64,000 bases of DNA from contig MU004188.1 of NCBI GenBank assembly GCA_010093605.1, positions 809,673-873,672 on the forward strand. Direction: 5' to 3'. A program made the translations under genes and the position numbers. This document shows, piece after piece, positions 1 through 64,000 of the stretch. This stretch comes from Lophium mytilinum (taxonomy: Eukaryota). The notes below the pieces were generated by a model. That model had not been told where the DNA came from and made no database searches. It saw only the letters and a list, made by a program, of their open reading frames with translations. Each line of letters opens with the position of its first letter. Position 1 is the first letter of the stretch.

Positions 1-80
1 CCCTTGCATCTCGACATTTTCTCGAGCGACCTCATCGTCACGCCGATTACGAAACCCTTAGGACGCGCCGACCACAGCTC

Positions 81-134
81 GTAAGTAGCCTATGGTACCT
101 CTGGTAGTTTGAGTACTGATCTGAGTTCGAGTAG
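81..134 (+). other. Probable 5'UTR intron of the uL10m gene
   Basis: GTAAGT donor at 81, CTGAT branch-like motif at ~116, TAG acceptor ending at 134, 19 nt before ATG 154. Confidence 0.55.
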
Positions 135-153
135 GCTCTATCTATCGCCCCCA

Positions 154-1227
154 ATGCCTCCTCGGATACGGCTCCAGACGCGACAGCTCAAAGTCCGCAT
201 ATACCATCACCAGATACCCTCACAGCCCTGCTTCTATGCATCTCTAGCGACGGCTACTACACCCGCGCCTCCAATCGAGCAGACTATCCACTCTGTGTCG
301 CCCATCGCCCGCTTCCCCCCCACACAACCCCCTTCACACAAACCCCCAGAAGTCCGGAAGTCCCAGCTTCACCGAGAATACCAATCTCTCCTCAAGTCCT
401 CGCCCTTAGTCCTCATCTTCCAACACAACAACCTCCGAGCGGTAGAGTGGATGGGCATACGGCGCGAGTTGGCTATTGCCCTCCGCAAAGTTGACGCGGA
501 GCTCGCCGCGACCGGACACAAGGACCTCTACGCCGACGCTATCAAGATCCAGATCATACAGACAGGCATTTTCGCATCCGCGCTGCGAGTCGTAGAGTTT
601 TACAATCCGGAGTCGACCGAGCTGCCAACACAGCATCCCTCCAACCCTGCCACAGCAACGTCGGCGCAGATTCCAAATGTCAAGCCCACGCCTGAGGACC
701 CAAGGCTTGCACATGGCCTCTCGCGACAGGCGCACGAGGCGGCTTCGGACAGGAAAAAGAAGCTAGACTTGGCACCCTTGCTGTCTGGACCAGTCGCGGT
801 TGTGTCGTTCCCTGCAGTCTCGCCGCAGCACCTCAAAGCGGCCCTCTCCATCCTTTCCCCGAGTGCCCCTAATTTCCCGGCGCCGAAGCGGAAAGCGAAT
901 CCCAGCTACCATGAGCCCGCGGTCCAAAACGGTATCCAGAAGCTTATGATGCTGGGGGCGCGCGTTGATGGTAAGGCGTTTGATCAGGAGGGAACAAAAT
1001 GGGTAGGTGGCATTTCTGGAGGCTTAGATGGCCTCAGAGGTCAACTGGTTGGCATGTTGCAGAATGTGGGTGCCGGCGTTACGAACGCGCTCGAGGGGGC
1101 TAGTCAGAGTGTATATTTTACTATGGAGGGAAGGAAATACATGATGGAGGAGGCAGAGAAGGGCCCAGAGGAGAAGAAGGGAGGGGAAGAGGCGAAGCCG
1201 GAGGGGGAAGAGGCGAAGCCGGAGTAG
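154..1227 (+). CDS. MRPL11: Mitochondrial large ribosomal subunit protein uL10m
   Basis: Single-exon ORF from ATG 154 (the ORF track's TTG at 109 lies in a probable 5'UTR intron). Arg/Ser-rich presequence-like N-terminus; L10-like segments LIFQHNNLRAVEWMGIRREL and LLSGPVAVVSF...KLMMLGARVDG. Confidence 0.8.
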   Translation: MPPRIRLQTRQLKVRIYHHQIPSQPCFYASLATATTPAPPIEQTIHSVSPIARFPPTQPPSHKPPEVRKSQLHREYQSLLKSSPLVLIFQHNNLRAVEWMGIRRELAIALRKVDAELAATGHKDLYADAIKIQIIQTGIFASALRVVEFYNPESTELPTQHPSNPATATSAQIPNVKPTPEDPRLAHGLSRQAHEAASDRKKKLDLAPLLSGPVAVVSFPAVSPQHLKAALSILSPSAPNFPAPKRKANPSYHEPAVQNGIQKLMMLGARVDGKAFDQEGTKWVGGISGGLDGLRGQLVGMLQNVGAGVTNALEGASQSVYFTMEGRKYMMEEAEKGPEEKKGGEEAKPEGEEAKPE

Positions 1228-1460
1228 ATGTATATTATGGCAAGACTTGTATATCAAAATGTACGTAGCACGAACGTGCAATCAGTTGGATGGGATCACG
1301 ATACAGCTCGAGGATCAACGATTATGATATACAAAATGTCCAAAGTCCTACGCCAACACGCTTTGATAATTAGGATAGGTACAGACATAACCTTTCACAC
1401 GCCTATACGCAAATAAAGCCTACTCCGCACACACATGTTTTGCTGTAGGGATGGTGAACT

Positions 1461-2830
1461 TCAGCCTGCCGAGTTTCGTGTTGATCGTCGCTTGCCAGGA
1501 GTCTCTTCTTTGATCTTCGTCGATGTATCACCTTTGGTAGTTTTCCTCGCAGTGCCATTCGTAGCTAGCTTTTGCTTCTTTTTCGGCTTCACTTCATCCT
1601 CCTCCTCGTCAGAGAGTTCACTGTCTGGCTCTGGCTGTTTTGTCTTTCTTCCTCTCTTCGCAGCTGGTGATTTCGGCGACGCTTCATCATCAACAGCTTT
1701 GCCACGCCCCTTGGCCTTCTTTGATTTCTTCTCTTCCACACCATCTTCGTCGTCATCGCCTTCACCTTTGATGCCAGCTGACACGGGTCCGGTCTTTTTC
1801 TGGACGCTTGGGATGACTGCAGAAGTGCGTCCGCCAACCTTGAGGAAGATTATCTTCTCTCCGTTTGGAAGCCGATCTCCTCCTTCTTTACCCTTGTTCC
1901 AACGGTGGCGCATCAACCCTAAGTAGCTGTTAATGAACATCCGACAGCATTAAGCTGAGATATGCTTACAATTCTCGGGAAACTTCGAAGACTCCGCTAG
2001 CGTGGTGCAAGCAGTAGTGCATACATCGATGAGAGAGTCGTGAAGCCGTTGGATCTGTTCATCGCTGAACGTGTTGCTGTACTGTTCTGGATGTAGTTTC
2101 GCTTGATATAAGACCTCGTCACTACCTTAAGTTAGTCTGATTGCATCTAGAAAGCACTGAGGTGACACATATGACTTACCCGACCCAATTGCCAACTCCG
2201 CTGATATTGGCTTGATCAAGGAGTAGAGCTTTCACAGGAACCTTCTTGCTCCTCAGCTTCTTCGCCAGCCATTCCTGCGTCAAGATGTCCGAGTCGATGA
2301 CGGGATCAGGCCCGTTCTCCTTCAAAGGAGTTGTCTTCCTCATCATGTCGCCCTCAACATCCACCAACCTAATGCGGCCAAGTCTGCGACCATCTACGAA
2401 TGCGACTTCACAATCTGGCTCCTCCTTAATCTGCAAGATGAATTTCCAGAATCGCGGGGGCCATTCAGCTTCCTCAGGTTTGACAACGCCGTTGGAGCGA
2501 TAGTGCGCATTGTCGTCATTTGAGAATTTGATCCAGCCGGTCATACCGAAGTGCATCAGGGGATGCGGGGGTGAAGACATGACGAGCCAAAAATATTTGC
2601 CTTGCTGTCGCGCGTCGAGTACTTTCTTTCCAGTCATAGCCTTTGAGAATGCCGTCGCTGAGCATCCTACTTTGCCGTAGACAATGTCGTCTTCTTGAGT
2701 CTTGACGGCGGATATGGTCTTGCCAACGACGTGCTTCTTGAGAAAGTGCACGATGCGTGCGATTTCGCCGATCTAGGCACCGTTAGACCCGTGCCTGGCT
2801 TTCAAGCAGGATTGAACTCACCTCAGGCAT
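1461..2830 (-). CDS. fpg: Formamidopyrimidine-DNA glycosylase (Fpg/Nei family), 4 exons
   Basis: Spliced N-terminus MPE|IGEIARIVHFLKK (catalytic Pro-Glu), GKYFW, HFGMTG, H2TH motif LLDQANISGVGNWVGDEVLYQ; Lys/Glu-rich C-terminal tail without a zinc finger, as in fungal/plant Fpg. Confidence 0.93.
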
Positions 2831-3286
2831 GATGACTTGAATTGCTCCTCGGAGCGTGGAGTTTCTAGGCTGATGGGAGGCGGTGATCAAGGCAGCCCTG
2901 ACGACGCGAAGTTGGCTCCAATTTCAATCACGGTGTCACGTGTGGGCGTCATTTAGCGCAGCCACCGCCTCCCTACTCCTGTCTCATCTTCTCCTCATTG
3001 CTTCACAAAATGCCCATCCCAGTCAGACATCTCGTGTATGTTTTCTTACGAACATCGTTGAGTAGACTGGTGGTAGCAGCCGAGCTCAAAATGACCCATA
3101 TATTTCTTGTCGGGCTTCGGCTTCGTTACCTGCAGCTTGATAAGGCCGTTACATAATGCGCGCCCTTTGTCGATTTCTTGACCTCTTAAAGCATCATTCT
3201 TCCGTGCGGTCTACTACCTTCTTCATTACCTGTTCTTCCGAAATCAATATTACTCAACTACCTCTCCGGTGGTTTTATGAGGCATT

Positions 3287-4624
3287 ATGCGACTGCTAAC
3301 GTCCATCTTGGCCTTTTCATTGCCATGCACCATCATCGCACATTCAACACATCATCGTGAACATCAGGAGACCTTCTCAAAAGACCGTCTAGAGGAGCTA
3401 CAGAAGAAATGGGATACCGATGTATGCTAGTTATGTGAAGATAGGTTTTCACTTTTCAAATCCTCTGACTAACACGCACTATAGTGGGGGTTTTCTGGCA
3501 TTTCAACTTTCGCACATTTGCCATATACTAGGTGTCTAAGCCATCCCGAGACTTCCTTCGATATCGGAATCATTGGAGCTCCTTTTGATACAGCTGTGAG
3601 CTATCGGCCTGGTGCGAGGTTCGGGCCACGCGCGATTCGAGCCGGTTCATCTCGTGAGTACTACCCGCTTAGAAAGAGCAAGTTCGGTCCTAACTCTGTG
3701 ATCAAAGGGCAAACATCGTTTCGTGGGTTCAACCCAAGAGCTGGACTGAATCCCTACACGTCATGGGCACGTATCATTGACTGTGGTGACATCCCAGTAA
3801 CCCCGTTCGACAATGCCTTAGCCCTTCGCCAAATGAGCGAGGCATTCATTGAACTTGGCGAACGGCCTCCGACGCCAGAATCTCTGGAGTCTTCATCGAC
3901 CTATCAGCATAAGCCCAAGCTGCTTACTCTAGGCGGGGATCACAGCATTGCTCTGCCAGCTCTCCGAGCTCTCAAGAAGATCTACAATCAGCCCATTGCT
4001 GTGGTACACTTCGATGCACATCTTGACACATGGCATCCAGCCAAATATCCTTCGGCCTGGATTGATCCCGACGACGAGTCTACTCCGTCTTTCTTTAATC
4101 ATGGTAGCATGTTCTGGATTGCCGCTACAGAGGGACTGATTGCCAACTCCTCATCTGTTCACGCAGGGCTTCGTACGCGTTTGTCAGGGGATGATGAAGC
4201 TGACTACTCTGATGATTCCCAACAAGGTTGGGTACGCATTGCCACGGATGATATTGATGACATCGGAGTGAAGGGGGTTATTTCCAAGATACTAGACTCA
4301 GTGGGAACCGAAGTCCCCGTCTACCTGAGCATCGATATCGATGTTATTGACCCTGGCCTCGCCCCAGGAACTGGTACCCCTGAACCTGGCGGATGGACTA
4401 CTCGGGAGTTGATCAGAATTCTTCGAGGCATCGAAAGCCTCAATGTGATAGGCGCCGATATTGTCGAAGTCAGTCCTGCATATGACGGAGGCACAGAAGC
4501 TACTGCAATGGCAGCAGCTCAGATTGGATTTGAAATCTTGACCAGCATTGTTCGACGCGGATTGATGGACCAAGCAAAGATTTCAAAAGCTGGCGACGAA
4601 AAGCGTGCAAAAGACGAGCTCTGA
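3287..4624 (+). CDS. Ureohydrolase (agmatinase/guanidinobutyrase-like) with signal peptide and C-terminal KDEL
   Basis: Exon 1 MRLLTSILAFSLPCTIIAHS..., introns 3422-3484 and 3654-3707. Motifs GAPFDTAVSYRPGARFGP, GGDHS, HFDAHLD, SIDIDVIDP-APGTGTPEPGG, DIVEVSPAYD; ends KDEL*. Confidence 0.93.
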
Positions 4625-4840
4625 TTATAGTTATCCGCTTCTTGGAGACACTCTCTATCTATCTTTGCGATCTGATAAGACTTCGTAGAGAAAAGAAAAA
4701 ATAGCGCACGTCATCAATAGCGGGGACTGGGAAAGCCGAGCACCTAGCGTCGTGGCACCTCAAGCAGCATTCAAGTAAAGATAGCCATCTTCGTTGTAGG
4801 TGGTAAATACATTCAAACTACCCTTGTATGAGTACCAGCC

Positions 4841-5890
4841 ATGCAACATAACGCGCCGCACAATTCCGCTACCTTTGAGGGGTGGTATTCCAAATTCACC
4901 CTTCCATCCGGAGCATCGTTAGCTCTCATAGTGTGCAGCGTTCCTAATGCTATTCGCAAACCACACATGGTAAGCCTTACATACGTGCCTAGAGATGCCT
5001 CAAACATCTTCCAAAGCGAACTCTGGGTGGACAACATAGAACGACTCCGCACAGGCCCCGGCAACGCGTTCGAACTCCGTGTCCCTGGCATTGGTCATGT
5101 ACGCTGCGACCCAGATTCCACAACCTCCTATGAATTCTCGCACCCATCCTTCTCATTCAGTGCCAAAACACGCACCCACACGCCCTGGTCTCCGTCGAAA
5201 TCCACCCCAGAAGGCATCCTTGTCCACCTACCCCTCCCGCTTCATTGGCACGTGCAATCCCTCGCCTCTGAGTGCGACTTCGAGCTCCACATCCCTTCTC
5301 TCGGCCTCACAGAACTTCCCAATTCCGACCGCTCCGGCCAGGCTACCGTGCACCAGGAGAAGAATTGGGCCAACAGCTTCCCCAAAGCGCACATCTGGAT
5401 CCAAGCCCGCGCTGACGACGGCGATGGTCCTCATGGCATCTGCCTCGCAGGCGGGCAAGTGCTAGGAATGACAGCCTACCTACTGGGCTACCGCGGCATC
5501 AATCCATTGCACAACATTGATTTCACGCCACCTTACGCACTCAGCGTCTTTGGTCTGAGCCCGTTCATGACTGTGAACAACGACTGGGAAAAGCGGCGGT
5601 TCGATCTCAGCGTGCAGGTGCTGTGGCAGAAGGTTGTGGTCAAAGCGACGGCACCGGCAGGGACGTTTTTTGCGCTCGCGGCACCGTTTGGTGAGGGCTT
5701 TCGGGATAACTTCCTCGCCGAGAGCTTTGCTGCGACGGTAGATGTGGAAGTTTGGAGGAAGAGTGGGTGGGGAAGTTGGTTTGGTTTCGGAGAGTGGCAG
5801 CTTGTGTGTAAGGATCGGTTTGAGGATGCGAGTTTGGAGTTTGGAGGGGAGTATTATCCGTTAAGGGGAAGCGAGAAGAAGAGGAATTGA
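4841..5890 (+). CDS. Tocopherol-cyclase-like protein
   Basis: Intronless 349-aa ORF with FEGWY near the N-terminus and EKNWANSFP-HIWIQ, resembling the FEGWY and EKNWGxSFP motifs of the tocopherol cyclase family. Confidence 0.65.
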   Translation: MQHNAPHNSATFEGWYSKFTLPSGASLALIVCSVPNAIRKPHMVSLTYVPRDASNIFQSELWVDNIERLRTGPGNAFELRVPGIGHVRCDPDSTTSYEFSHPSFSFSAKTRTHTPWSPSKSTPEGILVHLPLPLHWHVQSLASECDFELHIPSLGLTELPNSDRSGQATVHQEKNWANSFPKAHIWIQARADDGDGPHGICLAGGQVLGMTAYLLGYRGINPLHNIDFTPPYALSVFGLSPFMTVNNDWEKRRFDLSVQVLWQKVVVKATAPAGTFFALAAPFGEGFRDNFLAESFAATVDVEVWRKSGWGSWFGFGEWQLVCKDRFEDASLEFGGEYYPLRGSEKKRN

Positions 5891-6683
5891 AGAGGGGTGC
5901 TGGGTCCATGTATTGGTGTGGCTTCCTACCCATCTTACTTCGGAGACCTAATTACCCTAGATCGCCAAAGCTCATTGCATGTTTGTACGACCTCATGAAG
6001 AGTAATCTCTCAGGGACTTGATACAGGTAGTTCGATATCCTAATGTGCACCCAAGCAATTTCCTTTCCCGTTCAGGGGACTGAGCTGCTCATGCTCCAGC
6101 CTGAGCTGTGGCTGTGCTGGGGTGAGCGATCCTGAGCCGAGACTGAGCAGCTCGTTGGAACCCAGTTTTAGGCTGTAGGCCTGCCAGGTTCCAGTTTCAC
6201 GGCACCGCTAGCCTCTTTATCTTCAACACCAACCACACCAACACACTGAAATCATCAAATGCCTCATACCTTGCTTACAGTACACATTTATCACCCTCTT
6301 TCTAGACGCAACGTCAAACCTCCTTTGTAAACCCTCAAAGTCGCATTCGCCACAATCAGCATTGTAGCCTGCATCCTCGTATCTACTGGTATCCTAGGAT
6401 CCTTTGCTGCTGGTGCGCCCGAAGAGCTTTACTCGGACTCGGGCTTACCCTGAGAGACGAACTCTATCAATTTATGTATATCATAATTGGGGTCTGCCTA
6501 TGTGTTACGAACCTCCCACTCTCACGACCCTCCCGCTCCGAGGATCATCTCGTTAGAATTGGGTTGAGAATATAGAGAAGAGCCTCTTATAATAAGGCCT
6601 GGTCCAAGTTTCACCTATTCTATAAATTACTTCATCTTCTTAAGCACTCCTCAGAGCGAGAGGATAAATAAGGATCTGCCATA

Positions 6684-8009
6684 ATGGAGATGGTGGAGAT
6701 GACAGCCTTGCCTCAAGGTGGTTCTACGGGTTCTGCAGCTGCAAGCGGAGTTAGGAATGTGAACGGTATGTCTCATTCATGTTCCTCTATACTCCGGTTC
6801 GACGAGTAGTCTCACCTTTCATATCCAGACAAAATTCAAAACACAGCCTTGCCAAGTCCTGGATTGCAACACGGCGATGCCACATCCAGTCCTGCACAAG
6901 CTCCACATGATACGAACGTCAACAACTCCCCCCTTGGTTCTGCGAACCAACAGCGCGTGCTCAGCACACTCCCCAGAACATGTGAAGGCGACGATCATCG
7001 AAATGGCGAAACTAAGATTCAGTTTGACGCGCCGGATCCGCTCCAAAATCCTCCCGGTTTCATACCAGAAGAGCAGTCGCCTTTCCCTTTTGGTCATAGG
7101 ATGTTGTATCAAAAAGAACCATCTTGCGCGAGAAATCAGCTGGTATATGCCCACAATTATTTCTTTGGACCGCACTACTTCTCCTCGGTGGGCTGGGCGG
7201 CGGGTGGTAGTTGGACGCAAACGACAACGTTCAGCCTCATGAACCTCGAAGTACCAGGAAGTCAGGCAAATAACTCCTAGTCAATACGTGACTCCTAATC
7301 CTAATGGATACCACCGTGTTAGGAGACTCAAGGTTGGCAAGAAATGCATCCAACGGATCAAAGAAATCGATTCCATTGGGTACTACATTATAGTCGGCAT
7401 CATGAACGAGCGTACCGGTATACCCAGGGAAGAGCTGGGATGGGTTCATGGCACTGGCGATCTTTTCAAGACAATCCATGGCCTAGCCCGACGATTGCGG
7501 AATCTCCCGCGTAGACTCCTCTCTTTGAAAAGAGTTGCAGGATTTAAAGTCTATGCGTGCCATCCGGATGCTGGATACCATGAGAACGTGGAGATGGATC
7601 ACAAGACTGAGATGATTTTACAGTCCTTTTACCACGACTACAACTTGAAATCCGCCAAGAAGGACTATGAAGACCGTTGGGCGAAGTGGGTGCACAAGTC
7701 CTTCAACAGCTGTTCTCTCGATCCCGGAGACGGTAAATTAGCCTTACAGCTTGTGCTTCGGTGGTCTCCCCTCAAGATTACCGCTTATGTCAGTACGCCT
7801 GTCATCCTGAGCCTTGCGATAGGAATATGGTACATGAAGCACACTGGAGACATACAAACGGCGTGGACCATCTCGTCGTACATTGTGACAGCTGCAGGAG
7901 GTAAGGCTTATTCCCTTAATCAACAAGCTCCGCACGTGAGTAGTTAAGTTGACTACCCCTAGTTCTCATCGCGCTTCTCGCAGCTGTGACCTCTCTTGGC
8001 GATGTGTGA
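6684..8009 (+). pseudogene. Hypothetical C-terminally membrane-anchored protein gene with an apparent frame break near 7240-7280
   Basis: ATG 6684; intron ~6766-6828 joins ORF 6849-7280; downstream ORF 7288-7947 is in another frame with no convincing intron. Last intron GTAAGG..TAG gives a hydrophobic end (WTISSYIVTAAGVLIALLAAVTSLGDV*). Confidence 0.45.
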
Positions 8010-8091
8010 GCAAGTACCGCGATCTTTGGCTATCTCTTTGCTTCTTGGGTGTTACAATACGAGCTTTGTCTCATCAGGTCCTAATTTTCGT

Positions 8092-8244
8092 CAGTGAATG
8101 ATTCGGACTGGAGTGGACTGAAGTGGGCCCCAATTACCTTACGCCTAGCGTTATCCTACCCCAGTTAAAACCCTGCCTAACGTAGTAAGGCGCTCCACTC
8201 CACTCTACTCCAGTCCAAGTGGCTCCAGTCCAGTTCCATTACTG
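8092..8244. mobile_element. hAT-type MITE (153 bp)
   Basis: Ends CAGTGAATGATTCGGACTGGAG and (revcomp) CAGTAATGGAACTGGACTGGAG; inner inverted arms 8105-8126 / 8195-8216 match 19/22; flanked by ATTTTCGT (8084-8091) and ATTTTCAT (8245-8252), an 8-bp TSD with one transition. Confidence 0.7.
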
Positions 8245-8890
8245 ATTTTCATATCCGCAAAGCCTTCGTTGGCCACCACTGTTGTATTTCGTAACCCTTT
8301 CAGATCGCAGTCCTGAATCTTCCCGAGGCTTCCTTGAGGTTGTGAATCTTTCACTGCGACTATACTACATTCAATTTCATTGAAGAGCTTATCAATATGG
8401 GTAGAAGCTATTCAGATTATTCTAATCGAGATCGCCTTTTCCCACACATGACACGAGTATGCCTCTTCTCCAAGAGAGGCGTATGGAAAACTTACGCAAA
8501 CAGGTGGTACGCAATGAGCGAATCGGTACGATACTATTGGGAGGTCTTTGGACCCCAAATTAGAAGGATTTGGTGCCTGCATTCTGTAATAAGATATCCA
8601 GAATATGAGGGCAGTCAAGTTGCTCAAGCAAGAGATTACCATCGGGACACAGTCTCGTCATGCCGACGGTTGTAGATATGATATCAGGGCTGTGCGTCTG
8701 CTTCCGATGTCCGAATTACTCAGCTTGTCCTAAACGAACCAACCTCATATTCGCTCATTATTCAATGCTAATATACCCAGATTTTTCAACCCTTCCCGGG
8801 AATTTTCGAAATCGGTGCAAGTGATTCTGGCTCAACATCGTAGCGTTCTTCCGTATGGCTTTCAGCTCCATTAGTTCGGCGTCATGCCAT

Positions 8891-8944
8891 CGGTGATAGA
8901 ACTGGACCAGAGCCAGTTAGAGCTAGAGTGGTGGAGCGTCCTTA
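8891..8944 (+). mobile_element. Degenerate terminal fragment of the same MITE/hAT family
   Basis: CGGTGATAGAACTGGACCAGAGCCAGTTAGAGCTAGAGTGGTGGAGCGTCCTTA aligns with the reverse complement of 8187-8244; no partner end found. Confidence 0.5.
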
Positions 8945-10222
8945 AAAGGCCTTAAGAGTGGAGTTATAAAGTTGCTAGATAGAGCAGATTTAGAGTCTCG
9001 AGGGAGTGAGGGCTCACTCTCCAGCGAACCTTACCTACCATCCATAAACCACCACCAACCCAACCCCTCTCTACCCCCCAAAAAAAAACGCCGGTGTAAA
9101 TGTACAACCCGCTTTGCCCAATGCGTACATGTGCTCAAAGCAAACGGACGATCCTCTCTTCGCATAGTCTCTCCCGCCAAGAGAAACGTCGCAAGTCGCA
9201 AAAGGCCGCCTCAACGTTTAATATGAATGGCTAAGCAGGGCTGACTGGGACCGAAAGAATTAAGCAGGAAAAGGAAATACTATCCGGCGCAAACTTTTCT
9301 TCACAACGGCAAGACGAGACTAAAGGCTCAAGAGGTTGCAGGCGGATGCAACCACAATGCCGGCTCTCTGAGCTAGAGCATGTATCTCTGAACTAGAACA
9401 TATCTCTCTAAAAACAGGTACAGCAAGGAACGATGGTACTCATGGCAGCGCTCAAAGTTGCTTTATATATCTTACAGGGGCATAGGCGCTAGATTACAGA
9501 TACTGTTTACTTTAATCTCAATTGCTTTTGGTTTTACACACCAAGTATTCTAGATCTCCGAGAATCATACTTTCCGAACAAAGCTCCGCAGCCTTTCGCT
9601 TTGAAGTCCCATCTTTTCCTCTTACGCACACCGCATGCGGACATCCTTTTCGACACCCAATTTCTGAAATGGTCCAAGACTACCTTCGAGCTGACTTACC
9701 AGCAAATTTAACAATAGTCACAAGAGTTCTATCATTCTGACGCAAGCGCGTCAACTTTTACTGTACCACAGCTGAATAGGCCTCGAAATGGCGATTGTCG
9801 TCATGGCTTTGCTTCCTCCATGCACTGATCTCGCAAGGCTGTCTTCGTCGAGATAGGCAGCCGCTACACAAGCTGGCCGCACTCCGTTCCCATGGCTGTG
9901 CGCGCCTCCGCACATGTCAGATGGACCTGAAAAGATTGGCAAGCGCCGTGCTGATTGGCTCGCTCAATGGGGCCCAGAAAGGTTTAGTGCCAACTCGCCC
10001 AATGGCTCCTAGAAAAGTTAGCGTGATACGGAGTGATTGGCCAGCGCCACGACTGCTGCATTCGCACAGCCTCGACAAAGAGGACGTATGGTGGGATGTT
10101 CTGGAGGGGAGCGGGGGTATAACTAGAGGCTGAGATCCTCGATAAGTAGCTCATTAGATCACACAGACTCGAGTCCTTTTTCTAGTCCAAAAACTGTTGC
10201 TGCAGACCAACCCACCTGCACA

Positions 10223-12341
10223 ATGGCCTACTTCCTCTATAAATATCTCAAGAAGCGGGCTGCTCGGCGCAAAGCTGGCCAGACACCTGATACAGCGGAA
10301 CCGGGCTCTTTGATGCCTGATGTTCCAGGAGCTCAACACCAGAAGCCGGCCAAGACTCACAATGGCCTCGTTCAAGAAGGGAGTGCTACGACGGCCTCGA
10401 ACAGTCCTCAGCCTGTTGTCGATGAACAGGAAGCAGCACGCGTCAAAGCTGAGACAACTGCGAGGAGAAAGCATCGATGGATTATGATCGTTGGCTTAAT
10501 ACTTCCGAACTTCCTTGCAGCAGCTGATGCGACTATCATCGCGCCGGCGGTGCCTATTATATCGTCGCATTTCAGTGAGTATCCCTGCTTGACGACCGCA
10601 CTTTTTGAAAACTTATCTTCCCCATGATCGAACTTCAAGTCCCTTGGAACTTCATGTTCTAATCAAAGCACCAGACCACCTCGGCAGCGGGTTCAATTGG
10701 ATCGTGACTGCATATACCCTCACCCTTACTACCTTCGCTCCAACCTCTGGCCAAATCGCCGACATCTACGGCCGCCATGCAGCCCTCCAATTCCACATCT
10801 TCTGCATCATGATCGGCTCCGTCTTCTGCTCCGCTGCCAATTCATGGGGCATGCTCCTTTTCGGACGTGCTCTTACTGGTGTCGGCGGCGCGGGCATCAT
10901 GCTGCTCACGAAAGTAGTCCTGTCCGACAACGTCTCGCTCGCCGACAACTCAAAGAACAACTCCATCTTCAGCCTAGTCTCCGGGATCAGCTACGCAATT
11001 GGCCCCGTCATCGGCGGGTATCTCGCCCAAGCGAGCTGGAGGTACTGCTTTGTCGTCTCGATCCCCGTCGCGTTCGTCTCGCACCTCCTCATCTTCTTCC
11101 TGATGCGCAAAGACCTGGTCAAGGGGTCCGTCTACGGCTCTGGTTACGGTGGCTACGCCCGCGGCCTCCTGACCTTCGACTGGATCGGCACCATCCTCTT
11201 CATCTTCGGCGTCGGGCTCATCATCCTAGCCGTCATGTGGGGCGGCACCGAGTACGCGTGGTCATCCGCCGCCTTCATCGCCCCCATCACCATCGGCACC
11301 ATCCTCTTCATCCTCTTCTGGGCCCACGAGTTCCTCCTCGAGCCCGGCCGCGCCTTCGCCCGCACCTTCAAGCGCACCGTCGCCATGATCCCCTGGCACC
11401 TCTTCTCCAAACACGACACCTTCCACCTCATGACCATCAACTTCGCGTCCGGCGCCGCGCTGTACAGCGCCTTCTACTTCATCTCCATCTACTGGGAGAT
11501 CGCCGAGGGCTACTCGGCCAGCAAGGCCGGGGTGCAGCTGCTCTACTACACCCCCGGGCTCGGCGTCGGCGTCTACACCGCTATGTTTCTCTGCAACGTC
11601 TGGCCCGCGCAAACCTTCACGCCCCTTTTCTTCGGCAGCATCACCGAGTGCGCCGGACTCGCCGCGCTAATCTACGCCGTGAGCGTGCGCCACCGAGCGC
11701 TGGTGAACGGCATGATTGCCATCGCGGGCGTCGGGACAGGGCTGCGCTTTATGCCGCTCACCCTCCACGTTGCAGGGATCTGGCCGACGCGGTTGGCGGC
11801 GTGCATGAGCCTTATGAGCTTTGTGTTCCCGTTTGGCGGCACGATTGGTATCTCGATGATGGGCAGCGTGTTCTCAAATAAGTTTGATGAGTATGTGGGG
11901 AAGATAACGCCGCCATCGGGGCGGCCGGCTTATAACCCGCATGATTTGCAGAATTTGACGACGATTGCTTCGTTGCCGGCGGGCGTGCAGGAGGAGATTC
12001 AAAATGCGGGTGCGCAGGCTGTAAAGTGGGCGTTTATCAGCATTATGCCGTTCATGCTGCTTTCGATCATTGCCGCGGCCTTGTTGGGTAATGTTTGGAT
12101 CAAGAAGGGGGGATCGGGGGACAAAAATAAGAAGGGAGGAGTTATTTATGGGTCTTATCTGCTTGCTCTGGTAAAGGTATGTTCCCTAGTTGATCTTGTG
12201 TGAATGGTGCTAACAGACTTTCAGGGAACCATCGGAACAGAACGGGTGGAAAGAGATACTGTAGAGACGAATGAAAATGAAAAGAATAGACCGCTAGAAG
12301 GAGAAGGAAATGGTAGACAAGGGTACAGTGAAGTGGTTTGA
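10223..12341 (+). CDS. MFS transporter, 14-TM DHA2-like efflux family, 3 exons
   Basis: FLAAADATIIAPAVPIISSHF|NHLG..WIVTAY, GQIADIYGR (motif A), GRALTGVGGAG, GPVIGGYLA, FDWIGT; introns ~10576-10674 and ~12177-12224. Confidence 0.92.
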
Positions 12342-12598
12342 GAGTAGTTTTGTCTGTTCAGGTGTAAGATTATTTGTGGGATCGACGTCCGTCCCTTCAT
12401 TCTCAATTAGCGGAGAATTTAGTCTTGGACTTTAGAAGTTCCGTTTAACTTTTCGGTACTGCACCTCGACACGATGACAGACATTCTACCCACATTTCCG
12501 TTCGCGACACTGAAAACCTACCTCACTCGTACATCTAAGAAAACGCGTACATCGAACCTTAACTTCCTACTGCATCCTACCTACACGAGCCCTATCAA

Positions 12599-13951
12599 TC
12601 AATCACACACCCAACACAGCGTGTCCCGCGCTCCACATTGCAGCACTGAGTACGCTGGCCCCCCTCCGCCTAATCCCCCAAAGCCGTTTGCATTTAGCGC
12701 GACCCACTGCTCCGTCTCCTTGCCTTTCTTACCTTCTACTCGCTTCAGCACATCCAGATACAGCCGCCTCACGAAGATGGGCGGAATGAAGCCGTGCCAG
12801 CGTACATTCACTAGGTTACGCACTTCGGTACCGCCGTTCGCGCCGAATTCGGGTACTTCGTAGCGGCTGAGGTAGGGGTCGATGGAGTCGGAGGCGCACA
12901 GACGCGGGGAGGCTAGGGAGAGGAGGTGCAGATACTCGAGTAGAGACGCCGAGTCGTCGGGGTCGTAGAGGTCCGGGAGGCTGGCGGAGGAGAGCACGGG
13001 TACTTTTGTTGAGGGGAGGGGAGTGGTGGTTGGTTTCATAGTTCTGATGATGGGATGGAATGCAAATATTGGAGCTGCGAGTCGTTATATAAGCACTCTG
13101 GAGACAGGATATAATACCTGCACTTACCTGTCTCGTTGCTTTCATTGGAAGGCTGCAGGTCGTGGAAAAGCCATGTGAGGGAATCGTTAAGAACTCCTTG
13201 GCAGGCCCAGATAAGACGTTTGAAGCCGCGCTTGCCGTGTAGCATTGAGGGAGATCTGAGATCGAGCTCGATGACTGGGTGATGATCAGAATTAACGAGA
13301 CGATTCCAGATCTCAACGTGATGACAGACCATATCGCGCTTTCTTGTGTCTCTTTCCCCCGTCCTCGATGGGTTTTCCCACGAGGCCACACCGTTCGTAA
13401 GTCGGACGATCAAGTTCAATTCTCAGTATGCCTAGACCGAGGTGTTAGATTTGGCGATCTGCTGCTGATGGAGATCGTGCCTACCTTCATAAAGGGAAAA
13501 GACGTTGTCAACCGTCGGGCGGCCTTCTGAGAGCATCATGATGTTTCCTATATAATGTTGAGCCAGTGGTATATCTAAGGTCTGATATTACGGTTAGATG
13601 GGATACCTTTTTTGATATATTCTGTGAAGAAATCTTTCGATAACACCTCGAGCAACGTCATGTTCACTCGTGCATAACGTAGAGTTCCGGCATCGCCATC
13701 AAGTTCCTGCCGGCAAAGCTCGTAGATTTCTTCAGGAAGAACCAAGTCAAGCTAGTTCCATGTCATCAGCAGATTCCAGGGCGGGGCGTTGTGATTATTT
13801 GCCATACCGTATGAGTGAAGGGCTGGGTTAGGAAAATCGAAAAAGGTTTCTTCTTAGTAGGAGGCAGGGTTGGTTCAATATAGCTTGGAAGTAAGCTATG
13901 CGTGAAATAGCATTTTGAGTCCGGCGCTTTGTCATTTGGGAAGCTGAACAT
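12599..13951 (-). CDS. RPP40: Ribonuclease P/MRP 40 kDa subunit (Rpp40)
   Basis: Spliced product contains KCYFTHSLLP, GNIMMLSEGRPTVDNVFSL, ILRIELDRPTYERCGLVGKP, ELDLRSPSMLHGKRGF, LASPRL-DSIDPYLSRY, VRWHGFIP. Confidence 0.85.
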
Positions 13952-14475
13952 GATGGAAGCTGCGTCTTATTTTCGAAGTGCGAGATGGACGATGTTGCGG
14001 GAAGAATCCCGCTCACTGGTTCATAGGTTCGCACTAGCAGCCCTACAAGGCTTAGCACAAACTAACCTTAAGTAGTAATTGAGGTGAATCATCTGCTTAT
14101 CAGTCTGAAATATTTCACTTTAATGCACGGTTCTGCTATCACGGAGAGAATTACCAATGTTTCAAGATGATTCAGCTATAAACTACTATGTAGTCCTGGG
14201 ACAGGTCGCCTTTTCAGAACCTCATCAGACTTTGCGTCAACTCATATCCCCGAAGACAAGGAGAAGACCAATTGCACAGCTTTGTGTGATTGTTAGACGC
14301 TTCCGGACTTAAGCCGCTCCGAAAACCGTATCCATGAATCCAGAGTCTGGTATACTACACATAGCCAAAACGCCTACCTCAAAAATGCATAAGCCCAGCA
14401 TATGCAACCCCACCAATGCAGTATACTGAAAAGCGACCAAAAGGCTGTCATAAAAAGAACCAGAACGGAATTGGC

Positions 14476-17198
14476 TCAATAGACGTCACCGAAACCGTTC
14501 GAGTGAGGCCTCTCTGGCGTCATCTTCTTAGTAGGCGGACTCATGATTTGAGGGCTCGTACGAGGCGAAAGAGCCTTAATCGGCGGCAAGATTGGTGTTT
14601 CGGAGATACTATGGCTAGATAACGGCCTCGTGAAGTCGTGCTTCTCTGGGGAAATCCCAGCAGCGGAATCGGGCAGAATTTGAGCTGGCGAAGATGGAAT
14701 GTTGGCCGGCATAGGAGAGTTAGGAAGCGGGGAGCTATGCTTCGTCGGAGAATATGAGGGCCGCTGAGCTGAGCTCGGAGGAAATGAAGCGCTCGGGCTT
14801 TGGGTGAAGGACATTGATACTGGCCGCCCATTGCTCTGATGAGGAGATATTGGAGGCTGCTGCTTCATCGGCGATGCGTTGTTGGCACCACCATTTGCCG
14901 AGGGTGGCCCGGGCTGGCTGAAGGAGTTTGTGAACGGATCCTGAGCAATGCTGCGGAAGGAAGAGTTTGGTGTGGCGTAAGGGCTTCCATTGAATTGAGG
15001 GATAGCACGTGGCTGATTGTTGTATGCAAATGCATCAGGCTGTCGTGGAGCCTGCCACTGTGGCGGGGATGAGTTGGCGAGACCGTTGTACAATGAGTAG
15101 CCTTGTTGGTTGGGTGAGGGACGAGAGGCGCCGTTAAGACCATTCTGTGCTCCTCCATATGCAGCCTCAGAACGATGGATGCCTGGGGGTCCCTGGGCTT
15201 GTCCGCGTGGAGACAGGCTGGGGCCATTCACAAATGGCTGAGAAGGTCTAGGCGACTCGCCTATTACCCGAGGCGATGGAATTTGGACTGCGGCTAGTTG
15301 ACGTGGAGAAAATTGTGGAGTTCCAAACGGTGGCCCGCCGTTTGTATGGGAAATATTGGCAGGATCAGATGTACCCGCAGTTTTGGGAGAGGCTGATGAG
15401 CTCAGCCGGAACCTGAGCGGTGGGAGTTTAGGCTTGTTCGCGTCTTCGGCTTTCCTCTTGCAGTCCTTGCAGATGAAGATGAAGTCGGGGCTTTCAACTT
15501 GAGCGACAGTAAGCTTGAGGCACTTCGTGTGTTGCCACACTTTGCACTTCTCACAAGAGACACTGTGAGCGCCATCGTCCTGCGTTGGGTTGGTTAGCAA
15601 TGAGTAAAGGGCAATGATAGATAGGATACTTACCAGATTCTCGCCATGCAGACCGCAAACCGAGCAATCGAACACCCAATCGTCCTCTTCCAACTTTTCG
15701 AGCTCCTTCTTGTTCCTCTCCATTTCGTTCTTGAGATGACGCTCAGAAAGACGAGCTTCGTTGGTCTCGAGTTTGAGGCTATCTTCCTCCAATTTCTTGA
15801 GCTCCTCTTCGTGGAGGATTCGCTTCACCTCGCGTTCTTTCAAGCGTTGCTCACGGGTCATCATGCGAGACTCACGAGCCTAGTTTATGTCAGTGCGAGG
15901 ATGGGGTTGACGTGGTAGATTGACACTCACTTCTTCCATTTTACGTTGCTTTTCCTGTTCTTTCTTCGCCATGACCAAGTCTGCTTGCCGCTTCCTCTCG
16001 GCCTCCGCCGCATCCTCTTCTTTCTTGCGTGCATCCGTCTTCGCAGATATCCTGCTCGACCGTTTTGCAACTGCGAGTTTCGATAGGATCTCGAGTTCCT
16101 TCTGCCTCTTCACCTCCTCTCGCTGTTGTTCTTCCACCTTACGCTCCATGATCGGCAACACATCGTCCTGGAGGCTCTGGTACATAGCCTTCTCGTTCGG
16201 ATCTCGGCTGCGACGGATGCTCTCCATAAACTCCTGATAGTCCGCCATGTTGATACACAAGCACTCCCACTTCATGCCTCCAAAACCGTCATCTTCCGGT
16301 TCCTGGACTTCAGTGATGGTCTCATCCTCCTGTTCTTCCACCTCTTCAGGCTCAGGTGTGGAAAGCTTCCTACGCTTGCTTCCTCGAGTACCCTTGGACT
16401 TCTTCGCCTTGGCCTTCGGCTTCGCTTTAGATGGCGGGGGTGGTGGAGGCGGATCCGTGCGTCGGTAGAGTCGGTCGTCGTCGAAGACAAAGTATGTGCG
16501 ATCTTCAGAATCCCATCCAAAAGGCTCCATGCGCTGCGAGTGAGGTTAGTAGGTACGATCTGACTGTCGACCTACGAGCCACTTACCCAATTCGCTTGCT
16601 CAGCATCCGTCGCGCCAATCCGCTCTCGAATACGGTCTGCATTATGTAGAGTCCACACAGAGAGTTGCTGCAGTACGCGAATCTTGGTGAAGACGTCAAA
16701 GTTCTCGAAATTCGTTGTGAGTTCCTCTGGCGTGCCAAAGGGGTTGCGGTGGGGCGCCTTTTGCTTGTATTGTCTATAGGTGAATTCATCGAAGTTGTCA
16801 GGTCTATGGGTGTTAGCATCATGCTTGGTGGTACAGTAGTCTAGAGTACTCACGTCAGGCCCTTGTTGGATGATACGAACTTCAGCAGTGAGAGGCCAAT
16901 ATGCGCCAGCACTTGCGAAGGCTGAGGTCTTAGACACTCAGTCTCAAGCGTCTACAGATATATTAGCATCAAATCCATCTCAAAGGTTACGCGGCGCAAG
17001 GGTCCAGGAGTGTATGGGGTGTGTAAGTACCTCGATGGTGATGTTTTCGTCGATCTTGACTGCCTTGCCGAACAGAAAGATGTATTGCATCAGGTTGGCG
17101 AACTCCCACATATTGCGGAGTCTATCCAGCATGCTAGGGGGCTCCTTCGACGGTTCCTCAGCCTCCATCTCTCCGCGTCCTCGCTTGCGGGAGACCAT
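14476..17198 (-). CDS. PHD-finger chromatin protein (WHIM-type N-terminal region, coiled coil, Pro/Ser/Gln-rich tail)
   Basis: Start MVSRKRGR; LRNMWEFANLMQYIFLFG; FGWDSEDRTYFVFDDDRLYR; PHD finger CSVCG...CEKCKVWQHTKC...CKDC; several GT-AG introns. Confidence 0.85.
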
Positions 17199-18079
17199 TT
17201 TGACGGAGCGTGCCGTGCGGCGACGCGTGAATGATGACGATAGAACAAGGGGAGGGGGCGACGTGTGTATGCCGGGAGGTGTAGAGGGAAAAGACAAGTG
17301 TCTGAGAGGGTGTTGTTCCTGGTGTAAGTGTGGAGTTGGGGGTAGAGGCGTGGTGATGCGGCTGTCGGTGGTGATGAATGGGAGATCGAACAAATCTCGC
17401 GTTCAGCCAGACAGGCCAGGAAAGTAGGGCTTGGCACGCCTCCCGATTCAGGTACGCCCGCGCCGATCTGCAGGACAAGCAGTGCTGGGGCGATGCGCGC
17501 TCTTTGTCGCCGTGTGATGGGTTTGCAGGGTGTGCAGGTGTGTTTGGCTCTTTAGATGTGCGTACCTAGAAGAATGTGTTGCATTGAAGTGAAATGCTAT
17601 TCTATCTCTCTACTGGGGCATTTTAAGCAGCCCGTGGGTCCGCGTTTAAAGTGCCTATTGCGCTAGTATATCTCGGGCAAAGCGCTACCACGGCCCGAAG
17701 GGTCACGTGTTTTATGGAGTATCGTATCTCAGTAACCTCAACCGCTTTTTCGAGGAATTTCGAAGCGGTGCCAGCCTCACCGGTCCGGATGCCCTGGGCA
17801 TTTCATCTTCTTTCGAGGCTTCATATCACCGTCGTCAAAGACCGAGACGGCCAGAAACATTCGATCGAGCAGTTCTAACGATCCTCAGGAGCTAGGTACG
17901 CTAAACGGCCTCTGGTGAGACTATGGGCAACTACATGTGCGCGGGGGGTCTCTTACCCCTCATTCCTTTCCATTTCCTTTGCCCTGAGAGGTTTGACTCT
18001 GTGGACAACATCTGATATACTTGATGTGTTGCAAAATCGATCTTCATATCCAAACCTTCGAACTGCAATCATCACCGAA

Positions 18080-19006
18080 ATGTCTGACCTAGATGCAACG
18101 ACACCTCGAGTATTCCTCGCTCGCCATGGTCGGTGTCGCCGTCTACCTAGCCATCTGCCCATTGCTCGTCTAACTACATGCTAGGAGAAACGGAATGGAC
18201 TAAGAACGGACGCTTCACGGGAGCAACCGAGCTGGATCTTACCCCCGCAGGCGTTGACCAAGTTGCAAGCACAGCAGCCTTACTTGTTGGCCCAGGGAAG
18301 CTGATCGATCCAGCCCGAGTCGTGCGCATATTTGTCAGTCCACGCAAACGCACGAAACAGACCTTCAAGCATCTTTTCGGTAGCTCTGAGATCACTATCA
18401 CTCATGACAGAGTCACTCTGACGGAAGATATCACCGAGTGGGACTATGGCGACTATGAGGGATTGTTAGAGGGTCAAATCAGGGCGGATAGGGCGGAAAG
18501 GGGGCTGGATAAGGAGAAAAGGTGGGACATTTGGAGGGACGGGTGTGAGGGTGGAGAGTAAGTGGCTCTTCCGTAACTTCCAACTTTTCCTAGACGTTGC
18601 TGATATACTTTATAGGACTGGACAACAGGTGACGGAGAGACTGGACAGATCAATATCTACGATTCGCGATATTCAACGGCCGCACATGCATGGCGAGATG
18701 GCTGCGGACGTTGTCTTGGTATGATCTAAATACATCCTATCTTTTCGTTGCTCTCGAGTTGACCTTCATTTGTAGGTCGCACATGGTCTTATACTTCGCT
18801 GCTTCGTGAAGAGGTGGCTAGGATATCCCCTGGACATGCCGTTGCAGATGATGTTGTCGCCAGGGGCGATTGGGATTCTTAGGTATGAGCTTGGTTTTAA
18901 GACGGTCAAGGCGTGAGATGCTGACACAATGAGTTTCAGCTATAAGAAGCATGATATTGAAGAGCCAGCATTCTTCATTGGGATGTCGATCCCGTTCGAG
19001 GTATAG
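18080..19006 (+). CDS. SHB17: Histidine phosphatase, sedoheptulose-1,7-bisphosphatase-like (phosphoglycerate mutase family)
   Basis: TPRVFLARHG|ETEWTKNGRFTGATELDLT, SPRKR, EWDYGDYEGL, WDIWRDGCEGGE, VAHGLILRCF; four short introns. Confidence 0.85.
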
Positions 19007-20401
19007 ACACTAGACAGAGTATGAAATCAGATGAAGTTGAAATATTATGGATTTTCTTCATCCTTTCCGTTTTCAAAAAGGTACAGTTTGTCCGCTCCGT
19101 GCGTATAAAGGTCCAGCTCAGGTTGAAAAGGTAGTGGTGTTGGTGATATGTAGTAGTGAACACTCGACCTTTTTATAGACCCAAAATACCTACAGAAAAT
19201 AGGATTAGTGTATCAAGACGATGATAAGTCAGCATGGATCAAGAGTTAAGGTATACAAGCAGGGCTGCCGTTCAATCAATCAATCACCTTGGCCTCTCGC
19301 ACTCTCGGGAGGGCGCCGAGTACGATAAAGCTGCGGCTAGGTCTCAGTTCAATCCTTCCACTTATATCCAAATCCAGTCCCAGCATGGAAGCCAGGTATA
19401 CATCGTGAGGAAGCATCAGTACCCGAAATCTACTGTGCTTAGGCCAGAAGAGACACTTGGTTTAGGACGACTGCATGCACGAAATATTGGGTCCACTCAT
19501 ACGGGAGACAAGATAGCTTGACTACAGCAAGCTCTCGTACGTAGGGATAGAGAAGAGTAAACGTGGAGCAGCAAAACGTGAGACATTGGGGCTTTGGAGG
19601 CCAGACAGCGGGAACTGTAAAAGGACTATGCTAATGACGAAACCACGAAAGTGACTGAGCCTTCTGAGCCTGAGAAACGAGAGAAGGAAAGGAAGACTGC
19701 ATACCTCTAGCGATCGTGCATGAGCAGTGGAGTTGGAGTGGAGCAAAGTGGAGACGAAATAGTGAGGAATTCTCCGATTACGCTTCAACAACACACCATG
19801 CAGCGTGATCCCACATATCACAGCCGTCGCTTTACTCAACAAGTCGGACAAGGGGATTAGAACAAGTATAGATAGGAACTCGCTTCACTTGGTAGGGCTG
19901 ACCCAAGTTCAGCATTGTGGGGTCGGGGAAAGACGCAACTTCTGGCGTGTCGTACGGACCCTCCGGTCAGCCTCGAGATTCTTTGAAGCTCGGTGCTTAC
20001 TGTCCGAGAGGCCTCTGTCCAAGAAATAATGGCTCATGCTTCGGCGTCAGGCCCCCTCGACAGTCCTGGGGGAAGGGGTGGCAGTCCCTAATTGATAGTA
20101 CTTTCCGATGCTACCGTGTTAGCCAAGACATCCCAACAGTCATGGGTTGGCGACGGAGCGGAGAATATCGAGCGATGGGCGCTCCAAGATATCGGCAGAT
20201 CATCGAAGCGACCACTATCGGATCTAGATGGCAGGTGCCGGCACTAGGCAGTACATAGTCCTGAGATCTAGCGGAACCCGTGGTGAGCGGAGCATCGGGT
20301 GGAGACGGGGTACCGGGCTGGATGCCAAGCACGATAGATGAAGCCTGGGGTGGAGACGACCAAGAGACGGGTGAGTTGGCACGCGGCTGTGTCGGCCTCT
20401 A

Positions 20402-21868
20402 CCGCGGAGTAATAACCTCCGTTTTTAAGGCACGGGCCCCAACACCAAATAGCCCCTGATTCTCACGAATCAAGATCATAACAATGCACACAACAACATC
20501 AATTCTCACCCAAATCAATCCATTTTGATGCTAAATCATGCCTCAAGTTCTAAAGCCCACATCTACGCGAAAATCTCAAGCGCGCCACTTTACGCCGCCG
20601 TCTGATCTTGTCTACAGCGATAGAAACAAGGAGAACTATACAATTCCAAAGACACTACAGCGCTGTAGTGTTTTCTGGGGCAAGCTCTTTAGACAATACT
20701 GGGGTAGAACCGCTACAGCTAATATTATTTAGCATGTTACTGGTGTTTCCAAGGACTCTTAGAAGACAATTCTAGACTTAAATGAGATTAGATCACATCA
20801 CAACTAAGGGGAGGAGAAGAGAGGTCGCAAAAGAGCTCTTTCTCCCACCGACACTAAGAGAATTGGCAGCCTCATTCGAGATCATGATATACCTAAGAGA
20901 ATCAAGTCATCACCGTGGCAGGATCTAGCCCGGCATGCCGGCTGTGAGCCTGGAGAAACCTGGCATTTTAAGCCCCTAGAATACCGAGAGGTGGAGCCCC
21001 AATCAATACAAAAAGCTGTTGGAAAAGATGAAGATATTAGCAACTATATTATAGAGGAAGAGAAGCTTCTTCCACCTTATATTGCTAAGGCAAGAAAGGA
21101 TTAGATTAGGGTAAATTTGGAGGAAAGGCCCAAGTTAATTAATTGGTTTAATACCGCCCATTATAATAAATTCTACTTTAGTCTTGGGCCAGAAGAAACC
21201 CACAGAATCAAGAGACCAAAAGGGAAGGCCTGGCGCTATAAACTAGACTTTATTTACCGGAAGAAGGTTACCAAGAAGGATGAGAAGGTAAAAGTAAGAG
21301 GAGATAACCCAGAAGGGCCATTCAAAACCTTCTTAGTATTTGTGATTGTTGGCTACAACTACCGTAGGTATATTAAGTATAATGCTGGCAATTTAAATGG
21401 CAAGATGTCTTTAAAGTATTTCACAGAACAGATTCTCTCGGTGTTAAAGGAGGATCCTAAATAGGTGAAGCAGAATCTTACTTTAATTTAGGATGGTGAT
21501 TCTGGGCACAAGGCAATTGCTACCATGGCCTGGGTACACAAGAATGACTTTAAGATCCTTACGCTGCCGCCCTATTTACCAGACTTCTCAATCATAGAGA
21601 CTTGGGCTGCTCCTATAAAGAAGAAGTTCCATAGAAGGAGAATTAAGAGGTAGAATGAGGCATTAGCACGGTTTAAACAGGTGTTTGAGAATGAGATTAA
21701 TTAAGCTGGCATTTAGAATTGCTTCAGGTATTACACTAAGCGGCTGCACGATTGTATGAGAGCAGATGGGCAAATGACACAGTATTGAATTGATGAAGTT
21801 GTGGTGATTTCAGGGGCTTTTTTGGTGTTGGGGCCCGTGCCTTAAAAACGGAGGTTATTACTCCGCGG
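20402..21868 (+). mobile_element. Tc1/mariner-superfamily DNA transposon (DD34E), RIP-inactivated
   Basis: 48-bp perfect TIRs (20402-20449 and 21821-21868) starting CCGCGGAGTAATAACC; TA on both sides (20400-20401, 21869-21870); internal transposase relic. Confidence 0.93.
20538..21788 (+). pseudogene. Tc1-type transposase pseudogene
   Basis: From ATG 20538 with multiple TAA/TAG stops. LI*DGDSGHK...LPPYLPDFSIIE has exactly 34 residues between D and E. The first catalytic DE appears converted to NK (AATAAA), consistent with G->A transitions. Confidence 0.88.
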
Positions 21869-22569
21869 TAGAGGTCGGCCCAAGGGCGGGATATGTCTTT
21901 GACAACTGCGCTGGTCAGAGCGCCCGTGTCACTGTTAAGGCTCACCGTAAGAGGAGCCGGGTTGCTGGGCCGATGAGAAAACGGCTGGGGGATGAGTGGT
22001 GAGGGCAGGGCGGCATGGTGTTGAAGCCGGGTGGCCTAAAAATACACAGACACGCTGCAAGCTTCCCTGCTCGCCATGCACGAGCTGATTCGCCGGGACC
22101 TTTGATAGCTCGTATCGGCCGGGATCGTCTCTCTCACTCAATACGGGCCTGCAGCTCCACCGCATCAACCCCGCCGGCACATCCACCAGCCAGCTTGCTT
22201 GTCTTGAAGAGCTGTAGCGGTGCAAACAGGCTGCTGCAACGCCGTCATCACGTAGCTTCTTCTGCTCTGAGCATGCCGCGCCGTTGTCTCCTCCTATCCC
22301 GTGTCGGCGGCTGGTCGAGCAAGACCACCTCGCTCCAGACTACCGAGTGCGTGCTATTTGCCCGGGCCTGAAGCCTGATAACAACCCTGCGGCTTCTGCG
22401 TCCGGGATGAGGGGATTTGACCAAGGCCGTGGGAGCCCTAGCTACGAGCTGTCGGTACGAGCAAGCAGATCCAGGTTCGTGTTGCACAGGTTCATAAGCT
22501 CCTCTTCCCCGTCGTCAATTGCAACCCCAAGCAGTCAACTTTCGTTCGAGACCTCTCGTTTAGTTCAAT

Positions 22570-23960
22570 ATGCCTTCCATTCGCTGTTATGTTTTCTCTG
22601 CTTTGGCAGCTATTGTGTCTTTAGCATCGGCTGGTCAGACCTGCGACGCATTTGGCATTGACTACGTGGACGGAGGTTCCTACTTTATCAACACTCTCTC
22701 ACAAGACGATTTCACCTTCGTCACTGAGTTCGAAGGATGCAACGATGATATTGCCAATACTATGCTCGTTCCCCCGGACGATGCGCCGGACAACGATGAG
22801 ATTATCTGCAGTGATATCGACACTACCGACGTCGACGATACCCCGGAGATGGCAACATGTCCAATCAAGAAATCTGAAATGGTTTCAGGAGGCTGGATTA
22901 TCCTCGTTATGGGCAACAATAACGGTGGCGACCCGTTTGCCTATGAGAGAGGTACACAAGCCTAGCAAGTCGTGGGAGGCCATCTCAGCTAACTCCATTC
23001 ACAGATATCACGCTCGACTGTGGACCGCAAGTCACTGCTACCGTCACTCCTACGGTTACGTATAATATCACGGTCACGCCGACTTCTACATCCACAATTT
23101 GGTCTACTGTGACAAACACGACGACCTTCGGACCCACGGCAACCTTCACGGTTCCGTCTAAAACTGCTCATTACACGAAGACAGTTACCCCTGCACCTGT
23201 CTATACCACACAGACCTGGACTGTCACCAGGCACCGGCTTACTTGGACAAAGACGCAAACAATCAAGACAACCACTGCTACCGCTAGCTGCACGGTACCA
23301 CCTAGGCCACAATGGCCCGACAAGACTTGCACATACTCACCCACCAAGCTCCATCCAAAGGCCCTAGAAACCGGGAAGCCGAACAAGAAGCAGACAAGCG
23401 GATGGCACTGGCGTGGCGCTGCACGCGCTGTCAATGTCGAGGAGGCTCGCCGCCGATTCGACGCTGCGCAGAAGAAGCGTGACATGAAGGAGCGCGCCGC
23501 TGTTCAAGTTGAGGAGCGCGCCCCAGACGCGCCGACGGTCTATGTGACTTACAGCGTTGCCGTGAATGTCACTTCGACACTCACAGCGGCTCCCACCACC
23601 ACTACGGAGACCGATCTGACCACGACCGTAACGTCGACGTAAGTACTAAAAGATCCCCAATAAGATTCGGCTGAAGCTAATATATACCTGCAGCACTTTG
23701 CCTCCGGTCACAGTCTTTTCGGGCATCTACACCTCCACCATCACGCTACCCACGAAGACCAAGACCAAGAAGACGATCGCCTATACCACCCTTTATACCA
23801 CCAAGACCATCCATGCTACGTAAGAGCTTCCTTGATCCGACCCTCAATGACAAGCACTAATTCTCTGTACAGATGGACGCTCACTAAGACCGTGACTCCT
23901 ACTGCTGTGGTATCATCCTGCAAAACGCGCGGCGGTCATTGGGGCCCAGGCCGCTGGTAG
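22570..23960 (+). CDS. Secreted protein: acidic Cys-containing N-terminal domain and Thr-rich C-terminal half, 4 exons
   Basis: Signal peptide MPSIRCYVFSALAAIVSLASAG; CDAFGIDYVDGGSYFIN...C..C..C; Thr-rich exons; KKR/ER motifs before APDAPT; stop at 23958-23960. Confidence 0.85.
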
Positions 23961-26479
23961 AGCTTCCCAGCTTTCTTCTAATACCTTTCCTGCATTTTCA
24001 CGGTCATTGGGCGGGACATACGTGATTCACAAAGGCTGTTACGAATAAAGAGAGGGAAACCCCTCCTATAATGTCTAGCAACATAATGAAGCACAAACGT
24101 AATTACGAAAGCAATTTCTCACGATATAGTCAACCTCCTCACGATCTCTTCATCATCCTCACTCTGCATATCCTCATTCCCCACAAGTGTAACCTGCACG
24201 CCAAACTTTCTGACACTTTTGACACCTGTACCCCCGCACTGCCATCTTTCAGCCCCTCACGCACGCCTCACGCATCACATTGCATCACATCCAGCAGTGC
24301 ATCGCTGTCATGCCACCAACTGCACGTTGGATGAAAATCGATAAAACCCCGCCCAATCACGGCACCCCGGGACCTCCCACCCCCTGCCGCCACCCTCGTC
24401 TCTTCCCGCCCGTGCGCGGGCTCCCCACACAGAAGTCCGGCGCCAGCAGGGCCACCCTAGCTCAGCCTTGCTCGCCACAAACACCAGGGATCTGGGAACG
24501 AGCGCCAATCGCATGGCGCCGTGGGCGGCCGTTTTGCCCCGCCTTCCGTGCGACGGTGCCGGTGGTATACGAGGGTTCCGTGTTTGGTGTGGCTTTAAGG
24601 AGGGGCGGATGGTAGAGTTTGTGAAGGAAGTGATCGGAGCCGAGTTGAAAGCTTGGTTTTGAGTTTGAGCGGAACTGGGATGGGGCGATCAAGCCTTGTT
24701 CTTGTTTTGCGAGACTTGTCTAATCCCGACGATCGGAGGCCCGCGCCGCTGATTTACGATACAGCGAGTTACAGAAGATCGATTTGGGAGTCGATCAATC
24801 ACTCTTCAACGTTCAGCGTGAAGTCAACGCCCCAACGGCTGTCACGTATCACTGCTTACAACTGCTTCATTCGTACGAGGCAGGGCTGCAAGACACGAGA
24901 GCCGTTGTTGTAAGGCGCCCGTAAGCGCGGCCAGCTCTTGCTCACCATTGCCAGGACCAGGGCGGCTGCACGATAATAAGCCCACCAGTTAGGTTTGCCT
25001 GCGAACCAGCAAAATCCTTGCGGGCCTGCTTCGACCCGGCGTTCTGCAAGAATGCGGCACGGAATAACTCAAAACCTGACTCGCCCCCCTCGCCTTGCAG
25101 ACCGGTCAGACGCCGATGGTGTGGCTATCCACATGGCCGGAAACGGCAAAACCTTGGGGGCGCAGTTGCTGAAGCGAGTGGAGCTGCTAGAGAGAGAGAG
25201 GGGGGAAGAGACGGGACGAGTTCCGCTCACCTAATCTTGTTCCCAGCTTCAAGAAAGTAAGAAAAAGGACAAGATACCAGGAGACAGCATTAAGTTTACA
25301 TCCAGTGCATGAAGTGTGCCCATGGTTGAGACTCAGCACCAGCACCAGGCACAAGGCACACCCGCGAGTCTACGGCGGGCAGCGGGATTCAAAGACCCTC
25401 CATCCGAGCTACTGCCAAGCTACCGCAACACATACAGCAATGACGGCATCTATCACCAGTTAGCTCGAGCCTGCCGCTCGTCGTTACATAGCGTCTGTAT
25501 TCTGCATGTCGATACAAATATAGAAACGGTGCGCCACTGGCACTGTTCTCGAACGTGGCTATTAGGCTTCACGCCACTAGCTGGAAAGCTGCAGATCGGC
25601 GTTATCGTTGGACCGGTGGCTACTAGTCTCGCAGCCACGACAAGAGTGGGGCAAGCATTGCCGCAAGGCTGCTTGAAGAAGAGTGTGACGATACTGCCAA
25701 GAGCGGAGCGGATATCGAGGTGTGGAGATATGGCGGAAAGCTCCGCCTGGAACGTATGGCATGCCAAGCCTAGAAGATCGGACCCATCACGTGATGCCTA
25801 ATCCTATCTTGCCTTTTTGCAGGCTTCAACTATTCTACGCTAACAAAATAAACTCTATAAACTTGTCCCCTTCCAGCATGTTTTCATGCGCCAAGCTTGA
25901 ACACTTCTAACCCCGTCACGGCTATAAAAAAGCCCGCGCCAGTGCTGGGAGGTAACTTTTGGGCGTATATACGGTAGCATCATTGTTGCTCTGACGATGC
26001 CGCTGTCAGGCGGGGTGGATTCAATCCCACCGTGCTCTCATAACACCGGCCCAACATCTACGTACCCATGGGTCTCGAGGAACACACTGGGCAAGCAATT
26101 CGTACTTCCTCGTATCTTCAAGACAGCCCGTCAAACGCTCATGTTCACAGCCACCTGGCCGAGTTTCGTCCACGACCGTGCGTGCATGTGCTAAATCCAT
26201 CTTGTTCAAGCTGCATACTGGAGTTGTTATTTAAGTTTCGCTCTAGCTTGTTTAGGTTGTATGGTTCAAATACTTTGTATAGTTGAAGTATGAGATATCA
26301 ATCGCACATAATGAATGCAGAATGAAATGTAACCATCGATGTGTGCACATTTCGGATATACGTTTGACGAAGTAGATTTAAAGCTATTATACATATTGCC
26401 TAATTTTGAAAGGATATTGGATCATAAGATAACTCATTGCTCGTCATACCACCGGTCGAATACAAACTGATCCGCGAAT

Positions 26480-27500
26480 TTACTTCATGAAACCAGCCTT
26501 TCCATCTCCGTTCGCATCAACCTTGGGGTTCAGCTTGTCCATCAGGCTCGGCTTCGCACCAGTGGTGTTGCCAGTTGTGCCAGTAGAGCGGCTCTCGTTG
26601 CGCGAACCGTAAGTATCATCGTTGCGGGAACCAAGAGTATTGTCATTGCGCGAGCCCAGGCCTCCTTGGGTGTTTGAGCCCACAGTCCGGCTGCCGTCCA
26701 AGTCGCTGTCCACACGAGGATCGGCCTTGTTGGCAAGACCAGAGTTGTGCTCACCAGCAGTGCCAGACTGATGATGATGGCCATGATGCTCCCCGACGTG
26801 GCCATGGCCTTGGCCACCGCCAAGCGCGCCACCAATAGCTCGGGGTTCACCTTCGAACCCGTCGTAACGCTCCTCACGTCCACCAAGAACGCCTCCCTGC
26901 TTCTTGAAGTCTGCCATGCTCACGGCCGGGAGTGCCGATGCACTGTGATGCTGAGCGGCGTTGTGGTGGACCTCATGGATCGGGACGGTGGTGTGAACCA
27001 CAGAAGGCTGGATAGTTTCCTTCTGCACCACGGGCTGGATAGTCTCGTGGACGTGGTGATGCACATGCTCTCCCTGTACTGTGGGCTTCACGGCTTGGGT
27101 TTCCTTCGTTTGACCAACATGGCGCTGGTCTTTGAACTGAGCCGCTTCCTGCTCTAGCCTTGCAGTGACATCACGCTGATTTCCATGCTCAAACTGGCGG
27201 TGCTCAACGTTGCCGAGCTGATGGCTGTGCTGCTCAGGGAGAACTTCTCGGTCGTGCACAGGCTGCACAGAGTGGTGGTAATGATCCTAGAAAACATTAG
27301 ATTGAACGTCTACGCTGGGTGGACTGGTGTCAAAGACATACCTGGTGGACCTCTTTGTCGACGGCAGTAGTCACGTTCTCATGGCGGTGCGAGTTGACTG
27401 TCTCGTGGGTGACGGCGGGAGCTACACGCTCATGCACAGTGGTATCGTGCTTTCCGGCCTTGGACATAAAGTCGGAAACGGCGGCCTTAGCTTTATCCAT
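26480..27500 (-). CDS. His-rich hydrophilic 'allergen-like' stress protein, 2 exons
   Basis: MDKAKAAVSDFMSKAGKHDTTVHERVAPAVTHETV...EVHQ|DHYHHSVQPVHDREVLPEQH; HVHHHVHETIQPVVQKETIQP; ANKADPRVDSDLDG; GSRND repeats; ends KPSLMDKLNPKVDANGDGKAGFMK. Confidence 0.85.
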
Positions 27501-28820
27501 TTTTGATATTGGTGAAGTTTGGGAGTGTTAAGATCTGGTTTGTTTGTGTAGGGAATTCAAGTGATGCTGTGGAAGCAGTAAGGGAGTGCTTGCATACAGC
27601 TTTTAAGCAGAAAGGAAACATAGAATTGTAGTATGCTAATCGACGTCATGCCTACCGGCCGGCTAACAAGAAGCGGATACCTCCAGCATCATACGACATA
27701 GGCAGCGCCATAATCGAGCGCCACGGCACAACCAGTGGTAGGTGTGGCGATGAATGGATAGAAGTCCCCATGGTGGGGGTAAAAGCTACGTCAAGCGGAC
27801 GGCTTAGACCGATCGCGCGGTTTCTCCGCGGTACCAGGAGGGGGGCGATTGGATGAGGGTATTCTACGGTATATGGTCAAGCTTTTTGGGCCGCATTAGG
27901 TTCTTGAATTATTTGCTTTGAGCTGTGACGCGCATGACTACAGGCTCTGGGCCGGTCTAACGAGTCCAAGTATTTGCCAAGCCGTGGCAGTGAACGCGGG
28001 CCCAATGCGGGGCAGCGGGAACTATGATCATAGACCAGGAGAAAGAGGCAAATGAGTTCTGATGTGGGCGAGGAGGCGTGTTGTCGACGCGAATCTGTGG
28101 ACTGCAAACGTGCAACGTCGTCATCCATTTCCACACGTGATCGGCTGCCTGCTATTGGACGAGGCATTGTCTCTCTGACCTCGACAACCTCTTCCCCTAC
28201 TTTACCATCATGTCAACAGCAGACATAATCAATGGGGAATCACATCACGTATCGTTCACTAGAATGCCAAAATCAAGTTTTCAACCCTCAAATCCCAGCA
28301 TGCGGCACCGCTTCAGCGGCGGCTTCTCCGTGCATCGTACCATACCAGGCCGCCGTCATCTGGCCCACATCAGATCGGGGTGACAACACGTTCAGCTAGT
28401 CTAGACTCTTGAGTCTGTATCCAGTCTAGACCATCCCTAGTGTCTTCAGCCAAACTCCAGGTGGCTTGATATCAGATGCGCCCAGAGTACCAGACTGACT
28501 CTATTTCGACGTCACAATGCTTAATGGGCGTGAAAACTAAACGCCATCTGGCCTTCGCTTGTTAGCACTGACAGCGGGCGCAGCGGGTGATGTGACCGCC
28601 TGTGCTCGTTAGCATCGAAGATCGACCCTGAACCTGAAAGCTGCCTGGACGGTTGGGTCGACTTGTTTTCTGGAAATCGATTTACGGCAGCAATAGACGT
28701 GACAACTCTCTTGTGCACCTATCACAGTGTTACCCCCTCCATTCTGCAATTTCACGATTTCCCCCTCCTATTGTTCTATCTCATTGTGGCTTTGTCATTC
28801 TGTCGCATTCTACATTCCAC

Positions 28821-30099
28821 ATGGATATCAAGAAGATCAAAACTCTGCTTCGAAGAAAACTAAAGAGTGACCGGCGCCAGTCATCGTCAGCATCCGATTC
28901 TTCCTTTTCGACTGCGAATACGTCGCCTCGTCCATCGACCACCGTTGATTCGCATCAAGCTACGTCTCCTCGACAGCCTCTTCCCGAGCCGGCTCCTGGG
29001 CGTACTACAGAGCTCAATGGATCTCAGATTCCGCAAGATGGCGCGTTTGAGCATACTCACCAGGCTCAAGATAGCTCGATAAGAAGAGTGTCTACCTCAT
29101 CCTTCTCGAGTGGCAATGAGAGCCCATCTCGGACGAGACATCGAAAGGACCCCACCGCCGGTCATGGGAATATCAAACCCCTTCCACGGCTTCCTGTCGA
29201 GGAGGGCCTTGCAAGCGATCTCGGGCACATGTCACTCGGCGATGACGACCGCCAAATGATAAGCCCGAGCTCGCGTGGACACAGTGAAGACGTCGCAGAG
29301 CCATCGCGAAACCACCGGTCATCAATCGGGGGCCTGAGCAGTTCACCAACGTCGCAAGGCCTGAGTCGCGACTCGGCGTCTTTGCGAAGAAAGCCTGTGG
29401 GGTCAGGGTTCGGGTCAGTGGGATCGCAAGCGGCATTGGATGGAGCAACGGAGAAAGGGCATCTGGCCGCTCACGCCGAACCACCATCGCTAGAAGGTGT
29501 TGTCGATCTTACTAACACCGTAGATACAGACGTACATGAACATTGGGCGCCAGGTATGCCAAACCGATGACCCTTAGTGTAACTAGTGCTAACCTTTTGT
29601 TCTAGCTGTCACGCACGAGACCGTCCTTCCCCAACTCCACCACATTCGCGAGGAGCAGATACACCGAGAAATCCATAACCACACTTACTTGCATCGAATT
29701 CAGCCCGTCCTGGAGTTTGAGGTCCTTCCTGCCCGGCACTTCGTTCCAAATGCTAGCGGCCAAAAGTTAGTTGAAGTATCGGAAGACCAAATTCCAGAAT
29801 GCACTGGCGAGAACCAGCGATGGTTCATTGCGGAGAAGCGTTCCACTGTCACCCATAATGGCCGGCCACCTAATGGAACTCAACCACTCACGGGTCTCGA
29901 ACTGGACGGCCATGATCGGAAGAAATACATGACACCCGAAGGGTTTGAACGCACTGAGACTACGTGGGTGCACCGGCCAGTTCTTGAGGATACGACGAAG
30001 CTGCAAGGTCCGACATTTCCCGTGCATTTTGGAGAATGCGGTGAAGAATGCGCTACTCGTAAGCACGGTGAGAAGAAACATAATCGCACTGAACGGTAA
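28821..30099 (+). CDS. Protein sharing the APAVTHETV/QPV..EVLP His-rich domain with the divergent neighbour, 2 exons
   Basis: Ser/Arg-rich N-terminal half, then VDTDVHEHWAP|AVTHETVLPQLHHIREEQIHREIHNHTYLHRIQPVLEFEVLPARHF; intron ~29554-29605. Confidence 0.8.
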
Positions 30100-32414
30100 T
30101 GATTGCTTTGTATTTCCTAACACGAACGAAACCTGTACAGTATAGCTTCTCTCGTCTTGCTTCTTTTGCAGCGCGTCTCAGTCTCATTACCTTGGCATGT
30201 CGGGTGTTCTTCGTTCTTCAGCGTGGCGCATTTGGGATGCTGTTGCATTATTTTCCGATTGATGTAGCTTATACTTCGCATAAAAGCTTGGGGGCCGCTT
30301 GGTCCCGTCTCCTGATCGTATATCCACGTGGCGGTATCACGCGTAGGAAAAGTCTGTATATACTGAAGCCTCAAAGCCAAGGCGCTTGTAATTATGAAAA
30401 TCCTACCCCTGTATGTCTCTGATTCGCATTGCAACCGTGAGGTGATGACTATTTGCATCTAGGCTTTTCGATACTTTACACGGCGGCTCATACGTCTGCT
30501 TTGACGCCTTCTTCAACGTCTACTTCTCTATCTCTTATACGACAGGAATGTGGGTGCCCGTCGCGACATCGCCAGATTATTTCCAACGACGTCCTTGCTG
30601 TGCTGCGCTAGGACGGGTGGAACTCTCACCGAGCTCTCTGTTTAGCAACATGGCCGCATGGCTTCGTTCGAAGAGGGGCATTTCAGTCAAGACATTTCGC
30701 TATCCTGTTTGTAGTTTCTGAGCGAATACGCCCAGAAGTTACTATGCCTTGAGCGGAGTAGGAAAGCACTATTGCCGGGAGAAGTCGGCATTCGTCATAA
30801 CTGTTGTAGAGAATGTTCACGTAGTTATGGCTTTGTTCAATGGACACTCTGCCCTCGGAGCCAACCCAGTGTACCACTGATTCATAGACTCCTGTATTAT
30901 ATCGCAGTCGTGAGGTGGTACCTCTCTGAACTTCCAAATCATAGCTCATGAGGACCCCAAAAACCTCACAAGTCTCCCGTCGCGTTAGGTCTTTCGTCTG
31001 TCAGCCGGAGTATTGTTAGGCGTTTGTTCCGTGCTCGACGAATCGGCCTTGGCAAAGAAGGTGGTTAGCAAAGAGAAAGGGCGGAAACGTCTGTGAGCAC
31101 TAAGCAACAGAATCTGCTCAACACCGACGACGGGCCGCAATAGCTGTATCCAAGCCTTCCGGACGCCGTGTATCCGGCGGCTGGCCAGCGAAGAAACTCG
31201 CAACGACTCTTTCCATGGCCGTCGTGCGCCGTGTCGCGTTGCAACAAAGGCAGAAGATGTCGCGACAGGCACGCCACCCGTGACACAGCAGCACCTGAGA
31301 ATTCCTTTTTGCGGCTGCTGGGCGGCTTTCGTAAATATGGTATTGGGTAATGGCAATGATGCCATCCGAGTGGGAAATGGCGTTTTGGCGTGCTAAGCCC
31401 TAAGATCGGGCGCGCCGCAAAGCTGGGCCTGCTCGGCGTGGGCACGGCTAGTGACCTCATCTCCAGGGATTACGACGGCACATGGGTGTGAAACGGGCGG
31501 GTCGAAACATGTGGGGAACTGTCTTTGCGCAGAACACACAAGACCCGCGCCGCCGGTTCACAGCGTGGAGGGCTTCAGATGGAGCTGCGACCTCCATTCC
31601 GAGTCTGCGAAGCTCTACTAGACGCGCAAGCAACTTCAAGCATCCTCAAGCCCTGCCGAGCACTTGGATGCCACGCCCCGCAGATCGCCATCGGATCGGG
31701 AACCGAGTGGCTGCTAGCCCAACGCCGCGACCGCGACTAAAGCGGGCGTGGTGATTGTGAATGCGACACCCGCCTCTTCCTACCTCATGCACTGTAGCAT
31801 CTCACGCCGGATGGCCAGTTCGCGCGCAGCATGCCTCGCAGTGTAGTGACCAGAACGCCTCCAGGATGGCGAACCCTACCTGCCGTGTGATCGTCCTTGC
31901 CGTAGCCCGCGCGACTAATGTTATCGTGCCTTCGTGCGCGGGCGGAACGCTCCTTCGGACTCGCTGATTCCCTCACGCCTTTGTTCGAGCGCCGTTTCTG
32001 GTCGCCAGGTCCATCGTCCAGAGATGGAGAGACCTCGATCCACGGTACAGCGCCGCCTCGCCCCACGTTGGGATCAGAATCAGCGGGGCGTGCTGGTCCA
32101 ATGGCTGCGCGTCCTCAGTGTGGTGACAAAAAGCCAACCACCGGGCCCGTATGCACAAGGTTCAGCAAATCCTGCCTTGACTAACGTTAGCTCGCCTTGG
32201 AACGCAAACGGACTTTGACCACATCCATTGACCTACAATTCATAAAGCCCGCCCGCTCTCCGCGTCGCACATCACAACCTCACAATTGTTGCCCCCACTC
32301 CAAACCCGTACCTCACCGTCGCCAACTCGAAATCAGGTGGTTAATGCTGTCCGTGGCCAACGCTCGCCGTCCCTTTTATTACACCCCCCTCAAGCAGAGC
32401 ATCCGCTCGGTAAA

Positions 32415-34089
32415 ATGGCGTTAGGCTTTGGAACCAAGAAGAAGGCCAGCAAGGCCGACCTTGGCGAAAAAGACTACTCTCGCGACTCTCCAGATCTGAA
32501 AGACGGCTATGACGTCGAAAATGCTGGTGGTCCTCGCCGCGCAAGCCTAGTCCCCGAAGACAGCGATGGCGCTAGCTTCGATGTCGGCAAGCAGATTGAG
32601 ATGGAGGCCGAGAACGCCATCAAGTACAGGACTTGCAGCTGGCAGAAAGTATGTTGTGGCCGCCTTTGGGCCTAGCATTCATCCTTTGCGAAACAATAAT
32701 GCTCATGTGACACCAGACCGCTGCCCTGCTCTTTTCCGAGTATATCTGCTTGGCCATCATGTCGTTCCCGTACTCGTACTCAGTTCTGGGGCTGGTTCCC
32801 GGCTTGATTCTGACCGTCGTGGTGGCCGCCTTAGTGTTGTATACGTCTCTCACCGTTTGGTAAGACTCGCTTGCCACATGCGCTCATAACCAATCACTTA
32901 TATGAATAAAGGGAGTTCTGCCTTCGCCATCCGAATGTCAAGGATGTCTGCGATGTTGGGAAGATTATCTTCTGGAATAGCGATGTGGCATGGTGGTTCA
33001 CAGCTGTGATGTTCATCCTCAACAATACCTTCATCCAGGGCTTCCACTGCCTTGTTGGCGCCAAGTACCTCAACACCATGACGAACAACAGTGTTTGCAC
33101 TATTGGGTTCTCTGCAATCGTGGCTTGCATCTCTTTGCTCTGCTCGTTGCCCAGGACTTTCGACACTCTTTCTAAGATCGCAACGCTTTCGGCAATCACG
33201 ACATTCCTTTCAGTCTTGTTGGCGACCATTTTCGCTGGAATCGAGGCTCATCCGGCAGGCTATCCTAAATTTGGCGAGCCTACAGTCCTAGCCATCCCAG
33301 CCGCCGGAACTACCTTTGTCGCTGGCATGAATGCCTTCATGAACATCAGTTACACGTTCATTGGTCAGATCACGATTCCCAGCTTCATTGCGGAAATGAA
33401 GGAGCCCAAAGACTTCCCCAAGGCTCTATGGGCCGTAACCATTGCCGAGATCTTTGTCTTCAGCCTGGTCGGGTCCATTGTGTACGCCTACACGGGAACG
33501 AACTACAACACGGCGCCTGCGTTCGGGTCTCTGGAGGAGCCATACCTCAAGATCTCGTTCTCTTTCATGATTCCGACTTTGATCTTCCTGGGTGTCTTGT
33601 ACGCTTCCGTGTCTGCCCGATTCGTCTTCTTCTCCATCTTCAAGAACACGAAGCACTACGGCAGCCACACCGCCGTTGGCTGGGCATCCTGGGTCGGCAT
33701 TTTGGCTGTGACCTGGGTCTTCGCCTTCATCATCGCAGAAGTCATCCCGTTCTTCTCGTACCTGCTGTCCCTGATGAGCTCCCTCTTTGACTCCTTTTTT
33801 GGATTCATCTTCTGGGGAGTGGCCTACATCCGGATGCGCCGTGCAGAGCATGGAGCTCGGTTCTGGGTGGGACGTGGATGGAAGGGATATGTTGGGCTCG
33901 TCTCCAACATCATTATCATCATTATTGGATTCTTCTTCCTGACTGCTGGCACATATGTAAGCTTCGTCCGACTTACTTCCACTTTCACTGCTAACTCGAA
34001 ACTTGCAGGCTTCCGTGCAAGCTATTATTGATGGCTATGCAACGACCGGATTTGGAGGACCGTTTTCTTGCGCGTCGAACGGGTTGTAG
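32415..34089 (+). CDS. mtr: Neutral amino acid permease (Aa_trans, Mtr/N-system type)
   Basis: AIKYRTCSWQK|TAALLFSEYICLAIMSFP, FCLRHP, FILNNTFIQGFH, MNISYTFIGQITIPSFIAEMKEPKDFPKAL, AEVIPFFS; three introns. Confidence 0.9.
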
Positions 34090-34409
34090 ATAATGTCAGA
34101 TAGAGCGAGGTGTTCAGTGCACGGCAGACACGATTCAGGATACTAAAATTGTTAATACATACAAATGCACTAAGTCGCAATAGTCACCAAGGATTGCTCA
34201 TATTTTTGTCTTTTGCACGTGCCATGAATCCGGCCTGTCAATCCATCAGGTGCTTCATCCGCACGCTTGCCCAATGTGACGTCGTCTCGCTTCGCCAGCA
34301 GAAACAAACTCCCCACCTAGGCGTCCAAAGCCTCCGTAGTCTCCTCCCTCTTCTCAACCCTCTTCGCCAATCCAGCTCCCTCACAAACCTCCGTAAGCCA
34401 TTCGACAGA

Positions 34410-35324
34410 ATGACGGGCCTCATCGACTTCAGCCAGCCGACATTGTGGGGTAGGCACTAGCTGAATCTCGTGAAGTCTGCTGTGATCTAATCCCGACAAC
34501 AGCTGCGGCCGCTTCAATTGCGTTTAACCCGACATTCTGGAAGTACGACCATCCCTCCCCGACCATTTCCTCGACTTTAGGCTAACTCTACACGTAGCAT
34601 CGCAGCTCGCCAAGGTACACCTCTCTCGACGATTCCCACAAGCACCCAACCCTCTCTCTGACACGATGCCTTCGTGCCGCTTTAGAATACCACAATAAGG
34701 CCATTACGAAGCTCTTTGGCGGGAACTCTCTACATGGATGCTATGCCTTGGCCGTTACGATATTCTCTCTGGGGATAATTCGCGATCTCATGTACGTGCA
34801 GCGAACGCAACCCTCTCTCCGCATCTCCACGCTCCTCGAAGCTCAGTCTACTAACGTGTGGCATAGCTACCACTTCACCCTTCAAGCACAGCCAGTGCAC
34901 CCGCTCCTCGACAATCCTACCGTGAAAGCCCTCTCATACGGCCTCTTCCTCTCCGGAAATGTTCTCGTCCTCTCCTCAATGTGGGCGCTCGGCGTGACAG
35001 GCACATACCTCGGAGACTACTTCGGCATTCTCATGGATGCGCCTGTCACGTCTTTCCCGTTCAACGTCACGGATGCGCCTATGTATCACGGCTCGACTAT
35101 GTCGTTCCTTGCGACGGCGTTGTGGGCTGGGAAGCCGGCTGGTGTGGCGCTGACGGGATTGGTGTGGGCCGCGTATACGGTTGCGAGGCAATTTGAGGAG
35201 TGAGTCTCGCCCTAGAGTCGAGCTCTTCACATATGTGCTAACTTGGGTTTTCTGTAGCCCGTTCACTACGGAGATATATGCCAAGAGAGAGCGCGAGCGG
35301 GCTGCGGGGAAGAAAAGCTCGTAG
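34410..35324 (+). CDS. OPI3: Phosphatidyl-N-methylethanolamine N-methyltransferase (PEMT), 6 exons including a 17-nt micro-exon
   Basis: SIAFNPTFWN|IAARQ|EYHNK, LSSMWALGVTGTYLGDYFGILMD, FPFNVTDAPMYHGST, FEE|PFTTEIY; C-terminal KKSS (KKxx ER retrieval). Confidence 0.93.
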
Positions 35325-35935
35325 TCGAAGTCCGGTGTCTTCGAAAGTGTTCAATTGAGAAGACTCGAGGGGTATCGGCAACCGAAATCTGATGCTCCAG
35401 CGCACAAATGCATAGATTCAACATGTAAAGTACGAAGTTACGAAAACAGCATAGTGGCGTTTTGCGGGTATTCAACTGCCTCTGCAATGACCTTGGGATA
35501 CTCATTGCAACTAAAAAGCTGGAGTCCTGTTTTGTGTTTCGTTGGTGGTGGGCAACATTTTAGTAGCATTTTATGTAATAATGAAATGATTTTGTCTCCG
35601 TGGCACTGCCCCAAAGTAATTAGATAGAGTACAAAGATCTGATATGTCTATCTACTTCCTCACTTTATTCCATTGCGGCCTGAGGCCTGCGGTCGGTTAC
35701 ACTTCGGCGGACCACACGGAGCAGCCAACCCACATTCACCCACCACCGAGTACGAACACTCTAACGTACCCGTTACTAGACCTCTCCCGGACATCTACAG
35801 CATGCGACCAGCTCTGACATGACCCTCTGCTTCTACCTAGCTAGCTTCTCGGATCACTTATAATTCTGCGTCACCTAAATATTTTCTCGCGGAGACGCAC
35901 GACCTCGACCGCAAGCTGAAGAGCTATCCGTCATT

Positions 35936-38632
35936 ATGCCTCAGCCATTGGCCTCCAAGGAGAACTCTCTCTTCCGTTCAGTCGTGAAGAATTACGAGTC
36001 CAAACAATACAAGAAGGGTACAGCTCTTCCTTTTCCCTCGGAAATCCCAAGCTCACTTCCCTAGGTCTCAAGGCCGCAGAACAGATCCTGCGCAAACACC
36101 CCAACCATGGCGACACTCAAGCCATGAAAGCCCTGATCCTCAACTCCCAAGGCCAAGCTGATGAGGCGTTTGCGCTGGCCAAAATTGCTCTCAAAAATGA
36201 CATGCGGTCGCACGTTTGCTGGCATGTCTACGGGCTGCTCTACCGCTCCGTGAAGAACTACGAGGAGGCAATCAAGGCGTACAAATTTGCGTTGAAGATT
36301 GAGCCGGACTCTAACAACATTCTGCGGGATCTCGCACTGCTGCAGGTGCAGATGCGGGATTACCAGGGCTATATTCAGAGCAGGACGCTCATGCTGAAGA
36401 CGCGGTCACAACAGAGGCAGAATTGGACTGGGTTGGCGGTGGCGTACCACCTTGCCGGGGATCTGAAAGAGGCAGAGAAGATACTGGTCACTTATGAAGG
36501 CACTCTGAAGAGCACACCGGCCAAGACGGACATTGAGCACTCGGAAGCTTCGCTTTACAAGAACACGGTTATAGCGGAGTCGGGAGATGTGAAACGGGCG
36601 TTGGACCACTTGGAGAGCCTCTACAAAGCTAATTTGGACCGGACTGCCGTAATGGAGCTACGCGCCGAGTACTTGCTGAGGCTGGAAAGGTACGAGGAAG
36701 CTGAGAAGGCCTACCGGGCGTTACTGGACAGGAACAACGAGTACCGGGAATACTACGATGGGCTGGAACGCGCGCTGCAATTGGACAGATCGGGTGAGGA
36801 GTCGCGGTCAAAGCTCAAGGAGCTGTATGAGGAGTATGCAGCGAAGAGTGAGCGTTTAGACGCCGCGCGACGGATACCACTGGACTTTCTAGAAGGTAGG
36901 TTTTGTCCAATTAAACTTATAGCACTTACTCATGGTTTCAGGGGAGGAGTTCAAAGCAGCTGTCGACCCATACCTACGACGGATGTTCAGCAAGGGTGTC
37001 CCTTCGACATTTCCAAACATCAAAGCTCTATACGCGGAGCCATCGAAGAAGGAAATAATAGAAGAGCTTGTGACTGGGTACACTACTGAGAAAAAGATGA
37101 ACGGATCGGCAGATGCGTCGACCAATGGAGACGTTTCAGAGCGTTTCGACCAGTCCGTCCTATACTTTCTCGCACAGCACTACAACTACCACCTAAGCCG
37201 CGACTTAGAGAAGGCTACGGAATACATAGACAAGGCACTCGAGCTGAATCCAAATTCAGTTGACTACAACATGACTAAGGCGCGGATATGGAAGCACCTT
37301 GGCAATACGAAGAAGGCTACTGAGACTATGGAGCATGCTCGACAACTGGACGAGAAGGACCGTTACATCAACACGAAGTCCGCTAAATACCAACTCCGCG
37401 ACGACCAGAACGACGCTGCATTGAAGACGATGAGCAAGTTCACAAGAAACGAAACGCACGGCGGCCCACTCGGAGATCTACATGATATGCAATGCATGTG
37501 GTACATCACCGAAGACGGCGAATCATACCGGCGACAGTTGAATCTTGGTCTTGCATTGAAACGATTTAATTCCATCTACGACATATTTGACATTTGGCAA
37601 GACGACCAATTCGACTTCCACAGCTTCTCATTGCGGAAAGGACAGATCAGGGCGTATGTTGAGATGGTAAAATGGGAAGATCATCTGCGGGAGCATCCGA
37701 TGTTCACGAGAGCAGCCATTTCTGCCGTGCAGATCTACCTCCTCCTTGCCGATGACCCATCCTTAGCGAACAAGAAAGAGAGCGAGGACAACCGGGACCC
37801 AGCCGAGAGGAAGAAGGCTGCGAAGAAAGCGAGAAAGGAGCTGGAGAAGCTTGAGAAGGAGACGGCTGAGAAGAAGGCCAACGCGGCAAAGAAAGCACCA
37901 ACAGGCGCAGACGGCGAGCCGAAGAAAGAAGATCCGGATCCTAAAGGGGAAAAGCTTATTCAGACCAAGCAGCCGTTGGAGGACGCGATGAAGTTCCTGA
38001 CGCCGCTGCTTGAGTTCAGCCCTAAGAATGTCGAGGCACAAATTCTGGGCTTTGAGGTCTTCATCAGGAGAAGTGAGTCGCTTCACTACCAATACAATAT
38101 ACTTTTCTAACCCAGTATCGCAGACAAACTCCTACTAGCCTTGAAATCCCTCCTCGCAACCGCATCATTAGACCCCGAAAACCCCACCCTCCACGAACAA
38201 GCCATCCGTTTCCGCCGTGCCCGTAAGTCCCACTTACCCCTCCCCGCTCACCCCCTCACACAGACTGATACCCTCATAGTCGATGCCTCATCCTCCTCCC
38301 TTCCCCCCAAAGTTTCCGAAGTCATCACCGCCCACTTCACCCTCATCCCGGCCTCCGAACCCCTCCCCGCCTTCAACGACGCCTTCCTGAAATCCCACGC
38401 CAAGTCTCCGCTCGCCGTGCACGCGGGACTGAAAGCCCGCTACCTCCTCGACCCGGCCTCGAAGTCGCAGAACGAGAAAGATCTGGTCGCTACGCTAGAC
38501 CTTCCTGAAATTACATTTGAAGAGACGAAGCAGGGGTTGGGGCTGTTGGGGCAATGGGGAAGTGAGACGGGGATTAAGGAGGAGTATAAGGAGAAGGCGA
38601 GGGGGAAGTGGCCGGAGTGTGGTGCGTTCTAG
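35936..38632 (+). CDS. NAT1: NatA N-terminal acetyltransferase auxiliary subunit (Naa15), TPR-rich
   Basis: YESKQYKKG|LKAAEQIL, SHVCWHVYGLLYR, LRDLALLQVQMRDY, ARQLDEKDRYINTK, LHDMQCMW, DQFDFHSFSLRKG. Confidence 0.95.
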
Positions 38633-39289
38633 TAAAGGAAGAGGAAGAGGAGAGAACTAGGAGGGGGAGGATGTTTAGGGGGGGGATTCTTTTTGAATTA
38701 GCTTGTGGGATATGTACTGCATACTACATTTATAGTGATAGACTGGTTTGGGATCTCGGCATGAGTGGGGCGGTGGATGTGGGGGAGATGAGTAGATAGG
38801 TATTCTATGGAAGCGGAAAAGTTTATAGATGTACAGAGTTGATTGGTTTGGTGTGTGACGTCGGCCCCTTCCTCGCTATTGGCATACGCAGCCAAAACCC
38901 GCATATCTGTTCTTCCGTTGTAATGGCTTCCTCACTCACTCACCTATCAATACAATACCTGACCATCCACCGAAGTCGTTGCTGAACCGCTCTCATCACA
39001 TCAGTGACCTGGATGGCGAAATCCGACTCTGCGCCTCTACGTGTTGCCATCTAGAAACCTTCCTCTTCGTAGGGAGAGCTAGAGCAGAGAGGTCCTCAGC
39101 TTGTCGCCGCTGAGGTCAACCCGAATCGACCGAATCGCCACCCTCAGTCGACACCAAGATATCGAATCTCTAGCTACGTCCTAGAGTAATTGCTTACCAC
39201 CAGCTTTAAAGCACGGCAATGCGACCGACCTAATTAACCATTAAATCCGATCTAGAACACCCTCTACACACACCTTACACTTTACACCT

Positions 39290-39700
39290 GTGTTAAGATA
39301 ATAGATTCACATGATATTATTTATCCACAGTTATTAGGCCACAGGCCAAGCGGAGTATTACATAGGGGTTACCAATAGATGGGGGCGTGAGGGTAAAGTA
39401 GAAAGGATCTATCCCTCCTTTATCCCTCTACTATATGCATAGGTTTCTATCCTTAGGGTTAAGAGACTTTAAGATACCTTTATCCGACAATTCTTTATAG
39501 AGGAGCGAGGAGGGGGTATATTTGGCTACTCCCGGAGGGGTAAATTCCTTTTAATCCTGTTGGGTTGGGAGTGAATGTATTCTAGGGCGCTTTGGGGATA
39601 GCTTTAGGGGAGCCCTGGGCCTTGCCTTGTTAGTGGTCCTTCCGTAGATAGAACTAAGGAGGCCACCCTACCTCCCCATGTAAATTAATAATAAACAACT
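39290..39700. repeat. AT/TpA-rich RIP-like repeat relic (possibly a degraded LTR)
   Basis: Abrupt drop in GC, abundant TA and scarce CA/TG by eye, no ORF; begins TGTTAAGA...; no TSD found. Confidence 0.4.
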
Positions 39701-40027
39701 ACCCTTCGCGCTCGCGCGCGTTGGCAGCCGAATCACATCAGCGACCTATGGTGCTGTGGCGCCACAGAATTGAAGTGGTGCATATGAATCCGAAATGGGA
39801 ATAGCGCCAATGCGGCTGCCATCTTTCACGCCCTTGCTTCCATCCTTCATCTCAACATCATCCCCGGCATTGGTCGTTCGTCCAGTATTACGCCCTCTTC
39901 CATCGTACTGCGGATTGCTTGTAATGGGTATTGGCGCAATCTGTGTGTGGAAACAAGCCTCAGGCCTCCGGGCAGGTATTTGTTGGCAAGGACAGCCTTC
40001 ACAGGGGTAAGAAGGGCCTTTGCATCC

Positions 40028-41358
40028 CAAGGACGTGTGTTGAACTAATGGCATTTCAGAAGATAGATTGTACGCTATTGTTATGTCGCTCTACACGTCT
40101 TCTTTGATTGGCGCCAGGGCCAGGACTCGGCTTCCAGTGCTGTCACGTGCCCAGAAAAGATTCTTGCCACATCTACCACAGCACTGGAATCCAGATACGT
40201 CGCTCCCACAATACCTGAGGAAGGATTGGGAGGTGCTGACAGAGAGAGAGATCTCAAGCAATTCTCCTGGGGGTATCAATGGCAAACTATCCACAGACGC
40301 CCTGGACCGAAAATGGTTCTCTACCCAGAACGCCTATTTTTCCATCAACGTTTGGAGGAAGAGACGCTGAGCTATCTCAAGATTGTCGAACATTCTATGG
40401 AGATAAGCCATTTAGAAAGCGACGTCGTCAACTTTAGGATTGCACAACGCCAAGCCGCGAAGCTATATTATCTTAACCGTAGTCTATCGAACAGAGTCTA
40501 CGACGGGTTGAGATATTTTCCAAGACGCCCAGCGTGCGCCAGTTTTCTCGAGGTTTCACTGACTTGAAAAAAGAGCTCTTCGACGATTTGAGAAATCTCG
40601 ACGGGCACGCGAAATGTACCATGCTCAATTCTTTTGATCCACTCCTAAATCGGTTTACATCTGCACGGCGAATTCCCGAAATTTGGATTCATGAGATCTT
40701 ACTACTGTATAAAGACGTCACAATCGAGATGTGGAGCCTTCAGCGGTCCAGGAATCCTATGGGACATATGGTACGCTGGTGGGATACAATGCTAGCACAA
40801 TATGCGCTAGGAAAAAACCGCATCTTCGAGATGAGGGATTTGTTCCAACTGACTCTAGTCCGCAACGCATGTCTAAGTGAGCAAAGGTTGTACTTTGTGG
40901 CTGCAACGAATCAAGTCTTTGAGCTCCACCATGTTGGGGCGTCAGAAGTGGAGAAATATATACGATGAGTAATAACAGCAAGGAATGCGAAAATCGTAAC
41001 CCTTATAGATGTTGCCCTCGTTAGCGACCTTTTGCTCAGAATCTCGGGTTTAGTCAGAGACATAGAGCGTTTGCGGCGTGAAGAATTGCTTCCGCTTTTA
41101 GCCTTGCGAGCTCAAAAGATACAAGGGAGGAAATTGGAAGAAGCGATACGGATCTCTAAACAACTGTTGAAACGATGCGAGTTGCGGACTCAGGAGTTCT
41201 ATCGTGAACAAAACGCAAGATTCGAGGGATTTGTATCCCAGGCTCAGGGTTGGCAGAGACGCTCCATCATCAAGTCCAAGAAACGCGAGCTACCAAAGAA
41301 GGTTTTCACAGTGGGCAGGATGGGCAACCCACCATCTTCCCGTCGGGTTTCGGTTTGA
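40028..41358 (+). pseudogene. Fragmented orphan gene (frame-shifted ORF chain)
   Basis: Successive protein-like ORFs 40068-40370, 40226-40567, 40534-40968 and 41032-41358 switch frame without clear introns; no family recognised. Confidence 0.4.
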
Positions 41359-41392
41359 TTCATTCAGATGTCGGCTAGTCATCACTTCTCAG

Positions 41393-43428
41393 CTACCTCA
41401 GCTCTACCCTCACATCCGCCTCCGCGCCATCAACCCACGTCCCGACAACCCTAGTGCCGGCCACTAGCTCAACTTCTCTACGGATGTGCTCCGCACCACC
41501 AGACCCACCCTCATCGCCACCATCACTATCAGAGTCCCACGTATCAGGCTCCAACGATGAATCCTTTCCAGCTACGATCCAATCGCCCGTCTCCCATAAG
41601 AGTCTCAGCTTCATCGGCGGGAGCCCAAACCGCTTCCCGACGATTCCCAACGCACTGTACACGCTGAAGCTCATCGGGATTTCCGCTACGAAGCTAGCCG
41701 GGGTCCCCTCTTTCACCGCCGGTTTCGCGGATGTGCCCAAGTGGAAGGTGAATCGGATCAGCCGCGCTGCGAGCGAGTTTGGGTTGATAGACGACGACGA
41801 GCGCGACACGCTCGGCTCACCGTATTCTTCGCATAGCTCCGCATAGCGCCTGTGGGTTGCTATGATGGCCTCGGCTTTCGCTTCGGGCGCAGCGGAGAGC
41901 TCTTTGCCGATTAGAGAGAGATAGTACATCTCTGAGTTCAGGCGTTCTTTGGGTGTAATCTGCAGCGAGAGTTGTTAGCACTGTCATCGAGCTTGTTTGG
42001 AAGAGTGTGGCTTACGGGGCTGAAGTTCAGGGTCTGCAGTTGACCTAGTCGCGCAATTGTGAGCATGTAGCCGTCCTCGGCGCTCAATGCTCTTCCGTCT
42101 GCGGCTTGGAGGGACTGGTAGAGCGGGTTGTGGGCTATGCGGAGGGCGGTGATGCCTGGAAATACGTCTTGCAGCTGGTCTATGAAGTTCCACGTGGAGA
42201 TCTCGTTGTAGGAGAGGTCGACATCTGTCACCGTGGGGGAGAACTTCAGGATTTCAGATCCAGGAGAAGCTATGTCAGAGATCCTGTTGTCTTTGAGCAG
42301 TAAGCGCTGGAGGTTAGGGAGCGATGCTAGAGGAGCTAGGTCCGTGAGCATGTGGAAAACATTGTCCTCGAGGGTCAGTTCGGTGATGTGGTTTGGTAGA
42401 AGGTCTAGCGAAAGAGTACCGAAAGAGTTGCTTGAGCCAACGAACGAAGTCAGGTCCGGGAACAGGGAGGCGAGCCTGGTAATCTAGTGCAGACTCAGTG
42501 GATGTGTCAATACTAGATAGGGGCTACATACGTCACGCCACGATAGAAATGTGTCTTCCAATTTGAGTGCTTTGATGTTCTTGAAAGCTGATATACATCG
42601 AGCCTGATCAGTTTCTGTGAGACTTATGTCTCTAAACCGGTTGCCGCTGACGCACCGTTAGCGATGACTTCTCAGCCTAGAAGTAGCTAGAACACTTACT
42701 CTACGCGTAGACTCTTGAGCTTATCGAGCTGCTCACAAATAGACGCAACTTCGCGCCACTCCTCGAACAAGTTTCGACTCAAATCCAATTCGATAATCTT
42801 CGGACAGGTCTCTCTGATATCAGTCAAAGCTTCCGGCCATGTTGCCTCCCCTGTAGCCTCCAGCCTCTCCTTCAAAGATGCAACAGGCCGTGACATACGC
42901 AGCCCATCTAACAACACAATCTTCAGCTCATTCAGATCTGCCAGTTGCTTCCTAATCTTGTCGAATCCGACTTCTTCGACCTCCTTCCCGCTGATCTTGA
43001 TGGGCTTGTCACGTGCCGGCGCTTTTTTAAGCTTGTCAGTCCGCACATACACGATCTCGGTGTCCGAGTCCTCGAAGTCTTCAGACGCGTACTTGTGACG
43101 CAGCGCTTCCACGAAGGAGCGTGGGGGTTCTGATACTCGTGTTGGCCGTACAAAGGAGCCGGCGGTCGGATGCTTATTGAGACCTGAAAACGTCGTGTTA
43201 GCATTGTCATTGTGTCACATATATGATAGAGTCTTGTTTGAAAGGACTGGTATTACAATTGAAGTATCTGACGCCGCCATTCTCGCCATTATGCTTTCCA
43301 CGTGTGGGATCATCCCATTCGACGCCTAGCCAGTCTCCTTTCGTGCCGGACACTTCCCCGTAGTAACGGACGGTGCACAGTTGTCTGTTGAAGGAAACGC
43401 GCTTTCCTACGTAGAACTGTGAATTCAT
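41393..43428 (-). CDS. PAC2: Tubulin-specific chaperone E (CAP-Gly, LRRs, ubiquitin-like C-terminus)
   Basis: CAP-Gly TVRYYGEV-GDWLGVEWDDPTRGKHNG; EEVGFDKIRKQL; LRRs LDLSRNLF, LLLKDNRI, VDLSYNEI; TIARL..LNFSP. Confidence 0.92.
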
Positions 43429-43687
43429 GATGGTGTGTTTTTTATTCCATGTTGCCTGCAGCTGCAGTTGAAGTCGTGTAGAATCAGATCTTATCTCGGT
43501 CCTAACTCGGGGATTCTCAGCCCTGCCAAGACCATCAACAGCCCCGCCAAAAGGCCCGCGTTACGAAACCACCCTCAATTTCACCATGCACAAATACCCC
43601 AACACCATGACTGCCCGCTGCCTCGACGACTTATAGACCACTATTACACTTGCACTCTCGCTACTAGACATACAAGCAACCTGAACC

Positions 43688-45138
43688 ATGGATGACTTCA
43701 ATAGCGAGACTGATAGCGACTACACGAGTTACTGGCGCGACTGGGTAGGTCTTTCTCTATATTCTGTATACTGTCTTGACCCTGCCCGGGGCCTATGTTT
43801 GGACTGGATCGAGCTCTGGGATACCTTCTACAACTCGTTATACTATCGATACACCAAGAGACATGGCCGGGGCTCCCGACTTCACACCTCCGCTCCCCGG
43901 CAAGCGCAAGGCCGATGGCATGCTCTCGAGCGACTCATTCGAACAGCACCTTGCCCCGAGTGCCCACGAGGCTGCCCCTGTCCAACAAATTTCCCCCGAA
44001 TGGTCTCTGAGTGAACAGCCTCCTGCCCTACATTCTTCGGACACGAAAGACTCTAATAGCTTGCCTCGGCCTACTAAGCCAACCGTTGTATTGCCATTGG
44101 ATGGACCCTACCTGGACTGGAGACACGAGTTGATAGTTGGGTTTAGATACATGGTAGGACATCTTGCCCAACTAGATGTACCTCCAAAACGTTGGGATAA
44201 GTTTGGTTCCGAGCCACCGCTGGAACAGCATCCTTATGCGCCTACATGCCACTTCATTAGGAACAGTTCGCCCGAGCTACTGATCTAGAGGGAAAGAGCC
44301 ACATAGCCAGGATTTTCATCTACGCATTAGCAGACATAGCTGACACCCTTTCGACTAGTTCATATCCTCTCGGGGCAACGAGTACTTTTGCGAGATTGAC
44401 GAGGAATACCTGACCGACCGCTTCAACCTTACGGGCCTAAACACCGAAGTCCAATATTACCAATATGCTCTCGACCTTGTCACCGACGTCTTCGACCTCG
44501 ACTGCGACGATGACATGCGGGAGTCGATCGAGAAGTCGGCGCGGCATCTATACGGCCTAGTACACGCGCGGTATATAGTGACAACGCGAGGGCTAGCCAA
44601 GATGGTACCTAACCTACCACATACTTCCACACGCTAGGCGACGATGGCTGACATCCGACAACAGCTCGAGAAATACAAAAAAGGCGACTTCGGCAAATGC
44701 CCGCGCGTCATGTGTGACCAACAGCCCCTCCTCCCCATGGGCCAGTCCGACGTCTCCAACACCTCCCCAGTCAAGCTCTTCTGCGCCAAGTGCGAAGACC
44801 TCTACAATCCCAAGTCGTCGCGCCACGCCTCCATCGACGGCGCGTATTTCGGCACCTCGTTCCACAACATCCTCTTCCAGGTCTACCCGGCCTTCATCCC
44901 GCCCAAAACCCAGCGTCGGTACGAGCCGCGCGTGTTTGGGTTCAAGGTGCACGCAGCGGCGGCGTTGGGGAGATGGCAGGCGGAGCAACGGGAGTCGATG
45001 AAGGATAGGCTAAAACAGGCGAGAGTTGAGACGGGGTTTGAGGAGGAAGACGAGGAGCTGGAGAGTGAGGAGGACGTGGATGACGAGATGGATGCGGGTC
45101 CGGAGGGCTTTGAGCATGGAGCCGTGCCGCAGCAGTGA
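43688..45138 (+). CDS. CKB2: Casein kinase II regulatory subunit beta-2, 3 exons
   Basis: MDDFNSETDSDYTSYWRDW|FISSRGNEYFCEIDEEYLTDRFNLTGL, LYGLVHARY, zinc ribbon CPRVMC...FCAKC, DGAYFGT; first intron 43745-44358 (614 nt). Confidence 0.95.
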
Positions 45139-45791
45139 GTGGCAAAAGGTATTTTGAGTTATGAGCGAGGTTTCAGTGGTCAGGCCGGGGTTTTTTGTGC
45201 CCACGAAACGGGCGGCACATCTGCATGATTCGGATGGGAGGCGTTAGGGTGAAGGCTGTGGATTCGCCTAGTAATCGCTTGGAATGATATCACTGTTTTC
45301 GGCTCTTGTCTGACACCACCCTCTGGCCTCATATGGCTTACAAGTTGTCGGCGGCTTTACCTAATCGGAAACCTCCCGGTGTATTTGTTCTGCAAGAGGG
45401 CTAATTAGCAGGGACACGCGCCTGAGTCGTATCCTTGAAGAAATGAAGTTGCGGTTTTTAAGCCTAGGTTACATACCCCTTGGCATCGAGCCTACGAGCA
45501 GAACTATGGAAATAGGCTCGCTTTAGCTATATCTTTAAGGAGTTGTGGCTCTCGTTGTGGCACGATAGCTTCAATAATCTTGATATCGCCAAGAGCTCTT
45601 ATTTGAGATAGCGTAAGTGTAGGAACGAATAATCTAAAGAGCTAGAGGTCTAAAGAAACCCTACGTCTATCTATCTGCACGTGCCTTCCAATGCTTCTAG
45701 TTATGTACGTAGCGGAGCTAGGGATCTCATGAAGGAAGCTTCGCGATGTACATATACTATACTGATCCTAAACCCAAGTACCCTTCTAGAT

Positions 45792-47279
45792 CTATGAATC
45801 CCCGCCCTTATCCCCCTTTCCCCCCCCCTCTCCCACCCTCTCCCCACCCTCCTCCGCCTCCTTCCACTCCATCTTCCGATTCATCCCCACAACACACCTC
45901 ACCAAATCCCAATCCCCCCCCTCGCCCACCCAATCACACACCACCACCCCCCTCCCCCCATCCCCCCCCCCCCCAACATGATGCTTCACACACAAATACC
46001 CCGTAACCGCCGGATTCAGCCTCGCCGCAATCCTCTCCGGCCAGCACCCCGCGCGCCAGAAATTACTCGCGCTCAAGAAATTCAAATACAACGGACCGGG
46101 TGGGACAGGATTCCGCGCATCCGTCGTAACCCCCGGGACTGGACTCACCACCTTCGCCGCCGCGGCAAGGTGGTCCGTCGTATACGCGATCTTGGCGTCG
46201 ATGTTGACGGCCTCGAGCACCTCGCAGAAGTCCTGCACGCACACGTCGCCGTGGACGTCGTGGGCCGTGTTGTAGGCCCAGTTCTCGGCGTTGAGGCCCC
46301 AGCCGCGGCCGTCGTTTAGCTCTTGCAGTTCGGGGGGTAGGGTGAACCGGCGCATGAGGACCATCTTGCCGCGGGCGGCGCCGAGCGAGGGGATCAGGGG
46401 CGCCGTGTGCCAGAGGGCGGGCGAGGTGGCGTAGTGCGTGTGCAGGATGGTGGCGAGCTGGGCGTCGGTGGAGGGCCCGGTGCCTTCGCGTTTGAGGGAC
46501 ATGATGACGGTTTCGGAGGGGTTGGCGGCGAGGAAGGCGAGGGTGGTGCTGATGAGGGGGCGGAGGTGCTTCGTTCCGGTGAGGGAGATGGGGAAGACGC
46601 CGTGCACGAGGATCAGGGCGTCGTTGGTGGGGTCTGTGGGGTTCTCGGGCTGCACGCGGATGTCGAAGAAGCGGATGCCGTTTTCGAGTTGCTCTTTGGG
46701 GGAGACGGCTTGGCAGCGGACGGAGGGCAGGGCTTTGTAGTGGGTGGGGGAGTTGTGGGTGCCTGGGATGGAGAGGGCGGAAAGGGGGGTTGCGTCTTTG
46801 AGATCTTTCATCCAGGAACTGAGGTTGGTGGGGGAGTAGATGGAGAGATGGGAGTCCTGGGGGACGAAGATACCCGTGTATTGGTGTTTAGGGTCTGCGA
46901 CTAATGGAGTGAACGATTGGGATTTTGTGGCCGCTGTGGCGTCCAGACGATATCTTTGGCCATGGCTTTCGAACGTCAGGCGGAGGACTTCAGTGGCTGA
47001 CCGTTCTGTGGTTGGGATGTCGGTAGTTTTGGTTTGGAAAGGTTCGATTCGGATGCTAACTTCTTGCTGGTTGAAGCTTTCGGCGTGAAGCCCGAGTGAA
47101 GGCGCCGAGGGCACGGATGAAGTGCTGTTGCCGACACTCCTTGAAACAAAACCTGTGATATGGCCGAAAGTGCTGGTCACGTTGGCTATCCTTGTTGTGC
47201 CTGCTTTCTCGTACCGTTCGATTACTTTCAGCTCAAGCGGAGTTGATGTGATGTTACGAATCGTGAGAGACGGAGCCAT
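45792..47279 (-). CDS. Phosphatidylinositol-specific phospholipase C, X-domain (bacterial-like PI-PLC)
   Basis: WMKDLKDATPLSALSIPGTHNS, CQ..SPKEQLENGIRFFDIR, LVHG, NPSETVIMSLKRE, LGAARGKMVLMRRF, VQDFCEV, LYLNFLSAS. Confidence 0.9.
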   Translation of the reverse strand: MAPSLTIRNITSTPLELKVIERYEKAGTTRIANVTSTFGHITGFVSRSVGNSTSSVPSAPSLGLHAESFNQQEVSIRIEPFQTKTTDIPTTERSATEVLRLTFESHGQRYRLDATAATKSQSFTPLVADPKHQYTGIFVPQDSHLSIYSPTNLSSWMKDLKDATPLSALSIPGTHNSPTHYKALPSVRCQAVSPKEQLENGIRFFDIRVQPENPTDPTNDALILVHGVFPISLTGTKHLRPLISTTLAFLAANPSETVIMSLKREGTGPSTDAQLATILHTHYATSPALWHTAPLIPSLGAARGKMVLMRRFTLPPELQELNDGRGWGLNAENWAYNTAHDVHGDVCVQDFCEVLEAVNIDAKIAYTTDHLAAAAKVVSPVPGVTTDARNPVPPGPLYLNFLSASNFWRAGCWPERIAARLNPAVTGYLCVKHHVGGGGDGGRGVVVCDWVGEGGDWDLVRCVVGMNRKMEWKEAEEGGERVGEGGGKGDKGGDS

Positions 47280-48961
47280 GTTGCGTATGCATGAGAGGTG
47301 ATTTTAGAAGGTAAGAGATGGGAAGTGGGAAAGGCAGTCTGTATTAATGCTGTCGTGGTTGGTCGAAATGTCACTGAGGTTATTCTTGGGCCCGGGCGCT
47401 AGATCACTTGAAGCTAAGCGGCATACGTTGTCTCATTTACACAGTATATTGTTACAGATCGGTTTGTAATATGCCATCCGGATACTTCTTGCTGTCCCTT
47501 AAGCATGGTAAATACTCTTAACACATAGCCTATGAGAAGGACTTGACCGCGGATTATATTGAGTGCACCTCGGCTCGAAGTATTAATCTTGGCGGTGATA
47601 GAGTAGAAAATGGTCTTGACTATAGGAGGACGGAGAGCAATTGGAAGTAGACAAAAGGGGAATGCGTTGATATGTATCATGCCTGCTAATGAGCTTATCC
47701 TGGAACGTCTCCGTCGAAGAATAGATCAAAATAAAATTCACAAAGTGGATTTGAAAGGGCGTACATCGACCAAAATTCCATTCGCCAAGCAGAGTCAGGG
47801 GGGAGTAACAAATATCATTAGAATTAAGCAGTATAGTCCGGACTTCCATTCCCAATTTCCCAGTCCTAACCCAAGCCCGCCAGCCCAGCGGGCGGCCCAA
47901 TGCAATCTGCACCCCATGTGGTGGTCAAACCCGGAGACCCGCGTAGAAAAAATCGCACCCACAGCCAACCTAATTTGAAGAGTAGCAAGCAAAACTAATG
48001 AAAAGTGTCGATTCAAATCCACGCTCAGTGCCGCCTGCATGCATATACGCGCTGTGACAAATCACCGCCCATCTGCATCCACGAACCAAGCCGCCGACTA
48101 AATCAAACAGCGGTGAAAAACGTAAGAGAGGATCACCAGCACCGCCAATGCGACCGAGTCAACCACCTAGAGAGAGACTCTCATAGGCACCATCCAGAGC
48201 GAGAGTGCACCGCGACCAATGAGAACAAAACAAAAGCCAACGAGAATGTCTATGCAATGCAGACCCCAACGAGCACACAGACCTCTCCAGAAGAACAAAT
48301 CGGAACGCAGCAAGAGCTTAGATCGAGCGAATAGTATGCATAGGGAAGAACAAGCTAGGAGATGCGGCACGAAAACCGAGCGGTGTAGTGCATGTGCAAA
48401 TCAGAAACGAAAAAGCAAATTTCCAAATCCAGTTGGCCCAATCATTCCATGCATTCATTTGCTCCATTTCCATGCCAAGACATATTTCGAAAGGCGTGAC
48501 GGCGTGTTCCGTCCTCATTCCAAATTGGATGTTGATTGCTTGATCCTCGTTCGTTCTCTGTTTCATTCGTTGATGCGCGGGGATTGGAGAGGAGAGGGTG
48601 CAGCAAGCAAATGAGAGTTCCAGGGCGCAGACAACCAAAATGCAGTGCTCGCCCTTACAAAGCCAAAATCATGAAAGACACCCATGCAACGATGCAGGCG
48701 AACGTGACGTAGGAAATCGGGCGATTAAGATTTACCGAGAACTGAATAATGTTGAAGCATTCCAACAAACCAAGGCGGGTGTGTGCATAGTGTACAGGGT
48801 ATGGAGAAGGAAATATAAAAGGAAGCAATTCAAGAGAGGGGAACTAATGAACGAAGCCTCGAGATCGTGCTTGGTACGAAGCGTAGACACCGTCAGTCTG
48901 TGCGAGTGCGGTATAGCGGTCGACGGTCTACTAGTGGAGTCTGCATGCGAGATCCTGCCTC

Positions 48962-51188
48962 TCAGAAGGCCTGCCATCCTTGCTGTGGCCCAGGAGGAGC
49001 AGGCGCCCACCCTTGCATTCCAGGCTGTTGCGCTGCCGTGCTTTGATGCATGAACTGCTGCGGGCTGGGACTCGGATTGTATGGATTCCGGCCCATCGGG
49101 TAGCCTTGACCGCCCATTTGCCCCATTGTGGCGTATTGCTGCATCGGTGTGCCATGCATGGAGCCGCTGCTCTGTGAATGGTGCAGTTGGGGGGGAGCAT
49201 GCAGTGGCGATTGCTGGGGATGTTGAGACTGCTGTGCATATTGCTGCATGTTGTGGTGTTGCGAAAGCGGCGATGGCTGAGGTTGACCAGGAGGCCACAT
49301 CTGACCTTGCGAGTATCCGTAGCCTGGCTGGCTGTGAGCACCAGGGCCCATTCCAATACTGGGAGAACGATGGTGCATCTGGTCTGGCCTTAGCGGCTGA
49401 TGCATTGCACGGATCGGAGATTGCACCATCGGGTTTTGTGGATGTGGTTGTTGAGAGTAGGATTGTGGTGTCATCATCTGTGACTGGCTTTGTGGTGTGT
49501 GAGCGACCATGTTGTGCTGCCCGGCACCAACGGCCGTAACACTGGACGACATGTGTGGAGAAGCGACTGCTTGCGACACTTGAGGAATGCCGTCGCCATC
49601 GACCGTGCCTTGGCGATGCGGGGAGTCGATGGGACCCTCGTGCGGTCGTTTCCAGTAGTCATTCAGATATCGTTCGCGGTTCGAGCGTTGGGCTCCCAGC
49701 TGCTTATTAAATTCAGCAGTTTGCGCAGCTTGATTTAAGATCTCAGTTGAGGTGCTGGGCCGGGAGTGATCCTGATAGGCAGCTCCAGATATTTCGTGGC
49801 GCGGCCGTTGCACGTTGCCGTAGTCTCTCGGACGAAGATCGTCCGTTGGAGCAAGGTTAATCATCGGAAGAGGAGCCAAAGTTGCTGGGTTGATTCCTCC
49901 GATGCCGTGATTGAGGTCGGTCGGGCCGTTGCTGTAGATGATTTCACCGTGAGGAAGTGAGGTGAGAGAGTGGTTCGCGTGGCTGGCTTCGGCTGCCGCT
50001 GCCTCTCGTGCTTTAGCTGCTCCTGGGCGTTTCTCTCCAGCTGCGTCCTCTTCGGTAAAGCCTTGCTTCCTGGCCTTGCTTTCCCAGTAGTCGTCGCGCA
50101 CGCGTCTTCCGTTGACGATGAGCCTGCTTCCGAATTGCCGGAACATAGACCTGGCGGTTACGATAGCAATCTGTCGCGATCTGTAAGAGTACGGAAGAAT
50201 CTCCTGGTGTATCAGATCGTCCTTCTCTGCCTGCGTGGCAATAATCTTGTGCAGTGATCTGTTCTTGTTGAAGAGCAGATAAGAGTCACGATAGCCCAGA
50301 ACACGCGCGCACTCGGTCGCAAGCATAAACAGCTTATCGCCTCTGTTCGGAACGAAGAACGTCCGACACCGATACTCACGACCGTCAAGAGGATGACCAG
50401 TCCCAGTAACCTTCTTCTCACCTTGCTCGTCGAACTCGCGCGGAATATACTCGTCCCCCTCGGCGTTCAACTGGTCTGTGGTGTGATCTCGAACCGTTGG
50501 CAGGGCCTTGATCACGGTGCCCTTCGTCGGGGTCGACTTCGTCGGCGACGCCTGCGGTGGCGATGCTTGCGGGAGCGGGGTGCTCTTCAGCTGTGGTGTT
50601 TGCACAGGGGCGGGAGCCGTCTGGGACGGTGTTTGCGGCGGCTGTGCTGATGAGCGCGGACTCTCGGACACCTTTGTCTTTGGTGGCCTACCGCGCTTTC
50701 GCGGTTTCGACTCATCTGTGACGTTGCGCGTTAGCCGCCGCTCGTCCTAGGCTGGCCTGCATGCTGCAGGTAGCCGTGGAGACGCAGAAAAAAAATACCT
50801 TCATCTCCCCGTTCACTTCCGGCCACATCGTAGGTATCTGGCGATCGGCTGCGCTTGATGCCGCGAGGGCTGGCTTGGGGGGCAGTCGGCGGGGGTGCGC
50901 CGGCGAGGACTCCTGCAGAAAAGTGGTCGCGTTAGCAGCATTCATGACTTTAATATTGCAGGGAGACCTTCTTCACGATAGCGCGACGGTCGTCGGATGG
51001 AATTTGAGATGGAAAACTCGCTCCGCGTTCGGCGCAGTGGTCTTATGGCAGATGGAGGGGATGAGGTGAGGGAGCTTACCAGACGAGTTCAACGCGGCGG
51101 GGTTAATGGTCCCGGAGCCATCCATGATGCCGTTCCCAATGCCACCATTCGCCAGAGCCGAAACGGGATGCGACATGGAGGAGTACAT
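48962..51188 (-). CDS. NPL6: RSC/SWI-SNF chromatin-remodelling subunit (Npl6/Rsc7/Swp82 family), 3 exons
   Basis: GTINPAALNS, SPRGIKRSRSPD, AT-hook KRGRPPK, CRC-subunit core LFMLATECARVLGYRDSYLLFNKN...ARSMFRQFGSRLIVNGRRVRDDYWE; Gln/Pro/His-rich tail. Confidence 0.9.
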
Positions 51189-54100
51189 GCCAGTGCGGAG
51201 CGGGCCTCGGTGCAGACTGCGCTGGGCAGAGCACAACCAGGCTGGTGGTGTCGGGCGCGAGGGCTTCGGGGCGTCACGGCGGCGCGCAAGGAGGAGCAAT
51301 GGCGGAGGCGACGATGGCGGTTGGTGGCATGCGGCGGCGATGACTTGGGTGTGGTGCGGTGTGTGTGGTTGAGGTTGACGCGCTCCGTCGAAGCCGCGGA
51401 GGTTGCCAGTGCACGATCCGCGGGTGGGTCTTTGCAGGCGGTCGAATCTGCTGCCCCGTAGGTACCGAGATCTGAGGCGGACCCTGGACGCTTTGCACTG
51501 CGCTGAGAGGCGGCGCCGTGTGCGCTGTTGCTGCAGACGGCGGGAGAGAGGCCGTGGAGGTGGGAGGAGGTGGATGCCGACTATGCAAGGGAAGGCGTGC
51601 CACAAGGACGGCGCGATGACGACCCACCTGGGCACTCGCAGCACTCGCTCAGCACGCTCAACACCACGAGCGACTTGTGCAGGGCACTGCGCAACAAGCT
51701 GGCCACAGCACCACGGCCAGCGGACAGGCCAGTGGGGTCCGGCAGTGATGCCAGCGAGGATGGACCCGCGAGATGCAATGCGATGCGCGACGAGACGAGA
51801 GGGCGGAGAGGTGCAGGTGTGCGGGAGGAGGGGCGGGCCGTGGAAATACAGCAGTGGTCAGTGGTGGAGGAGCGCGATACGACACCCTGGGGCAATCTGG
51901 AATGTGCGTGATGACTCCGCTGGGTCTTCCACCCTCGGGTCTGGGCGAAGGCGGGCTTCAGGGTCGTCCCGTCGAGTGTGGATGCTGGGCCGTGGGCGTG
52001 GCAGCTGGATACAAGGCCCGACAGCTGCAAGATAGCCGTGACAACCTGGACGCCCGGGTTGAATGAGAGCCAGAGGAAGCGCTCCGACGCGCGCGAACTG
52101 GTGGAGGGCGCCGTGGTCCCGCAGTGTTGCCTCAAGCTGAGTGGATCGCTGTCGTCCACGAGTCGGAGGCGAGGAGCAGGACGAGGAGGCGTGGAGACGT
52201 TTGTCGAGCGGATGCCGTCGTCGGTGGCTTCGAGGCTGGCTTCTTCCGCGCGGCGACTGACGTTGTCGGCGCAGGCTGGGGCTCTGGGGAGTGCAAAACG
52301 CCCTGCTGGGCTGGGGCGAGTGTCGATGCTCGTGTATGGTCGTGGTCGCAACGCGGGCCTGGGTTCACGGAATGCAGTGTCCAGGACTCCCAAACGGCGA
52401 TCGGCTGCGGGAAGGCGAGCAAATGGGCGGCTGCTGCTGAGGATGGTGGGCCGGTGCGGTTGCGTGCAGCAGCGGCACGGCCAAAGGAAAGCTCTGGGGT
52501 TGGTGTGGGCTAACTCTGTTCGCAAGGGCAAAAGCTGGGGATGTCTGTGGGCGGCGTGGCTTAAAGCATTATTCGACAAGCAGAGGGCAGCGCGAGACGC
52601 GCATATGACCTGCATATGGGCAAGCAGCGCCCGTATCCGACGCGGCCTCCCACTCCTGTCCTATTATCTGCTATCTACCGCCCGAGCCTCAGTGCAGTTG
52701 GTCTCCCCAAGCGGCTCCGACGCGACCGGTGTCTATGGCTGTCTAGGGTGTCGTCGCCCGCCTCTTTTGCAGGGAGTTTGTCCATCTGGACATGTCCGCC
52801 AGGGCCGCGTCGGGGGTCTCCTCCAGGGTCCCTCCTCCAGGCCTCTCCTCCAGGCGCTCTCGGCTGCAATGCCCGCCAGCCCAGCTCCGCAGGGTGCGTC
52901 TGCTGGCCACCACTCACAGGGCGTCGGCAGGCTGATTGAGCAAAGCTGGGGAAAAGAGGGGCGTCGTTCGATCGAATCACAGGCGGCAGATGGCGTAAGC
53001 GTGCCGTCGCGCTGCCTCTATCGCGACCACATCGTCTGACTGCTGCTCTGCTTCTAGCCCGCGCGCGCCGTCCTGGCGGAATCGAGGTGCATTGCCGCAG
53101 CATCCGGAAAGGGCCCTGGACAGCTGCTCTCACGAAGTCATCGAATGCGTGCCCGAAGCAGCTGCCTGCTCGTATTGTGCGCGAGGCCATGCGCCGATCG
53201 CTGTGAAAGCGGCAATCTTCCATCCTTTCCGTCGCCGCTGGCTGGGGGCGCAGACGAGACTCTCCCGGCTGTGCCCGTGCTGCAACTCGATCTGCGCGCC
53301 ATCCTGGTAGCAGTGTCCATCTTGCACTTGCATCGCGTCGTCGACGCCGTCGACGCTCGGGCGTGGAACGCCATGCCAAAACACTACCACCGTGCCCTGT
53401 CCTCTTCACCGCCGACCGTCCGTCTCCGCGGCGCCAGCAGTAGGCAGTAACAGAGCGCCCTCGCTGGCTGGAGTTGCGTCCGCACAAATACCCCATCGTG
53501 GGCGAGCCCAATGGCGTCTTGCGGTCAGGAATGCTGAAGTTGTCGTCGCCAAAGACGGCTGGAAGCGTCAGGGTGCAGAGGATGATGCAGCTGGTGCGGC
53601 GCATCTCTTTGACGACGGCAAGCTAGGGCCCGCCGCCCCACGCGTGTGCTACGGGGCTGCTGTCTCAGGACCGACTTCTGTCATCTGCCTCACCTGCAGG
53701 GTCTGTAGCACTCCAATCGCCGCCTCCTCTGCGCCACGCTGCTATCGCGGTCCGTAACGCGCTCACGGACTTCTGGAATGCCATCATGCCGGGAGCCATC
53801 GCCGACTGGCCCCAGCAGGCGTCCTCGTGACTGATGTCGTGCGATAAGGTCGCACTTCGAACGGCAGCACCAGGGTTAGGCTAGATAGCCACTGTGGCTA
53901 GAGCTTATGCTATGCTAGGGCGGCACAGATATTGGCTGCGAAAGCTATCGCCAACGGCCGCGCCGCTAGTTGGAAGCAGCTAGAGGCCGCCGCGAGCGGG
54001 CCTCGACGGAACGAGGGAGGTCTAGCATTGACGAGCCTACCCTGTGTAGCCCTTGGACCCCGTGAAGTGCCTCTCAGAGCAGTAGGAGAAATTCGACGAT

Positions 54101-56312
54101 CGACGGATTCGTTCAAAATAGACCAGATAGATAGATGAAACATTGAAACAGGAAGGTTGAAAAACCGCCAAGCGCGAACATCATGAACATACCATACCGG
54201 GTCAAGATTGAACGAGTGCTATGCGCAGCCTGCTGAGCGTGCGTATGCTTAATGACGGAGCATGTGATTGGCATGATGAGTGGAGCCGCGCCAGGATTAC
54301 TTCGGGCATTATTGAATGCTGATATGGTTGCCCCGGAACAGGACCGACGTCAACTCTGCCAGTGCGATGAGCCTCGACTTGTCCACGATCCTTCCAGTAC
54401 TAGACCCTGAGTCTGAGTACATTGTGCTCTGCTTGGGTGCCATTCTTGATTGCTGAACAGCGCTACAAAGAGCCGCTGCGTCAATCAAAGTGTTCGAAAA
54501 TGAGCTTAGAGTTAGGTGCATCCCTTTTACCTCCAGTCTCAATTCTTGAATCCTATGCCGCAACCCCAAGCAGCAACAACCGAGAGTGCACAGTCCTCCG
54601 GTAAGGCACTGTAGCGCCCTCACACTGCTCCACTTGCTAGCGTGCTCTTCCAGGGTATCAAAATAACGGTCATCTGACTACTGCAACAGGCGTCTATCTA
54701 GCTAGTGAGCCAGAGCTTCGGAAACGACGCCGACTGTCACCCTAGATAGACTCCACTGCCAACTCTGCCTTGGATGAAACACGGCGGCATTCATGAAAAG
54801 TTGGTCTAGTGGGTGCCTTCTACCGTGTGATGCAGTTTCAAAGAGTCCGAAGCTGTGGATCAGATGCTTGGCAGCACCCTTGAGTGTTCGATTAAGAAGA
54901 ACTGCGTCCTATTAGCACATCTCGAAGGGTCCAAGACACACTTTCCCAGTCGTCAGGCCGCTAGTGTATGGTGCGGCGCGCCTAGTCGCACAACTTGAGC
55001 GGTGAACAGTCTGTTTTGACCGCTAAGTTCCGACCTCGAAGCTCTCCAGCGCTGACTGGGGCAATGGTAAGGGCCTCGAGCATATGCAGGGTTTGAGGGT
55101 ATGCATTCGGCACGCCTCGATCGTCGTAAAGATATGTGAAGACTAGACACACTTCGTCCTCTTTGTTGTCTTGTGGCACTTGAGAAGGATCGAGGAGGGA
55201 CGCCGTTCTACGGCTTAGTCCAACGGCGGTTAGCAACACCCAAGCTTCGTCAATGGTCGCATCTGTGCAGCGGCAGCGTCAGTCAGTTCCAGCATGTCCT
55301 ATCATAGGATACAGCATTGACCCGTTCTAGAGGAGCCATCGCCGAGATGCTTGATGAAGCCTTTCTCCATCGATACCTACCCAAACGTATACATTGTGGG
55401 GCCATTAATGAGTCTTGACGTAGCTGATTCAACACTTACTTTTGGGCGCCTCTTGAATTCCCCGCTATGCACCTAGCGCCCGCTTTCGATCGAAGAGAGC
55501 TAGACATTTAGCCGTGCTACGGCCCACATAGCTTCGATGATTTTTGCAGAGCGGCCCAGACACAGCCCCCAAGCCAGGCTAGTATAGTCCAATCACAGTT
55601 TCAAGGCGTATGTGCAGCAAAGCAGGTTACTGTTGCAGTAAGAATGCCTTGACTGATCAGGAGGTCCGCTGGGACGAGTCAAGGTTGGGGGCAATTTCCT
55701 GATCATATGATTACTGACTGTTCGATTGGATGAGTCGAGCCCATGCAAAACTGAGTAGCCTAGAGAGCAACAAACATCCATTCCATTCGTTGATGGCGTA
55801 TATTAGCCTCTGCTGATAAGAACAGGGGTTCGAAAGGAAAGGCTGTTATCAAGTGGATGCTTCCAATTGAGCGGTCAGACTTCGACGTCGGTTGAGCAGA
55901 TTTCAGTAGTCCACACTGAAGGTATTAGCAGGCAAACGGTTCCGCACAAATTAGATACCATCACGTCTCGAAAAGATTCGTGTGTACTTTTCCATTGTTC
56001 TCCGCGTAGTATTGAACTTGGCTATGCGCCTCAGTTTCTATGCTGACCTCCGGATAAGCTGAGCCTGTGTGAGAATCGACCAGCCCTTTGGTCTATCAGT
56101 ACGAGGCTACAGTATATCCGCGAGCTTGAACATTACCTGGTGCCTAGATCCGTATGTCTCGCTATAACTCCGAACCCCAATACGCCATACATCTCCGATG
56201 CACCAATTCCAAGCCATCGACCGCCGAGCCAAGCCATGAAAGGCCAAGCAATAGCCAACCGCCGGGGAGAGAACATGGGCAGAGGGGTTGCTCCCGAATA
56301 CCGCGATCGAGA

Positions 56313-57076
56313 TCACCTCCTTGGACCCGACGGAGCAAGACCCGGGACGTTCGAGTACCGCTCATCACGCTCGGTCTTGAACAACACCTGTACCCAGAAC
56401 TCCTTGCTGTCCTCATCGAACCAAGTCCAGAATCGACCGTCCTTCCGGTCCACCTCCCTCGCCTGCAACTTGAATGAAATCGTCTCGTATGGTTCCGCAG
56501 CTATCAGGAGGAACTGCCAGTTCTTGTCTGGTTCCTCAATTTTCTGCTCAAACGCGCTCATGAACCTCACGCGAGGCGCATTTCCCGGGGGGAGCTCGGG
56601 AAACTGCATCTGGAACAGCAGCCCATTCTGGCGCGTAACCTGGTCGCGAATCTTCGTGACTTTGTAGCCCGGCCGTCCGATCTTGATCATGTTGCGGCGC
56701 ACCTGCACGTTCGGGAGCCCAGGTATGACACCATCGCGGTCTTTGCCTTCCTTCTGTTCCCGCGCTGCGCGGCGAGCAAGGTTTGTCTGGTGCTTGCGGC
56801 CCTGGGTATGGGCGAGATAAGAGCCATCGTTCTGGTGGACAGTCAGGCAGAGGCGGCACTCAAAGCTTCCGACGTGGTTCTTGAAGAAGTAAGGGTCCTT
56901 GTCGAGGTCGATCGTCTCGAGTGCGAGCTTGCGGAGGCGCTCACGGCGGTCCGCGTTCGTTGCAGATTGAGAGGCAACTCCTCCGCCGCCGAACTTCGAA
57001 CCCGCGCGATTCTAGACGTCGTGTTAGCATAACAGAAAGTAGTTGAAAGGAGCGGCGCACCTGCCTGGTAGTCCAT
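56313..57076 (-). CDS. PRP11: U2 snRNP splicing factor 3a subunit 2 (SF3a66/SAP62)
   Basis: MDYQ|NRAGSKFGGGGVAS, RRERLRKLALETIDLDKDPYFFKNH, zinc finger ECRLCLTVH..YLAHTQGRKH, KIGRPGYKVTK, AAEPYETI; in frame only with intron 57064-57012 (GC-AG). Confidence 0.93.
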
Positions 57077-57597
57077 GATTGTCTGTCGCGTTCACGTGGT
57101 AGGAGAGGAGGATGCGAGTGGAGGTTGATGTTGATGCGGAGTGCGTCTCTTCAAGTAGGTTCGAGGCGAATTATTGCAGGGGTCCATCATGATCACGTGA
57201 TATAAATCACAGCCTCCAACATTGGCCATTCACTATTCACCACATGAATGTTACCATCTAGAGTCGACTCGATGGCCGTTACTTATCATCTACTCAAAAT
57301 AGGCTTATCACTGGATTTCTTCTTAATTCCTCAAGTCGTGGGATTATATATTCTAAGGGGGAGCAAGGTCTCGTGCAATTCAAGTAGATTTTAGAGAGTG
57401 GATTCGGTAATCAGCATCAGAATTTTCGAACTGTACTAGATAAATAATAATTGCTCATGTTGTTAGAAACGAGGATTGAAAAGGGGTGAAGTGAAGAACA
57501 CAGGCAGCAGCAAAATTGGCACCAAATAACCCTGGGGGTGGCCTAAGCGTTTTTCAAACGTATATAGTTCGAAAATTTCCTAACCTCTCTCAGGTTA

Positions 57598-57621
57598 CAG
57601 TGGCACAGTGGCACAGTGGCA
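57598..57621. repeat. Short tandem repeat (CAGTGGCA)x3
   Basis: Read directly: cagtggcacagtggcacagtggca. Confidence 0.8.
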
Positions 57622-58091
57622 TGCTCTGGTGAGGACGACCTAGGTAAGAAGCGATTGTACCACCTGGGGCTCACTTGTCTTCACCACCACCGCGGTGGAT
57701 GTAACTATTTGCCCTTTTGGGTACCTTGAGTTTGAGTCTCGCTTGTGGCAACTTCTTTTCAATTTTGCTGCTTGATTGTCTGTGCCGTGTGTCAACGCTC
57801 GATTCATACCCTCGTCCACAATGTAAAACCCCGACCCTCCATGTCAGGTTTTTGATTCTGGCAGCTTTTCCGGTGTATTGAAGAGAATATATGGGAGCCA
57901 ATCCGCTCAGATCCAACTCTCCCTCACACTGATAAGTCCCCCTCGTGTAGAGCAATAGATCCTTGTCATCACAAGAGTCAAATTACGTACTAGTCCTACT
58001 CTTATCGTGGGTACTGTATCTCTGCATATTAGTGCACAGAAGCTGCATCATTTCTCTGCTGCTCTTGTTGTTGTTAGACTGGCTAGCTATC

Positions 58092-59208
58092 ATGGCCGAC
58101 ACTTTGAATATACCGAAACTTTTTGATGTCCGAGGCCGTGTGGCGCTAATCACTGGGGGAAGCAGTGGGATAGGGCTCATGGTCGCAAAGGTGCAATAAC
58201 CATTCCCCCACTTTAGCATTCACAGCCTGCTGATGACGGGGAATCTCACAGGCTATGGTGCAGAATGGCGTAAAGGTCTACATAACGGCACTGCCATCCG
58301 ACCCGATTCAAGAAACCGTACAGAGGCTGAACGAAATAGGCAAGTTATCAGGGGGTAGCGCAGAAGGGTGCGACATTGCTACGATGCGAGCGGTGATGAT
58401 TCCTAGCTAATGCGTGAATAGTTTCTCCTCAGATGTCTCCAGCAAAGATAGCATCGCGGAAATAGCAGAATACATCCAATCCCGGGAAAGCCATCTTGAC
58501 ATCCTGATATCAAACGCCGGAGTCAGGCGCGATCCACCGAAGCCTTGCGATCCGTTGACAGCTTCTCTGGAAGAACTCCAAGCCTCCTTATGGTCCTCAA
58601 GCCACGCGGATTGGGATGCAACATACCGTATCAACACTACCGCTCATTACTTCCTCAGCGTAGCGCTGTTACCGCTTCTGGTAGCGGCCGCGGAACTCGA
58701 TCTGCCCGGTGGACTCAAGGGGAAGGACGTTGGAAGAGGCGTCGTCGTGATCACTAGTAGCTGTGCCAGCATGCACAACTGCACCAACGTCGACCTGACT
58801 AGTTATGCGGCTTCCAAGGCCGCAACTGATCATCTAGTAGCCTTGCTGGCAAGCAAGTTTGCGCGGTGGTATGTCAGGGTGAATTCGATCAACCCAGGGT
58901 GTAAGTCGGGCTCATGTGCTAAAGCTACAGGATTGCTGACAGAGCGTAGTCGTACCAAGTAATATGAATCCTATTGGCGCGGAGGGGAACATGTTCGCTG
59001 CCCTTTTTGATAAGGTTCCAGCGAAAAGAGCTGGGAAGGCGGAGGATATTGCAGGGACTGTTCTTTATATATGCAGTCAAGCGGGAGTAAGACCTTGCAA
59101 ACGCCTTCGTTGGACATATGCTAACGTTCGATGCTTTAGGCGTATGTAGATGGTCGCTGCTTGTGCGTCGATGGAGGTCGGGTTTTGCTCGCCAATGGCC
59201 AAGAGTAG
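58092..59208 (+). CDS. Classical short-chain dehydrogenase/reductase, 5 exons
   Basis: ALITGGSSGIG (TGxxxGxG), LISNAG, catalytic YAASK, VRVNSINPG, VDGG. Confidence 0.93.
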
Positions 59209-59389
59209 ATCGATCATATCTGGGAAGGATTTTGAATAGAAATCATGCTCTCTGAAGATAGCTTTTTGGTCTTGAGAAGCTGTGATTTTTGGTCTTGGCT
59301 ATGCCGGACAGACAGGTTAGATCTCATCTACCCGAGATCATTATGTCCAGCAGGCGTCGACAATACGACTCCTTTCATATCAAGAGCGC

Positions 59390-61021
59390 TCACATTTGGC
59401 CGAGTGGCGCGAATTTGATGCGACACTCGTGTTCCTGGATATCAATGAGCCTTGTGGGGGATGTTCCGGAATGCGGGTAACATACCTCAATCTTATCGAA
59501 CAACTCATCATAGAACATTTCAAATCTACTTGTGATTCCAGGTGAAACATTCTCAAATCCGGGCGCTATAGAAGTCTGGTATCTCCGGTATATGGCGGCC
59601 ACTAGCGCTGTCATCTCAGACATAGCTAAGTGGATGCCAATGCACATTCTACCGCCACTGGAGAATGCCCACCACCACCTATTCATCTCATTGAGCCGTT
59701 CTAGGGGAACATTGAGCCACCTTTCTGGGTTGAATTTGAGAGGATCCTTAAACACATTGGGGTTGCGGTGTAAAGAATACGGTTCAACTCCAACTACCAT
59801 TCCTGCGGGTATCTCGAACGAATCGATGAGAGATGGAGTGAGTAGAGATCGGGGTTCGGTCGCCGGAAGAGGTGTATACAGTCTCAATGCCTCCCTGATC
59901 ACAGCATTTAGATAAGGCAATTTATCTCCGGCTTCGACGAATGGGATTCCATCTCCGTTGAGAGACGATCCCGGAAGATCGGTCACCTCTTGTATAAGTT
60001 TTGCTTGAAACCCGTGATTCTGTGGAAGAGATAGTGCCCAGATCAGGAACATAAGAGTGTCACTTGTTGTGTCGATTCCAGCCAGCAAATGATCCGCACA
60101 TTCGGACGCGATGTCCAAATCATCTAGGCCGTTTGGCTTTTGCGTTTGGTGATGGGTATATAGACGATCTATGATCGTCGGCCCCCTGACTTCGCTTGAC
60201 TTCTTCTTCTGACTTGATTCTTTGAAACGATAAAAGGCAGCAAGAGCGTGCTGCCTAATTCCTGTCATCATGGCTGGCTTCTGCATAGGCAGAACGGGCT
60301 TCAAGATTGCTTCGACTCTTCCAGACCGAGAATATAGCCATTTGGTGAAGCTTGGGAGGTGTACAGCAAACCATGAGAGTCGCCGGCGCGCTGGGTCTAA
60401 CATGTCACTGAGCAGAGCACGATGGCTTTCATTCCCCGTCAGAGCCGATGTTGCTCCGGAGTCTCCGTAAAGGAATCCAGTGATGTTGTCTATAGAATAG
60501 TAATGAAGAGTTCTAAAGATCTCGCTGACACCTTCCGGCTCGGTCTGGATCAGCTCCAGGAATTGCTTCGCCTTTGATTCGACCATAGCTGCAATGGAGC
60601 CTCGGAGCATGACGGTTTTGGAGTAGGCATGGGCAACGAGCTTCTTTCTGTCTCCGTGGTCTTTGCCTGAAGCAAAAGAGAACAGGTTTGGCCGGCCGTA
60701 GGCATCGAACATGCCATAATAGTTGGTTCTCTGGAAGCCGCTTCCTGCTCCGTAGATAGTCCGCAAAGCGGTGGGGCTTTTGAAGGATACTTCATCAGGG
60801 CCTATCCGAACCACAGGGCCGTACTTCGCATGGAGCTGACAAATAGTGCGTGTTCTCCTGCCTCGAAAATCCTCGTATGCAAGTCGCCAGCTTGAAATAG
60901 AAAAGGTCCATGGTCCTGGGATGTTGTGATGCGAGGATGCTCCGTGGCCCTTGGTGAAGAAGAGGCGTACTATGTATGCTGCGGCTATGAGTCCTACGAG
61001 ATACAATGTCGCCAATGCCAT
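59390..61021 (-). CDS. Cytochrome P450 monooxygenase
   Basis: N-terminal TM anchor, IPGP, KYGPVVRIGP, I-helix AGIDTT, EALR, PERW, heme motif FSSGGRMCIG; 51-nt in-frame intron 59435-59485. Confidence 0.95.
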   Translation of the reverse strand: MALATLYLVGLIAAAYIVRLFFTKGHGASSHHNIPGPWTFSISSWRLAYEDFRGRRTRTICQLHAKYGPVVRIGPDEVSFKSPTALRTIYGAGSGFQRTNYYGMFDAYGRPNLFSFASGKDHGDRKKLVAHAYSKTVMLRGSIAAMVESKAKQFLELIQTEPEGVSEIFRTLHYYSIDNITGFLYGDSGATSALTGNESHRALLSDMLDPARRRLSWFAVHLPSFTKWLYSRSGRVEAILKPVLPMQKPAMMTGIRQHALAAFYRFKESSQKKKSSEVRGPTIIDRLYTHHQTQKPNGLDDLDIASECADHLLAGIDTTSDTLMFLIWALSLPQNHGFQAKLIQEVTDLPGSSLNGDGIPFVEAGDKLPYLNAVIREALRLYTPLPATEPRSLLTPSLIDSFEIPAGMVVGVEPYSLHRNPNVFKDPLKFNPERWLNVPLERLNEMNRWWWAFSSGGRMCIGIHLAMSEMTALVAAIYRRYQTSIAPGFENVSPGITSRFEMFYDELFDKIEVCYPHSGTSPTRLIDIQEHECRIKFAPLGQM

Positions 61022-61288
61022 GATGAATGGGAGAGCGAGGTCCACATTACCTCAAATTCAGGAATGCGCTTTTAAATAAGCTGTTGGTGGAGGTCGGACG
61101 TAATGGGGTCGTGTAGAGGCGATAAGGGGACGTAATCGGAAAAGCTACGCGCTCTTCTCCGCAACCCCATCTTTCATACTTCTCATGCCACTCCACAAAA
61201 TGGGGGGTTCAAGTAGGCAACCCAGACATTTGGACATTCTCCGTTTTCACTACACAGCCTTCAAGTATCATATTTCCGCCGATTCGCT
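61022..61288. promoter_or_regulatory. Bidirectional promoter between the two P450 genes
   Basis: 267-bp spacer between divergent ATGs; GGACGTAAT occurs twice (61096, 61128); several CGGA/TCCG half-sites. Confidence 0.6.
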
Positions 61289-63259
61289 ATGTCTGTTTTT
61301 GATGAGTCTGTGTTCCGTTCGCCTCTTTTCACAGCTGCAACATGTCTAATCGTCTTCGTAATATACAAGGTCCGTCTTCACCACTAAGTACACAAGGAAG
61401 TGATCTAACCATAAATTCATATAGGCTACCACATACACGGATATACCACATATTAAAGGCCTCCCAGAGATTCCAGGTGCCTGGCCTATCGTCGGTCACC
61501 TGCTGAAGCTTGGAGAAGACCATGCCACAACTTGCGAGAAGTGGTGGAGACAGTATGATAAACCGAGACCTCCCAGATCGCTCAATTTCTCATTTTAAAC
61601 AGGTATAATCACTCCGTATTCCAAATTCGCCTCGGAAACACTCGTGCTGTCGTAGTGAACTCCTTCGAGGATGCCAGGAAAATGCTCGTGGGCAATCAAT
61701 CAGCTCTTATTGATGTAGGTCTAGGCTTCGTAAACCTTTCAAAAGCACCTAGAATCGTAATAGCAGTCGTCCAACAAAATATATCAGCTGACATTCCAGC
61801 GCCCTAAACTGTACACCTTCCACGGAGTCATATCTTCCACTCAAGGCTTCACCATTGGCTCGTCGCCATGGGACGACAGTTGCAAGAACCGACGTAAGGC
61901 GGCTGGAACTGCCCTAGGTCGCTCAATGATGCGAGGCTATTTCCCCATGCTGGATCTAGAATCATACTGTATCGTCAGAGACCTCGAACGAGATAGCGAG
62001 AACGGAGCAACCGAGATCAGCATTCGACCATATATCCAGAGGTATGCGTTGAATACAACGCTAACGCTCTGCTACGGGATCCGTATGGACGCTGTCTATG
62101 ACACTCTTTTACGTGAGATTCTGCATGTGGGATCAGCAATCTCACTCCTTCGGTCGGCTAGCGAGAACTATCAGGATTATATTCCTGCATTGAGGTATCT
62201 TCCAAACAACAAGAAGAATGCATACTCCAAAGAATTACGAGGAAGACGGGATGCATATCTGAATCTTCTATTGGATAAAGTCCGTGTCATGATAGACAAA
62301 GGGACGGATAAGCCCTGCATCTCGGCGGCTATTCTCAAGGATCAAGAAACAAAGCTCACTGGTGTCGAAGTCAGCTCCATCTGCTTGTCTCTTGTCTCTG
62401 GCGGCTTTGAGACCATACCTGGTAGGTTTGAAAAACATACAGTTTACATCTCTGCACTTGAATGCAATTGAGTGAACCACTCCTGCTCATGTGTAGGACT
62501 TGTTCTCTTGGATATTCGCTAACATCACTAGGCACTCTTACTTCGTGTATCGGATCGCTCGCAACACCTGAAGGACAAAAGTTTCAGGAACGAGCTTACC
62601 AAGACATTAAACGACACTATCCAGACACCGAAGACGCTTGGACTAACAGCTACCAAGAGGAAAAAGTACCATATCTCAATGCCATTGTCAAAGAAGCTGG
62701 CCGCTACTACACCGTCAGCTCGATGAGCCTTCCAAGAAAAACAGTTACCGAAGTCATGTGGAATGGTGCCCGAATCCCGCCAAAGACCATGGTCTTGATC
62801 AATGCTCAAGCTGGCAATCATGGTAAGTACTACAACTAACTGTGTCTCAAGCCAAGCTCTCTGACACGTCTAGATACCGATCATTTTGGTCCGACAGCCG
62901 ACAAGTTCGATCCCGAGCGGTGGCTCGAAGATCCGTCGGAACGCTCCAATTTCGCGGAAAAGCCATCGCAAGGCCTCGCTCATCTATCATTCGGAGCTGG
63001 AGCAAGAGCTTGTTCTGGGCAGATCATGGCACAGCGTCTTCTCTGCTCTTCGCTCATCCGGATCATCTCGTCATATCGAATCGTGGCAAGCGAGTCAGAG
63101 CCACCAAACACAGACTATATCGATTACAACCAGTTCAAATCGGCTTTGGTAGCGATCCCTCGAGACTTCAAAGTGAAGTTGATTCCTAGAGATAAGGAGG
63201 GTACTGAGGCCTGCCTAGCATCTGCAAAGGCTCGGACTAGCGAGTTCTACAAAGAATAA
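61289..63259 (+). CDS. Cytochrome P450, CYP504-like (phenylacetate/hydroxyphenylacetate hydroxylase family), 6 exons
   Basis: TDIPHIKGLPEIPG, GHLLKLGEDHA, VFQIRLGNTRAVVVNSF, RPKLYTFHGVISSTQGFTIGSSPWD, QRYALNTTLTLCYG, GTDKPCI, EAGR, FDPERW, FGAGARAC; these segments are typical of PhacA/PhacB-type enzymes. Confidence 0.85.
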
Positions 63260-64000
63260 TCATGAGACCAGAAGCAAAAGCTGACAGCACTCAAACTTCG
63301 ACAACCACACAAAGGCCAACAAAATTAGAGCATCCTCTACCACGTTAGCACTACTAAGGTTTATGGCCAGCTTAGTCTGCTCTTTAGTTGTTACATCAAA
63401 TTTACATTAAATAAAGTGCCGGCATCTCTATATCACGTGACGATTTCACATCGGTAAGATCTTCAAGACATCTGCAGCTTGCCAGCATATATCAATCACT
63501 GGCCATTCCCTATCCGCTTTTCAACGATTCTCTATCACACACCGTCTTTCGACGTTAGGGCGAAGAAGCCTACAACTACGATGAAGGCACACCGACATTG
63601 CGTTCGAGCCCGTGTCGGTGGATTATGTGATTGACGGATATGCTGGAGATCGAAAGAAACGCTTTCCTCGCGTCTGGCTAAGACTGGTATGACTACCTCC
63701 CTCCTCCCGTATCAGGTCTATTGGACTAGTTTCTGAGACTGGCTATGGAGATTCCTGTTATGCAGGGTCGGTATCGGTGAAGTTGGGAGAATGATGGTGC
63801 GATTTGGGATGATCAGAGCGTGTTTCATACTGCGACGCATACCTATGAGGAGTTGAGGTATTCGAGTAAGATTTGTACGGTAAAGTTGGGCGAGCCGTCC
63901 TTCGATCCGGAGAGCTTGGGAAGGAGGGGGAGGGGGATGTACTGTACGAAACAAAGTTCAGGGTCAGGCAACTTGGTCACCAAAGCGGCACCCGACACAG

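Follow-up and report, generated by a model that had tools for sequence, protein, structure and literature searches.

A GC-AG first intron with an overlapping GT donor in the SF3a2/Prp11 gene of Lophium mytilinum

The first intron of the SF3a2/Prp11 gene of Lophium mytilinum is a GC-AG intron that is real and ordinary, that is already part of the public annotation, and that represents a lineage-specific variant. We analyzed a stretch of 64,000 nucleotides (assembly GCA_010093605.1, contig MU004188.1, positions 809,673 to 873,672 of the forward strand), referred to here as the window, and all positions below are those of the window. The reading that we prefer, and to which we assign a probability of roughly 0.7, is that the gene, in Lophium mytilinum or a near-identical strain, carries a normal, constitutively spliced U2-type GC-AG intron of lineage-specific origin, and that any use of the canonical GT donor that overlaps the GC donor 4 nt downstream (the +4 site) amounts to tolerated noise.

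All features of the gene lie on the minus strand and are collected in Table 1. The positions, the two donors, and the 28- and 77-residue products proposed in a previous reading of the same DNA, based on the sequence only, were all found to be correct when checked against the letters and their translation. The start of SF3a2 reads caatc ATG GAC TAC CAG, followed by GCAGGTGCGC at the donor of intron 1, and the order along the minus strand is CAG/GCAGGTGCGC … GCTAAC … TCTAG/AAT CGC GCG GGT, with slashes marking the cuts. The donor region consists of GC (57064–57063), AG (57062–57061), and GT (57060–57059), which means that the exon–intron border carries a GYNNGY motif, GCAGGT (57064–57059).

Table 1. 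Features of the SF3a2/Prp11 gene and its flank, in window coordinates
Feature	Position	Strand	Basis
SF3a2/Prp11 exon 1, coding part, ATG GAC TAC CAG (MDYQ); ATG = 57076–57074	57065..57076	-	Sequence
Intron 1, 53 nt, U2-type GC-AG, phase 0	57012..57064	-	Sequence and exact removal in the X3 contig
Used donor, cag/GCAGGT	57059..57064	-	Sequence and X3 joint; U1 register
Overlapping GT donor, cag/GTGCGC, 4 nt downstream of the GC donor	57055..57060	-	Sequence; use would shift the frame
Putative branch site GCTAAC, branch A 57024	57023..57028	-	Sequence motif only
Acceptor TAG	57012..57014	-	Sequence and X3 contig
SF3a2 exon 2, coding part, 232 codons and stop TGA 56315–56313	56313..57011	-	Open reading frame and Pfam
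Premature TGA met after use of the +4 donor	56941..56943	-	Translation
Second intron, 51 nt, GTAATG…ACTGAT…AAG, 176 nt past the SF3a2 stop	56086..56136	-	Spliced in the X3 contig

In translation, splicing at the GC donor yields a product of 236 residues beginning MDYQNRAGSKFGG. Splicing at the +4 donor yields MDYQAESRGFEV…, which ends after 28 residues at the premature TGA listed in Table 1, and retention of intron 1 yields 77 residues, ending at 56845–56843. A gene model combining the GT at 57060 with another acceptor was considered and rejected, as the only nearby AG dinucleotides, 57013–57012 and 56995–56994, leave the frame broken; among all GT, GC, and AG dinucleotides between 57110 and 56980, there is no GT/AG alternative that restores the frame. 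An assignment to the U12 class was likewise rejected on sequence. U12-type introns have an RTATCCTT-like donor and a TCCTTAAC-like branch site, whereas the donor here is GCAGGTGC and the putative branch site is GCTAAC. The latter may be compared with the CTRAY branch-site consensus, and its putative branch A lies 12 nt ahead of the last base of the acceptor.

Exon 2 carries the Pfam domain SF3A2 (PF16835; E 1.2e-36, 125 bits against a cut-off of 27) and a zf-met zinc finger (PF12874; E 6.7e-06, 26.7 bits against a cut-off of 21.2), which is the combination of an SF3A2 domain and an N-terminal matrin/U1-like C2H2 zinc finger that defines SF3a2/Prp11. A homology search with exon 2 returned 4,243 proteins at E <= 0.001. 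The top match (P0001, “splicing factor 3a [Lophium mytilinum]”) shows 100% identity across all 232 residues of exon 2, and its 236-residue sequence equals the GC-donor product of the window. The length of 236 residues is the sum of 4 and 232 codons, which means that the GC donor is already part of the public gene model. The second-best match is a protein from Mytilinidion resinicola (97%). Judged from domains, homologues, and translation, the gene is SF3a2/Prp11, as had been proposed, and its conserved N-terminus is predicted to be produced only via the GC donor.

Among the best 120 of the 4,243 homologues, 95 have MDYQ directly before NRAGSK. In the other 25 of these 120, the MDYQ start is missing, in some because of intron read-through and in others with unrelated N-termini in its place, a reminder for annotation that, in some of these cases, gene callers missed or read through a first exon of four codons. 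Two gene calls (P0044 and P0048) read through intron 1 and start MDYQV…; since V is encoded by GTN, a GT donor is indicated there. The protein from Diplodia seriata (P0011) has an unrelated N-terminus instead of MDYQ, which is an annotation slip, and one SF3a2 orthologue (P0054) is misnamed “cytochrome P450 [Penicillium atrosanguineum].”

The GC donor was examined in contigs from four sequencing runs. A DNA contig from run X1 (11,891 nt, depth 161) is unbroken over 56000–57400, shows 0 differences from the window, and thus carries both the GC at +1/+2 and the AG at the 3′ end of the intron; the run is perhaps the assembly’s own source sample, in which case it excludes an assembly slip and does not represent an independent isolate. 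A contig from run X3 (1,930 nt, word depth 604) has 0 differences in the blocks 57400–57065, 57011–56136, and 56084–56000, and joins 57011 to 57065, skipping 53 nt with 0 other letters. The skipped segment reads CT..GC on the plus strand, i.e., GC..AG on the minus strand, and GC..AG is the sole standard reading of this joint because the 2 nt of slack in the alignment otherwise give GG..TA or AG..CT. For this stretch, no run is recorded as RNA, and X3 bears that label only as a guess; two GY..AG segments that are present in the DNA contig are missing from the X3 contig, and for this reason we treat the run as RNA-derived. Most simply, X3 represents spliced RNA, with intron 1 removed at its exact borders in the mature transcript, and the genome truly carries the GC.

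Similar joints were found in a close relative (coded organism C). One of its contigs (run X4, record 9), which differs from the window at 21 of 699 exon-2 bases, joins 57011 to 57065 and continues for 20 letters into exon 1; in another (run X5, record 14), the letters at a loose end correspond to the end of exon 1, in agreement with the same mRNA junction. The spliceosome cuts at CAG/GCAGGT; the dominant RNA of the species is spliced at the GC, and the close relative uses the same mRNA junction. The earlier claim that the conserved start depends on the GC donor is thereby borne out at the level of the transcript. Of the two GY dinucleotides of the tandem, only the upstream one is seen as a junction in the contigs of the four runs, which drop rare variants. 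Neither a joint from 57011 to 57061, expected from use of the +4 donor, nor a retained intron was found in these contigs, from which rare isoforms are lost and in which NMD would deplete such products further. Similarly, no contig from X3, X4, or X5 covers intron 1, which is weak evidence as far as rare isoforms are concerned.

To place the intron among its orthologues, metagenome contigs were scanned with an alignment of 35 proteins; the scan confirmed 241 stretches, and 80 loci were retained from them. An intron occurs at the same phase-0 position, after MDYQ, in 47 of the 80 loci, which correspond to 30 distinct introns. The donor is GT in 29 of these and GC in one (L006, GCAAGT); of the 30, 19 have GT at +5/+6 and 27 have GY there, and AGGT at +3 to +6 occurs once (L047, GTAGGT). 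The donors of the loci L025/L029 and L033/L036 are cag/GTATGG and cag/GTACAC. Based on the nearest named protein, which gives a rough placement, loci with GT donors stand beside Coniosporium, Aureobasidium, Phaeosphaeria, Melanomma, Lecanora, Aspergillus, and Microsporum.

The remaining 33 of the 80 loci have an uninterrupted MDYQNRAG, i.e., no intron at this site. Some short loci of this kind are transcripts, as illustrated by three loci assigned to one species by 100% protein identity: L057 and L060 have the intron, and L048 is contiguous. Eleven of the 33 are found on contigs longer than 25 kb (L009, L011, L019, L024, L031, L051, L052, L055, L065, L067, and L073) and are therefore genomic, which implies that the first intron was lost or never gained in several lineages; the nearest named proteins place these loci beside Neophaeococcomyces, Xylogone, Phaeomoniella, and others.

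GC-AG introns are the major non-canonical class and account for 1.009% of 2,302,340 annotated fungal splice-site pairs (PMC7072748, as tabulated in its Table 1). One GC among 30 introns, with the window left out because it was chosen for its GC, is no departure from this background. The one other case, L006, has the donor cag/GCAAGT and a 57-nt intron at the same position, just upstream of 1503, where its exon 2 starts. Its closest relatives in terms of protein identity (L002 and L003, 92.7%; Coniosporium apollinis, P0003, 91.9%) all have GT donors, and its identity to the protein of the window is only 84%, which argues that its GC is a separate event. Since 29 of the 30 orthologous introns are without GC, we regard the GC of the window as a young, lineage-specific case. 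A plain GT donor in the orthologues, with the tandem site not conserved, had been named in the sequence-only reading as counting against its idea. Among the metagenome introns, this is what is seen: the motif and its flanking intron are not conserved, as the donor is plain GT in 29 of 30, AGGT at +3 to +6 occurs in 1 of 30, and a balanced tandem occurs in 0 of 27. These counts rest on metagenome loci, and the combination of GC and AGGT could be conserved within the order.

The strength of the two overlapping registers was compared by calculating duplex energies with the 5′ end of U1, using the conserved U1 5′-end motif, which we assume to apply here and which may differ from this genome’s own U1. 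The calculation is crude, as it uses a fixed register, treats pseudouridines as U, and includes no U6 or U5 contacts. In the GC register, 7 of 9 positions form Watson–Crick pairs and one forms a wobble pair, for an energy of -6.8 kcal/mol; the donor is thus near consensus outside +2, which offsets the C at that position. The +4 GT register has six Watson–Crick pairs and one wobble pair and an energy of -6.7 kcal/mol, and the two sites are thus of similar strength. With T instead of C at +2, the upstream register would reach -11.5 kcal/mol, and a GTAGGT donor of this kind exists in L047. The +4 register falls short of the main site in each of the 27 orthologous introns that have GY at +5/+6; the gap ranges from 5.2 to 16.1 kcal/mol, so that none of the 27 has a balanced tandem.

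The fungal donor consensus includes GT at +5/+6, and most introns should therefore have another GT 4 nt downstream of the first. The second site of the window exceeds this expectation in that it has a full CAG/GT context, and its hexamer, GTGCGC, resembles donors that are in use elsewhere (GTGCGT in L003; GTACGC in L013, L057, L060, and L071). As judged by these comparisons, the balanced tandem is unusual among orthologues, which counts against a purely “generic” reading, and, as far as seen, it seems confined to the Lophium lineage among the loci compared.

These observations suggest how the intron may have come about and how it may be recognized. The donor positions other than +2, namely CAG before the cut, G at +1, A at +3, G at +5, and T at +6, would fit U1 and U6 well, and the CTAAC branch site and TAG acceptor would complete the 53-nt intron, such that U2-type recognition probably proceeds via the strong non-+2 donor positions and the branch site. 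The GC itself is probably not ancient and may have arisen by a lineage-specific T-to-C transition at +2 of a formerly strong GTAGGT-type donor. This transition would have lowered the true donor to the level of the downstream CAG/GT, thereby creating a balanced GYNNGY tandem donor. A single transition at +2 can explain both the GC and the lost dominance over the +4 site, because GTAGGT scores -11.5 kcal/mol and exists in L047. The productive, GC-spliced mRNA dominates, and splicing at the +4 site would give a frameshifted open reading frame of 28 codons that is probably cleared by NMD. We infer that any such splicing is an NMD substrate and tolerated splicing noise rather than a selected switch.

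There are several arguments against regarding the +4 site as noise. This site is unusually competitive: here the two registers lie at -6.7 and -6.8 kcal/mol, and each of the 27 orthologous introns with GY at +5/+6 shows a deficit of 5.2 kcal/mol or more for the corresponding register. The missing +4 junction says little, since both NMD and the building of contigs hide rare isoforms, and, as noted above, GC plus AGGT could be conserved within the order. Furthermore, in PMC4267661, the regulated minority of GYNNGY sites is described as more conserved, as consisting of two alike sites, and as acting mostly via premature stops and NMD.

Regulation of SF3a2 could also depend on a different part of the transcript, namely the spliced intron approximately 176 nt past the stop codon. 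The X3 contig that contains the coding sequence also skips this second intron, on the same strand, by a joint from 56084 to 56136 (cut +1), and the corresponding 52 nt are missing from an X4 contig of organism C. An EJC deposited there would turn the mRNA into an NMD target, the efficiency of 3′-UTR splicing would feed back on SF3a2, and the tandem donor would be irrelevant. The region past the stop has little coding potential: the only ATG-to-stop open reading frames that start there are 64, 62, and 42 residues long, and Pfam searches with five small downstream open reading frames gave nothing at E <= 0.01 (a sub-threshold match to Choline_bind_3 had E 0.09). In Neurospora crassa, triggers of NMD include uORFs, long 3′ UTRs, and 3′-UTR introns, according to a passage in PMC7746235 that cites Zhang and Sachs 2015.

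The second intron is probably a 3′-UTR intron of the SF3a2 mRNA, but the contig may merge neighboring transcripts, or the region past the stop may be a separate noncoding RNA, and there is no conservation with the 80 more distant loci: BLASTN searches with the 870 nt past the stop and with the 397-nt leader gave no match in these loci and only self matches within the window. An Rfam search of 55000–58000, evaluated by E value, gave 0 matches. Altogether, we consider regulation via the downstream intron unlikely, while noting that it is compatible with the preferred reading of intron 1 as an ordinary GC-AG intron.

Two further features of the flanks were observed. An 82-nt stretch just past the stop (56209–56290), in which three ATGGCTTGG-like repeats can be discerned by eye, has a second genomic copy with 10 differences; this copy was found in X1 record 2, X3 record 4, and X4 record 7, and the window itself contains no such copy. 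On the other side of the gene, the X3 contig reaches 397 nt upstream of the ATG (57077–57473, minus strand) and contains nine upstream ATGs, whose uORFs range from 2 to 45 codons. This stretch is either a long, uORF-rich leader or the result of a merge with a neighboring transcript.

The sequence-only reading had proposed that the overlapping donors act as a regulated switch, in which tunable splicing at the +4 site leads to a frameshift and NMD and thereby couples the output of SF3a2 to the state of the spliceosome. The registers have nearly equal complementarity to U1, a balance that none of the 27 comparable introns of the orthologues shows, the +4 product is cut short at 28 codons, and PMC4267661 describes regulated GYNNGY sites as pairs of alike sites coupled to NMD; in addition, NMD is present in filamentous ascomycetes, as stated in PMC7746235. 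On the other hand, the +4 junction is seen in no contig of the four runs, which is a weak test, the motif is not conserved among the metagenome introns (GT in 29 of 30; AGGT at +3 to +6 in 1 of 30), and 11 contigs longer than 25 kb have no intron at this site. A search for literature on autoregulation of SF3A2 via NMD gave nothing on the subject, as judged by titles and the beginnings of abstracts. The identity of the gene, the dependence of the N-terminus on the GC donor, and the quality of the +4 donor (-6.7 kcal/mol) thus hold, while the autoregulatory switch is unsupported, given that 29 of 30 orthologous donors are GT and that 33 of 80 loci are intron-less. We regard the tandem donor as a possible regulatory switch, not one that the data support, and as an explanation that is decidedly improbable.

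A more elaborate and still less probable idea, which we offer as speculation, is that the T-to-C transition in the Lophium lineage made a balanced GC/GT tandem in which the choice of register senses the activity of U1/U6 or SF3a and sets the output of SF3a2 via NMD, maybe together with the intron approximately 176 nt past the stop. If this is so, a constitutive splicing factor of a filamentous fungus would be under the control of an autoregulatory loop that is young and specific to its lineage. Finally, the idea that the genome truly has GT at 57064–57063 and that the C is a sequencing or assembly error, which the sequence-only reading had itself raised and for which we found no support other than the rarity of GC-AG introns (about 1% in fungi), can practically be dismissed, since the separately assembled X1 DNA contig, possibly from the same sample as the assembly, shows GC with 0 differences over 56000–57400 at a depth of 161 and the public gene model accepts the GC donor in its 236-residue product.

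As it stands, the finding matters little: about 1% of fungal introns are of the GC-AG type, the intron is already in the public model, and GYNNGY donors are a described class. A limited literature search found no paper on intron 1 of SF3a2 in Lophium mytilinum. If use of the +4 site and its sensitivity to NMD were true, the intron would provide a compact natural example of how a single transition at +2 leads to unproductive splicing in a core spliceosome gene, as well as a simple system for studying the choice of 5′ splice-site register in fungi.

In known cases of unproductive splicing coupled to NMD in splicing-factor genes, the poison exons or introns are conserved and isoforms sensitive to NMD have been observed. 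The present case resembles these systems in that a core splicing factor gene has a predicted alternative isoform with a premature stop, and it differs from them in that there is neither conservation among the loci compared nor such an isoform in the contigs of the four runs. As for the 3′-UTR-intron type of NMD in Neurospora crassa, as outlined in PMC7746235, the likeness lies in a spliced intron well past the stop (56136–56086); in contrast to the Neurospora case, membership of this intron in the SF3a2 mRNA is only probable here and NMD sensitivity is hypothetical.

GYNNGY sites are the commonest type of alternative 5′ splice site and are “primarily splicing noise,” in the wording of PMC4267661. 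The donor region of intron 1 shares with the tandems described there the two GY dinucleotides 4 nt apart and the fact that use of the second would result in a frameshift and early stop, as is usual in the class, and it shares with the regulated subset the similar strength of both sites. It differs from those human and mouse examples in that, among the contigs of the four runs, a junction is seen only at the upstream, GC site and in that the upstream site is GC whereas the downstream one is a canonical GT. The GYNGYN tandem donors (PMC1779574) are also overlapping GY donors that arise from the donor consensus; those sites, however, are 3 nt apart and keep the frame, whereas the pair in the window is 4 nt apart and shifts it.

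The closest match is to fungal U2-type GC-AG introns, as characterized in PMC7072748: the intron has GC at +1/+2 and AG at its end, is spliced out, is short, and has a near-consensus donor and a CTAAC-type branch site. Nothing essential separates it from this class; what sets it apart is that the GC is absent in 29 of the 30 orthologous introns.
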